NCBI GenBank assembly: GCA_951406725.2 | Contig: OX597815.1 | Location: 45,508,001-45,572,000, forward strand | Reading direction: 5' to 3' | DNA length: 64,000 nt | DNA from: Octopus vulgaris | Lineage: Eukaryota | Part shown: positions 1 through 64,000 of the stretch, piece by piece | Layout of the letters: each line of letters begins with the position of its first letter | How positions within the stretch are numbered: position 1 is the first letter of the stretch | The notes under the pieces: model-generated | Told to the model about the DNA's origin: nothing | What the model saw: only the letters and a program-made list of their open reading frames with translations | Databases searched by the model: none | Made by a program: the position numbers and the translations under genes

Positions 1-340
1 TTATTTTGTAGACTCCAAAAGGATGAAATTCAAAGTTGACTTCAGTGAAATTTGAATTCGGAATGTAAAGCCAGAAGAGATACTGCTAAGTATTTTGTCC
101 AGTATGTAAATGATTCTGCCAGCTCTCAACCCTTAATAATAATAATTCTTTTACCTATATGCACAAGGCCTGAAATTTTGAGGGAGAGAACATGTCAACT
201 TTACTGACCCCTGTGTTAAACTGGTATTTATTTTATCAACTCTGGAAAGTAAGGTTGACTATGGCAGCATCTGAACGTAAGGCTGGAAGTCCCTCTTAAC
301 ATTTTGTCTAGCATGCTAATGTTTCTGCCAGCTTGCTGCC
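1..340 (-). mobile_element. Two degraded tRNA-derived SINEs with Nin-type core (family B)
   Basis: Similar to family B copies at 8385-8600 and 45020-45210 (ctttcatcctt...taaaataagtaccag core). Confidence 0.65.
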
Positions 341-622
341 TTTATGTGTGTGTGAGTGTGTGTGTGTATACAGCAAAATGGATTAACAGTCCTTCTTGAG
401 CCATTCTCTGAGCCAGATCTCTGATTTTTGACAGCTGAGTGAACTGGAGTAATGTGAAACGAAGTGATTTGTTCAAGAATACAAGGTGTTGCCCAATTAA
501 GGAATTGAAATTCCAATCATACAATCATGAGTGCGATGTTCTAACCACTAAGCTACACGCCTACACACAAACATATTTATTTATTTATATATATTATACT
601 TTAGTGGATACAATTTGATAAA

Positions 623-677
623 AGTGTTCTGACATTGTGTTCTGACAAGTTGTGTTCTGACAAGTGTTCTGACAAGT
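623..677. repeat. Short tandem repeat (gtgttctgaca core, 4 copies)
   Basis: The core gtgttctgaca recurs four times with 13-16 bp spacing. Confidence 0.8.
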
Positions 678-1319
678 CAGTACTTCACACCATTCATTCA
701 ATGATTTATTTGTCAGTTCTAGTCCAGTGCTCTTCTGAATTACAATTCCATATGTGTTATTTTTTTTATATATATTTTTTTCAAAATGCAGCAAAATTAC
801 TCAGCAAATCTGTATAATTATATAACAACAACCAAGATCCAGTTTCTTCCTTGATTTTACAATATTAATTTTAGAACAAGTGTCCCCAACTACCAGACTA
901 GTACCAAGATGTAGATCATTTTGGTACCAGGCTGTTCAGAAAGAATAAATTTTAAAATGTTTATATCTATGTTATTGACTATTGCAATCTGTAGGGTGTT
1001 TTTAGATTATATATGTTTTATATATGCAATAATTAACTTAAGTATTATGTATTTTCTTGTGTTTTATTATGTACTTGATCCTCCTGTTCCATGGAAAAAT
1101 AATCTTGCATTAAACCAGTCCTTGGTATAAAAATGTTAGAGAACACTGCTCTAGGAGATAACATTTACCAGAGGTTGAACACAACTGCCAATCAGAGCTG
1201 TCCCACAAGGTGAACTCTCACTCTCTCACACTCATGCACACACATACACACACATTCAAACATATATAAGAAAAATAATAGGTGTATTGTGGTAGTGACG
1301 ACACTGATAATGATGATAG

Positions 1320-1350
<31 letters not shown>

Positions 1351-1428
1351 AACACTTAGACATCAATACACTTAGACAATTGCGACTGAATTACTTAGAG
1401 GCATCACTAAAAAAAGTCAAGAACTTAC

Positions 1429-1488
1429 CCCAGCAGATATATAAACAGGCAGAAATATATATCCCATCAGAAGGAGGACAAACATGGC
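1429..1488 (-). CDS. SLC5A: SLC5A cotransporter, coding exon 4 (gene continues beyond window start)
   Basis: ttttatgtttag acceptor; AMFVLLLMGYIFLPVYISAG (compare SGLT1 [20 protein letters not shown]); GTAAGT donor. 60 nt. Confidence 0.92.
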
Positions 1489-1774
1489 CTAAACATAAAA
1501 AAATCATAACATTTTAGGAATCGAGAATGCTGAATAAAATAAAAATAAATACCCCTGTTAAAACATTCAATTCAATAAGTTCATGCTTTTTAATTCAGTT
1601 AGTCAGCATATAATTCAGATTTTTATTGGTCCCAGATGATGAAAATCTTCCGTACTGCACACCAACCAGCATTTTCATTCTTATAGTAGCATTTCATAGC
1701 ACTTGTCTTTTCTAACCTGAACAACATCAATACACTAACATATAAAGTTATATATACTTCTTCAGAAAAAAACT

Positions 1775-2142
1775 TGGTGTGGCTGTGTGGTAAGGCGCTT
1801 ACTTCCCAACCACATGGTTCCAGGTTCAATCCCACTACATAGCACCTTGGGCAAATGTATTTTACTATAGCCTCAGGCTGACCAAAGCCTCATGAATGCA
1901 TTTGGCAGACAGAAACTGAAAGAAACCCATTGTGTGTGTGTTTGTGTTAGTCTCCCACCACCGCTTGATAACTGGTGTTGGTATGTTTACGTCCCCATAA
2001 CTTAGTGGTCCAGCAAAGAGATCCATAGAATAAGTACCAGGCTTAAAAAACAAAAGTACTGGGGTTGATTCATTCATCTAAAAATTCTTCACAGCAGTGC
2101 TCCAGCATGGCCACAGCCTAATGACTGAGACAAATAAAAGAT
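1775..2142 (+). mobile_element. tRNA-derived SINE family A
   Basis: Head tggctgtgtggtaag with B box ggttcaatccc, central ccttgggcaa motif, tail cagcatggccacag...gactgagacaa. Confidence 0.85.
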
Positions 2143-2587
2143 TAAAGATATTGAAATACATTCCTTCTTATTCCTTCACTACTATTTCACCCTCCTCTAT
2201 TTTTCCTGTCACCTCCAATCACTGTTTTGCCCATTATGCACTTGTTTTTTTTCACCTTCTCACCATAATTCGTCTTCTGTCATTGTCAAATGATTGAAAC
2301 AAGTAAAAGAATAAATGGGTAAAAACTTTAAGGATATCATGTATCTAGGTAAGTACATCACTTGCCTTCCAAATGTTACATTTGGTCATATATGAGAAAA
2401 GAAGAGTCAATAAGTTCGACTTCCACAGGGTGCCGTTTCAGAGAGCTAACCTATTCAAAGCTACAGCTAAATTCCCATGCATGAAGCCTACCTGAAATGG
2501 AATGGCTCCAAATGGGAATCAAACTGAACTAGCCAAAATTCTAATTTATACTTTAGAAAAGCAAAACAGAAATTTCTGTATATGCAG

Positions 2588-2786
2588 CAAAAAGAAAAGA
2601 AAAGGAAAGAAAAAAGAAAAGAAAAGAAAAGGAAAGAAAAGGAAAGGAAAGGAAAGAAAAGGAAAGGAAAGAAAAGGAAAGGAAAGGAAAGGAAAGGAAA
2701 GAAAAGAAAGGAAAGGAAAGAAAAGGAAAGAAAGAAAAAAAGAAAGAAAGAAAGAAAAAGAAAGAAAGAAAGAAAGAAAGAAAAAG
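2588..2786. repeat. Pure-purine (GGAAA/GAAA)n tract
   Basis: About 200 bp of A and G only, ending next to the exon 3 donor. Confidence 0.95.
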
Positions 2787-2791
2787 CTTAC

Positions 2792-2896
2792 ATTTATTTC
2801 AAATACTCCAACTGCTATGCCAGCTGCAGCTCCTGAACCAGCCAGACCAATAAAATGAATGCTCCCAATGTTACTGGCAAACAGAGAAGCTCCAAC
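2792..2896 (-). CDS. SLC5A: SLC5A cotransporter, coding exon 3
   Basis: ttttacag acceptor; [35 protein letters not shown] is the SGLT sugar-binding segment; GTAAGC donor. 105 nt, inside ORF 2546..2935. Confidence 0.96.
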
Positions 2897-2967
2897 CTGT
2901 AAAAGAGAATGTAGAATTCTGTCAAATATTTTCACAAAGAAATTTTTCTATTGAGACTTATGCTCTA

Positions 2968-3160
2968 TGACGGGGTGCTGAAAAGTTCCTGGCTTTGGGT
3001 AAAAGAAAATAAAGGGGGATCAGTTAATTATGATTTAATTCAACATATTCCCCTCTCAGATTCACACAGCAGCAGCCCTTCAGTTTTTCTAAGCCCTGCA
3101 AAAGAACTCGGAAAGTTGGGCCTCTAACCAGGCCAGGAATTTTTTAGCAACCCCTCGCAT
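2968..3160. mobile_element. Mariner-type MITE
   Basis: TIRs tgacggggtgctgaaaagttcctggc ... gccaggaattttttagcaacccctcgc, TA-flanked. Sister copies at 3777-3975, 12686-12888 and 47155-47312. Confidence 0.75.
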
Positions 3161-3194
3161 ATATATGTATGTGTGTGTGTGTGTTTGAACAACA

Positions 3195-3775
3195 GGTCTC
3201 ATGGAGCCAAAGTAGCTGAGTACTTTTCGAACATTGGGCCTCATGGAGGCAAAGCGGCTGAGTTCCTTTCGAGTGTTGGGCCTCACAGTGGCAAGGTGGC
3301 TGAGTTCCTTTCAAGCAGGCCTCACGGAGGCAAGGTGGGTGAGTTCCTTTCAAATGCTGGACTTCATGGAGGCAAAGTGGTCAAGCTCCTGGGCCTCATG
3401 GAAGCAAAGTGACTGAGCTCCTTTCAAGCACTGGGCCTCATAAAGGCAAAGTGGCTGAGCTCCATTCGAGTGTTGGGCCTCACAGAGGCAATGACCAAGA
3501 CCTTTGACATTATGTTGTGCTTGAGAAGACCCATGAAGCCAAGCAAAATCATAGTCATAGTAGATACCAGTGTCATGCAAATGGCACCCATGCCATTGGC
3601 ACGTAAAAGCACCTATTACACTCTTGGAATGGTTGGCATTAGGAAGGGCATCCAGCTGTAGAAAACCATGCCAAATCAGACTGGATCCTGGTTCAGCCTT
3701 CCAGCATGCCAGCCCAATCAAACCATCCAACCCATGCCAGCATGGATAACAGATGTTAAATGATGATGGTGATGA
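3195..3775 (+). mobile_element. RTE-derived 3' fragment preceded by a ~42-bp tandem array
   Basis: Repeats of gggcctcatggaggcaaagtggctgagttcctttc lead into LGLTEAMT; tail ggcattaggaagggcatccagc...gttaaatgatgatg. Confidence 0.75.
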
Positions 3776-3776
3776 T

Positions 3777-3975
3777 ATGAGGGTTGCTGAAAAGTTCCTT
3801 GCTTTGGGCGTAAGAAAATGCAGGAGGATCGGTTAATTATGATTTTATTCAACATTTCCCTCTCAGATTCACACACTTATTGCAGTGGTCCTTCAGTTTT
3901 TCTAAGCCCTGTGAAAGAACTTGGGGCCTCTCACAATACCCTTAAAACCAAGAACTTTTCAGTAACCACTTGTAG
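3777..3975. mobile_element. Mariner-type MITE
   Basis: tatgagggttgctgaaaagttcc ... gaacttttcagtaaccacttgta; homologous to 2968-3160. Confidence 0.7.
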
Positions 3976-4207
3976 ATGAGAGAACAGGTACAACTCTGAC
4001 TTTTCAGACACTGATGGTCCTGATCCTCATATATTCCACAATATACAAACAGGAACTTCATATTCCCACGTCCATCAGACTAGTATACATATACCTTGTA
4101 CAGACTAATACCATCCACAGTACACTATTAATAAACTTGAATCATTTAAACTGATGTACAGGTACTTGAATTTCATTTAATTATTTAAAATAAATTTAAT
4201 ATTTGTT

Positions 4208-4435
4208 TAACTCTTTAGCATTTAAGTTACTCTATCAAATGTAATGTTTATTTATTCACATCACTTTGAATTAATCATGCGTTATCTCATAGCTATGAAA
4301 CTCCACTGATGTGATTGTTTTATTTTGAAAATGGCATTGCAGGATAGGTGTAAGAGGACAGATCTGACTGATTTGAAGATAAAACAAGTAGAATATCTGG
4401 GCCAGATATGACTGGTTTTAATGCTAAAAGGTTAA
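4208..4435. mobile_element. TTAA-flanked (piggyBac-like) MITE
   Basis: Inverted termini ttaactctttagcatt ... aatgctaaaaggttaa. Related copies near 21838-21990, 22755-22980 and split around 39510/44655. Confidence 0.6.
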
Positions 4436-4563
4436 TTTAGAATAGGTTAACCAAAGTGGCCACTTGTGGCTGAGAAAAGTTAGTAATCTAGAAAGCCTTT
4501 GGAACAAAGGGTTCTGGAAAATTGATGTTGTACCTGTACTAATTTTTCAAACTGACAACCAGA

Positions 4564-5240
4564 GGTACTCTTAAATGGGCTGGTTATGCTGCACTGGCAT
4601 ATGCCACAGTTATGGTCTCACTTGGCTCGCCGGATCTTCTCAAGCACAGCATATCTCCAAAGGTCTCGGTCACTTGTCATCGCCTGTGGAAGATGTAGAC
4701 CAAGGAAGACTTGGGATGAGGTGGTGAAGCACAACCTTTGAACATTGGGCCTCACTGAAGCGATGACAAGTGACCGTGTCCTTTGGAGATATGCTATGCT
4801 TGAGAAGATCCGGCAAGCCAAGTGAGACCATAACTGTGGCGTATACCAGTGCAGCATAACCAGCCCATTTAAGAGTACCCTTCAATCATTGGGCAGTAAA
4901 ACTGTGCTTGCGATGACCTGTTGAAGCAAGTGAAATTGTTGCCGTGGTCGATGCCAGTGCTGCCTGACTGGTCCCATGCTGGTGGCACATAAAAAGTACC
5001 AGTCAAGTGTGATTGTTGCCTAACTGCCTAACTGGCCCTCATGCCAGTGGCACATAAAAAGCACCCACTACACTCTTGGAATGGTTGGCATTAGGAAGGG
5101 CATCCAGCTGCAGAAATTTTGCCACATCATATTGGAGCTTGGTGCTGCCTTCTGGCTTGCCAATCCTCAGTCAAACTGTCCAACCTATGCCAGCATGGAA
5201 AGCAGACGTTGAATGATGGCAATGATGATGATGATGATGA
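4564..5240 (+). mobile_element. RTE LINE 3' end with inverted duplication at its 5' side
   Basis: GRCRPRKTWDEVVKHNL..LGLTEAMTSDRVLWRYA C-terminal motif, RTE-type tail ending in (GAT)n, and 120-bp inverted arms. Confidence 0.8.
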
Positions 5241-5788
5241 TAATATATGATGATATATATGATGTTTATTTATGTATTTATATATGTGTGTGGTGTGTGT
5301 GTGTGTGAAAATATTTGTGAGTCTTAGCAACCAGTACTGGTTTGTTTACATCCCCACAACTTAACAGTTCAGCAGAAGAGACTGATAGAATAAGTACTAG
5401 GCTTGAAAAATGATTATTGGGGTTTATTTTTGTAACTAAACCCTTCAAGGCAGTGTCCCAGCATGACCACAGTCCAATGACTGAAACAAGTTATAGATAA
5501 AAGAAAAAGAACATTTATTTTTACAAACCTCAGCCTAATCCATCTTTTGGGTGACTTTCAATGCACCAATTTTGAATGAATCAACATTTCTGAATGTCAG
5601 TATTATTAAGCAATTCACACAATATATAGTGAATTCATATGGTTATATTTCTTTTAGGTATTAACAATTGATAAAGATTAAGAATACTCTGCTTTAGAAT
5701 TCCTATTACTTTGTGTCTGTATCTATTAAATAAAATTATTTCCTTTATTTAGTTTTCAATACTATAAGCATTATATTGTATACACAAT

Positions 5789-5982
5789 AGGCGCAGGAGT
5801 GGTTGTGTGGTAAGTGCTTGCTTACCAACCACATGGTTCCGGGCTCATTCTCACTGCGTGGCACCTTGAGCAAGTGTCTTCTACTATAGCCTTGGCCGAC
5901 CAAAGCCTTGTGAGTGGATTTGGTAGACGGAAACTGAAAGAAGGCTGTCGTATATATATATATATATATACGCATATATGTG

Positions 5983-6027
<45 letters not shown>

Positions 6028-6220
6028 TTGTGTGTGTTTATCCCCACCAACATCACTTGACAACCGATGGTGGTATGTTTACGTCCCCGTAACTTAGCGG
6101 TTTGGCAAACAAGAAGATAGAATAAGTACTAGGCTTCCAAGGAGTAAGTCCTGGGGTCGATTTACCTGACAAAAGGCAGTGCTCCAGCATGGCCACAGTC
6201 AAATGACTGAAACAAGTAAA
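5789..6220 (+). mobile_element. tRNA-derived SINE family A, full length
   Basis: ggcgcaggagtggttgtgtggtaag head, internal (TA)n/(TG)n, tail ggcagtgctccagcatggccacagtcaaatgactgaaacaagtaaaa. Confidence 0.9.
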
Positions 6221-7739
6221 ACAGTACAGTATAACATATTTTATGGATTTTATATGGGTTAATAAATACCAGTTAATTTGAATCTGTTAAATACAATTTA
6301 GCTCATTAACTTTCATAGTTTATTTTACATTTTAAATATATATTTAGATTGTCTTGAGAAAACCAGAAAATCCAGATATCTTGGACACTTCCATTCCCAA
6401 ACTTGCTGGATAACTGGTTCAATGCTATATATCCACTTAAAATGTTATTATCCATAACTGCAGAAAGCAGTTTGATATACCAATCTATCTTTTGTTGAGG
6501 AATGTCATGTTTGAAACTACTTTTTGTTGAGGTCTGTCAAGTTTACTGAGGAAGAGTGATTGCAAAAAATCCCAATTCTAATTTTTTTGGTAGATATTTA
6601 ACATTATTAATGACCATGAATTTTAATTTTGCAGTGAAAGGGTTTGATGTTGATATAGCCTTAGATATAGCCTTCAATAATTAGAGTTATTATACTCACC
6701 TCATTAAGTCAGTTAAGCACTTCACTATTTTCTGTGTGGATGATATTCCAGGACTATTTATCTAAGTTTGTGTTGTCATACCAATCATCATCATCATCAT
6801 AATGTCCACTTTTCCATGGGTTAGACAGAGTTTATATAAAGTAGATTTTCTATGTCCTCATCTGCTTCAAAGCAAGGTAATATTTCCCCATGGCTGACAT
6901 AGTTTTGGAAATGATTGATACTATCTGTATTACAATGACACTCATTTACAACAATCACACAATGTCAGGACAAGGAGAAACACACACACACATACACACA
7001 CACACAATGGGCTTTCCACCTTCCAAATCCACTTACAAGGCTTTGGGTGGCCCAGGTGTATAGAAGACACTTACCCAAGGTGCCACACAGTGAGACTGAA
7101 CATAAAAACCATGTGGTTAAGAAACAAACTTCTTACCATACAGTCATATCCGTGCTCATGCCACACTTGCACCTATCAACATATGTGAAAGGGTAAAGAC
7201 CCCCTTTGGTCATGAATGACCATGGGATTGCACCTAGAAAGTTATCCTCTGAGGTACAAGTCCAAGTAAGGCTGTTTATGGAAGATTAGCAGTCACCACC
7301 AGTGATATTGCAACACATTTCTACAGCTGAGTGAACTGAAGCAACATGAAATAAAGTGTCTTACTCAATAACACAACACACAAGCCAGTCTGGGAATCAA
7401 ACTCACTACCTCATGATTGCATACCCTGTATATGCATATATTTCTTTCTCTCCTTCAATCTAGTAAACACACAAATAATGTGAGATCGAATTAAACTAAC
7501 ATGTACAGAGTTATTACAATGTCTGCCGAAGGTCAAACTATTCTTCCCCTCACCACATTGCCCATTTTCAATTTTAATTAATTGAGGATAGTTGCATTAG
7601 AAGGTGCCAATCTCTAATTATAGAGAGAGCATGTGGAAGGGGTAGACCCAGGAAGATGTGAGACAAAGTGGTGAGAAAGAATCTATAAATGAAACCCACA
7701 GAGGGGATGACAGGGGACTAAAACTCCTGGTGGTTTGCT

Positions 7740-8053
7740 GTGCTTGAAAAGATACATCAAGCTAAGTAAAAGCATGGTTGCCCTTGCATACATGCTTGTC
7801 CCTTGCAACCATCTCTACCTAGCATCCCTAATCTTGTGGGCTCTTAAGTGCTGGTGTCACATAAAAAGCACTCATACTGGTACTGTGTAAAAGTACACAC
7901 TATAAACTGGTTAGAGCTAGGAAGGGCATCCAGCTGTAGAAACCATGCCAAAACAGACTTGGAGCCTGAACAGCCCTTCAGCTGGTCAGCTTCTGTCAAA
8001 CCATCCAACCTATGCCAGCATGGAAAACAGACATTAAATAATGATGATGATGA
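7740..8053 (+). mobile_element. RTE-type 3' tail fragment
   Basis: aggaagggcatccagctgtagaaacc...ccatccaacctatgccagcatgg...(gat)n, as at 3640-3775. Confidence 0.65.
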
Positions 8054-8280
8054 TCTGACTTTTAATTAATTGCATTAAAAAAAAAAAAAACAAACATCAG
8101 CAAACAAATTGGAAAATTAGTACATTCTAAATGAAATTTTTTTGTGCTATTTGTTGTATATCAAGTTACAGATACTTTGTTAGTTCTGCTGTCAGACACT
8201 TATTGAAACATGAAAATCTGTAACCAGGGACATATTCTGCATAAACAGTGAATAAAATACAATAAAATAGTTTTACTTAC

Positions 8281-8349
8281 AGGCATCCAACTCATGTTCC
8301 TGCCAGCCATGAAATATCCCCTGGTACTGCTACGGTTCTTCCGTGAACT
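8281..8349 (-). CDS. SLC5A: SLC5A cotransporter, coding exon 2
   Basis: tttatattcag acceptor; SSRKNRSSTRGYFMAGRNMSWMP carries the family motif GYFxAGRxMxWxP; GTAAGT donor. 69 nt. Confidence 0.93.
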
Positions 8350-8384
8350 CTGAATATAAATATAAATATAAAGCATTTGAATAA

Positions 8385-8600
8385 TCTTTTCTACTATAGG
8401 TACAGGGCCTGAAATTTTTTTGTGGGAGGGGATAAGTTGATTACAGCAACCTCAATGTTTCACTGGTATTTAATTTATCGACCCTAAAAGGATGAAAGGC
8501 AAAGTCGACCTCAGTAACCTTTGAGCTCAGAACATAAAGACGAAATGCCCCAAAGTATTTTGCCCAACATGCTAACAATTCTGCCAGCTTGCCACCTTAA
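8385..8600 (-). mobile_element. tRNA-derived SINE family B (Nin-type core)
   Basis: Reverse strand ggtggcaagctggcagaattgttagc...gaggtcgactttgcctttcatccttttagggtcgataaattaaataccag. Confidence 0.8.
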
Positions 8601-8606
8601 AGCATT

Positions 8607-8653
<47 letters not shown>

Positions 8654-8789
8654 CGTCAATCTGTATTTTACTACATATAGCATCATGCCTTTCTTATTGT
8701 GCATTTACATTCATGGAGACTTAAGTCAATCTTCATAAATTATAATGATAATAATCCTATCTATCATAATCCTATCTCTTGTTCCTAAA

Positions 8790-9790
8790 ATTTCAGGCCT
8801 TGTGCCTGAAATTTTAGGAACAAGAGATAGTCTATTGCATCAACCCCATGGTTCAACTGGTACTTATTTTATCAATCTCAAAAGGATGAAAGGTAATGAA
8901 AGGTTAGCAGAATTTGAGTTCAAAACATAAAACCAGAAGAAATGCAGCTAAGCTTTTTGTCCAGCAGGGTAACAATTCTGCCAGATCACCATCTCAATCT
9001 ATAAAGCTGAAATGCGAAAAAGTTGTTTGATTTCTTGGTTATTTGTCTCATTTTGGGATGGGAACGGTATAAGGGGCAGTAGATGGGGTCAGATTGGTGC
9101 CAAAATTTACACGGGGGGGGGGGTAAAATGGGGGTGGGCAATGGTGTGAGGAGGGCTACAAGTCATTTGGAGCTACCGTTTGGTTGCCATGGTGAGGAAT
9201 ATGGGAAAAATTGAGTTTTAAAGAAGATAAAGACGAAGAAAAAATTTTTAAATAAGAAAAAGAAGAGGGCAATAAAAAGAACCAGGCAAAGAAGACGAAC
9301 AAAAGAAGAAGGGGAAAAGGAGACAACACGCACAAAACAACACCACCACCAAAACCCGAGCGAAGCACGGGTCAAAATAGCTAGTCTTTATATATAAGTA
9401 ATTATTCATTCTAATTTTGGCACTAGGCCAGTGATTTTGAGGAGAGAAGTAAATCAATTACACCAACCCCAGTGCTCATCCTTGGAAGGATTAGAACTTA
9501 GAATTTAAAGTCAAAGTTATGGTGACTAAGTATTTTGTCCATCATGCTAACAATTCAGCCAATTTGTTGCCTTTAGTAATAATAATGGTTTCAAATTTTG
9601 GCACAAGGTCAACAGTTTTGGGGAAGGAGGTAAGTCAATTACATTTCCTTAGTATTCAACTGGTACTTATTTACTGACCCTGGAAGGATGAAAGGCAAAG
9701 TCAACCTCAGTGGAATTTGAACCCAGAACATAGAGATGGATGAAATACTGCTAAGCATTTTGCCAAGCATGCTAATTATTCTGCCAGCTC
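8790..9790 (-). mobile_element. Cluster of three degraded family B SINEs
   Basis: Copies at about 8790-8995, 9410-9575 and 9585-9790 share family B head and core. Confidence 0.65.
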
Positions 9791-9802
9791 TCTGTTTTGC
9801 CT

Positions 9803-9842
<40 letters not shown>

Positions 9843-10092
9843 GACAAAGAATGGTTTCTGATTTAGGTAAAAGACTAGCAAATTTAAGATGATGGATGAA
9901 TAACAAATGAACAGCAGCAGTTATGGTGATGACAATGATGACATGATATATTTTTCTGAAAATATAATTTAAACCTAGTAAAAAAAAATTGAATATGAAA
10001 CAAAACTTGATTGTATATAAACCACTCAATTTATATCAAAACCCAATCCACACTGCATTACCTCAAAAAGTAATAAATTTATTCAGAATATA

Positions 10093-11329
10093 CACAGACA
10101 TAACAGAAGTAAATAGATATCCCATAAAACATTGTTTTATGTTTATTTTAACCTGAAATGGTTTATATTTTTTATTAATTGACATTTTTATGTTTCAGGT
10201 TCTGTATGTGACTGTATAATCATGCCACATACAAAAGAAGCCTTAGAACTGTCCAAATTTCAAAGAGACCATACTGTAAGTCAATCTGAAGGTGGACTTA
10301 GAGTAAAATTGCTGAAAACCTTGGGATCTCACTTTCTACAGTTAATAGAGTGATTGTGCAATTCACCAGAGAATGGAAGGAGTCCACATCACCTCACCCA
10401 GGTCGACTAGGGACCTCTGACAGGATCCTTCACTTGATTAAGAGAAAGTGTGGAGAATAATCTCATTGCAAGGCCTTTAACATAGCAGAACAAGTTGATG
10501 TCAGTCCCAGAAAAGCTGTTAGGTATTTCCATAAACATGGGTGCTATGGCAGAGCAGCGAGAATGAAGCCGTGTCTTCAACCAGCCAATATCAAGCAGAG
10601 AAAAGATTGGATCAGTGAGATAGTGGAGAGGCCACTAGCATTCTGGGACACTGTCATATTCTTTGATGAGTCTAAATTTGCTGTATTTTCTGACAGTGGT
10701 TGAGTGACAGGAGAGTTTGTGAACAAGAGTTTGACATAAAATGATTGCAGCCAGCAATGAAACATAGCGGCTATTCTGTGATGGTATGGGGAGAAATTTG
10801 GAGCAATGGTCGATCAGAGCTGGTAGAGTGTGAGGGAAACAAACTCAAATAAAAATATGTCCATATTGCAGAAAGGACACCTTCCAACCTTCTCCTACGG
10901 TGAAATGATTAAAGAAGTCTTTATGGAAGATGGGGCTCCTTATCACACGGCTAAAAAGATTCAAGATTGGTTGGAAGAGAATGGCATTAAAAAGTTTCCA
11001 TGGCCAAGCCAGTCACCAGATATGAACCCTATTGGACACCTCTGGGGCATAATAGACAGGACACTTTGTAAAAAGAACAAGAAAGGATCCACAAAGCTAG
11101 ATCTTTTGAGATTACTGTATGAAATTGGCAGGAAATTCCTCAAAAGAATATTCATTATCTGATCAGTAGCATGCCTAATAGGGTCTTTGAAACAAAAATT
11201 GCAAAGGGCATGTCTACTAAATATTAATATTCACATTATAATAATTAATAAATAATTTGAATGTATAATTTCAGATTTAAATAAATTTTTATGATTATAA
11301 GTATGTCTATTTATTTTGTCGTGTCTATG
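10093..11329 (+). mobile_element. Tc1-family DNA transposon, near full length, decayed transposase
   Basis: TA-flanked ~30-bp imperfect TIRs (cacagacataacagaagtaaataga / tctatttattttgtcgtgtctatg). Transposase motifs FFDESKF, MVWG, EDGAPYH, WPSQSPDMNPI and terminal GMSTKY*. Confidence 0.9.
10222..11227 (+). pseudogene. Tc1 transposase pseudogene
   Basis: ATG at 10222 (MPHTKEALELSKFQR), several frameshifts and stops; ORF 10830..11162 holds the C-terminal catalytic part. Confidence 0.85.
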
Positions 11330-11584
11330 TAAAATTATAAAGCAGAAACTATAGTTAAACTACATGTGCAGTAAATAATTAACAATTACACAATTAGTTA
11401 AATACTGATGGAAAGACTAATAAATAAACTACAAAGCACATGAAATGAAATAATATAATACTGAATACCAAGTCATGACTTCAAACTTTACTATAATCAT
11501 TGTTTTCATCAATTTCTATGTCTTGGTTAACAAACAGAAAGGCATCTGACTGAAACCAATTATTTTACATAAACATCACTCACC

Positions 11585-12330
11585 ATCATCATCAGCAGCA
11601 GCAGCAGCATCATTTAACATCTATTTTCCTTGCCAGCATGGATTAGATGGTTTAACTAGAGCTGGTAAGGCCAGGAGCTGCACCAAACTTCACTATCTGT
11701 TCTGGTATGGTTTCTATTGCTGCATGCCCTTCTTAATGCCAACCACTACACAGAGTGCACTGGGTGCTTTTAACGTGGTACCATCACTGGTATCAATTTT
11801 GCTGTTGTAGATAGTTTTTCTTGAGTACAGTAATGTGCCAGATATTTCAGTTCTTAGTCATTTCCTGTATAAGGCTCAGTGTCTTGAGATCAGTCTTCAA
11901 TACTTTGGCCCATGTCTTCCTGGGTCTCCCTCTTCTACAAGTTCCATCTACTTTAAGTGATTGGCACTTCTATATGCAACTGTCAACATACATATGTATC
12001 AACATGCAACAACAATAAAGGAGGACCTCTCCGAACTATCAGGTCCACAGGTGGTCGGTCTGCACAGATGGAACTACGAATGGTTTGCTATCTCCAGTGA
12101 CCTTGCACGGGGTCGTCGAGTGTGGGCCACCATGGTTTGTGATGCAGTTAGGACCAGAGAAGAAGCCAGCTCAACCCGCCCTGGGTGAACGCCGTCACAA
12201 GTACAAATCAACATACATATGTATCACATGACAAAACCAGCAAAGTCTTCTCTCTTGGACAATGTATCTAATCCCTCTTATGCCCAACTTTTCCCTCAAA
12301 CCACTAGCACTCTGTCGTACATGTACATTA
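11585..12330 (-). mobile_element. Degraded RTE 3' fragment interrupted by another RTE
   Basis: Reverse-complement RTE tail (catttaacatct...gccagcatgg...gcccttcttaatgccaacc) continues on both sides of the 12002-12207 insertion. Confidence 0.6.
12002..12207 (+). mobile_element. 5'-truncated RTE LINE (second family) with 19-bp TSD
   Basis: TIKEDLSELSGPQVVGLHRWNYEW...DLARGRRVW C-terminus; TSD tcaacatacatatgtatca at 11983-12001 and 12208-12226. Confidence 0.8.
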
Positions 12331-12685
12331 ACATTGCAATCCTATCAAATTCATTAACATGTTCCAGTAGAATCAAATGCAAATATGTTAATCACTGTTG
12401 CATTTCATCAATGGAGAACTCAGTAAATTTTATCATCCAGTAAACTGTATCATCAAATGGCTGTGGAGGTCCACCCAAGTAAAATAGGAATCAAAGGGGG
12501 TCTATAGGCAAAAAATTGTTGATAACCACTGTTCTATAAGATTATAAATTGTCATGTGGACAGTGGATAACGAGGATTAGAGTGATGGCTTACATATTCA
12601 TTCTTTGTATGATGTTCTAGAAGATATGAATATGAATATGCCACTTGCTGTTGTATTTTGTAGATATATATATATATATATATAT

Positions 12686-12888
12686 ATGAGGGGATGCTGA
12701 AAAGTTCCTAGTTTTGGGTAAAAGAAAATACAAGAGAATCAGCTAATTATGATTTTATTCAGATTCATACACTTATTGCAGTGATTCTTCAGTTTTTCTA
12801 AGTCCTGTAAAAGAACTTGGAGAGTTGGATCTCTAAACAGGCCTTTTGCAATACTCTTAAAGCCAAGAACTTTTCAGCAACCCCTCAT
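12686..12888. mobile_element. Mariner-type MITE
   Basis: tatgaggggatgctgaaaagttcc ... gaacttttcagcaacccctca, next to a (TA)n run. Confidence 0.75.
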
Positions 12889-13254
12889 CTGTGTGTATAT
12901 GTGTATTTATATATACAACAGACTTCTTTCAGTTTCCATCTACCAAATCCACTCACAAGGTTTTGGTCAGCTTGAAGGTGTAACAGAAAACACTTGCCCA
13001 AGTTGCCACACAGTGGGACTGAACCTGGAGCCATGTGGTAGGAAAGCAAACTTCTTACTACATAGTGATTTCTGTGCATATTTTGTCATTATGGATAATA
13101 CAATCATTATGAATGATACAATCCTGCCACACCTAAACCTATCAAAACCAATTAAGCAGAAGTAGCTTAACTGGTTCAGATAAAACCAAGGACAACTTTC
13201 AAACAACGCAAATAAAACATACTACAGAAATAAAAAAATTTAGAAAAAAAAAAA

Positions 13255-13625
13255 CGCACAGAGTGGCTGTGTGGTAAGTAGCTTGCTAATGAACCACATG
13301 GTTCTGGGTTCAGTCCCACTGCATGGCATCTTGGGCAAGTGTCTTCTACTATAGCCTCAGGCCGACCAAAGTGAGTGGATTTGGTATACGGAAACTGAAA
13401 GAAACCCATTGTATATATGTGTGTGTGGGTGTATTTGTCCCACCAACATCGCTTGACAACCGATGCTGGTGTGTTTATGTCCCCGTAACTTAGTGGTTCA
13501 GCAAAAGAGACCGATAGAATAAGTACTAGGCTTCCAAAGAATAAGTCCTGGGGTTGATTTGCTCGACTAAAGGCAGTGCTTCAGCATGGCCACAGTCAAA
13601 TGACTGAAACAAGTAAAAACAAAAA
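13255..13625 (+). mobile_element. SINE family A
   Basis: Head, core and tail as in 5789-6220. Confidence 0.9.
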
Positions 13626-14333
13626 AAAAAAAAATAAATAAAGGAAATAAATCATAGAAAACCCCCAGAAAAGTGAAAATCACTTGCATCCAATATAAAT
13701 TACAAAACAAACAGAAAAACTCTATAAAGTAATTATCAGCATCAACAACATCCATACTGCATCATACGTCACGATGATAATCTCATAAAGCAACGTCAGC
13801 AAAATAACTTTTCTAAAATCAGTCACAAAAAAAAACACAAAATGACTGGAATACAAAATTCAAAATATTTTTTCATCCTCCACAAACCACAGACACCACA
13901 AAAGCAATAAAGAAATTCTAAAGCTCAAAAACCTCAAGTCAAATAAATTTACAAATATGCACTTAAAATACATTGAGCTGAAAGAAGGATCTTCTTCAAT
14001 ACGGCATCATCTGCCTTAGAAGGTCAGCTCTTGAACAGTAGTTTTCTTATGTCATCCTTGATCTATTCACTTCAAGCACCTAGCACTTCTTTATACAACT
14101 GACATCCTCCAGCTCTCACATCTGGTCTCTTTAGTAGCCAGCAAGTTACAGAATGTGGAACCATAAAAAGGCTTCTCTCGGTCAATGAATGTTTGATAGA
14201 GATTTACTCTTACCTAAATATTTCTCCTGCAGTTGCCTCACAAGGGAAGAAGGAATTGGTAACAACTCTATCTAGCACAAAGGTGAACTACATTTCACGT
14301 AGCTTAATTCCCTTCCTAATCAATTGTACTACT

Positions 14334-14732
14334 CTTTTACTTGTTTCAGTCATTTGACTGTGGCCATGCTGGAGCACCACCTTTAGTCGAGCAAATCGAC
14401 GCCAAGACTTATTCTTTGGAAGCCTAGTACTTATTCTATCGGTCTCTTTTGCCGAACCACTAAGTTACAGGGATGTAAACACACCAGCATCGGTTGTCAA
14501 GCGATGTTGGGGGGACAAACATAGACACACAAACATATACACACCTACATATATATAGATATACATATAAACGACGGGCTTCTTTCAGTTTCCGTATACC
14601 AAATCCACTCACTTTGGTCGGCCTGAGGCTATAGTAGAAGACACCTGCCCAAGGTGCCACGAAGTAGGACTGAACCCGGAACCATGTGGTTCGTAAGCAA
14701 GCTACTTACCCCACAGCCACTCCTACACCTAC
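14334..14732 (-). mobile_element. SINE family A
   Basis: Reverse-complement full copy. Confidence 0.9.
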
Positions 14733-14806
14733 TATAATACTTTTTGAGAAACTTTCATTAACTTTCATTCAATTTGATGCCACTCTTGTAGTTTCACTCT
14801 CGAGAG

Positions 14807-15535
14807 CAGAAGTTCTCAACATGGGCAATACCACCTGAAAGTGGGTGCTGAGCATGTCAAAGGGGATGATAGGCTTTAGCAGGGAGTGAGGTAATATAAT
14901 TAACATACAAAATTTTATCTATAGTAGTAATTATATTAACTGGCACTTCATCGGTTACAATAACAAGGGTCCCAGTTGACCTGATCAACAGAACAGCCTG
15001 CTCATGAAATTAAGGTGCAAGTGGCTGCGCACCCCCCACAGACATATGTACTCATAACATAGTTCTCAGGAAGATTCAGTGTGACACAGAGTGTGAAATG
15101 GCTGGCCCTTTGACTTACAGGTACTACTCATTTTTGCCAGCTGAGTGGACTGGAGCAATGTAAAATATAGTGTCTTACTCAAGGACACAACATGCCACCA
15201 GTTTTCAAACTCATGACCTTATGATCATAAACCAAATACCCTAACCACTAATCCACCTTCGCTAGTAATTATATTACACATGATAAAACTAGTAATGGTT
15301 ATTAAAATAAAATGAGATCTCATCCTGCACAGTGGAGTCATTAATTTGCAACATATAAAGTAAATTTATAACTTTTGTCTTTATTAAATTTTTTTTATCA
15401 TTTCACTGTTAAAAACTTATACAATCCATTTTAAAGTAAAATTTATAAATTATCACTCTCCACTTAGGTGGGCACCAGGCATAACTACTTAGGTGGAGGG
15501 GAGCTCTACAAAAGAAAAATGGTTATGAACCATTG
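14807..15535. mobile_element. hAT (Charlie-like) MITE containing a SINE
   Basis: cagaagttctcaac ... ggttatgaaccattg; flanks ctcgagag / ctctaaag form an imperfect 8-bp TSD. Confidence 0.6.
14940..15262 (-). mobile_element. tRNA-derived SINE family C
   Basis: Reverse complement of 57460-57765 and 63555-63875 (gtgtccttgagcaagacac...tccactcagctgg core). Confidence 0.8.
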
Positions 15536-15543
15536 CTCTAAAG

Positions 15544-15866
15544 CAGTGGTTTTTTGAACAGGGGTCCACATGGCCCCTGAAGGTCCATATAAGATTTTGG
15601 GGATCCACAATAGTATATTAAAGGCCCCTGAAAATATTTTGTCGTATATGTATGTACATGTTATGTATTGCAAAAAACAGCTAGGTTTTTTTTTCTCTCT
15701 AACATTTACATAGTTCACCCTACACAAGTTAATGTGTGAAAAACAAAATAGGACTTTTGAAAGATGGTTTTATAAATCTAGTTTTGAAACATTGAAAGGT
15801 TATGGAGTCCACCAGAAAAAATAATTAAAATGGTCCATAGATAAAAAAAATGGTTGAGAACCCCTG
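15544..15866. mobile_element. hAT (Charlie-like) MITE
   Basis: cagtggttt ... ggttgagaacccctg with perfect 8-bp TSD ctctaaag at 15536-15543 and 15867-15874. Confidence 0.8.
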
Positions 15867-16289
15867 CTCTAAAGCATTTCCTCTGCCCTTGTAGCAATGG
15901 ACAATAGTGTTTCACTAACCACAGAATGTGATATCTCACTGCACTATCTGATTGGTTATATCACTGGCTTGTAAATGACCTTCCTTACCTTTATATCAGC
16001 TGCCTTCCTATATTACCTGCAGCTGCCTTCCTTACTTTTATATCAGTCACAGGCAAACTGTGGCTGCAGGATTATCTGAAAGGCATGTACAAGCAAAAAA
16101 AAAAAAGGAATGCAGCTCCAATAATGGACAGAGTCGACATCCACTTACAAAGTTGCAAAAGCAACAAAAATTTTGGAAGGAAAAATATAAATAATGAGTG
16201 GAAATCAAACCAGTGAGTGTGTTAGATAATAAGGCATTAAGACAACATAACTCTCCCCAGACACAACAAAACCAAAGGAAAATTTCCTT

Positions 16290-16790
16290 TAATGTTTTTT
16301 ACTAGTGCTGCCCACCAGATAAAGAGTTATGTCTCGTGATCCACTTCTCGTAAAAGACTACCCATGTCTTATGTCCTTAATTGCGCTCGCAACCATAGTC
16401 AACTTTAATGGGTAGTCCCTCTACTGGGTCTGTCTACATGTATTAAGCCAACTTCCTTCAATGCATTCTCCTCATAATAGGACTACCATGTCTCTTTCTT
16501 TTCAGCATTAGTAAGGGTAAGTATCTTGCCATCATTCCCTATAAATTTCTTCCCAACAATGTCTTGATTCTCTCTAATATACAACCACATAATCAGGAAC
16601 ACACATTCTCTCATTACGGAATGTGATTCACATTACAGAATATGTACAAACCTCTTCTTCCCTGCACCTTCTTTACAAAGTACTTTCAATGTCTAACTTT
16701 TCTTCAAGCTCTTAAGTATTTGTTCTGTGCCATCCCATTTTCAAGTCTCTCCAAGCATATTTCATATTTCCAGTTCTTCCAAACCTAATT
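16290..16790 (-). mobile_element. Highly degraded RTE-like ORF fragment
   Basis: Weak resemblance to the RTE segment upstream of the RT domain; no open frame. Confidence 0.35.
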
Positions 16791-17433
16791 CATGTATATG
16801 TAAGCATGCATGTTCTTGTGAGTTGCACTTCTTTTATCTGAGATTGTATTGTTGATGATAATGATGATGATGTGATACTGACAATGACAAATGATGGCTA
16901 TGATAATAATAAGAATCTGAACTCTTTCCAATTACAATATATCACTCAGGTTCAAATTACTAAAAATGACTTTCACCTATGGAGAAGCCTAAGTAGACAG
17001 GCACATTAACTTGTGCTGATGACACCTAAATAAACCTTTGCAAGTATATAAAGTTGTTTTGCGAGTAATGTTCAAAAAATTGTTTGTTAACATGCCAAAC
17101 AAATACTAACGTTGAATACAAAGAATATATGAAAAGCTTGATAGTATGCTTTCATATTATAGTATGTGATCTTTATCATGACTTTACAATGTGTAATAAA
17201 AGTTGAACAAGTCACTCACATACAGTAACAGCAAAAACCAACCAAATTTGGTGTTCAGTTCATTATACTGTACCATGTGAGAATTAAAGAGTCACCCCCA
17301 CTACTTTGTACCTGTTCAAAGATAAGTAATCTGTGGTGTGGTTTGCAGAGTCCACATTTCACTTTTATGTTCCATTTTTGGCATGTTTCTACTGGAGAAA
17401 CATTAAGCTCTTTGCCAATGATGAGTAAGTCGT

Positions 17434-18050
17434 ATGCTTGTCTCAAAGCTTAAACCATACTTGAAATTTGCATCACTAGTCTGGAACCTCTCTCTTGCTC
17501 AGGACATTGACCTCCTGGAAACTGTTCAGAGATATGCAACCAAGCGAATACCTTCCATCAGACATCTACCATACTCTGACACCTTATTCCCTGGACATAG
17601 ATACATTGAAGCTCCAGATCTGGCAACTGACTTGGTAAACCTTCAAAAAAAATATTAACCATTATGCCAACAACTGCCTTGAGCACCTTTTTGAGCTTCA
17701 TGTGTCTAACACACGTGGGTATGCCTAGAAAGTCAGAAAACAGCACAGCCTCCATGAGTTTTGGAAAAATTTTTTCACACTCAGAGTTACCGAAGCATGG
17801 AACAAACTACCTGCATCAGTTGTTGGTTGCCGAAGCAATGCATCCTTTAAAACTTCCATGTTTCCTGAAATTCACCAACACTACACCTGTCATCCCACTC
17901 TCCATATGCATGCATGTATACCATGACTCATACACTGATTACTTTACTGACTTTTGTACATAATTCTATGTACTGTACATGAACCTTTGATGAGTTGTGA
18001 TGCACCTGAGCACTATACACAATAATTTCATTATTATTTATTATTATACA
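17434..18050 (+). mobile_element. CR1-type LINE 3' end
   Basis: KPYLKFASLVWN...DIDLLETVQRYATKRIPSIRHLPYS is the CR1 RT C-terminus; 3' UTR ends in (ATT)n. Confidence 0.8.
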
Positions 18051-18196
18051 TCCTTCTGTTTATCTCAAAAATTACACATGCTGTTAAATGAATGTTCCTA
18101 TCAGCCTTATAATTTCTATCTTTTGTTAAAATAAGTCATTCCCTTACATCTTGTGTGCAGATATAATTGTCTCTGTATAAATATATTATACATATA

Positions 18197-18592
18197 GGCG
18201 CAGGAGTGACTGTGTGGTAAGTAGCTTGCTAACCAACCATATGGTTCCAGGTTCAGTCCCACTGCATGGCATCTTGGGCAAGTGTCTTCTGCTATAGCCC
18301 CAAGCCGACCAATGCCTTGTGAGTGGATTTGGTAGACAGAAACTCAAAGAAGCCCGTCGTATATATGTATATATATATGTATGTGTTTGTGTGTCTGTGT
18401 TTGTCCCCCTAGCATTGCTTGACAACCGATGCTGGTGTGTTTACGTCCCCGTCACTTAGCGGTTCGGCAAAAGAGACCGATAGAATAAGTACTGGGCTTA
18501 CAAAGAATAAGTCCCGGGGTTGATTTGCTCGACTAAAGGCGGTGCTCCAGCATGGCCGCAGTCAAATGACTGAAACAAGTAAAAAAAAAAAA
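18197..18592 (+). mobile_element. SINE family A, young copy
   Basis: CpGs retained; full head to poly(A). Confidence 0.92.
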
Positions 18593-19124
18593 TGTGTGGG
18601 TGGGGAGAGGGAGGGATGTGTATAGAAATATGTGCATACACACACACACACACAAAATCATCTATATGCCAGGTAATTCTTCTGGTTCACTTTTTTCTCT
18701 AGCTTAGGTATGTATATAAAATATAAATCTTCATCCCACTACTATTTATCTTCCAGTATATCTCAAGAGAAATATGACGCAGAGATAATATGCTTAGAAT
18801 GTATTACAAACAATTTAATGACAATAACATATTATATAATCTGCTAGCTGTATGTCAAGAAAGACTAATATGAAATGGGGGTATCCCATTGTCTAGTTAC
18901 TAAGGTAACTAAAATTACTAAGATTACATTACAGCCTACTTATTTCTGTCAAATGTTTTAGTCCTGAAACAAGTAACATATGAAACTACCAAAAATGTAA
19001 GTTTATCACTGATGTGCATAAATATCCACCACCAACAAGCATTTGCTGCACACTCATACACATGCACACCTACGTGTGCATAGATATTGTATGCACAAGG
19101 GTATATGTGAATGTTTATATATTG

Positions 19125-19330
19125 GTTTCAAATTTTGGCACAAGGCCAGCAATTTTAGGGGAAGGGGTTTAGTGAATTACATCGACCCCCACCCAGTGTT
19201 CAACTAGTACTTATCTTATCAATTCCAAAAGAGTGAAAGATAAAGTTAATCTCAGCGGAATGTGGACTCAGAACATAAGAATGGACAAAATGCCACTAGA
19301 CATGCTAACACTTCTGTCAGCTCACCACCT
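19125..19330 (-). mobile_element. SINE family B
   Basis: Degraded reverse-strand copy. Confidence 0.65.
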
Positions 19331-19371
19331 TGTATATTTATGGCTAGAAAGTATTACAAAACATATCTTTC

Positions 19372-19760
19372 ATCTTTTACTTGTTCCAGTTATCTGACTG
19401 TAGCCATGCTGGGGAACTGCCTGGAAATTTTAGTTGAATGTATCAACCTCAGTACTTATTTTTTTAAAGCCTGGTACTTACTCTATTGGTGTCTTTTGCC
19501 AAACCACTAAGTCATAATGACACACATAAACACACCAGCATGGGTTGTCATGTGGTGGTGGTGGTGGTGGGGGACAAACGCAGACACAAAGACACGCACA
19601 CAGATATACATATATACAATGGGCTAGTTTTAGCTTCTGTCTAACACATCCAGTCAAAGGCTCTGGTCAACCCAAGGCTATAGCAGAAGACACTTGCCCA
19701 AGGTGCCATGCTGTGGGACTGAACCCAGAGCCATGTGGTTGGGAAGCAAGCTTCATACAT
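19372..19760 (-). mobile_element. SINE family A, old copy
   Basis: gaagacacttgcccaaggtgccatgc...actgaacccagagccatgtggtt. Confidence 0.75.
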
Positions 19761-20407
19761 ACCTGCACAACTGTATTATGACAAACATAAACAATACATA
19801 TATGCAAAATGTTTGTGGACACAAAAATAAGGATCAGCTGTACAGACATGTTTTGATCTGATTTGGGCTCATTGTCAGCAGATGTAGCCCCATCTTTAAA
19901 AATCCACAAATACAACTTGCATATTTAATCCTTTTTTGACAGCTTATTTGAACATTAAATTACAGGCATGTTAAATGTATTTTGATTTCTTGCTACAATG
20001 TAAGTATGGAATATACACATAGATTTAATGCCAACATGGTGTGTTAAAAATGGTGCAGCTATAAGTATGAATGGACAAATGGAGATTAGATATTGTATAC
20101 TACAAATCAGTGGCAAAGGGTAACTTGGAAACCAGAGCATGTAGGCCAATCACAAAAGCAGAGAGTTTGACAGTGGAGCCTTACTCTGCTTTTAGTGCTA
20201 AAATTCAATCAGAGTTCTCATGGCATTCGAAGAAAACTCATCCCAATCCTTGCCAAGCAAATCAAGGACAAACTTTTAATGAGAGCAATCACTATTAAGT
20301 TGGCCCATATATCCTAATTGCTCTACCAGTGAGGATTTACATATGTATTCATGTTCAGCCTTGCATTAAATAAATCTCAAGTTAAATATTTGTGATTTTT
20401 GCTTCTT

Positions 20408-20623
20408 AATTACATTTGACGGATATTTGTCATCTTGTTTGTTGTTAACACATTTCGGCTGATATACCTTCCAGCCTTCATCAGGTGCCTTGGGGAAATT
20501 TTGAACCTGGGTTCTCATTCCTAAGATATTTTTCAATGTTATTATTATTATTATGCAGGTCACTGCCTGGAATCAAACTTGGAATCTTGGGGTTAGTAGC
20601 CCGCACTCTTAACCACAATGCTG
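20408..20623 (-). mobile_element. tRNA-headed SINE-like element with hammerhead-like tail
   Basis: Head gtggttaagagtgcgggctactaaccccaagattccaagtttgattcc, (ATA)n linker, then ggcacCTGATGAaggctg..cagccGAAAtgtgtt. Confidence 0.7.
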
Positions 20624-21290
20624 TATTTAAAAATATCCCAGGAAATACAATTTTGTTGAATAAAGTGGATACTTATTGAGTTGAATAATTCCAGTGTGTC
20701 TCAGGTAACTTTGGAAATAGTTTTCCAATGATTTCATCCAGTAGGGCCATTCAAGACGTCGGCTTTGAGAAAGTCCTTTTAAAGTTTGGAAGGAAAATTA
20801 AACATTCATGAATATTTTAAGCTGATTCCCAGCATTACTATATTTCCTTTTCGTCCATTGACTACTAGCAGTTGATGTATTCATCTCAGATGAACAAATG
20901 ATACTCCCAATTTCATTGCACAAAGCCTCTTAAATTACTTCATTTCAATCATTCAAGTAGAAGCATTATCTATTCTCTAACTTTTTTTCAATGCAGTGGA
21001 TTTAACTAACTAGCAAACAATTAAGCTATTCATTTGTTTTTATTCATTTTTATTTATGCTTCCTATTATGTTTCCTCCATGTACAAGCAACATAAAATAC
21101 ATGTTTGTCAATGTAAGAACACATGACTGCAAGTTTGTCTGATGAATTGCTATTCCAATATAATCAACTACACATATTGCAGAAATGCACATCAAGCATT
21201 CCCACCAGCTACAGCTTGAACTATTTTCATTGGCCTCCAATATATGTTGTATTTTTAAACACAGCAAGACCTAATATCTTCAAACGAATA

Positions 21291-21802
21291 CCATAAATCC
21301 TCGTGTATAATCCGCATTTTTCCCCCAAAATTTAAAGGTCAAAATCCCTAGTGCATACTATATACGAGGTTAAAAAGGAAAATTATTTTCTAAGCAATGT
21401 CTGAGTCTCTATTTGCTGTCCGGCAATGTTTATTCAGATGCATTTTGTGATGTAGGGTGTGAAAATACCTTAAGCTAAGCCTGAAAGCAATGAAGTAATA
21501 AAATAATCTTACATTACTTGCAGTAAGCAACATTTATTAAACTTTATTACTGTTATTACTCTATTTTCTGCAAACAAAATGCACAAAAAAGCTACACGTT
21601 TGCATTATGTTATATATACAATAATAACAAAGGACATTACCGTATGCAGTTTTACAAACCAAGGACGTTATATAGACCTCTTTGACTCAAGTTAGAGAAG
21701 GGGTGCATATTATACACAAAGTTTAGGTTTTTCAGAGATACAGCCCCCTAAAAATCCCCTGCGTATTATACTCAAGGGCGGACTATACTCAAGGATTTAT
21801 GG
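21291..21802. mobile_element. Tc2/pogo-like MITE
   Basis: TIRs ccataaatcctcgtgtataatccgc / gcggactatactcaaggatttatgg. Confidence 0.75.
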
Positions 21803-23099
21803 TGCTACAGTAAATTACTTTCTAGGATATATTTACATTAACCCCATAGCATTTAATCCGGCAACATCCAGCCCAAATGTTCAAACTGGCCAGATCCTAC
21901 TTCTCACACCTACCTTACAATGTCAGTCTAAAAATAATCAAGTCATCAAAATCTTCAAGCTACAAGATAATGCATGATTAACTCAGAACAATGCGTATGT
22001 GTGAGGATAGTGGTTAAAGCATTGCACTCATGATCACAAGATTGTGGGTTCAATTCCTATATCAGCCAGTGTGCTGTGTCCTTGAGCAAAACACTTCAAT
22101 TCGCATTGCTTTGTGATCACTTCAACATCTGACATGTGGCACACCATGTGTTTGTACATGCAATATCAATTTGATGGAAGGAGTGCACTAATGTACAGCA
22201 CAAACATTTTGTCCAGTGTATTTAATGATTCTGCCATTTCCCCACCTTCATTAATAAAATATTGAAAACAAATTAATATGTCACAGTCTGTTGACACAAA
22301 CTCACAGACAATTACTTGCAGAATGTTAGCAGGTGTGTGGAAAATTCACATGATCCCATTATACCTGCTTCCCTAGCATGCATAACCCACACCTGATATG
22401 TCTCTTATATGATTTAACGAATGTATTACTTTTAAGAAACATTTTTTGATTATTTAAATTCTCCTACAAAGATAAAAGGAATGTTAAACTTCTTTCTGCT
22501 TCTTGGCTATATACAATGAATGGATGACAATAAAACCGTAATGGTATTGTGCCAGTCTGATGGCCTATTGCAGTAAACAAAAAACATCATAGCCAGAAAT
22601 ACTAGTTTTACATTTTATTACAGCAATTTATTTGATCAAAATAAAAACAACTTAATTTGAAAGAATATAAAGTAGTTTGTAACAAATTTATGGTTTCATG
22701 CTTTAATCCAATATACTGTCACAGTATTCTCTTTACATACACAGCACTCCTGCATTTTCAGCATTTACACTTGCTATATCCAGCCAAAATATTCTGCCTA
22801 CTTTAAGTTCAAACTGCCCAGACCTTGCCTCTCCCACCTACCCTACAATGTCATTCTACAAATAAACAATAACATCATGAAAATTTTGATGCTACAAGAC
22901 AATATATTATTAATTCAAAAATATTTTAATAAATTAGCATTACATTTAACAAAATAATAATCTAAATGCTATATGGCTAGAATATCTTTCAGTAGGTGTA
23001 TGGTGAAACATACTAAATTTGTTTTTTCCCCACAAATTATACTTGCAAAATAGAGATGCATCTTATAGAGAGTGCATCTTACAGTATTTACAGATCTCT

Positions 23100-23900
23100 T
23101 TTTATTTTTCTCCATTTTCTAAGTTTTCTCTTTTACTGGCATCAGACTGTGGCCATGCTGGAGTACCATCTTGAAGAAGTTTAGTCAAATGAATCGACTC
23201 CAGTACTCTTTCCTTTTTACTTCTTTCTGTCATTTGACTGTGGCCATGCTGGAGCACCGCCTTTAGTCGAGCAAATCGACCCCAGGACTTATTCTTTGGA
23301 AGCCTAGTACTTATTCTATCGATCTCTTTTGCTGAACCACTAACTTACGGGGATGTAAACACACCAGCATCGGTTGTCAAGCAATGTTGGGGGAACAAAC
23401 ACAAACATATATATACATATATACGACAGGCTTCTTTCAGTTTCCGTCTCCCAAATCCACTCACAAGGCTTTGGTCAGCCTGAGGCTATAGTAGAAGACA
23501 CTTGCCCAAGGTGTCACGCAGTAGGACCGAACCCAGAACCATGTGGTTGGTAAGCAAGCTACTTACCACACAGCCACTCCTACGTCTTTTTTTTTTTTTT
23601 AAGCCTTGTACTTATTCTGTCAGTGTGTTTTGCAAAACTGCTAAGTTACGGGGATGTAAACACGAAGACTGGTTATCAAGCAGTAACAGGAGGGGGGGGG
23701 GGACAAGCACAGACGCAAATATATACATATATATGACAGGGGTCTTTCAGTTTCCATCTACCAGATACACTCTCAAGGCTCTGGTTAGCCTAAGGCTTTA
23801 ATAGAAGACACTTGCCCAAGTTGCCATGCAGTGGGATGGAACCCATAACCATGAGGTTGGGAAGCAAGCTTCTTGCCACACAACCACTCCTGTGCCTATA
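23100..23900 (-). mobile_element. Nested family A SINEs
   Basis: A younger copy at about 23213-23583 interrupts an older copy (23100-23210 plus 23600-23900). Confidence 0.8.
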
Positions 23901-24141
23901 CTGTTTACTTTTGCAAATTTTACTTTTCACTGAATTATTGAAATTACAAGTTGCTCAATGTGGTCAAGTTTCCTGAAACCCAACAAAAAGTATTTGTCAA
24001 TTACAAATTTGAGCATACCTACACAAATATACCCCACCAACTTTGTTTCCCCATAACTTTCAGAAAATGGGTCTTTTTTAATGAAATTTTCTACAAATAC
24101 TTAACAGATGATGTAAATTCCAGATATATCATATGCATATA

Positions 24142-25782
24142 TCTCTTATTATAAAAGGCAGATTTTATCTGCCTCCCTTTGTATCTTATAGAAATCTACA
24201 ATATAGGATTTCTTCAATTACAATTTACCTAGCATTTTTAAGAGTAGAATGCATCGGGTCGTGCCAGGTCCAGTTTTTAAAATTTCAACCCCAATTAAGC
24301 AAAATTTAGAGAAAACTCACATTGTGGTGTATAAGTCAAATGCTTTTCTTAGTGCAGCCTACACCACATGCACACGCACAGTGTGCAACGAATAAAGTGA
24401 AAGTAATTCACTTTTTGTACTGAGTGACTCTTTCACTCTGCCACTTCCTCTTTACACACATAGACACGCAAATATATAAATAAAATTGTAAGCTAACGTG
24501 TGTGTGTGTGCGTGTGTGTGTGTGTGTGCGTGTGTGTGAGGGTGCGTATGTGTGTGTGTGTGTGTGCGTGTGCGTGAGTGTGTGACAGGAAAGTTTTTTA
24601 GGACGAATATAAGACCTATATCCAAGTAGCAGAAAGATCGCCCAAAAGTGTATATAGATATTTAAATGTATTTATATATTCATCTATACACAGATGTATG
24701 TATAATGTGTGTGTATATATTTCTATAGAGGTAACCTTTCACTCCATACAAAGTTTTTTAGGACAAAAATAAGATCTAAAGTTATCTCTAAGTAGCACAA
24801 AGATCGCCCAAAAGTGTATATAGATATATAAATGTATTTATATATTCATCTATACACACATGTATGTATAATGTGCGTGTATATATTTCCATAGAGGTAA
24901 CCATTCAATCCATACAAAGTTTTTTAGGACGAAAATATTTATATATAAAAGAAAGGTTGTGTGTCTGTCTACTCCGATTTAGATTCCTAACTACTCCCAC
25001 ATTTTGCGATGCAGTTTAACCAAAACCGGGTATCTTATAGTCGTGATTCATATCGAGCCATTCTGGGTATTAGCGTGTGTCTATGATGAGTCTATGATTT
25101 TACAAATAATTTACCATCATTTTTTTCCATTTTAATGCATATTTTTTTAAATAAAGGGAAGTAACTCTCAAACTTCACACCAATATGCGTGCTCATATGC
25201 GACGTAATATCACATCAGCAGCATTTCCTCACACCCTCCTTGCACTTGGCGAAGGCAAAATACCAGGGGATGAAAATGGTAATATTGCCATCGATTCCAT
25301 TTGTACCATTGTTAAGACGCCTTCTGATCTCAGAGATGCAGTGTTCCCAGATCTACAAGCTAATTATCAGAATATGGATTGGATTGGCAAAAAGGCTATA
25401 CTGGCCCCGAGGAATAAAACTGTTCACCATATTAATGATGAAATGCTAAAACTCATTCCTGGGGAAGTCTATGTATATCAGTCTATCGATACAACTCCTG
25501 ACCCAGAGGACGTCATCAACTATCCAATAGAGGTACTCAATTCCTTTGAGCACCCCGAACTACCACCACACTTTCTCAAACTTAAAGTTGGTGCCCCTAT
25601 AATGCTCATCAGAAATTTGGTTCCCCCAAAACAATGCAATGGCACACGTTTGATCGTTAAGTCCTTATCTCCCACAGTAAGCTTATATCAATATTTGCCT
25701 GAATAATCATCATAATTCAGTGCAATCATTAACAGTACTTTCAAGCAATTCAGCCCTGAGCAACGCTGGGCAATTCTGCTAG
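24142..25782 (+). mobile_element. Composite non-autonomous Helitron with PIF1 helicase fragment
   Basis: A|TC start, internal ~165-bp tandem duplication, a second 5'-end-like segment at ~24940, 3' hairpin ccctgagcaacgctggg and CTAG|T. Confidence 0.85.
25185..25706 (+). pseudogene. Helitron PIF1-type helicase fragment
   Basis: KAILAPRN, YPIEVLNS..PELPPHFLKLKVGAPIMLIRNL..CNGTRLIV are PIF1/Helitron helicase motifs. Confidence 0.9.
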
Positions 25783-26689
25783 TATAATATTAAAAAAAAA
25801 CCCCAAAAACTGGGACACACACACACACATTAACACATTACATATATATTTCTACAAAGTGAAACTTAAAATTTTGAAACAATTATAATATGCCAGTATG
25901 TATATATGCATGCTCACCAATTTATTTTTTTTACAATAAATTCTAATATAATTATAATCTACACAAGCTATTTATAGACAAGTTCATTAAAAACACTCAT
26001 ATTTCTGAAAGTTATGAGCAACTCATGTGAATCATCCGAAACTCCTCTTTCTACACTCACTCTGAAAAGGTTTTTCACAGCTAATTATGTTTTTCTTAAA
26101 GTTATGAGGAAACAAAGTCAACACATGTGAATTATCCAAAACTACTCTTCTCTATTCCAATTTTTTATTTTTTCACATCAAATTCTAATATAATCATAAT
26201 CTACATCATGTGAAACGTATTTGTAGAAAATTCTATTAAAAGATATCCATTTTCCCGAAAGTTATGAGGAAACAGTTATACTGAGACAACCATGCAGGTG
26301 CACAGGAGCATTTACAAATCGCAACTAAATTTTGCTACTATCAATTCAGAAATTGCATTAATTCAAAGAAGTACTAAAAAACAAACGTCTTAATTAGAAC
26401 ACAACAGATTATCTCAATGTAATGCAGCTGGATTATTAACCAAAAAAAACCCCCAAAAAGTCAATCCTTCAGTGTTGGTATACAGAGTGTCAGTATAATG
26501 GACAATGTCACTCCCCATCTTTCTCAGTCTAGTTCTTCATCTATAGTCATGAGTGAAGGTTATGTGGGTGACTGATGTTTAGCAATACCAAAGAGGTGGA
26601 AAAAAAAAAAAAAAAGGCGTGGCTGTTCAGGGTGTGGTTAAGAGGCTTGCTTCCCAGTCATGTGGTCTTGGCAAAGTCGTTAGTCTGCT

Positions 26690-27075
26690 GGACACATTTC
26701 GTCCATCTCTACGTTCAAATTCTGCCGAGGTTTACTTTGCCTTTCATCCTTTCGAGGTTGATAAAATAAGTACTAGTTAAGCACTAAAGTTGATGTAATC
26801 AACTCACCCCTCCCCCGAAATTGCTGGTCTTGTGCTAAAATTTGAAACCATTGTTAAAGCGGCCAGCTGCCTGAATCATCAGCATGCCGGACAAAAAGCT
26901 TTGTGGTATTTCTTTTGGCTTTAGTTTCTGAGTTCAAATTCCATCCAAATCAACTGTGCCTTTTATACTTCCAGGGATCGATGAAATAAGTACCAGTTGA
27001 GCACTGGTCGATGTAATTGACTTGCACCCTCCCTTCAAATTTCAAGTCTTGAGCCTAAGTAGAAAGAATTATTAT
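26690..27075 (+). mobile_element. Two tandem family B SINEs
   Basis: gcctttcatcctttcgaggttgataaaataagtactag, and a second copy from ~26857. Confidence 0.7.
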
Positions 27076-27429
27076 TGCTGTTACTGCTGGCCAGCTGGAT
27101 CACTGCTAACCTGGGGTTAAACAACAATAACAACAAACGACAGAGTTACCTCATGGGGAATGAATCCTCTATGCAATCACCTTGATCAGTTAGAAATCAT
27201 GAATCTCTACCTGGAAATTATCTCTGGTAGACACACATACACACCCTCAGCATGAAATTCAAACTTAAATAAATCACAGTATTGTATCTGCTGTTTTTGA
27301 TTAGCTCCAGACCAGCCATGATCCAGCAGATGTCTGCAAGCAAAGATTATTTCAGTAATGACTTAGTTGGCTACTATTTCTAACAGATAGAGTAACAATG
27401 TAGGAAGGGTATTCCTCGATATCTGTGGG

Positions 27430-28600
27430 CAGAGCCTATCAAACAATCTAAATTTTGAATGAGCATTATAGGGACACCAACTTTAAGATTCAGAATGTGT
27501 GGGGTTAGTCTAGGGGGGCTCAAAGGAATTTAGTACCTTTATTGGATAGTTGATGACATCCTCGGGGTCAGGAGTTTTATCGATAGACATATATATAGCC
27601 ATCCCCAGGAATGAGTTTTAGTATTTGATCATTAATATGGTTAACAGTTTTATTCTTCGGGGCCAGAATAGCCCTTTGGCCAATCCAATCCATAATCTGT
27701 TAATTTGCTTGGAGATCTGGGAACACTGCATCCCTGAGATCAGAAGGCGTATTAACAACGGTACGAAGTGAATTAATGGCAATATTACCCTTTTCATCAC
27801 CTGGAGTTTTGCTTTTGCCAAGTGCAAGGAGGGTGTGAGAAAATTCTGCTGATACTATGTTACTTTGTATATGAGCACACATGTACTGCATCAGCTCTAG
27901 TCCCCTTGGGAATAACTGGCAGTGTTTGCCTGAAGTCTTCTGAAGGAAGAAGTGTTATGCCTACCATGGAAGCCGTAGAGTTTTTGATGTCTCTCAGAGA
28001 TCTATCTAGCGCCTTAAGAGCATCTCTGTGGGCCATTATGCTTTCATCCCAAACGATAAGCTGGCATCGTCTGAATACTTCTGCCTGATCGGAGCTGTTA
28101 CTGATGCTGCAAATTGGTGTCTCAGTCTTCACTAAGTCAAGCGGGAGCTTGAAAGTGGAATGAGCTGTCCTGTCGCGTGGCAACAAAGTAGCCACAATTC
28201 CAGATGATGCCACAACTAAGGCAATGCTTTCTGTTCGCCTAATCTCAACCAATATTAATTTTGTGACAAAAGTTTTGCCAGTGTCAAGGAAAAAAATCCC
28301 CCCCAGCTTTGTCCTGGACAGAATTAATAACGGAATTGTAAGCGAACTTCTGTTCTGGAAGGAGCTTTGGCTCACTCTCCACTATGCAAGCTTGTCAACA
28401 TTATAACATGTCTCACGCAGCAAATTCAAAGACAGTGTGTTTGCGCCATACACCGCCAACGCACTACCGCCCACATTGAAAACAGTATCTTCAATTTCAA
28501 GCAGCACCCTGTTGTAAATGAGGACACTGTACCCAACTTCCATTGATGGATTTAGCAACTGAGTCTGACGCAGGAAATCTTTAGACATGTAATCTTTGTA
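27430..28600 (-). pseudogene. Helitron PIF1 helicase pseudogene fragment
   Basis: GKTF, VASSGIVATLLP..RTAHSTFKLP, LIVWDE, DFRQTLPVIPKGTRAD motifs with frameshifts. Confidence 0.92.
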
Positions 28601-28609
28601 GGTAAGTCA

Positions 28610-30695
28610 TATTTAATTATTCTTATTATTATAATTATATATGAACTAAAATCTAAAAATATCATTTGTGGTTGTTTTGTGAAATAGTTTATAACAAAAT
28701 ATTATAGTAGTGAAAAGTTTTTTTCTTTTTTTCTTTATATACTATTGAATTTAATAATAATAAGTACTCTATTTTATCAATGAGTGAAATATTAGTTCTA
28801 GACATAAATTAATTTACTTATATAATAAATTTAAATTATTTGTGAATATATTGTTGAAATATATACAAAATACTATTGCAGGGTTGTGGCTGCAACGTTA
28901 TTGATATAAGTTATATTATAAGTCTACACATGTTTTGTACAGAATTTAGTACATAGTATCGGATCAAATTAGATGTTTATTTAATTAATAAATTAATATA
29001 TAATTTATTTAATTAATAAATATAGATTAAATTATAGTAATTTAGTTTAACTTAAATATAATTTATTTTAAGTATTTTTACTTTAATTAATTGAACTCTT
29101 ATATTTTTCCAGTAAAGATATACTATAGTTTGTTAAAATTATTCTCAAATTATTTTCAGATAAAATACATATTTCTATCTATTTATTCTATTTTTTTAAT
29201 CTTAAGTTTTTAACATGATAAATGTATTATAGACACCTGGTCCTACTTTTTAAGTTTCAAATTTAGTTAATGGAGTTTCTTCTATAAGAAGAATCATGTT
29301 TTTATTTCTTTAAGAAATATTGTTTAATTCTATTTGATTATTTATTAAAAATATGTATTTATTTAACTATTATTGTTATTATTGTTGACCTGAAGAGTGA
29401 CTATACTTTTAAATTGAATTGTTTTTGGATTAAATTTAAATTCAATTGTAATTCGAATTGAAGTTATAGCCACGAAATGTACTTAGTCTTATTATATACT
29501 GTTTATTTATTATTATGTACTTTTATGATCTAGATATGTTTTATAATATATTTTATTTTTTCTATATGATATGGCTTATATCTATCATTGTTTGAATTAC
29601 ATAATAGTGGTTTTTCTCTAATTTATATTTTATATATTTATATTGTGAAATTTGATTTAATACTAAATTGAATTTTCCCCTGTAAGTTTGGATTTATACT
29701 CCCTAATATTATTATAATTATTATATTGATAGCTAACGTTTATTGACCATTTAAATCTCATTTTCGTTTGTTATGGAACTTACAAGTAAGATAGAACTGC
29801 TATTTTGGAATTCATCTTTGAAGGATACCATCTAGGAAAGAATATATTTTGAAACTTATTAATAATATAAAAGATTTTGTTTCTAGGATTAAATGGAAAG
29901 CCTACTATAATAATTTTAACATATCTAATATTAACAAAGTAGAGAATACTAATGATATCAATTCTAAATTTAAATCTAGAAATGAACTCCCGTATAATAG
30001 AGAAATACAGGTCTTAGAAGATAATATTTGGAAGGTCGTGAAAAATATTAAATTTCATAAATACCCAAATAGACATAATGAATATTTAAGAAATTTAGCT
30101 ATTCAAATAAAAGAAATGAGAAATATGGAAGGTATTATTGTACAATCAGATAAAACTAGGAACCTATATAAACTAGATGTTAAATTATATGATAACCTAT
30201 TAGAGAAATAAATAAATTAAAAAATATAAAATTGTTCCAGATAATACATTTTATACTATAAATAAGGCTTCTAAATTAGTAATGATGAAATATAAGTTAG
30301 ATAATAAAACAAAACCTTATGTACCTATGCACCCTAGAATTACCTTGAAGGACCATAAGGATAATTTTTGTTCAGACCCTAAAGTTAGATTAATTTGTCC
30401 TTGTAAATCAGACCTAGGTAAATTAAGTAAAATAATATTGAATAAATATATTAATAAATTAAATAAGCTTAACTACCTAAAGCTATGGACTAGTAATAAT
30501 AATACTCTAAAATGGTTTTATGATACTAAAGACAAAAATAGATATAAATTTATTCAAACAGATATAGATAATTATTATTCTTCTATTAATGAAATCATGT
30601 TCAATAAAGCCCTAATTTATGCAGTGAATAAGGTAGGAATGACTTATGATGAAGTTAATGTAATTAAAATGGCTAGAAAATCATTTATTAGTTAA
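28610..30695 (+). mobile_element. Penelope-like element fragment (pseudo-LTR plus N-terminal RT)
   Basis: Very AT-rich. ORFs 29849..30211 (SRIKWKAY, QSDKTRNLY) and 30282..30695 (ITLKDHKDNF..PKVRLICPCKSDLGKLSK, DIDNYY). Hammerhead-like motif upstream. Confidence 0.8.
29387..29488 (+). ncRNA. Putative minimal type I hammerhead ribozyme in PLE pseudo-LTR
   Basis: gac-CTGAAGA-gtgactata...tatagccac-GAAA-tgtac-TTA-gtc; stem I gac/gtc and a long stem II. Confidence 0.6.
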
Positions 30696-32592
30696 ACCCA
30701 AAGGCTTTCTTTCATTACGTGAAAGAAACAGCCTCAGTACGCTGCAAGATAGGACCCTTCTTCCAAAAGGATGGCTCCCTCACAGACAATCCAACTAGGA
30801 TCAGTGAGGTACTGAATGACCAGTTCAAAAGTGTCTTTACCACTCCGTTGGAACACAGACAAGTGAATGAACCAGTGGACTTCTTTGCCGCCTCACCTAT
30901 AACCAGTGAGGCAGTTACGATGGAATACATTGACATTAGTGAAGAAGATATTCTACTAGCCAAAGATGAAGTGGACACAAACTCAACTGCCGGTCCTGAT
31001 GCAATCCTCCTCAAATTGTGTAAGCATGCCCTGGCAAAACCCCTCCAGATAATCTTCCAGAGCTTTCTTGCAAATGGCAGACTGCCAAGCAAGCTGAAGG
31101 AGGGAATAATATGCCCAATCCATAAAGGGGGAAGCAGAGCAGATGCCAAAAACTATAGGCCTATCTCTCTGACTTCACACATCAGCAAATTCAGTTTCCC
31201 TCTGAACAGAAAGTCAGAGGGAAACTAATTGCATTCCTTTAAGAAAATAACTTGCTGAGTGATACCCAGCATGGCTTTTGACCAGGTAGGAGCTGCCTGA
31301 CCTAGCTGACATTATGACTAGGTGGGTGTTGAGGCAGTTACTCAACAACTCAAATGTGGACGTAATATACCTTGATTTTGCAAAAGCTTTTGATAAAGTG
31401 GATCATGATTTGATATGCTACAAACTGCGTGATCTCTGCATAACTGGAAAACTTGGAGAGTGGTTACATGACTTTCTGAAAGATAGGAGTCAGGCAGTAA
31501 TGGAGCCACCGCTATGAAAACACAAATAGTGAGCGGTGTTCCACAGGGCACTGTCTTGGGACTATTGCTTTTTATAGTGGCCCAGATATGTCAGGATAAC
31601 CACCCTTGCAAGTTATGCAGACGATACGAAAGTCTCACAGAAAATACAGAACCCCATCGATGTTGCACATCTGCAGCAGGAGTTGAACTCAATTTACAGA
31701 TGGACTGAGGATAATAATACGCAGTTTAATGCTGAAAAATTCCAAGCCCTGCATTACCAGCATCCAAAACTGAATATGAAACTTACAGGGTACACTGGTC
31801 CACAGGGAATTTCACTCCCAGAGCCTAAATCAGTGAGGGACCTGGGTATCAACATGAGTGATGTTACATCTTTCCAAGTGCACATTACCGGGATGGTGAC
31901 AAAGTGCAGATGACTGGATGGATCCTGAGAACATTCAGAACCAGAAATAAGGAAACCATGATGGTTCTCTGGAGGACATTCGTCCTCAGCCACCTGAATT
32001 ACTGCTCACAGCTATGGTCACCCACCAGTGTGAAATTAACAGCAGACCTTAAAGCAATCCAGAGAAGATTCACTAAGAAGATCGTCTCTTTGCAACTGCT
32101 CAGCTACCAGGAAAGGCTGAAACAGTTAAGACTCTACTCCATGGAGAGAAGGCAGAAGAGGTATGCAGTAATATATATCTGGAAGATCCTGGAAAGAATT
32201 GTGCCAAATTTTGGCATTGGAAGCAACACCAATGCCAGAATGGGATGACACTGCATAGTGCTAAAGATCCCAGCAATACCATTGTGCTTCAGGACTAGTT
32301 ACTGCAACAGCCTGGATTTCAGGGGCCCACAGCTTTTTAATATTCTCCCAAAGAGCCTGAGGAACTTGCACAAAGTAGATGTAGGCGTTTTTAAATCAAA
32401 GCTCGACCTCTTCCTGTTGAGAGTCCCAGATGAACCTACCTCATAGCAAGAGGTGCAAATGAGGGTAGCTGCATCAAACTCCATTCTTCACCAAGTGCCA
32501 CATATTGGAGGAGGTCCTCAGTAATAACAGTGTAGCAAAATGGCAGTGCATCAGCATAGCTGCAGCTCTGAGCTGAAACTACAGAAAAAAAA
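30696..32592 (+). mobile_element. 5'-truncated CR1/L2-group LINE, RT pseudogene
   Basis: NPKAFFHY, NYRPISLTSHISK, VIYLDFAKAFDKVDH, SGVPQGTVLG, YADDTK, DLGI and YCSQLWSP motifs with stops and frameshifts; A-rich end. Confidence 0.93.
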
Positions 32593-32602
32593 TTATTTAT
32601 AT

Positions 32603-32965
32603 AGGCACAGGAGTGACTGTGTGGTAAGTGGCTTGCTTACCAACCACATGTTTCTGGGTTCAGTCCCACTGCGTGGCACCTTGGGCAAGTGTCTCCTGCT
32701 ATAGCCTCGGGCCGATCAAAGCCTTGAGTGGATTTGGTAGACAGAAACTGAAAGAAGCCCGTCGTATATATGTATGTGTATATGTTTCTGTGTTTGTCCC
32801 TACAACATCGCTTGACAACCGATGGTGGTGTGTTTATGTCCCCGCAACTTAGTGGTTCGGCAAAAACGACCGATAGGCTCCCAAAGAATAAGTCTTGGAG
32901 TCAATTTGCTCGACTAAAGGCGGTGTTCCAGCATGGGCGCAGTCAAATGACTGAAACAAGTAAAG
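32603..32965 (+). mobile_element. SINE family A
   Basis: Full copy directly after the LINE tail. Confidence 0.9.
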
Positions 32966-32973
32966 AGTGTATG

Positions 32974-33007
<34 letters not shown>

Positions 33008-33036
33008 TAGATAGATAGATATATATATATATATAT

Positions 33037-33680
33037 GGGCGAATGTAAAGGACATGGAGTGCACACCCCCGCTTCGGGTTTTTTTGTTTTGTTACAGCAA
33101 CCCACTTTTTCGACTGCGAAGATTCTAAATATGCAAAAAAGACAAAAAAAAAAAAAATCGGCGCACGCACACACACACACAAACACAATAAAATGACATT
33201 CTTTAAATTTTTTTTTCTTTTTTGGTAATTCGTATTTAGAAAGTGGATCTTCGGTTGACCTGTTGTTTCTAGCTTGTCGGACTTTCTGTTTGGAGCGTAC
33301 ATAAAAATTGAAAATTTTGAAGACCTCCTCCCCACTAAAACACGTTTTCAAAAGTTCAATTTTCCCCCTCGCCACCCGTCTGGCAAAGAAAAAAAGGGGT
33401 GGGGGGAAATAAAAATTTTGAAAACGTAATTCGTCTGCTATTTTAGTTGTAGCGGGATGGATGTTTATTTTTTGCTTCTGAAATTATAATCTCCGTATTT
33501 TTCTTCGTATTTCGCACCAAAAACAATTTCAGAGAAAAAAAAAAAAGGTGAAAAACTGAGGGAGGAGAGAATTAAAATTTTGAAATGTCGATTTATTTTG
33601 TTGCAGATTTGGGATCTCCGCAGTCGAAAAGGTGGGTTTCTGCAGAAAAAAAAAAAATAACCGAAAGGGGGTGCGGTCTA
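33037..33680. mobile_element. Possible MITE in (TA)n context
   Basis: Imperfect inverted subtermini gcacacccccgcttcgg / ccgaaagggggtgcgg between two (TA)n runs. Confidence 0.35.
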
Positions 33681-34457
33681 TATATATATATATTTATCTA
33701 TCTATATATATATATAATCGACCGGCATGGAGTAGGAAAATAAAATACAAGTCCAACGTAACAGGTTCGGTAGAATTGTAAGAACGGCTGGCGAGATGCG
33801 TTGCATTATTTTTTATCCAAATTCCTCGCATTAATCGCAGACCAGCCCTAAATGTGCTAAGGCGTCCTAGCACCCAAAATGCAGCGGTGTTTTGCAATAA
33901 GCTGTCCCTCGTAAATGGTTATGGAATTGGATTAGAATTCCATAACATACACTGAACAATTATTGAAAAAGTATTTTAAAGAATTGAAATATTTGAAAAA
34001 AGAAATCGTAACTTCCTTCCACAAACTCCACCGAAAGTGCTTCAGAAGGCACCTGGGTTAGAAGGATGTCATCCTTGCGCTATTCGATTACACCTGTCTC
34101 ACTTTGAGGGGTTGATTCACCTAAAGGGTTTTTTTCCGACAGCCAAAATATTAAAAAAATCATTGGGAAAACATGAAATTCACCTTTAAAATGAGCTTGG
34201 TGTCATTGTTATATAATAATAAAACTTTGCAAAAAATAAAGTGAGTTTCTACTTTTCCTTCCTTATGTGTGTGTGTGTGTGCGTATAGGGGAGAATTCAC
34301 AAAAAAAAAAAGACGAAGACAGGTATAACGCTCGGGAAGTGAAAAAGTCTTTAACGTTTCGAGCCTACGCTCTTCCACAGAAAGAAACAAGAAGAGAAAA
34401 TAGAGAAAAAAAAGAGAGAAAATAAAGAAACAAGGAGAGAAAATAAAGAAGGAAACA

Positions 34458-34494
<37 letters not shown>

Positions 34495-34757
34495 GTATAT
34501 ATTATATGTAAATGGCCGGCATGTAATTACAAAATAGACTTTGCGGTCTTGTTGATTCGGTCGCCAAAATATATACACACAAACATACACAATGTGTGTG
34601 TGTGTATGTGCGTACGCGTGAGTGTGTGTATAAACACAGATAGACGGAGAAAGTTCTGGATGCTAGCGAGAAGAAAACAATGTAAACAAGAAGCTGTTTA
34701 AGAAACAATTAAATGTAACAGAGAAACAAAATATTATTACTAGTTTGTTTTACTTAC

Positions 34758-34850
34758 CCATAATCCAACGAATAAAACGATTGCAAAATAAACTGCAACA
34801 ATAACAATATCGGTAATACTCAGTAATGTGTTTGCGAACACTTCTGCCAT
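34758..34850 (-). CDS. SLC5A: SLC5A sodium:solute symporter (SGLT/SMIT-like), coding exon 1
   Basis: Reads MAEVFANTLLSITDIVIVAVYFAIVLFVGLW, then donor GTAAGT. Matches the SGLT first transmembrane helix pattern (DIxVIVxYFxxVxxVGLW). 93 nt, phase 0. Confidence 0.9.
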
Positions 34851-35731
34851 GTCGCAGCATTAAACGAAGGTGGAAAAATGAATGAAATTTCGCGCGATCT
34901 GCTTAAATATTCACTTGCACAGAAAGAATTGCACCAGAATAAGTGATTGAAAGCAAAGTATATTGACTCACTCGTTTCGTACAAAATGTTAAAAAGTTAT
35001 GACGAAGTAAATTAGAAATAAATTAACATGACAAAATTCCCACTCACTCCACAGAGCTGCATATGGTGCAGCTTTTATTTATTTTTTTAAAATTTTATTT
35101 TTTTGTGTTCGTTCGTTTTTCAAATGGTGAATATTAGTTTAGTTTTTCTGTTTCTTTCTCTTTCCCCCTTCCCGTCTTTTTCTGTTTCTTTCTCCTTACT
35201 CTAAACGATATGTCAACAACGAAGAGGCAATCAATATTCGTTTTTTATATTAATTCTTTAAGTTACATGAGTAATTTTCTGGAACAATCCTCCATGTTAT
35301 TATTTTCCTTAACTTCCAAATCAATATATACCTCAAAGAGTAGAAATATAGTTAAAAATATTTGCACATTCAAAATATACCGTCTTCTTAAAAGAAGCCT
35401 AGGACTACTTCTTGTAATGCGCTCTTCTTTCGCTTTGTAATAATAATAAGAATGTGACTGCTATTTCTAGCGGAGCAAGCGACCACGCACAGACTCCTCG
35501 TGGGCGCATTCTCGAGGTAAATTTCCATATTAACCGTTTCATTGTAGAAGTGGACTCCTTCATGATCTATGTAATGCTTTCAATCATCGTGGAATTTTCC
35601 ACACATTTTAATATTAATTATACATTAGTATTTATTTTCTTAAACTTTATAACTGTATTTTCTTACTTTGATAAGCTTTACTGATTTCCACAATAGCTTA
35701 TTTTTTCCTCTTATGCCATTTCATATTTCTT

Positions 35732-36108
35732 TCTTTTACTTGTTTCAGTCATTTGACAGCGGCCATGCTGGAGCACCGCCTTTAATCGAGCAACTCAACC
35801 CCGGGACTTATTCTTTTGTAAGCCCAGTACTTGTTCTATCGGTCTCTTTTGCCGAACCGGTAAGTGACGGAGACATAAACACACCAGCATCGGTTGTCAA
35901 GCAATGCTAGGGGGACAAACACAGACACACAAACACACACGCATACATATATATACATATATACGACGGGCTTCTTTCAGTTTCCGTCTACCAAATACAC
36001 TCACTAGGCTTTGGTCGGCCCGAGGCTATAGTAGAAGACACTTGCCCAAGGTGCCACGCATTGGGTCTGAACCCGGAACCATGTGGTTGGTAAACAAGCT
36101 ACTTACCC
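35732..36108 (-). mobile_element. SINE family A upstream of the SLC5A start codon
   Basis: CpG-rich reverse copy followed by about 200 bp of (TA)n. Confidence 0.9.
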
Positions 36109-36115
36109 AATATAT

Positions 36116-36149
<34 letters not shown>

Positions 36150-36179
36150 AATATAATTTATATATATATATATATAAAT

Positions 36180-36277
<98 letters not shown>

Positions 36278-36322
36278 TATATTATATATATATATATATA
36301 TATATTTAAATTATATTATATA
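36109..36322. repeat. (TA)n microsatellite
   Basis: Long interrupted TA run. Confidence 0.95.
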
Positions 36323-36344
36323 TGTTCACACACACACACACGCG

Positions 36345-37622
36345 CATAAATTTCATAAATTTCATAAAAGGCCAATTGTCTGTCTGTGTATGTTGTGTCA
36401 ACCACTCCTACAATTTTCAACCGAATTTCACTAAATTTAACATGTGTGCGACTTAGGACGCTTTTTCTTATAATTTTTTCCATGAAATTCCGCGCTCTCA
36501 ACGAAAATACGTGACACACCCAGCGAAAATACGTGACACACCCAGCGAAAATACGTGACACACCCAGCTGGAAAAATACGTGACACACCCAGCTGGAAAA
36601 AATCAATACTTTACTTTGTCATCTGTGGCGAGCTCTTATCGACTGCTTGCACAGTACTGCCAGCGGTATTTATTTGCAAGTTACGATTTTCCTCAGTTTT
36701 CACGTGAGCGCTCTTTTTCACATAATTATTCCAACTTAAACTAGCCACTTCAAACTCTTACCCAAAATTTAAAAAATCTTTAATTCGGTCTTTTTGATTA
36801 ACATTTTTGCCAAATCGTTTTACTATTTTTTGGGTGCTACACATTCACCACTTTTTCCTTAGGACTTTTTCTATTGCACAAACTGATAATTTTCCACCAT
36901 GCCTCGACGCAAAAGATCATCCAATATAAGTCGGCAAACAAATACTGCTAAGAAAAGTAAACGTATGCATGCAAATAAATCTGCCGAGGACGCCGCCAGG
37001 AGGAACTCTCTCAATGCACTTAGGGTGGCTTCAACGCGAAGAAGGGAAAGTGAAGAGCAGCGTTGTGATAGGTTAGCACGTATTGCTGCGCAACGAGCAG
37101 CCCAGGGCAACGAGCAACGTTCAGTACACCGAACAAGAAATGCTTCCTTTAATGCTGCTGCACAAGTTTCAGAGACTGCAGCACAACGCGCAGATCGACT
37201 TACAAGAGATGCTTTCTCAACTGCTGTTGCACGAGCTGCAGAGACTGCAGCACAACGCGCAGTACGACTTACAACCCAGCGAAACAGCAAGTAAACATAG
37301 TATTTTTCTTTATGTCATATCTTTAGGATCAACCTTTCCATCTGCTAAACAGCACATGTCAGCAGCTATGTGGTAAGGAAAATAGACTCAATTACTGCCG
37401 TTTTTTTACAGATCAACCTACCGTCCCAATGGAAAACAATGACAATGGTGTAGGCATATGACTCTGCATGTTCACTATTGCGCTAAATAAATCAAACAAT
37501 GCAGTGAATATCTGCCATTATGATTTCTTTCATTCATTTCAGAGGTGCATCCGTGAATGGTCTAATATCCAAACAGGCATACTCAACAAACAGCCCCGAG
37601 CAACGCCGGGTACACCTGCTAG
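36345..37622 (+). mobile_element. Non-autonomous Helitron
   Basis: Helitron-like 5' region (tgtctgtctgt..ccgaatttcactaaattt), ~22-bp tandem repeat at 36502-36600, 3' hairpin cccgagcaacgccggg and CTAG|T. 5' boundary approximate. Confidence 0.8.
36899..37294 (+). CDS. Helitron RepHel N-terminal-like ORF with ET..QRA.RL repeats
   Basis: Open 131-aa ORF MPRRKRSSNISRQT...RESEEQRCDRL...SETAAQRADRL...AETAAQRAVRL resembles RepHel N-termini. Expression unknown. Confidence 0.5.
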   Translation: MPRRKRSSNISRQTNTAKKSKRMHANKSAEDAARRNSLNALRVASTRRRESEEQRCDRLARIAAQRAAQGNEQRSVHRTRNASFNAAAQVSETAAQRADRLTRDAFSTAVARAAETAAQRAVRLTTQRNSK

Positions 37623-38359
37623 TACATATAATGAATGAAATACATATATTTATACAAGATAGAATAAAAAGGCTTTAATTACAAATTATATTTGTTTCTG
37701 TACAGTGGTAGCAACTCTAAGTTGCTGAGCTTTTCGTCTCATAGCATTACGTTTATCCTAGATACTAGTGAATATATATATATTTATGTATATAATATAC
37801 ATACATAAATACATACGCACTCACACATACACACACACATACATATGTGTGTGTGTGTAAAAGAATACAAAAAAATGGGACAAAGACGCAAAACATCAAG
37901 ACAGAGGATACAAAAAAGGGACAGGAAAAAACAAAGACGGGTCATTCGGAGTTTTCTTTTGTCAGCCAAGTTCCAGATTGGATTTGCAGTTTCGGCTGGT
38001 TATACTCGAGACTACTCCAATCTGGTCAGCCCCAAGGAAAATCTAAGCTAAGATCACTAGATTCCCCGGAAGAAAGCAGCGAACGTATACGAAAACAAGG
38101 ACGAGAAAAAAACGGGGAAATGGTACACAAATACAAACAACAGGTGTCTTTCGACTACACACATACATACATACAATATATATATATATGCGAAACCACG
38201 AGGATGTTGGTCATTGACTGATGAGGAAATCTGCTGCGAATTTTCCGTGTATCGTGTTTTTGTTTAATTTTCCGTTTGTTATGTTTACGTCTAGTTTTCC
38301 TTTTGCTGTGTTTTCGTCTAATGTTTCTCTTTGTTATGTTCTTTCTGTTCAATCCATCC

Positions 38360-38521
38360 ATGGATCAAAACAGCTTGATTCAAATTCCGTGGTACTTAAA
38401 GTTCCCACTTTTGATGCTTATCCTCAGTCATTGGAAATCTGAATTTCCAATAGCTGAGGATAAGCGTCACGCTTTGCAACTTTAAGAACTACAGAATTTG
38501 AATCAAACAGTTTTGATCCAT
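38360..38521. repeat. ~160-nt fold-back inverted repeat
   Basis: Outer arms atggatcaaaacagcttgattcaaattc / gaatttgaatcaaacagttttgatccat; inner arms gcttatcctcagtcattggaaat / atttccaatagctgaggataagc. Confidence 0.9.
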
Positions 38522-38947
38522 ACATGTAACTCCCAATAAATGTGTTGAAGTAACGTTGGGATGTTTTCTCCTCCCTGTTATCTTGATTTCGAATTGTCAT
38601 TGATACTTCTGCAGCTTTGCCTTTCTAGGTAGGGGTGTTGACTGTACGCAAACCCATTTGAACCTCTGGGAACAATTGTCCCTTAGTTTGACTTCTATCC
38701 GTTCACTGTCCAGCATTGGAGGCCCTACTAGGATATTGCGTTCCGATGGCAAAGCTTTCAGGGGCATTGAGGTGCATAGATCACCACTCAGCAACAAAGA
38801 CTGGACTTTGTGGTGGCTGCAGACATAGTACCTTTGGCGACTCATCAAACACATTGCTTCTTTACAGCATACAGCTGAATTAAAGATTATTCCCAACGAT
38901 ACAAATAAGTTAATTGTACTTTTTCATTTGTTCGTATTAATATAAAT

Positions 38948-39028
38948 ATGGTGATCCCTCGACTATCGCAGATGTTACGTTCCAAAACACCCTCGCGATA
39001 GGTGAAACTTCGCAAAGTAGAAACAGTA

Positions 39029-39104
<76 letters not shown>

Positions 39105-39172
39105 TGTGTGTGTGTGTAAGCATAAATGATAAACCGCGATGGGTGAACCGCGATATGGTGAGGGGTTACTAT
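38948..39172. mobile_element. Tigger/pogo-like MITE with internal (TA)n
   Basis: gtgatccctcgactatcgc ... gcgatatggtgaggggttac inverted termini. Confidence 0.55.
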
Positions 39173-39726
39173 ATCACATATGACACGCCTGTCAATCGGC
39201 TCAACTTTCAGTTTCAAAATGAATTTAAAAAATTACCTTATGCTTCATTTTATTGCCAAATTTAGTTGAGTACTGCTGAATATTATTTTACGTTTTTATT
39301 ATACCGAACTTTGCCGACTTCATTTGTTTCGGTTTCTAAATCACTAAGCGAAGCGTCCTACTCAAGATCCCAGCAGTCCGAGAATCGAACCACGACCCTC
39401 GTGAGCCCAACAACCTAATCACTTGACTATGCGTCTTCAACTGTAAAAGCCTAACCTGACTCGTTTTGCTGTAGTCTTTTATTAGCTCAGTACACCAACA
39501 CCTTTTTTATATTAATTCCTTCAAACAGGCCATATCAGTCCCAAAATATTCTGCTTCTTTAATGCTCAAACCGGTCAGATCAGACCTCTCACTCGTACCT
39601 AACAATATCGGTTTAAAAATAAACAATCACATTATTGAAATCTGAAAGCTACAAGACAATGCGTATTTGATTCAAAACAATATGAACAAGAATACTCAGA
39701 GAGCGCAAACCTCCGCCAAAACAACG

Positions 39727-41807
39727 TTCTATTTTCTTTATTATGAGCACATTGGCTCTACGAAGTAGGGACAATACATGGACAGACAACACAACACAGT
39801 GGGGTACATAAAACATAGAACGAATGAAATTATGAATATAATGATATAATGAAAAATGAAATGCCCCTCACACGCAGGTAGTTTCACTTAACTGTTTATG
39901 TATCACTAGCAGTATCGCCCGGCGTTGCTAGGGTTTGTAAGGGAAATAACTATATAAGCATTTTTAGTGAGTTATAGCAAAAAAATAGCAAAAAATGCAT
40001 TAAAAATGGAATAAAAAATGATGGTAATTTTTTTTAATCGTTGACTCATTGTAGACATTTTTAGAGAGTTACTTCCCTTATATAATAGCGAAAAATGCAT
40101 TAAAATGGAATAAAAAATGATGGTAAATTTTTTTTTAAATCGTAGACTCATCGTAGACGCGCGCTAATACCCAGAAGGGCTCGATATGAATCACGACTAT
40201 AAGATACCCGGTTTTGGTTAAACTGCACCGCAAAATGTGGGAGTAGTTAGGAATCTAAATCGAAGGGGACAGACACTCACACAACTACAGTTTTATATAT
40301 ATAGATATATTAACATTACAGTTCATTCTTTTATTTCATCGTTTTTTGTTTGTTTGTTTTAAACGTCATTATTTTGAAATTTTAAATATTTCACTTACTT
40401 TCATATTACATGTATTATATCCTCAAATGCCACCACTGGTGGCATCTCGTCGTATCGAACCTGTATCGGCAATATATCAATTTTTTCACCAAATAGTTCC
40501 TTTAACCTTTCACATCTCTCTCCTTCACTCTCTCAAACAAGACTGCCCTGTCGTCCTCGGTACATTCCCTCCCTAATAACTTGACTAATTATATTTTTCA
40601 TTTTTGTAATCTTCCTCTCGATCTCTACACTCTTTTTATAGGTTATCATCGTCCGAATGTGTTTTGTTTTTGGTACCAATTCCCGTTTTCCGTCGATATT
40701 CTCTCCTGATGTTCCTGGTATTGGTGTCTCATCCTTCTCTGTATCTCTCTTACTCTTTGTTATTGCTATCTCTCTTCTCTCTTCCTTTCTTTTCTGTACA
40801 GTTCTTTCCTCCTTCGTAATTTTCCTATTTGGTATCTCTGGTCTTTCGCATTGATTCTCCTCAATATTTTCTTTTTTCTTTTTCTGTAGACTTTTGGGTG
40901 GTGAATTAACGTTTTCTTTTTTCTTTTTCCAACTGTATATTTTTCTCCTACATTTTCTATTTTTTCACTTACTTGCATTTGTATCTCCGCTTTTTGTTCC
41001 TCTTCCTGCTTCTCTTGTTCTACTTCCATTTCTTGTTGCTGGGAACACCTTGCTTTCATGCGTCCCCTTACTACACAAAGAAAACATACCGGCGGTCTTC
41101 CTTCCACCATTATCCTCAACCTTAATTCGTCCGGCACCAGCCACGCCTCATCAATTTCTGAGGGCACTCTACCTATTCTTACTCTGGCCGCACGTTTGCC
41201 ACAGTAAGTAGGTAGCAGTGCTCACTCAGCTGATCTCAAAGGCATAGTGGATTGTTTTCTCGCTTCTTCTTCGCTTACGAAGCGTACCTCCACTGTGCCG
41301 TATTTCTTCCCTCTCGTGTAATACGTCGTTATATTCTTTATCACTCGTAGACATTCCTCTGCCGCTTTCTCCGCTGTTACTTCAACTTTTTTTGTTGTCA
41401 CATTCAACGTTCTATAAATAACTATCATTTTTTCATTTTTTTCAAGTATTTCTTTAGGGGGCGTCAACCTCAGACTTTCTCCCTCGATCTCCAGCACACC
41501 GTTGTATTTTTTAAAATTCTTCTTTAATTCGATTGCATGGGCCTGCAGTACCTCTACTGACAGGCGTTTGCCGGTCACCGCAGCGTAACTCCCCGTTGGT
41601 TTACTTTCTATGACAGTATTATTCATAACTTCACCCATAAATGGGGAAGAAAAAGTAAAAGCCAGTTAACAACAACAATTTCAACAATTCCAGTTAATAA
41701 CAGTTCAACAACTGAGTAAATTAACAATACAATACAACAAATTCACGTGGAGCGAAGACACTTCTGACACAGCTCGGAATCAAATGATCCGAAAAACAAC
41801 TCTAATG
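39727..41807 (-). mobile_element. ORF1-only L1/Tx1-like retroelement, copy 1
   Basis: ORFs 41222..41638 and 40766..41167 (VEGRPPVCFLC..RGRMKARC, degenerate CCHC); A-rich 3' end aataaagaaaata; candidate TSD acaacg. Confidence 0.75.
39906..40305 (-). mobile_element. Short non-autonomous Helitron
   Basis: A|TC tatatatataaaactgtagttgtg 5' end; ccctagcaacgccgggcgatactgCTAG|T 3' end; same family as 48817-49720. Confidence 0.9.
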
Positions 41808-42010
41808 ACAACGCCGACGACCTCTCAACGATTAGCCAGGGATGATTTTTAAAATGAGACTATCTGAAATAAACTCGACTGCTCTCACAAACAAGAATAT
41901 TAAAAGTGAACCCGACCGCTCTTAAAAATTAAATTTTTAAAAAAAAGCAGGAAAAATAATCAGAATCCTTGTCCGATACCGATAGATCCCAAAGTCTAAC
42001 CAGTTAGTGC

Positions 42011-42732
42011 GTTTGTGAAAATATCGAGTGTCGTGTACTGCTTTGCAGCGGTTTAGGTGTTTACGTATATTTGTTTGTTCTTTCTCTTCTCGTAAAAGGA
42101 GGGATAGCCTGGTAAAGGACGGCGGGAGAATGTGATACCTTCTCGGACATATCATCGTCCGAAGAGGAGTTGCAAGAGGCAGTCCAGATAATGGACTATA
42201 AACTAAAGATGGAGAACACGAATTTTGCTGAGGCAGCAAGGCGTAAGGAAACTGGATTAAACATTGAAGAACTAGGAAAGCACAAAAACAAAATGAACCG
42301 AGGTGGGTTCAAAGTAAAGCCGACACCCCAACAGGAAATTAAAAAAAACGGAATTAAAGAAAAAAAAACCATTAGCTATCGAACATTTTAGATAAGTAAA
42401 GGAAAAATCGATGTCGTAACAACAGAACAAGTAGAAAAGGCGTTAAGGCCGATTTGGGGCGCCATAGTATACTTAGCAAGAAGTATACTTAACAGGAAGT
42501 TGGTGTTAAAGACAGGGCTCATGGGGTCGAAGCATACCTGTTTCGAACACCTCACCTTGTAAATTATTGTTTGTAATTTGTTGTTTGTATTTTACTGTTT
42601 GTAATTTATTGTGTTGTAACTCATTCGATTTCATTATACTAGTAAAATTTTATTATATCATCCGTTTGTATGTGACCCAGGCCATGTTGTGTTGTCCCCT
42701 CTATGTTGGCCCGCATGGGTAATAAAAAAAAA
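42011..42732 (+). mobile_element. ORF1-only L1/Tx1-like retroelement, copy 2 (internally deleted)
   Basis: MENTNFAEAAR...KGKIDVVTTEQVEKALRPIW is homologous to copy 3; 3' end cctctatgttggcccgcatgggtaataaaaaaaaa. Confidence 0.75.
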
Positions 42733-42772
42733 CAGATGCTAACCTGATGCTAAAAGTCTAACCAGTTCGTGC

Positions 42773-44458
42773 GAGTGCAGTAGTTTTTTTTCTTGGTATT
42801 TTTTGTCTGTTGAGTTGCTTTTGTGGGGTTTTGATTGTTGTGTGATGCTTTGCAGTAATTTGTTCGTGCTTTCTCTCAGCGAGAGTTAGCGATGACTGAC
42901 AAAAGGAATTTGTTTTACTCAGACCTTAGCAGGTCGGAGTTGTCAACATCGGCGGAAGAACTTTTGAGGTCTATTGATGTTATGGACGAGAAATTGGAAG
43001 CAAGAAAGAGGAAGTTCGCGGACGTCGCCCGAGAGTCGGGTGACAATGTGGAGATAGAAATAGGCAAATTCAAGAAATTATTACAACGCGCAAGTACCCC
43101 TCCCTCACGCCGCATGAACCAACAAAAATAATGAAAAGAAGAACGGTGATGTACAAAGCCTACTCGGTTAAGAAAGGCAAAATTGACCACATGACAACAG
43201 AGCAAGTAGAGAAGGTGCTGAGGCCAGTCTGGCAAGAAATAACATACCTTGCCAGAGGGGCGAAATTTGGAGAAGTCGACTCAGGTACAAAAATGAAAAT
43301 ACGGCGATAAAACACGCGGCAACACCTCTAAGGGACGAAGAGTCAGTACTTGTACCCACGTACCTGGGACAGAGAGCGTCTCGGGTAAGGGTGGAAGGAA
43401 TCCCACCAGAGATAGATGTGGCCTGGAGAGCGGCTGCTGTCTTGGCTGAAACCGAGGACAAAATAGCGGTGCTCCAGGCCACGAAAATGAAAATGAAAAT
43501 GAAAAGCGTGAATTGGAAAAGCCAAGTTTTGAATATGATCATTCAAGGTTCAAATGAGGCAATAGAAGAAATGGTGGAAACGGTGACTGTAAACGATACC
43601 ATAATGAATGTAAGGGTGGAGGGCAGAATACCTCACAGTTTCAAATGTGGCCAGAAGGGCCACATAAGAGCGAAGTGCCCTCCACCGGATAAAAGAATAG
43701 AGAAAATACTGGAGAAGGGCCGTAAGGAGAAGACACACGAGAGGCCCTAGGAAGGACAAGAGGAGGAAGAAATGGTTCCAGAAAAAGAGGAAGAATGGGG
43801 AAAGGCGGGAAAAAGAAAGAATAGGAAGAGGAAAAAAACAAGGCCCATATACACGGAACTTCACCCAACAACTACCCAAGGCTCACCCATACCCTCTTTC
43901 TCCCACCCTCGCTCTGCAGACACTGAGCCTTCTCATTCCCCTCCATCACAAAAACAAAAGAAAAAATCGCATTCACACAACGACTCACAAATATCCCCTC
44001 CCTGTTTTGCGTGTATAATATATGATGAGGACCTGTTTGATAAGGCAATTGAATGGGAGAATACAGTACATATTGATGTAGAGGATGAGGACGGAGTGGA
44101 CGGTGTGGTACTATTATTAACAGAACAGCAAAGGATGGAAATAGAGAGGCACAACGGGGAGTATGAACTGTGGAAAAGCTTTGACAAGGAAAAACTTGAC
44201 TTTGACAAAGAAAAGCTTCCACAGAGTATTAAATTTAATGAAATGAAAAAGAGGTATAACTTAAATATAATGGAGAACAGGAGAAAGGAGGCAAGTGATG
44301 TTACTTGATGGAGCAGGTAACACCATTTTCATTTTTTTCATTTTTTCATCTTTCATTATATCATACGTTTCATTTTTATTTTATTTTTTGTAATTGTTGC
44401 ATGTCCCCAATGTAATGCATGACCCTCTATGTTGGTCCTTTATGGGTAATAAAAAAAA
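42773..44458 (+). mobile_element. ORF1-only L1/Tx1-like retroelement, copy 3
   Basis: One disrupted ORF 42892-44308 with zinc-knuckle remnant (VEGRIPHSFKCGQKGHIRAKCP), no RT or endonuclease; 3' end cctctatgttggtcctttatgggtaataaaaaaaa. Confidence 0.8.
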
Positions 44459-45019
44459 CAGATCCCAAAATCCAATCACTTCGTGCCTGTCACGAGGCCA
44501 AACATCCCTGTAAGTTTCATTCGAATCCATCCAGTAGTTCTTGAGATATCTTGTCCACGGACAAATAAACACGACTAAAAACAATACCTCCGCTTTCGCT
44601 AAGGCGGAGATAATAAATAAGCATTATATTTAACAGTTATCTGAACGCTAAAGATAATCAGTATAAAATTACCATCATAGTTCCCACTTTTATTCACAAT
44701 GTTTTACCCTAATTCCACTAATGTAATGTCTCTTTTATGAACTCTTATTTACTCTACAAACTTCTTTATATGAAAATGTCAGATAACCTCTATTTTAACT
44801 CCACTCACCTTCCAAATTTATGCAATGGCATTCATTTTTCTGGTTCTTTTACGCTTTTATTAATCAACGATATCTTCAGAATAGAAAAAACGTAAGCATC
44901 TGTTACATCTAATTGAATAATGCATTGAAATTTTAAATTCATTGCCAGGAATTATTTGAATAAGTTAAGTCGTACAGAAGAGTAAATTCTCATAATTTGA
45001 CAAAACATGTTTTACGTAC

Positions 45020-45210
45020 CGGCAAAATAGTTAGCACGTGAGGTCAAATACTTAGCGGCATTGTGCCTGTCTCTACGTTCTGAGTTCAAATTCCACCGAG
45101 GTCGACATTGCCTTTCATCCTTTCGGGGTCAATAAAATAAGTACCAGTTGAGCAATGTAATCAATTTATCCCCTTCCCCGAAATTACTGGCTTTGTACCA
45201 AAATTTGAAG
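45020..45210 (+). mobile_element. SINE family B
   Basis: gagttcaaattccaccgaggtcgacattgcctttcatcctttcggggtcaataaaataagtaccag. Confidence 0.85.
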
Positions 45211-46398
45211 TCAATTCTCGCAGATTTGCTTGGTAATTCATTCTTTCCTGTGTCATCGTACCCCTCAAGAAGCTTGCGTTGGGATTTAGTTTTCGAAAAG
45301 ATTTCTCTGTGATGTACAGAATATTCGCTGTGCAATAACATAAATCTGGGAAAAGTTTGATATACATTTTGGGGTACTACAAAATTATGAAAGAGAAACA
45401 CGAACCCCGAAGGCAGAGAGCCCAAACAAGTACCAAGTCCTACACTCTAACGAACCCTATCAATTCGCAGTCTTATTTTAAATATTGGTAATAAAGGCAC
45501 TACGTGCGATTATATTGGAATCCCACTTAATTGGTAACATTCAATTAAAGTCACCATTACACAGCACTACACTCACGAGCACGCAGATGTTGGCGAAAGA
45601 TGGAGATTCTATCAGACGCGAAAGCGCAGACGCTCCAGTCTGAACAGATGCAGCTCGGAACTAAGCACAACAGTTAAGCAATAGTAAATCATGAGATGAT
45701 GTGAGCGTTCTCCGCCTCCTCTTGACCATTCAGGGATAGCATTCTCTCAGCCCATATTCGGATGAGTCTGAGTAGTCAGTCTTGACTGGACCCTCGTGCC
45801 AGCAACAGACGTTGGTTAACCTAAACCTTGAATTTCCTGGTGTCTAGTTGCAAGCCTACTGGTTTTTCCTCGTTAATGCGTGCTCCTGTTACCAGTGTAT
45901 TCTTTCAATATGATGCCAGTTTCTGAGATGTTTTACACAGCGGTGACGTCTTCCGTGTATATAAGACTAAGGGCTCTTATATCCTTATTGGAGCACAGTG
46001 CTCCTTAATATAGCATTGTAATGAGTCATGAACCAGAGCACACATAGGTAATGGGAGGAGACATTCTTTAACGCTTGACAGACCGAGCGTGTAATTTGGA
46101 ACGGTTCCTATCGGTGGTCATTTAGTCTTACCCTCGAGCAGAAGCCATTATACACAGAAGAGAAAACGGAACAGAAAAATAGCTGCAAATAAGAAAGTAG
46201 CTTGATAACAATGGATAATCCTATCGGACGCTTTAAACGGGTCAAAATTTATTAAAGCACCACTGGAACTAGATCAAAGTCGTTTTCGCGGTGATCTTTA
46301 AGTCTTTTCGTATACCAGAAAGTAAATTATCTAATCTCCCTCATATTATACTTTACCAACTGGAATATTATTTGTTTACAGTCATACAATATTAAAAT

Positions 46399-46918
46399 AA
46401 TAATAAATCTCTGAACGAGATGGATGACCTCTCTTTGCAAATACCATAAGAGCACAGAGAGTGTGACTAAAGCCAGCTGGAGACGATGATCTCCTAGGGC
46501 TAAAAGCTACAGTAACACCCACCCTTAGTGGTTAGCCATATTGAGATGGCTATTATACTTTACGTTGTCGAGCAGTTACTGTTTACATCTCGTTCAGAGA
46601 TTTATTATTGCTTGCAGACAGTTTTTCGAAATTAGTGACGGAAGTTACTAGAAAAACAATAAGTATTTGCAAACATGTCTCCCTTCATCGTAAACCGGTG
46701 ATTGCCGTACGCCGAAGACAGGCAAATACCTAGAAACTGCAGTCCGTGCGTATCACTTACGTTTACGAGAGAGGGATGACCTCCCTTTGCAAATACCATA
46801 AGTGCACAGAAAGTGTGCCTAAAGCCAGCTGGAGACGATGATCTCCTGGGGCTACAACCTACAGTAACACCCACCCTTAGTGGTTAGCCATATTGAGATG
46901 GCTAGTATACTTTACGTT
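46399..46918. repeat. 145-bp direct duplication, first copy bracketed by perfect 24-bp inverted repeats
   Basis: Copies at 46422-46566 and 46774-46918; IR aataataaatctctgaacgagatg at 46399-46422 and 46586-46609. Confidence 0.9.
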
Positions 46919-47154
46919 AATATTAAAATAGATCCGAAGCTTAACAATTTACAACAATACTCACTTGTTGCAGTGCTACCCTCATCCAAAACTTCTTCAC
47001 CAGCTGGACCATATAAGCGGGGATTAGCATGAAATATTCATTCTTGCCGTTTCATCTATCTTTCTAAAGGAATCACACTCCACTGTTTCGTTTTGTTTGG
47101 TACGAGTGACGAAACCGCACGTTCCTGCAAAGGGTCTTTAAGTACTTCCCTTTC

Positions 47155-47312
47155 TACGAGGGGGCGCTGAAAAGATCTTAGATTTAAGGGTATCGCGAAA
47201 GGCCTGGTTGGAAGCCCAACCTTCCGAGTTCTTTTACAGGGCTTAGAAAAACTAATGGAATCTGAGAGGGGAATATGTTGGAGAAGATCATAAATAACTG
47301 ATCCTCCTGTAT
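47155..47312. mobile_element. Partial mariner-type MITE
   Basis: tacgagggggcgctgaaaag terminus; body is the reverse complement of 2968-3160. Confidence 0.7.
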
Positions 47313-48279
47313 TTTCTAACCATTTCGTCCGGCGTGCTAATGATTCTGCCAACTCGCCGCCCTATTAGAAAGCTACTGCTGCTGATGCTTTTACTGATAG
47401 TAGATGTTTACTATATTGGTGTATCTCAGGCAACAATAGTTGTGGTCTAGTTCAGAGAGACAACAGAGTAACACCGTTTGTTAGAGAGGTTGGGAAAGTG
47501 AAAAGGGAAAGTAAAGTGTAGTGCCGGAAAGAAATAGGGGACGTAAGCTAAGATAAGTTAGTACGGGTATGAGTTAAGGCACTTGCAAACGTGATAGGAG
47601 GGGATGACAGGAGGAATGAACAGGTAGAAGAAAGTGACAATTGAGAAATGGATCTAGTTAGATTTTCAGATTTTCAGATTTTTTTACTTCCTTTTAAAAA
47701 ATCCAGATTTGGTGAATCAGTTTAACTAGATCCTGAGAAATTAGCAATTAGTGATGGAGAAACGAAAAGCTAAAAATGATATAAAAGACGACAAAATGCT
47801 GAGAAGCTGAGGTAATGTGAAAAGTTGAGGTTTTAATAGATTACATGAACTGTGGGGAGACCCTTGGATATCCTCATTTAAAACTCCAGAAAGGTTTTTT
47901 TTTTTCCAAGTAATTATTTTTAAAGTGTCAGCTGAAACTAATTTGATGGAAACGGTGGAGTATTAGCGTTGCTACGGGTGTTCGCGGCAATAGCTACGCG
48001 CAAGCAGTCACTCGTCTTTCAACGTTGACGATGGAGGAGTTAATATTATTCGTGGTAGCGTGATGTGATGTTGCCTTCACTACTGTCAGCAGTTTTGCTG
48101 TTGTTGCTAGTGACACTAAAGTGGTGGAAGTAGGCTGGCAGTAATCGTGTTGTTACTCGCGCTTCTCACCACCATCTCTTTTTCACTTCTCCGTTTTCAG
48201 TTGCTACCACAATGAGCGCCAATGTTTGTAAATTTAAAAAGGAAAATTTTTCCTAGAGGAAATGAAAAAGTGAACTGAC

Positions 48280-48285
48280 TCTCTT

Positions 48286-48362
<77 letters not shown>
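48280..48362. repeat. (CT)n microsatellite
   Basis: Direct observation. Confidence 0.95.
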
Positions 48363-48363
<1 letters not shown>

Positions 48364-48816
48364 GCTCTGCATCTGAGGTCTGTTGAATAATACAATGATT
48401 GATAATAGAAAATACAAGATCTTCAATCAAGTAAAATCAGTAGTAATTCAAGAAAATTTCCTCCAGAAATTAAAAGACATGGTACACTGATAAAGCACAA
48501 TAGTTATAATAATTTACAGCAGTCTAGATTTACAGATATATTACAACAGAAAGTTTTAAATTCAAAGACTAATTAGTAATGAATCTTTAAAATTGTAAGT
48601 ATCAAATAACATATACTATTTGATACTTAGAATTGTTTATGATATCTGTGTTATGATATCCTAGTTTTGGCTAATGGAATATTTTTATATAGTTATCTAG
48701 AGTGATAAAACAAACAACGATTTTTGGTATGTATAGTGTCAAGTATGTATCAAGCATGTATTTTGGTACGCATATTATTGAATGAGTTTCTTTCAATGCT
48801 ATCAAGTCAAGCTATA

Positions 48817-49322
48817 TCTATATATATAAAACTGTAGTTGTGTGAGTGTCTGTCCCCTTCGATTTAGATTCCTAACTCCTCCCACATTTTGCGGTGCAGT
48901 TTAACCAAATTCGGGTATCTTATAGTCGTGATTCATATCGAGCCCGTCTGACTATTAGCGCGCGTCAACGATGAGTCTACGATTTTAAAAATAATTTAAC
49001 ATCATTTTTTATTCCATTTTAATGCATAAAATGCATCGTATGTCGATGGCGGCGGAGCTGGCGTCCACGCTCACAGCTGCACCTGTTTGCTTCTCCCCCT
49101 TCCCTCCCTCGTGAAGCTGTGGGGAAGGGAGTGTAAAGAAATCAACGTCGTAATGCGTTGTGAAGGAAACCAGCGTTCTTTTAGAATAACGACTTCATGG
49201 CTTGAAGACACCAAAACAAAAATGGCTAAGAAAGCCCGAATTTATAAGGGAAGTAACTCTCTAAAAATGCTTATATAGTTATTTCCCTTACAAACCCGAG
49301 CAACGCCGGGCGATACTGCTAG
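48817..49322 (+). mobile_element. Non-autonomous Helitron with extra internal segment
   Basis: A|TC start; cccgagcaacgccgggcgatactgCTAG end; GC-richer segment ~49030-49245 is absent from sister copies. Confidence 0.9.
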
Positions 49323-49720
49323 TCTTTATATATAAAAGTGAAGTTGTGTGAGTGTCTTTCTCCTACGATTTAGATTCTTAACTACTCCCACATTTTGCGG
49401 TGCAGTTTAACCAAAAGCAGGTATCGTATAGTCGTGATTAATATCGAGCCCTTCTGGGTATTAGCACGCGTCTACGATGAGTCTACGATTTTAAAGATAA
49501 TTTACCATTTTTTTCCATTTTAATGCATTTTTTCGCTTTTATATAAGGGAAGTAACTCTCTAAAAATGTCTACGATGAGTCAACGATTTAAAAAAAAATT
49601 TACCATAATTTTTTTTCCATTTTTGATGCATTTTTTGCTGTTTTTTGGCTATTACTCTCTAAAAATGCTTATATAGTTATTTCCCTTAAAAACCCGAGCA
49701 ACGCCGGGCGATACTGCTAG
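49323..49720 (+). mobile_element. Non-autonomous Helitron joined head-to-tail to the previous one
   Basis: TC start immediately after CTAG; same 3' hairpin and CTAG|T. Confidence 0.9.
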
Positions 49721-50302
49721 TTATTAATATTTTCCGAGATGACATATTTTGCTTTTACGAGATATTCGTGATACCACGAAAATAACTGCCAAAAGTATTA
49801 CGAGGCAGTTATGTAATACATGGTAGGCAGTTAAAAAACAATCATCTATTTTTGGGTGACTAGAAGCTGTTTGCAGAGTATATTATACTAATACACTTCG
49901 AATTTGGGATTAAAAACGCATGAAATTTTGATAATGAATCAATGGAAAATTTCCACAAGAAAATTTATTGGAAAGAAAATCTTGAAACAAATTGCTATAG
50001 TAGTTTATAAGTACTTAGATACGATAAAATTACATGGGAATATTTGAAAAAAATTGAAACTACTACGTAATCAAAGTTAAAGAAGAAAGAAGATAAGTTA
50101 TAAAACACTTAATCACATCTCTTTCCCCCTATAATGGAAAAATCCTCATATGGAACTAGAGGGGTTGGATTGAGATAGTGCGATATGAAAATGCAAAAAT
50201 AGCATCAATATGAAAATAGAGATGGCCCTGTGCCTATACAAGAAATCAAATGAAAGGATTAATTATTTTATTTTTTAATAGTTATTTCTAATATATATTT
50301 AA

Positions 50303-51155
50303 CTAACAATGCACCCCGGCGTTGCCCGGGTGTTATGACCTACAACCATATTGTCTTATTCGAGGAGTGTGAAGCAAACAACTCTTCTTTATAAACATGT
50401 TTTTCGGTAATTTTGTGATGAACAAAGCTGAAATTGTTGACACCAAAGACATGAAGAATGGCAGTTTAGATTAGAATGAAATCCTAACATTGCCCCCAAA
50501 TTGACCTAGAGTTACGGATGTTAAGAATTGGATGACGTATGAGGACGTAAAGGAATCCGTATTGCAGAAAATAAGGTACATGGAAAGAAAGCTGCTACAT
50601 TGTGAATGTTTGGGCAGACTGCACACCTCAACATATGTTAAGTGAAGCCGACAATGCTTCTGGGTAAACTATGCTTTGCGTAAGTCCAGTGTTGGTAGAA
50701 TAAATATACAGGTCATCTGCAGTGCTATCTCTGTCTTTGTGTGTGTCTGCCTCTGTCTTTAGATGTGTGAGTGTGTGTATGTGTGTGTGTGTAGGCGTGT
50801 GTGTCAGTCGTCACAAAATGTATGTATACTGATAGACACATACACCGTCACACACATATACTTGTCAGTCATCAACCTAACGTACGTAACGAACACGCGG
50901 ACTCTTTCATATAGAAATGTGACGTCATCGTCGTTGTGGTGGTGGTATAAAATGTCATTTACGATAGGTAACTAACAGAAAAATTATAATGTTAAATTTT
51001 TGTAATGCAAATATGTGAATGAAAATATAGTTTAGTTGGTAGCTGAAAGTTTACTGAACTTTTTGATACCCCATACGTCAAAATCGTCAACTCGCTTTGG
51101 AATGTATAAGGAACATACGCACGCGCTCGCACACACACACACATTTTTATATAGA
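50303..51155 (-). mobile_element. Non-autonomous Helitron
   Basis: Minus-strand TCtatataaaaatgtgtg start; cccgggcaacgccggggtgcattgTTAG|T end. Confidence 0.75.
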
Positions 51156-51589
51156 CAAGCTGAAGTACCCGGCGTTGCCCGTGTTAATGACTCAGAGAAT
51201 TAACAGTAACATCGCAAAGCTCTTTATCTAACTTATAGTAAATATTTTCAAAGAAAAAAACACTCAATGAAATTTAGGACTAAGAACACTTTGTAGACCT
51301 TTTTATTTTTCTTCTTTTAAGAATATAGTTTGATATCCACGTTCCAAACATAAGCAAGTTCAATTCTGTAAAAATTTGTACAAAAATTCAAATCTTTTGA
51401 ATCACTTTTCTATTTCTGTTTGAACTAACCCTTACCCTAACTCAAAATTGTAATCCTAAATACTAACACGAAACCTTAACGTTGAATGTTAACCCTCAGC
51501 CCTTACCTTAAAACTAAACTCAAGATCCTAATTTTATCCCTAAAATCTAAACTATAATACTAACCCTAATATTAAATCCTAAAGTCCGC

Positions 51590-52500
51590 AGTTGATAGTC
51601 TGCAGTTGAAGTATATTCTAAAGCATACTGAAAGCTTCTCACATAAGAATTATTTTCGTGAAGCATTTCTTGCAGCTTAAAAATAAGTTCTAACCTTGTA
51701 CCCGGACAATTCTTGTTGAGACACTGTGCTTCCTTTTGAACGTTACCTATAAAATATATTTGTAAAAATTGTGTATCTTTATTCTGTAAAGGCAAAAGAG
51801 AGCTAATTCTGTGATAAATTTGACCTTGCAATTTAAAGTCGGCATAAACCCACTTACTCTAATAATTCTTGCCCCAAATGATGTAATTTAAAAGCACAAT
51901 TGTACGCTCGAATATTTTTAAGAAAGTGTTTTGATTTTGAAGTGGTACCCAAAATAGGATATTTTATAAGTCCTGGAGGCTCAATTATTTATAAATGGAC
52001 TTTACCTTTAGAACAACACATACCTAATGATACCTTGTTCCCACTTCCTAGCACCACATCTTTCACATGTTTTGCACATAGAGCCCAGGGAGACAATTTT
52101 TCAGATGCATAATTACGATTAGGATCATAATTAAATGTGTAGTGATCCTATACAACAGCGCGCGCGCGCAACGCCCTCTCGCGAATACACGAAGTCCGAA
52201 AGAGGGAATTTTGCTGACGTGGCCTTAGCTGACGTGGCCTTGCTGACGTGGCCTTGCTGACGTGGCCTTAGCAAGGGAGCGCGAGCCTTAACAAAGAGGC
52301 AAGGGAGCGTGAGCCTTAACAAAGAGGCAAGGGAGCGTAAAGCGTTGACCATTAGCGTCCGACAGACAGCGGCAGGCTTTTCATAGAAGCAGACGTTTAA
52401 TTCGTTTTCTCTCCGGTTTTGATAGCAGCAGTCTTTTGGCCGAAGACTTTTAACCTGAATTGTTGCAGACATCATCTTCTTCCTCCGGACGCCATTTTGA
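51590..52500 (-). pseudogene. Helitron RepHel N-terminal fragment (repeats, zinc finger, pre-Rep motif)
   Basis: SLGSMCKTCERCGARKW..GMCCSKGKVHL zinc finger (frameshifted) and QGQIYHRISSLLP..QFLQIYFIG; 15- and ~29-bp tandem repeats at 52213-52340. Confidence 0.85.
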
Positions 52501-53169
52501 CCCGTTCTGTTTTTAGCGGCTGAACATTGTAAATATTACAATCGATTAACTTTCAGCCTTGCGCGCCCAGAACCAAGGACATCAGATATACCACTGATTT
52601 CTCACCGGTATAAAACAATAAAGTATATCTATTTTTTACGTCTGCGTTTTGTGTTTCTTTGACTGGTAGAGTCTGGATATAAAAGCAACGGAAAGGGATT
52701 GCACCAACTTGCACCCCAAAAGTGCAAGAGGAGATATTCACATATTCCTTACAAATGCTACACATTGTCATTGAAATCGTCTATACTTTTTCTGTTGGTT
52801 TTCTCTGGAAAGCTTTCTCCTTTTTAGTCGTATTTTTCGGTTGCTTTCACTTTCTTGTTTTCTATTTATTCTACCTTTTTCTCTCCTTTTTTTGCAATCG
52901 TATTTCTTTGTTTTTATATATTCTCTTGTACTTTTTTATTTCTATAATTGTCCTTCTTTCTCTGCAATCTTATTTCCCTACCTTTATCACCTTCTTGTTC
53001 TCTTGTCCTCCTCTCATATTCCCTCATTTTTTGCCACCTAACTTTCCGATGGTTATTACTTTCTTCTACAATTTTCATATTAAGTGTTTGATTTCTCATT
53101 CTTTTGTCCTTTTTACTGTCTTGTGATATTTCATTTCCTTCTTCACTTCTTTCATGCTCATTATTATTT

Positions 53170-53540
53170 ATGGGAAAAAGAGCACCGTAGTGGCCCTTAT
53201 CAATTTCGCCACTTTATAACACTGAAATCTTCCTTTCTGTAACTGTTCGACTGCAAATGGTGAACAGTGGAAGAATAATTTCATCGTCATTTTTGTAATG
53301 AACCTGAATTACAACGTTGTACAATTCACTAATGGCAGCTAATTCAACATTTCTGCTGTATGTTCCATCCCTAATCATGTATGCTTGGTATTCCTGCATT
53401 GTACTATTAAGAGTAAAAGAATGAAAATACTTCCAATTCTTGCATATGTATCGTACGGACTCTTCCTGGAGAGTTCGGTAATTTCTATTGTTTTTGAGCA
53501 AGAGTGACACAGCTCTGAACAAACAGTTGCCATCGCCCAT
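53170..53540 (-). pseudogene. OTU-like cysteine protease domain
   Basis: GDGNCLFRAVS (catalytic Cys), VELAAISELY, and GEIDKGHY (catalytic His) after one in-frame TAA. Confidence 0.88.
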
Positions 53541-53949
53541 GATTTTATTAAAGGAGTGAATTAATAAATTAATGTAATTGTTGAATATTTTTCAATAAAT
53601 TCAGTAAGGGACTTCACCTTCAGTTTAAACTTTAGACGGTTTTGCGAACAGAACGTGACGGAAAATAACAACACAAAAGGGATGAGATACTAAATGATAG
53701 AAATTTCCCCTTTAGAAATCTGTCATTCTATCTTTGCGATAGATGAATGAGTGGTTATAATTTTGTAAATTATATAAACGAAATTAATAAGGTACTTCAC
53801 CCTCAATGTTGACTTGAAACGTCGTCTTCGTGAAAAGAAAAGTGAATTGGCTCTAAGTATTTAGCAGACGATAACTTCTTTATCGTCAGTTCATAAAAAA
53901 AGGATTACTTCGGTTATTTCCGGATAATTTCGGTTTGTGTGTATGTGTG

Positions 53950-53957
<8 letters not shown>

Positions 53958-54024
<67 letters not shown>

Positions 54025-54100
54025 CAGAGACAGACAGACAAACAAACTGGGAGGGAGAGACATAGGGAAAGAGAGCGAGAGACAGAGAGAAAGAGACGCA
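53958..54100. repeat. (GA)n microsatellite
   Basis: Direct observation. Confidence 0.9.
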
Positions 54101-55799
54101 AGTGAGAAAGATTGAAAGCACGCGCGTGTGCATCTCTGAATGACAACTGTAGTAATGTTACTCCATATTTGTCGCTTACACAACTCTGTCCTCCCCTTCT
54201 CTGATATCTATCAGTCACACTCTCGACGCCACTATGTTTCCTCTCATACTATCGCTCTTGCACCCTTCCCATTTTATCAAATGATAGCCCAACTTACCAC
54301 TCCGATTTTACAAGTTACTAGCAAACGCCCTCCCTCCATTGGACGGTTTGTATAGGTGAAGAGGGTTAACTTGGACGGTGTTAAGTTGTGGAAATGTTTG
54401 GTGATTGTATGGGGTTGTTACTTTTGGTTAGGGCTTTAAAAATTCCTGAGACGTTAAAACTGTTGATTGTTTCTTCTAAATAAGGAAAATTGACTGTTAG
54501 TGAATCTTAACACTGTGAACCATTTCAAAATTGTCATAAGGCCAATAAAATGAAGGAAAGCTGCTCAGCCCACAATATATACAACTTCCAGTGGAATCGG
54601 ACATCATAATTAATCTTAAACTTTTTGCACTCAAACACTTTCACATTAGGATAAGCACAATGTACTCTTCCATAGTACATACCTCATGTTGACACCTATA
54701 CATCAGACTGAACACTGTTTTATCTCCTAAGTGAATATTGCAAGTGATATTTAAGCAATAAACAGTTCTTTGGTTTTTGCATTTGACGACTGTTGCTTTA
54801 CGTATTTTATTTCGATTTTCACTGGTGTAGTGGTAAGAACTACGGGATAAGTAATATTAGTTTCGAATAAAAATATAAATGGAAGTTTTAATCACCCGAT
54901 GGACAGGCAAACAGAAGCTGCTACTCAATAAAGGCGCAAAACTGCTTAGGGAAGTCTCTCTTCTCTCAAAAGTTGACGCAAAAAGAGAAGAAACTCGGGG
55001 GTGAAATAACACAATGTGCAGTAAAATAACATAAGGCATGTTCTTTGCAAATCAGTTTTATTTCAAAAATTGAACAATACCGCTTATTTTTTTAAAGTTG
55101 GATGAGAAACGCTAGGCAAGGTTTTAGATGTAACCCCCCAAATTTTTCACGTTTTATAAGCAATCAATTAGTCTTTTCTACTTTCAATTGAATTTTGTTG
55201 AGAATATCTTCAGAAAATTGAGTAATCACTAGTTATTTATTTGCATTATTTTCACTTTTCCTGCCTTTTCCTAGTAGTTTTTCATGTCAGCTGGTGTATT
55301 GCACGAAAATCAGCCATAAGAACATATTTGACCGCGAATTCACGTGGTTGATTACAGTTAATTAGAGTGATATCAATTTTTTAGCCGCTTACAAATGTGT
55401 TAAAATAGAAATGAATACAATTGTTTGTAGTTTAATATCTAAATCAAAATGAGACTGTATTTACAAATAGCAAGCTTTATTTACATATATCTGTCATTTA
55501 AATGTGAAAACGTAGAAAAGAATTGTTTAGAACATCGGTTAATGAACAGGATGGCGGAAGAAACAGGACAAAAAGATTACAAAAATAGCAATTCTCTCTT
55601 TGAAACTGACAATTTTGAAAATATTTTTAGATTACGGAATGTCCCGCTTTCTCATGTATCCATGTTTAAAATTTCAGCGCGATCGGACGAACAATACTCG
55701 AGTTATAAGTGCACAAAAAACAGACAGACAGAACGGTATTTATATATTAGATAAGATAAGATATAAGATAAATATTTTTAATGTTTATTTTTTGGTTTT

Positions 55800-56331
55800 G
55801 CAGAACAAACATCAACTTCCATACAGAATAACAATTATATAAAATGTGGGTAGAAAAAGGCGAGAGATCACTGTTTGTCCGTCAGGGCAACGAAGTGATG
55901 ATTGTCTTGCACGGTGACTTTGTTGTCTCACCTCATTGGTTCCCTGATACCCACAAATGAACAACCACAGTTCCTCCATATTTACTTTATGAGTGATGTA
56001 GGACAACAAACTCGAAGGAGATGTCAAAACCTCGGACGATGGGTCGTGTTAGACACAGGGCCGACAGCCGCAAAGGAGAGTATATCCACTGATAGCTTTT
56101 CGGTGTGTTCAAAACTCACATACCCCTACCCCCAATGTTCCATGACAGGTTACGGCTTGGAATACTCCAAACAGACGCATGGCACGTCGCTTAGTCGAAT
56201 TAGCCCATCATTTATTCCACAAATGTTCTGTCGTCAATGCTGCGTTTTCCCGCATCACTTGTTTCAACATAACTGTAATATATACAAACTATGCCATTTT
56301 AAACCCGAGCAACGCCGGGTATCTCTGCTAG
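55800..56331 (+). mobile_element. Helitron remnant with RepHel scraps
   Basis: HLIGSLIPTNEQPQFLHIYF motif; 3' cccgagcaacgccgggtatctctgCTAG|T. 5' boundary not resolved. Confidence 0.75.
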
Positions 56332-56479
56332 TTTTTAATAAAGGCATTAAATTAAATGCAACGGATATTTTTACATATGTATGATGCTGCAGATTGCGCC
56401 TAAAGGAAAACGGAAAATAGGCGTTTAGACTCATAGAACAAATTTCTCTTTATATTCTTATATCAGTGACAAGAAAAAT

Positions 56480-57026
56480 ACAGTAATACCTCACTTTACG
56501 AGACTCCGGGTTTACGAGTTGAATTGTTTTAGCACAAGATGCAAATTTTGAACGAAGTCCAAACGTTTCTACTACCATAACCATTGCTTCTGCGTATTAC
56601 CGAGAAACTTATAGATAGCGAAAGAAAGTTTCTTCTAAGCAAACAACTTTAGAGTTGTTTTTTTAAAAAGAAATCTACAAGCCTGTCTACGAGTGCTTGT
56701 GAATCGGCGATTGCATCTACAAGTAATAGTATCCGCGATCCTAGCGCGAGTGAAAGTGATTCAGAAAACGATTATAATAATTATATTTTTATTATAAATG
56801 ATCTTGACATTCCTTTAACTCTACATAAAATATTCTTTACATTCTACTGTTGTTGTATTGCCATTTATTTACGAGTATTATAAATTTTATAGGTAAAATA
56901 TTTTTCTGGGAACAAATTACGATTTATAACATAGCTATTATGGTAAATTATTACTCTGCTTTACGAGTTGTAGCTTTACGATCGGTCTCCGGGAACAGAT
57001 TAACTCGTATATCGAGGCATTGCTGT
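56480..57026. mobile_element. Tigger/pogo-like MITE
   Basis: TA-cagtaatacctcactttacgag ... ctcgtatatcgaggcattgctg-TA. Confidence 0.8.
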
Positions 57027-57171
57027 ATATCAGTTTCAGAAGGCAGGACTTTTTGCTATTTTCAAAGGCGACGCAGAAAAATAATGGTTGCAAGGACACA
57101 ACTATAAAATTAGATTCTGACAACATTTCTCAAACCACACCTTGAGGTTGTTTTGAAATTGTGGAAAATGC

Positions 57172-57218
<47 letters not shown>

Positions 57219-57459
57219 ATATATATTCTACGTACCACTAGAAAAGCATGTCGTTCACTGGATCTATTCCAAGTGATACAAAAATTATTGTAAACAAAAA
57301 CATTTGTGAATAACGTTAATAAGCTATGTTGGCTAAATGTTACAATGTCCGCAAATGACTCCTACAAGACGATCAGGTGAAATCGGTGTTTCTCTACTGT
57401 GAGTGCTCTAAGGCAACGGTTCTTAATGTTATTTTGCAGCAAAACAATAAAATGCATTA

Positions 57460-57765
57460 TATGGAATATTCGGCTCACAATCGTAAGGTTGTGAGTTCAA
57501 TTCTCGGCGACACGTTGTGTCCTAGAGCAAGACACTGTATTTCACGTTACACCAGTCCATTCAGCTGGCAAAAAATGAGTAGTACCTGTATTTCAAAGGC
57601 CCAGTCTTGTCACACTCTGTGTCATGCTTAATCTCCTCGAGAACTGCATTAAAGATTCACGTGTCCGTGGAGTGCTCAACCACTTGCACGCTAATTTCAT
57701 GAGCAGGCTGTTCCGTTAATCGACTCAGCTGCGACCCACGTCGTCGTAACCGATGGAGTGCTCTT
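57460..57765 (+). mobile_element. SINE family C
   Basis: B box gagttcaattctc, core gtgtcctagagcaagacact...tcagctggc, tail gtcgtcgtaaccgatggagtgc. Confidence 0.85.
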
Positions 57766-57952
57766 TTATATATAAATAAATAAATAAATAAATAAATAAA
57801 TATATATATATATATATATATTAGAAAAAAATAAGGTACTCAGAGATCCGGATGGTTGTACATATACTGATTTTTATTAATATGTCACATGTTTTTATAA
57901 ATCATATAATAGCGCTCGCATCTACTCTAGCAGATTCTTCGTGAGAGAGAGA

Positions 57953-57953
<1 letters not shown>

Positions 57954-58033
<80 letters not shown>

Positions 58034-58545
58034 TGTGTGTGTGTGTCTGTCTGTCTGTGTATCTGAAAGGAGTGTCAATGGAAAAGAGTAGGAAAGAAAG
58101 GAAGAGAGAAAGAAGAAAAAATGTGTTTACATCTATACAGCTGGTCAGTTCTTTCAATAGAAAGTGATGAGTTGATTCTTGGCCTTTAAAATGGCAAAAC
58201 AAGGTGGCTACTCAAAGTGGGGTCTTGTTTTGAAAAAAGTTATTTTTCAAAAAATTGTCTTGATTTATTATCATCGTCATCATCATTGTCCAGTGAGAGT
58301 GTGTGTGTGTTTTGTTGTGTGTGTGTGTATGTGTGCGTGTGTGTGTGTGTGCCTGTGTATCTGAAAGGAGTGTCAATGGAAAAGAGAAGGAAAGAAAGAA
58401 GGAAGAAAGGAAAAAGAAAAAAATTGTGTTTACATCTATACAGCTAATCAGTTCTTTCAATAGAAGATAACAAGTTGGTTAATAAAAGTTATTTTTCAAA
58501 AAATTGTCTGGATTTGTTATCATCATCATCATCATCATTGTCCAA
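57954..58545. repeat. (GT)n plus local duplication of ~250-bp unit
   Basis: gtgtatctgaaaggagtgtcaatggaaaagag...tttacatctatacagct...aaaagttatttttcaaaaaattgtct occurs at about 58057-58292 and 58355-58543. Confidence 0.85.
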
Positions 58546-58654
58546 TGTTTGATTCCCGTGCTGGTATGGGTTGGAAAATCTGGATTTAAATTGTTTCTAT
58601 TTATGTATATGTACAAATGTGTAGTACTGTGTGTGTGTGTGTATGCGTGTGTGC

Positions 58655-58685
<31 letters not shown>

Positions 58686-58804
58686 TGTGTGCGTGTGTGT
58701 GTGTATGTGTGTGTGTTTAATACAAAATTACAGTTTACTTTACAAAATTGGTCCTTCATCCAGTACAAATCATTACAGAAATAGTGATATTTCACCAGTC
58801 ACAG

Positions 58805-58850
<46 letters not shown>

Positions 58851-58852
<2 letters not shown>

Positions 58853-59723
58853 AAAGGAATGAAGATAAGGAACAATTCTTTACAAAAATGAAGATATTAG
58901 GATAGGCAATAATGTACAAGGGAAAGTGTCTTGTGAAGGAGCTCAATGAAACAGATATGCATACAATTTCTTGTACATTATGAGGACATTATTATACAGA
59001 CTAAGCTAATGGTTCTAGATGGGTTTATAGGGAAGTTGCTGTGATTTTCATATTTTCAACCATTCAGTTTGGAGGAGAACTTTGTTATGGAGTATTGTTC
59101 CATATTTTTTTCTGAAGAAGGTATCATTTATTGGGCATTTATAGAAAGGAAAGATCTTAATTTTTCCTTCTCCACATGTTTCTAAGTGTTTACTCAGTGG
59201 AATCTTTCACAGTTCCTCCCGTCGGACATGTTGTCGGTGAATTTTGGCTCGTTGGCATAAAGAATTTCCAGTTTCGCCTATATAATTCTCCTTGCATGTG
59301 GGGCAGGTAAAGCAGTATATTACATTCTGCGTCTTGCAATTCATGTCTGCATTTACTTTGAATGTGTGACCACTCTTAAATTTTATTTGTTTGTTTCCCT
59401 CCATATATTTGTAGATGGGGTTACTGCAGATCCCACATCTGCCATCTCCACACTCTTTTACAAAGAATTCGGTTTTATTCTCTGATGAGAATTTTGCTCT
59501 TGTTAGTTGTTTCTTCAGGTTTTTCTCTTGGCGTTTACTGTTTTTTATGCAATATTTGTTTAATAGGTCTCCCATTTTGGGGCTTTGATAAGTTTGAATG
59601 TATAATTTGAAACATGTTGGTAACTCCAGGGTTGCGTGTGTTTATGAAAGGGATGATGTTTTCTTTGGTTTTTCGTTTTTGGAGTTCTGAATTGTATGAT
59701 GTCCAGTTTCATTGCTCTTGAGA

Positions 59724-59727
<4 letters not shown>
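58851..59727 (-). mobile_element. Penelope-like element 3' fragment with GIY-YIG endonuclease
   Basis: IIPFINTRNP, SKRQEKNLKKQLT, CGDGRCGIC, NCKTQNVIYCFTCPTCKENYIGET, IFPFYK; bounded by (TA)n and (GT)n. Confidence 0.9.
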
Positions 59728-59805
<78 letters not shown>

Positions 59806-60597
59806 TGTATATATGCACCAAATAAATAAGCGGAAGAAAAATATAAGTTGATATGGTCTTTATTTTATCGTTACAATGTAAGATACAACTTCATCGAGTT
59901 GTTGTACACAGATTATTTGCAATCTTGTCATCCATTCTGTAGGTGAGCGACTGCTAGAAAACAGATGGAAGAAGAAATGAGAAAGAGTAAAAGAATTTAC
60001 CACTCTGTGTTGACAAGCAGAGAGGGTGAAATTTGTGTAGTTCCTCGCATGAGGCACTTCATCCGCGGTGCTTAATGAAAAGAGGAAGAACTGAATTTGG
60101 GTACATGCTGGGAAGCTGAACGTAGGACAGAGAACAATGAAAGTAATAAGTTTATCACACTTAAGTTGTATTTAACCCATGAATGTTCACTTAAACAATG
60201 AAATTTAACTAAATTGACCCCCATAAATTTCTAAGTACTAATATCGAGAACAATAGGTAGAAAGTTGTAGAAAAATCTAGACTAAGATTTCTTGGCTAAG
60301 AATCTAGTAAACTATTCGCTACACACACACACACACAAACACACATGCGCGCGCGCGCGCACACACACACACAGGAAAATTAAGATAAACATAAGTATAA
60401 ATTATTAGCTCCTACGTACGTTTCACTATTGCAGTTATTTGGAATGCTCTAAGTGCATCTGAATGCACTGGATCATCAGGGAAACATTGTATTGCATTCT
60501 GTTACAGAGATCTTATATACATACATACATACATACATACATACATACATACATACATACATACATACATGCACACACACATGCACACATACATACA

Positions 60598-60891
60598 GAC
60601 ATGGCTTAGTGGTTAGGGTGTTGCACTTACGATTGCGAGATCGTCGGTTCGATTCCCAGACTGGGCGTTGCGTTGTGTTCTTGAACAAAGCACTTCATTT
60701 CACGTTGCTCTGCGATTATTTTGACATCTCACATGTGGTACCCGTTGCACCTGTACAGGTAATGTCGATCTGATGGAGGGAGCGAGCTTATGTCTACACA
60801 AACATTTGATCGCTATAAACAAATGATCTGTGTGGTGTTCGGTAAGAAATTGTTGAACCCTCATGCGTCGTCTAACGACAGGGGAGTACAC

Positions 60892-60892
<1 letters not shown>
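60598..60892 (+). mobile_element. tRNA-derived SINE related to family C
   Basis: A box tggcttagtggttaggg, B box ggttcgattccc, core gtgttcttgaacaaagcactt; sister copy at about 21995-22210. Confidence 0.85.
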
Positions 60893-60938
<46 letters not shown>

Positions 60939-61292
60939 GCGTGTGCGTGTGTGTGCGTATGTGTGTGTGTGTGTGTATTAAACTATTACGGCGAAGACTC
61001 GCAATGGAAAGCGAATGCTTTCTCATTAAATGTTATGTATTCACAAGCAGATACCTCTCAGCCTTCTCACTTTTGACTAGGGGTACGTCCATGATGTAAT
61101 CTGAAAGAATGAAAGGTAAGGTGACTACGGTAGGATTTGAACGCAGAGCACGAAGATTGCGAACAAATCTCTTGGTGCATTCAATCTGACGGTCTAAACG
61201 GTTCTGTCACTCGGTTACCTTATGTATGTATGTATGTATTTATGTATGTATGTATGTATGTATGTATGTATGTATGTATGTATGTATGTATG

Positions 61293-61320
<28 letters not shown>

Positions 61321-61323
<3 letters not shown>

Positions 61324-61850
61324 CCCAGTACAACCTGTTGCATGGTCGGGTCGTCGGCGACTAAACCGGCAACCCCACCAAGCTTGCTTGGTGAGGAGGG
61401 TGTTTATTGGACACCCTGCGGGATGAAAAACAAAACCCGTCAAAGGGCGGAGGAACTCTTGAGAGTCAACGGCCATCCAATAAATGTCTTAAGGCTGTAA
61501 CATAGAAATAATCGGACTGAATACCCGATCGCACAGTTAAACCATTGGGAGTGAAGGACTCCCAGCCTTTGTCAGGGCATCCTTCCAGGAGAAGGTAACT
61601 CAGGTAACGGGGATAACTCCGACATAAAACCTGCGGCTCAGTGGTTACCGATGATGTTGACTTGTTCTTCTTTTCGGGTTATGGCTGCTGTTGCTTAGTG
61701 AGTGGGATTGACTCAGTGCACAGCTTTTCCTCACTTTAAAAAAAAATCATCTTGCACAGGCATTGCACGATAACAACATTGATTAAGCTTCGTGCAATGG
61801 CCATACTCGATAACGAGGGGGCAGCCACCATCTATGTTTGTACACACTTT
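61321..61850 (+). mobile_element. Probable non-autonomous retroelement with RTE-like 5' UTR
   Basis: GC-richer block starting abruptly after (TATG)n; ggcatccttccaggagaaggtaactc...aaacc resembles RTE 5' UTR motifs; no ORF. Confidence 0.4.
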
Positions 61851-62313
61851 GTCTTAATTTTTAGTTTATTTTTATCCTGTCACCTTCCTGGTAGCAAGGT
61901 TGTAAAGAAAAGGAAATTATCATCATCTCTTGTGTCTTGTTCATCCTTTGAATCGTAAAAAACATTTTACAAATTTTGATGGTTCCAGATATACGGCCAT
62001 TTATAGTTTATGAATTAATGAGCTACTTTCTTTCTCCATAAATCCAAGTTAAATTTTACTTTGGTCCAGGCGAGTTTGTATATAATCTGTTACTTCAACA
62101 ACAACGGGTAAGAATCTGAACGTGTATCTAGGATACTGGATCGGCAAATTTCTCATCCCTGGCTCATAAGTATCTTCCTTCTCTTCTATCTTCTTGCCAC
62201 AGTGACTTCAATTGAACAGCTGATTTCTGTGATCATGTTTTTAATACATGGTCCCAGTTGTACATTAATTTGGTGGCAGATTTTATTTATATATATATAT
62301 GTATGTATGTATG

Positions 62314-62347
<34 letters not shown>

Positions 62348-62405
62348 TGTATGTATGTATGTATGTATGTATGTATGTATGTATGTATGTATGCATGTAT
62401 GTATG

Positions 62406-62835
62406 TCATTATTCAGTTTTATTTCAAGATTTCCTACCAATAGAGAGAAACCCGGTTTCTAACCTAGATCCAAGGCTCCTTCATTGGAATTTCAACAATT
62501 TCAACAGGATGTGTTTGTACATACGTATGTATACGTGCAGATTTGTATGTTTTGTTTTATGTATGTCTTCTCATGCACATACTTGCATATCTAGACATGC
62601 TCACATATACTTAAATGATAAACTTCTGGAAAGTTTTACAGATTTTTACAGTTCCAGTGATGGCTTGGATCTGAAATCTTCGAATTAACTTTCTCTTTTC
62701 TGATTTTGAGAAGCCTAATTTCTCAAGATTAGTATTTAGGCAGTATGTTACATATCCCAGTGCCCCAATAATTACAGGTATAAACCTGAACTTGTAATCT
62801 GGATAGAGTAACTGCAGATTTCTCAATAGTTCAGG
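62406..62835 (-). mobile_element. 3' end of R4/Dong-like RLE non-LTR retrotransposon
   Basis: RNLQLLYPDYKFRFIPVIIGALGYV...GTVKICKTF* RLE-type C-terminus; 3' UTR runs straight into (CATA)n. Confidence 0.7.
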
Positions 62836-63344
62836 CTCTCAAACCAGAGCTCCACAGCTGGATGCAGTTTAAAATCATACTGAAGTCTACTCTGACCCGC
62901 AGTAGCAGCACCTGGTAGAATCCCAGATATTGGTTACTTAGCACGTAAACCAATGAGAATGAAAGACCCATACTCCACGTTAGAACTTCCTTCTAGGAGA
63001 AGGTAAATTCGTATAAAAAACCCGAAGAGCAGTTGGTTTCTAGTCATCTCAACCGCTGTTGTGTTACTGGTTTCATAGTTTATGGTTCAAAAAGCTGGGC
63101 CCAGTGCTGTGCAACACTTTATCCACTCAAAGCAAATTCATGCGCACAGGAACGTCTTGGACTCTTTTGCACGGACTTACTGAGTTTAGGAAGTGGACTT
63201 ACTCGGACACGAATCGACTTCTATCATGTATGTATGTATGTATGTATGTATGTATGTATGTATGTATGTATGTATGTATGTATGTGTGTGTATGTGCATG
63301 CATGTATGTATGTATGTATTATGTATGTATGTATGTATGTATGT

Positions 63345-63473
63345 ACAGTGATACCTCATTTTACGAAGACCCGCTTTACGAGACACCAGGTTTACGAGTC
63401 TTCTGTTTGCGAGTTTTCTCTTTACGAGTGTTCTCCGGGAACGAATTAACTCGAATATCGGGGCATTACTGTA
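63345..63473. mobile_element. Short Tigger-like MITE
   Basis: TA-cagtgatacctcattttacga ... ctcgaatatcggggcattactg-TA; related to 56480-57026. Confidence 0.8.
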
Positions 63474-63554
63474 TGTGCTTATGTATATATACATGTACAG
63501 AGGTAAGAATAACAACGTGTGCATATAAGTATGTATGTATATGTATGTGTGTGA

Positions 63555-63875
63555 AGGTGCGTGGCTTAGTGGTTAGGGTATTCAGCTGACGACCGTAAGG
63601 TCGTGATTTCGATTCCATGCAACTCGTTGTGTCTTTGAGCAAAACACTTTACTCCACGTTGCTTCGTTCCACTCAGCTGATAAAAACGAGTTGTACATGT
63701 ATTTCAAAGGGCCAGTCTTGTCACATTCTGTGCCATGCTGAATCTCCCAGGGAACTACGTTAAAGGTGCGCGTGTCTGTGGAGTGCTCAGCCACTTGCAT
63801 GTTAATTTCATGAGCAGGCTGTTCCGTTGATTAGATCAACTTGAACACCTATCGTCCTAACCAACAGAGTACCAT
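63555..63875 (+). mobile_element. SINE family C, full length
   Basis: ggtgcgtggcttagtggttagggtattc...ttcgattcc head plus family C body and tail. Confidence 0.88.
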
Positions 63876-64000
63876 TATACGTAACTGTGCATGTATATAT
63901 GTGTGCAGACAACGATATGTTTATATACGTGGAACTCTATGCTTTGACTTATGTATTTGTGTAGATGCATATTTGCATCTTAACATCTGTGGATATATGC

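Follow-up and report, generated by a model that had tools for sequence, protein, structure and literature searches.

Three imperfect copies of one motif surround two poly(A)-tailed, ORF1-bearing elements in this part of the Octopus vulgaris genome, which raises the question of whether a non-autonomous retroposon family has repeatedly chosen a single site inside a rolling-circle element. In the following, the window is the whole 64-kb stretch that was analysed, the motif copies are termed L (41984), M (42746) and R (44460), the retroposon copies are A, B and C, and the host is a HINE. The window was compared with contigs of two public sequencing runs, X1 (organism A) and X4 (organism B), that were aligned to 41650-44750. 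Junctions and flanks were read from these contigs among the matches listed, namely 18 of 1,020 loose-end rows, 15 of 54 joints and 16 of 16,628 pieces. Judging from X4 pieces that are 97-98% alike, an orthologous locus is apparently present in organism B. From 1.9 Gb each, the raw-read run X14 yielded 44 reads and X15 yielded 5, all partial and low-complexity, and these carry no weight either way.

The host element and the elements nested in it

The host, which spans 39685-44616, is a non-autonomous Helentron of high abundance that measures ~383 nt without inserts and duplications. X1 depth is 140,000 to 743,000 over 41754-41961 and 44458-44665 versus 53-68 for pieces identical to this locus; note that contig depth is not copy number and is read here only as thousands of host HINE copies. 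The sequence-only reading had proposed a Helentron-type host, and this is borne out by its sharp end, terminal hairpin, subterminal inverted core and abundance. That reading correctly placed such an element around the motifs but overlooked its true left end at ~39685, which is ~2 kb further left. Specifically, loose ends occur before 41821 in 113 (X1) and 130 (X4) contigs, and their consensus is found at 39701-39721 with 19 of 21 letters alike, which places the other host end at ~39685. Loci L001 and L002 show ends like this terminus. Behind 44616, loose ends in 172 (X1) and 173 (X4) contigs mark a sharp host end. The features of the locus are as follows.

39685-39731, minus strand: outer piece of the host HINE with one terminus and the subterminal repeat CTCCGCC (39711-39717); 19/21 to the loose-end consensus
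39718-39731, minus strand: candidate target-site duplication of C, the copy beside the poly(A); 12/14 columns to 41793-41804 with a 2-nt gap
39732-41792, minus strand: element C, ORF1-only, with an A-rich tail at 39732-39745 and a broken ORF1 at ~41641-40398, recognised by homology to B
39906-40305, minus strand: unrelated non-autonomous Helitron in the 3' region of C, which starts with TC, ends with hairpin-CTAG and lies between A and T
41793-41993, minus strand: middle piece of the host HINE with the second duplication copy of C (41793-41804) and the first 10 nt of L; X1 depth 247,275-639,063
41984-42011, plus strand: motif copy L, of which 41984-41993 is identical to 44460-44469 and 41994-42011 is 17/18 to M
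41994-42733, plus strand: element A with 5' UTR, N-terminal ORF1 part (stop 42389-42391), 3' UTR and A9-C tail
42734-42773, plus strand: A-B junction with motif copy M (42746-42773) and a short duplicated stretch (42734-42745) in front
42756-44459, plus strand: element B with 5' UTR, ORF1 (42892-44308), 150-nt 3' UTR and A8-C tail
44460-44616, minus strand: last piece of the host HINE with motif R (44460-44487), hairpin 44588-44609 containing GGCGGAG (44603-44609), and the terminus 44616; depth up to 743,203

Like the HINE or DINE-1 non-autonomous Helentrons, in the account of them that we draw on (PMC4067079), the host is non-coding and interspersed at high copy with sharp ends, a subterminal inverted repeat and a terminal hairpin. 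The hairpin at 44588-44609 has a 9-bp stem (z -3.54; one of 200 shuffles was as good), and no hairpin was found at the other host end (z -0.35). The inverted repeats at the two ends share a perfect core of 7 nt and 8 of 11 letters over a wider span, whereas the cores of mite HINEs described in the same source measure 12-15 nt. Both host ends carry A runs on the plus strand, as read at this occupied locus for a TT insertion without duplication.

Elements A and B have homologous 5' UTRs that start right after the motif, and both terminate in GGGTAAT-A8/9-C. Element A (~740 nt) has a ~1 kb internal deletion relative to B and is without the zinc knuckle. The ORF1 of B is broken by frameshifts near 43100-43280 and by a stop at 43748-43750, the latter being specific to this copy given that a C is read at 43748 in four X1 and six X4 contigs; the frame of A is broken too. 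The frames had been described as homologous but diverged, and they are indeed 51% alike over 53 amino acids. The near-identity that had been claimed for the 3' ends holds for the last ~40 nt (88% over 42 nt) but not beyond (69 of 88 over the last ~90 columns). The RNA fold of the 3' tails is ordinary (z 0.19, 0.24 and 0.49), and tail patterns matched no locus in viral and metagenome contigs.

The window holds a third family member, C, that the sequence-only reading had missed. It lies on the minus strand at a second site in the same host and matches the family profile at E 3e-27 (core) and 5e-34 (C-terminal domain). C is 49% alike to B over 49 amino acids, so that the overlapping protein parts of A, B and C are 49-51% alike, which excludes local duplication as their origin. 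The C tail is an interrupted A-tract. Further copies of the Helitron nested in C, 86-95% alike, are present at 24932-25172 and 48813-49730. Every family-profile match with E<1e-8 in the 64-kb window is inside this one host, as is A, and A, B and C are all dead copies.

The divergence of A and B also bears on whether the pair is one local tandem duplication that later decayed, a test that had been proposed for this locus. A head-to-tail layout and similar tails would fit such an event. However, only 265 of 514 aligned nucleotides in the 5' parts are alike (52%), the proteins are 51% alike, and each element has separate, closer relatives elsewhere. This rules out a local duplication, and we consider its chance to be close to nil. 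Among the aligned X1 contigs, 6,486 of 9,491 are at least 90% alike to the window and by depth these are mostly host pieces. Thus A and B are far more diverged than most host contigs, which indicates that they split before the host family spread.

The inserts bear the general marks of non-LTR retroposons, with tails of A9, A8 and an interrupted A-tract and with flanking direct repeats that are 10 nt and perfect around A plus B (41984-41993 equals 44460-44469) and 12/14 around C. These marks weigh on the idea that the Helentron captured the sequences during rolling-circle transposition without any retrotransposition into the host. Helentrons are described as carrying gene fragments (PMC4067079, in the part used here), and in protein model P0055 a B-like ORF1 piece is flanked by Helitron Rep and helicase parts, a hint only. 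However, every insert has an A-rich tail and flanking direct repeats, and the depth of the composites is 1,000-fold below that of the host. We therefore regard capture as very improbable.

The ORF1 protein and its class

Searching 1.84 billion representatives for this protein gave 258 matches at E <= 0.001, 150 of which were listed and many of which are fragments. The best relative of the B protein is an Octopus bimaculoides CCHC protein (P0001; 74% identity over 37% of the query), and among the 21 relatives examined all 13 named ones are cephalopod, with 12 from Octopus and one from Argonauta. Multi-knuckle matches (for example P0003, P0004 and P0046) were set aside as unrelated proteins. No B-protein relative was found among 368 pattern matches in viral contigs. 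Pieces of the family are also present inside gene models with SNF2 and RGS domains (P0095, P0068), which would count against a preference for the HINE if no HINE accompanies them.

The predicted architecture of ORF1 is two RRMs and one CCHC knuckle followed by an extra ferredoxin-like domain. This prediction builds on the model of a full-length relative, P0040 (59-row alignment, mean pLDDT 80), which contains two RRM-fold domains and the knuckle, then a disordered linker that leads to a folded domain at the C-terminus. The best Foldseek matches of this model are tandem-RRM proteins (E 1e-4), and a VIA fold comparison gave Z 6-8 per domain. The zf-CCHC family matches B at E 0.004 and P0001 at E 5e-5. 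The C-terminal domain gave common ferredoxin-like matches only (best Z 6.1, rmsd 3.4, 69 aligned) and no specific match, and that of B aligns poorly to the C-type consensus. A sequence search of the PDB returned zinc-knuckle and low-complexity matches only. No L1 ORF1p structure was among the fold matches listed, which excludes nothing. Atlas neighbours of the protein include ZCCHC3-type RRM clusters at 0.89, which is a lead only.

The absence of a reverse transcriptase (RT) had been claimed for A and B and stands, given that the longest frame in 38-50 kb is 187 amino acids, which is too short and leaves no room for an RT. Direct evidence of an ORF1-only anatomy comes from the frame ends, which lie ~150 nt (B) and ~260 nt (C) before the tail. 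The copies seen here thus lack an ORF2 with endonuclease and RT and do not qualify as autonomous Tx1 elements. Of 153 retrieved proteins 79 were scanned, and neither an RT nor an endonuclease family appeared among the families shown (limited to the top five in the case of four unrelated multi-knuckle proteins); no longer fused form of 1092-3115 amino acids was found among 7,990 candidates. Both results are weak evidence, the former because the ORF1 and ORF2 of such elements are mostly separate frames.

In regards to class, two RRMs plus a CCHC knuckle would make the predicted protein a type I ORF1 by the definition in PMC5203782, in so far as that source is used here. Type I ORF1 is associated there with the Tx1 elements of non-mammalian animals, without being exclusive to them, as it also occurs in plant L1 and in Jockey-group elements (the latter through others cited in PMC5203782). 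No ORF2 partner of the elements was found, the 'Tx1/L1' label reflects the predicted ORF1 architecture only, and a Tx1 origin is a candidate. A Tx1 partner is our best guess because L1-Tx1 elements are abundant and partly active in O. vulgaris, where the relevant part of PMC13282606 counts 80 families with 13 recently active, and because Tx1 families are known to target transposons (PMC4494074, in the part used here).

The motif and a likely preference for the landing site

The three motif copies that had been claimed at 41984, 42746 and 44460 are present there. Relative to L (41984-42010), the ungapped identity is 22/27 for R and 20/27 for M, and the best other site on both strands of the whole 64 kb reaches 18/27. 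Local scores are 18 (M) and 17 (R) versus at most 13 when 42011-44500 was shuffled 300 times. No Rfam match near the gathering score was found in 36-52 kb, which indicates that the target is not a known small-RNA gene, and motif patterns gave no matches in viral and prokaryote genome contigs.

Empty host copies show what the site looked like before insertion. Contigs in both X1 and X4 join 41981/41982 to 44461, and upstream HINE sequence stands directly before 44461 in 97 (X1) and 76 (X4) contigs. The sequence-only reading had asked whether empty HINEs already carry the motif several times; it is single in the empty copies of X1 and X4, and the motif block is likewise present once in three of three metagenome loci, which represent two distinct HINE-like elements of another animal. 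The single block in another animal's elements indicates that elements of this type have long conserved it.

All three copies in the window are inside the HINE, with A and B at the same spot and C at a second site, and three other contig junctions among the rows listed add to these. Specifically, in an X1 contig of depth 97 an A-like tail is followed by the sequence from 44452, with both sides of the join at least 40 letters long, and an X4 row of depth 146 joins another tail variant to 44450 onward. The third is an A paralogue, 84% alike and found in both X1 and X4, for which the match starts at 41971, 13 nt upstream of the motif. Its HINE context is a candidate, as 455 further upstream letters are unread and 41921-41948 is masked, either of which may end the alignment. 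B-tail depth in X1 is ~4,700, which amounts to tens of copies, and flanks were read for very few of these; most tails could have other flanks because so few loose-end rows, joints and pieces are among those listed.

These counts leave room for a reading with weak or no target preference, in which the HINE copy at this locus acts as a trap for insertions and the same-site contigs are composites of HINE plus insert that spread by rolling-circle hitchhiking. In its favor, flanks are known for few copies and do not amount to a genome-wide count, a fourth element (the Helitron) is nested here so that the region collects insertions, and C sits at another site. The C site has no visible likeness to the A/B site, and the C duplication is imperfect (12-14 nt). 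However, A and B are only half alike in protein, yet their starts behind the motif fall in one register and their ends in front of it fall on one letter. In addition, the A paralogue at 84% is more distant than most aligned contigs, and the tail variants differ among same-site contigs. We consider a trap with hitchhiking unlikely.

The motif copies also differ among themselves in a way that bears on the order of events. L and M had been described as closer to each other than to R. This is true for the last 18 nt (L-M 17/18, L-R 12/18, M-R 13/18) but not for the first 10 nt, where L equals R and M differs. The junction at M, which is spanned by an identical X1 contig at depth 57, is irregular, with its short duplication and with first 10 nt unlike L and R. 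One explanation would be that A and B arrived jointly as one read-through transcript of an older tandem array elsewhere. In that case the 10-nt repeat would be the duplication from one event and the junction at M would predate it; targeting would still be implied, with one hit here. The identity of L and R over 10 nt and the altered M would fit, but the M-spanning contig is at single-locus depth and no second A-B junction is present among the rows listed, so that joint arrival seems distinctly unlikely to us.

The last 18 nt carry the second difference. Three letters, which in L stand at 41994, 42000 and 42011, are common to L and M but missing from the ancestral motif (L001 and host contigs), and R differs at two other places. 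An earlier suggestion was that the 5' end of the element mimics the target. The three non-ancestral letters speak for it, but sequential long target duplications explain them nearly as well. Under this alternative B inserts first, its 5' duplication drifts and A follows, which takes three changes in 18 nt (P 0.06 at 5% divergence and 0.27 at 10%). An 18-nt 5' end carried by the element together with a 10-nt duplication would explain the L and M letters directly. A joint at 42008-44497, a HINE variant that fits L, was counted neither for nor against the mimic, as the consensus motif is almost as close to L as it is to R. Both the mimic and the long-duplication readings need a site preference.

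Taken together, we judge it on balance probable that three ORF1-only elements were pasted one after another into one HINE by borrowed LINE machinery that has a preference for this HINE and probably belongs to the Tx1 kind. Target-primed reverse transcription is established LINE biology. Under this account an autonomous LINE would recognise the conserved 3' tail of the octopus elements, and its endonuclease would nick the conserved HINE block at 41984/44460, where reverse transcription would be primed. After each insertion the block would flank the element at either end. This would come about through a ~28-nt target duplication, or else through a duplication of 10 nt combined with the 18-nt target-like 5' end of the element, and the renewed site would allow a second element to land head-to-tail. 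A may have been reduced by its internal deletion later or already before insertion. C, as a member of a sister family, would have inserted in the opposite orientation and at another site, which lies close to one HINE terminus on its inner side. The proposal of a site-specific non-autonomous retroposon family that parasitises a rolling-circle element thus holds for the nesting, the ORF1-only anatomy and the single motif of empty hosts, and the preference of the family for this HINE as a landing site is likely but not proven.

Known relatives of the arrangement and its meaning

The part of PMC4494074 on which we draw describes LINEs of frogs and crocodilians that are sequence-specific and parasitise other transposons. 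The closest parallel there is SINEU-3/Tx1-Mar of crocodilians in Mariner-N4_AMi, which is likewise a non-autonomous retroposon in an abundant non-autonomous DNA transposon, with tandem copies that sandwich a target duplication and with Tx1-type machinery proposed. In contrast, SINEU-3 is snRNA-derived and non-coding, whereas the octopus elements carry an ORF1, the host is a rolling-circle HINE and the animal is a mollusc. As many as 313 of 347 SINEU-3 copies are in their target and that study calls a family target-specific when >20% of flanks are in one repeat (PMC4494074), whereas the octopus family has been seen at a few flanks only. Xenopus Tx1 inserts into Tx1D, a non-autonomous piggyBac family (cited in PMC4494074), and shares the fixed site inside another transposon, but it is autonomous with an ORF2 endonuclease and RT, neither of which the octopus copies have.

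HAL1 (half-L1) elements, the ORF1-only derivatives of mammalian L1 covered by the part of PMC5753468 used here, are alike in having ORF1 alone between a 5' UTR and a poly(A). However, the mammalian L1 ORF1 is of the coiled-coil/Transposase_22 kind (type II), as opposed to the two RRMs, CCHC knuckle and extra domain predicted in octopus. We know of no sequence-specific target of HAL1. Drosophila HeT-A is a Gag-only non-LTR element of the Jockey group that forms head-to-tail arrays at chromosome ends with a borrowed RT; by description it resembles the octopus elements in its gag-only form, its arrays and the borrowed RT that is proposed for them, but differs in its Jockey-group affiliation and chromosome-end location. 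The octopus elements can thus be filed neither under Tx1, given the lack of RT, nor under HAL1, given the other ORF1 type. In the open literature we found no report of an ORF1-only or Helentron-targeting octopus element; an entry in Repbase, in the O. vulgaris consensus library or in a subscription journal is possible.

A bolder scenario, which we think rather unlikely, extends this to a whole radiation in octopods of ORF1-only retroposons specialised on Helentrons. Such elements would bear a copy of the HINE target at their own 5' end, each family that of its own HINE, so that the site is restored whenever one inserts and arrays lengthen as the elements target themselves. ORF1, with its extra ferredoxin-like domain, would be kept to steer the borrowed RT to the target, as may be compared with the HeT-A Gag at fly telomeres, and the endonuclease would be aimed at a functionally fixed block that is conserved in the HINEs of other animals.

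If most copies turn out to have random flanks, the elements would represent an undescribed HAL1-like family. If the preference for the HINE is true, a mollusc would have an ORF1-only form that targets a rolling-circle element, which would extend the known cases by one class of host and one type of element. The endonuclease of the partner would then be a natural enzyme, new in kind, for site-specific insertion at a conserved target of ~28 nt. The finding would also name a large octopus protein family that is now filed as 'uncharacterized' or 'CCHC-type' host genes.

Proposed target block in another animal

Three loci in metagenome contigs from a different animal carry HINE-like elements that contain the target block, the conserved HINE motif proposed as the insertion site of elements A and B.

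L001:1424-1447, target block in HINE-like element
L002:573-595, target block in HINE-like element
L003:793-815, target block in HINE-like element

The block is nearly identical in these elements, and their remaining parts are only loosely alignable.

Other repeats in the window

A second rolling-circle family in the window is a canonical non-autonomous Helitron, with multiple copies in the window that are 86-95% alike. The copies at 48.8-49.7 kb are in a tandem or nested arrangement with a ~98-nt internal repeat.

39906-40305, minus strand, non-autonomous Helitron copy
24932-25172, non-autonomous Helitron copy
48813-49730, non-autonomous Helitron copies
38360-38521, imperfect palindrome, 162 nt, 80% self-complementary, possibly a MITE remnant
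45021-45215, old interspersed repeat family
47153-47320, old interspersed repeat family
39520-39689, old interspersed repeat family
46417-46566 and 46769-46918, direct repeat, 150 nt, 94% alike, spacing 352 nt
46399-46422 / 46586-46609, inverted repeat, 24 nt, with the direct repeat

The three old families are SINE-like in size, each with several copies across the window that are 66-81% alike, and one of these repeats adjoins the host HINE end at 39685.

ORF1 modules in related proteins

Five members of this transposon ORF1 family (P0009, P0006, P0008, P0012 and P0022) carry host-gene annotation in Octopus assemblies, one of them as 'EPM2A-interacting 1-like'. In the 1135 aa model P0055, a B-like ORF1 piece is flanked by Helitron_like_N and PIF1 helicase parts; this is perhaps a family member inserted into an autonomous Helitron. 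Finally, P0001 joins a B-like core (74%) to a C-terminal domain like that of element C, and this mixed make-up suggests that modules have been swapped between families.
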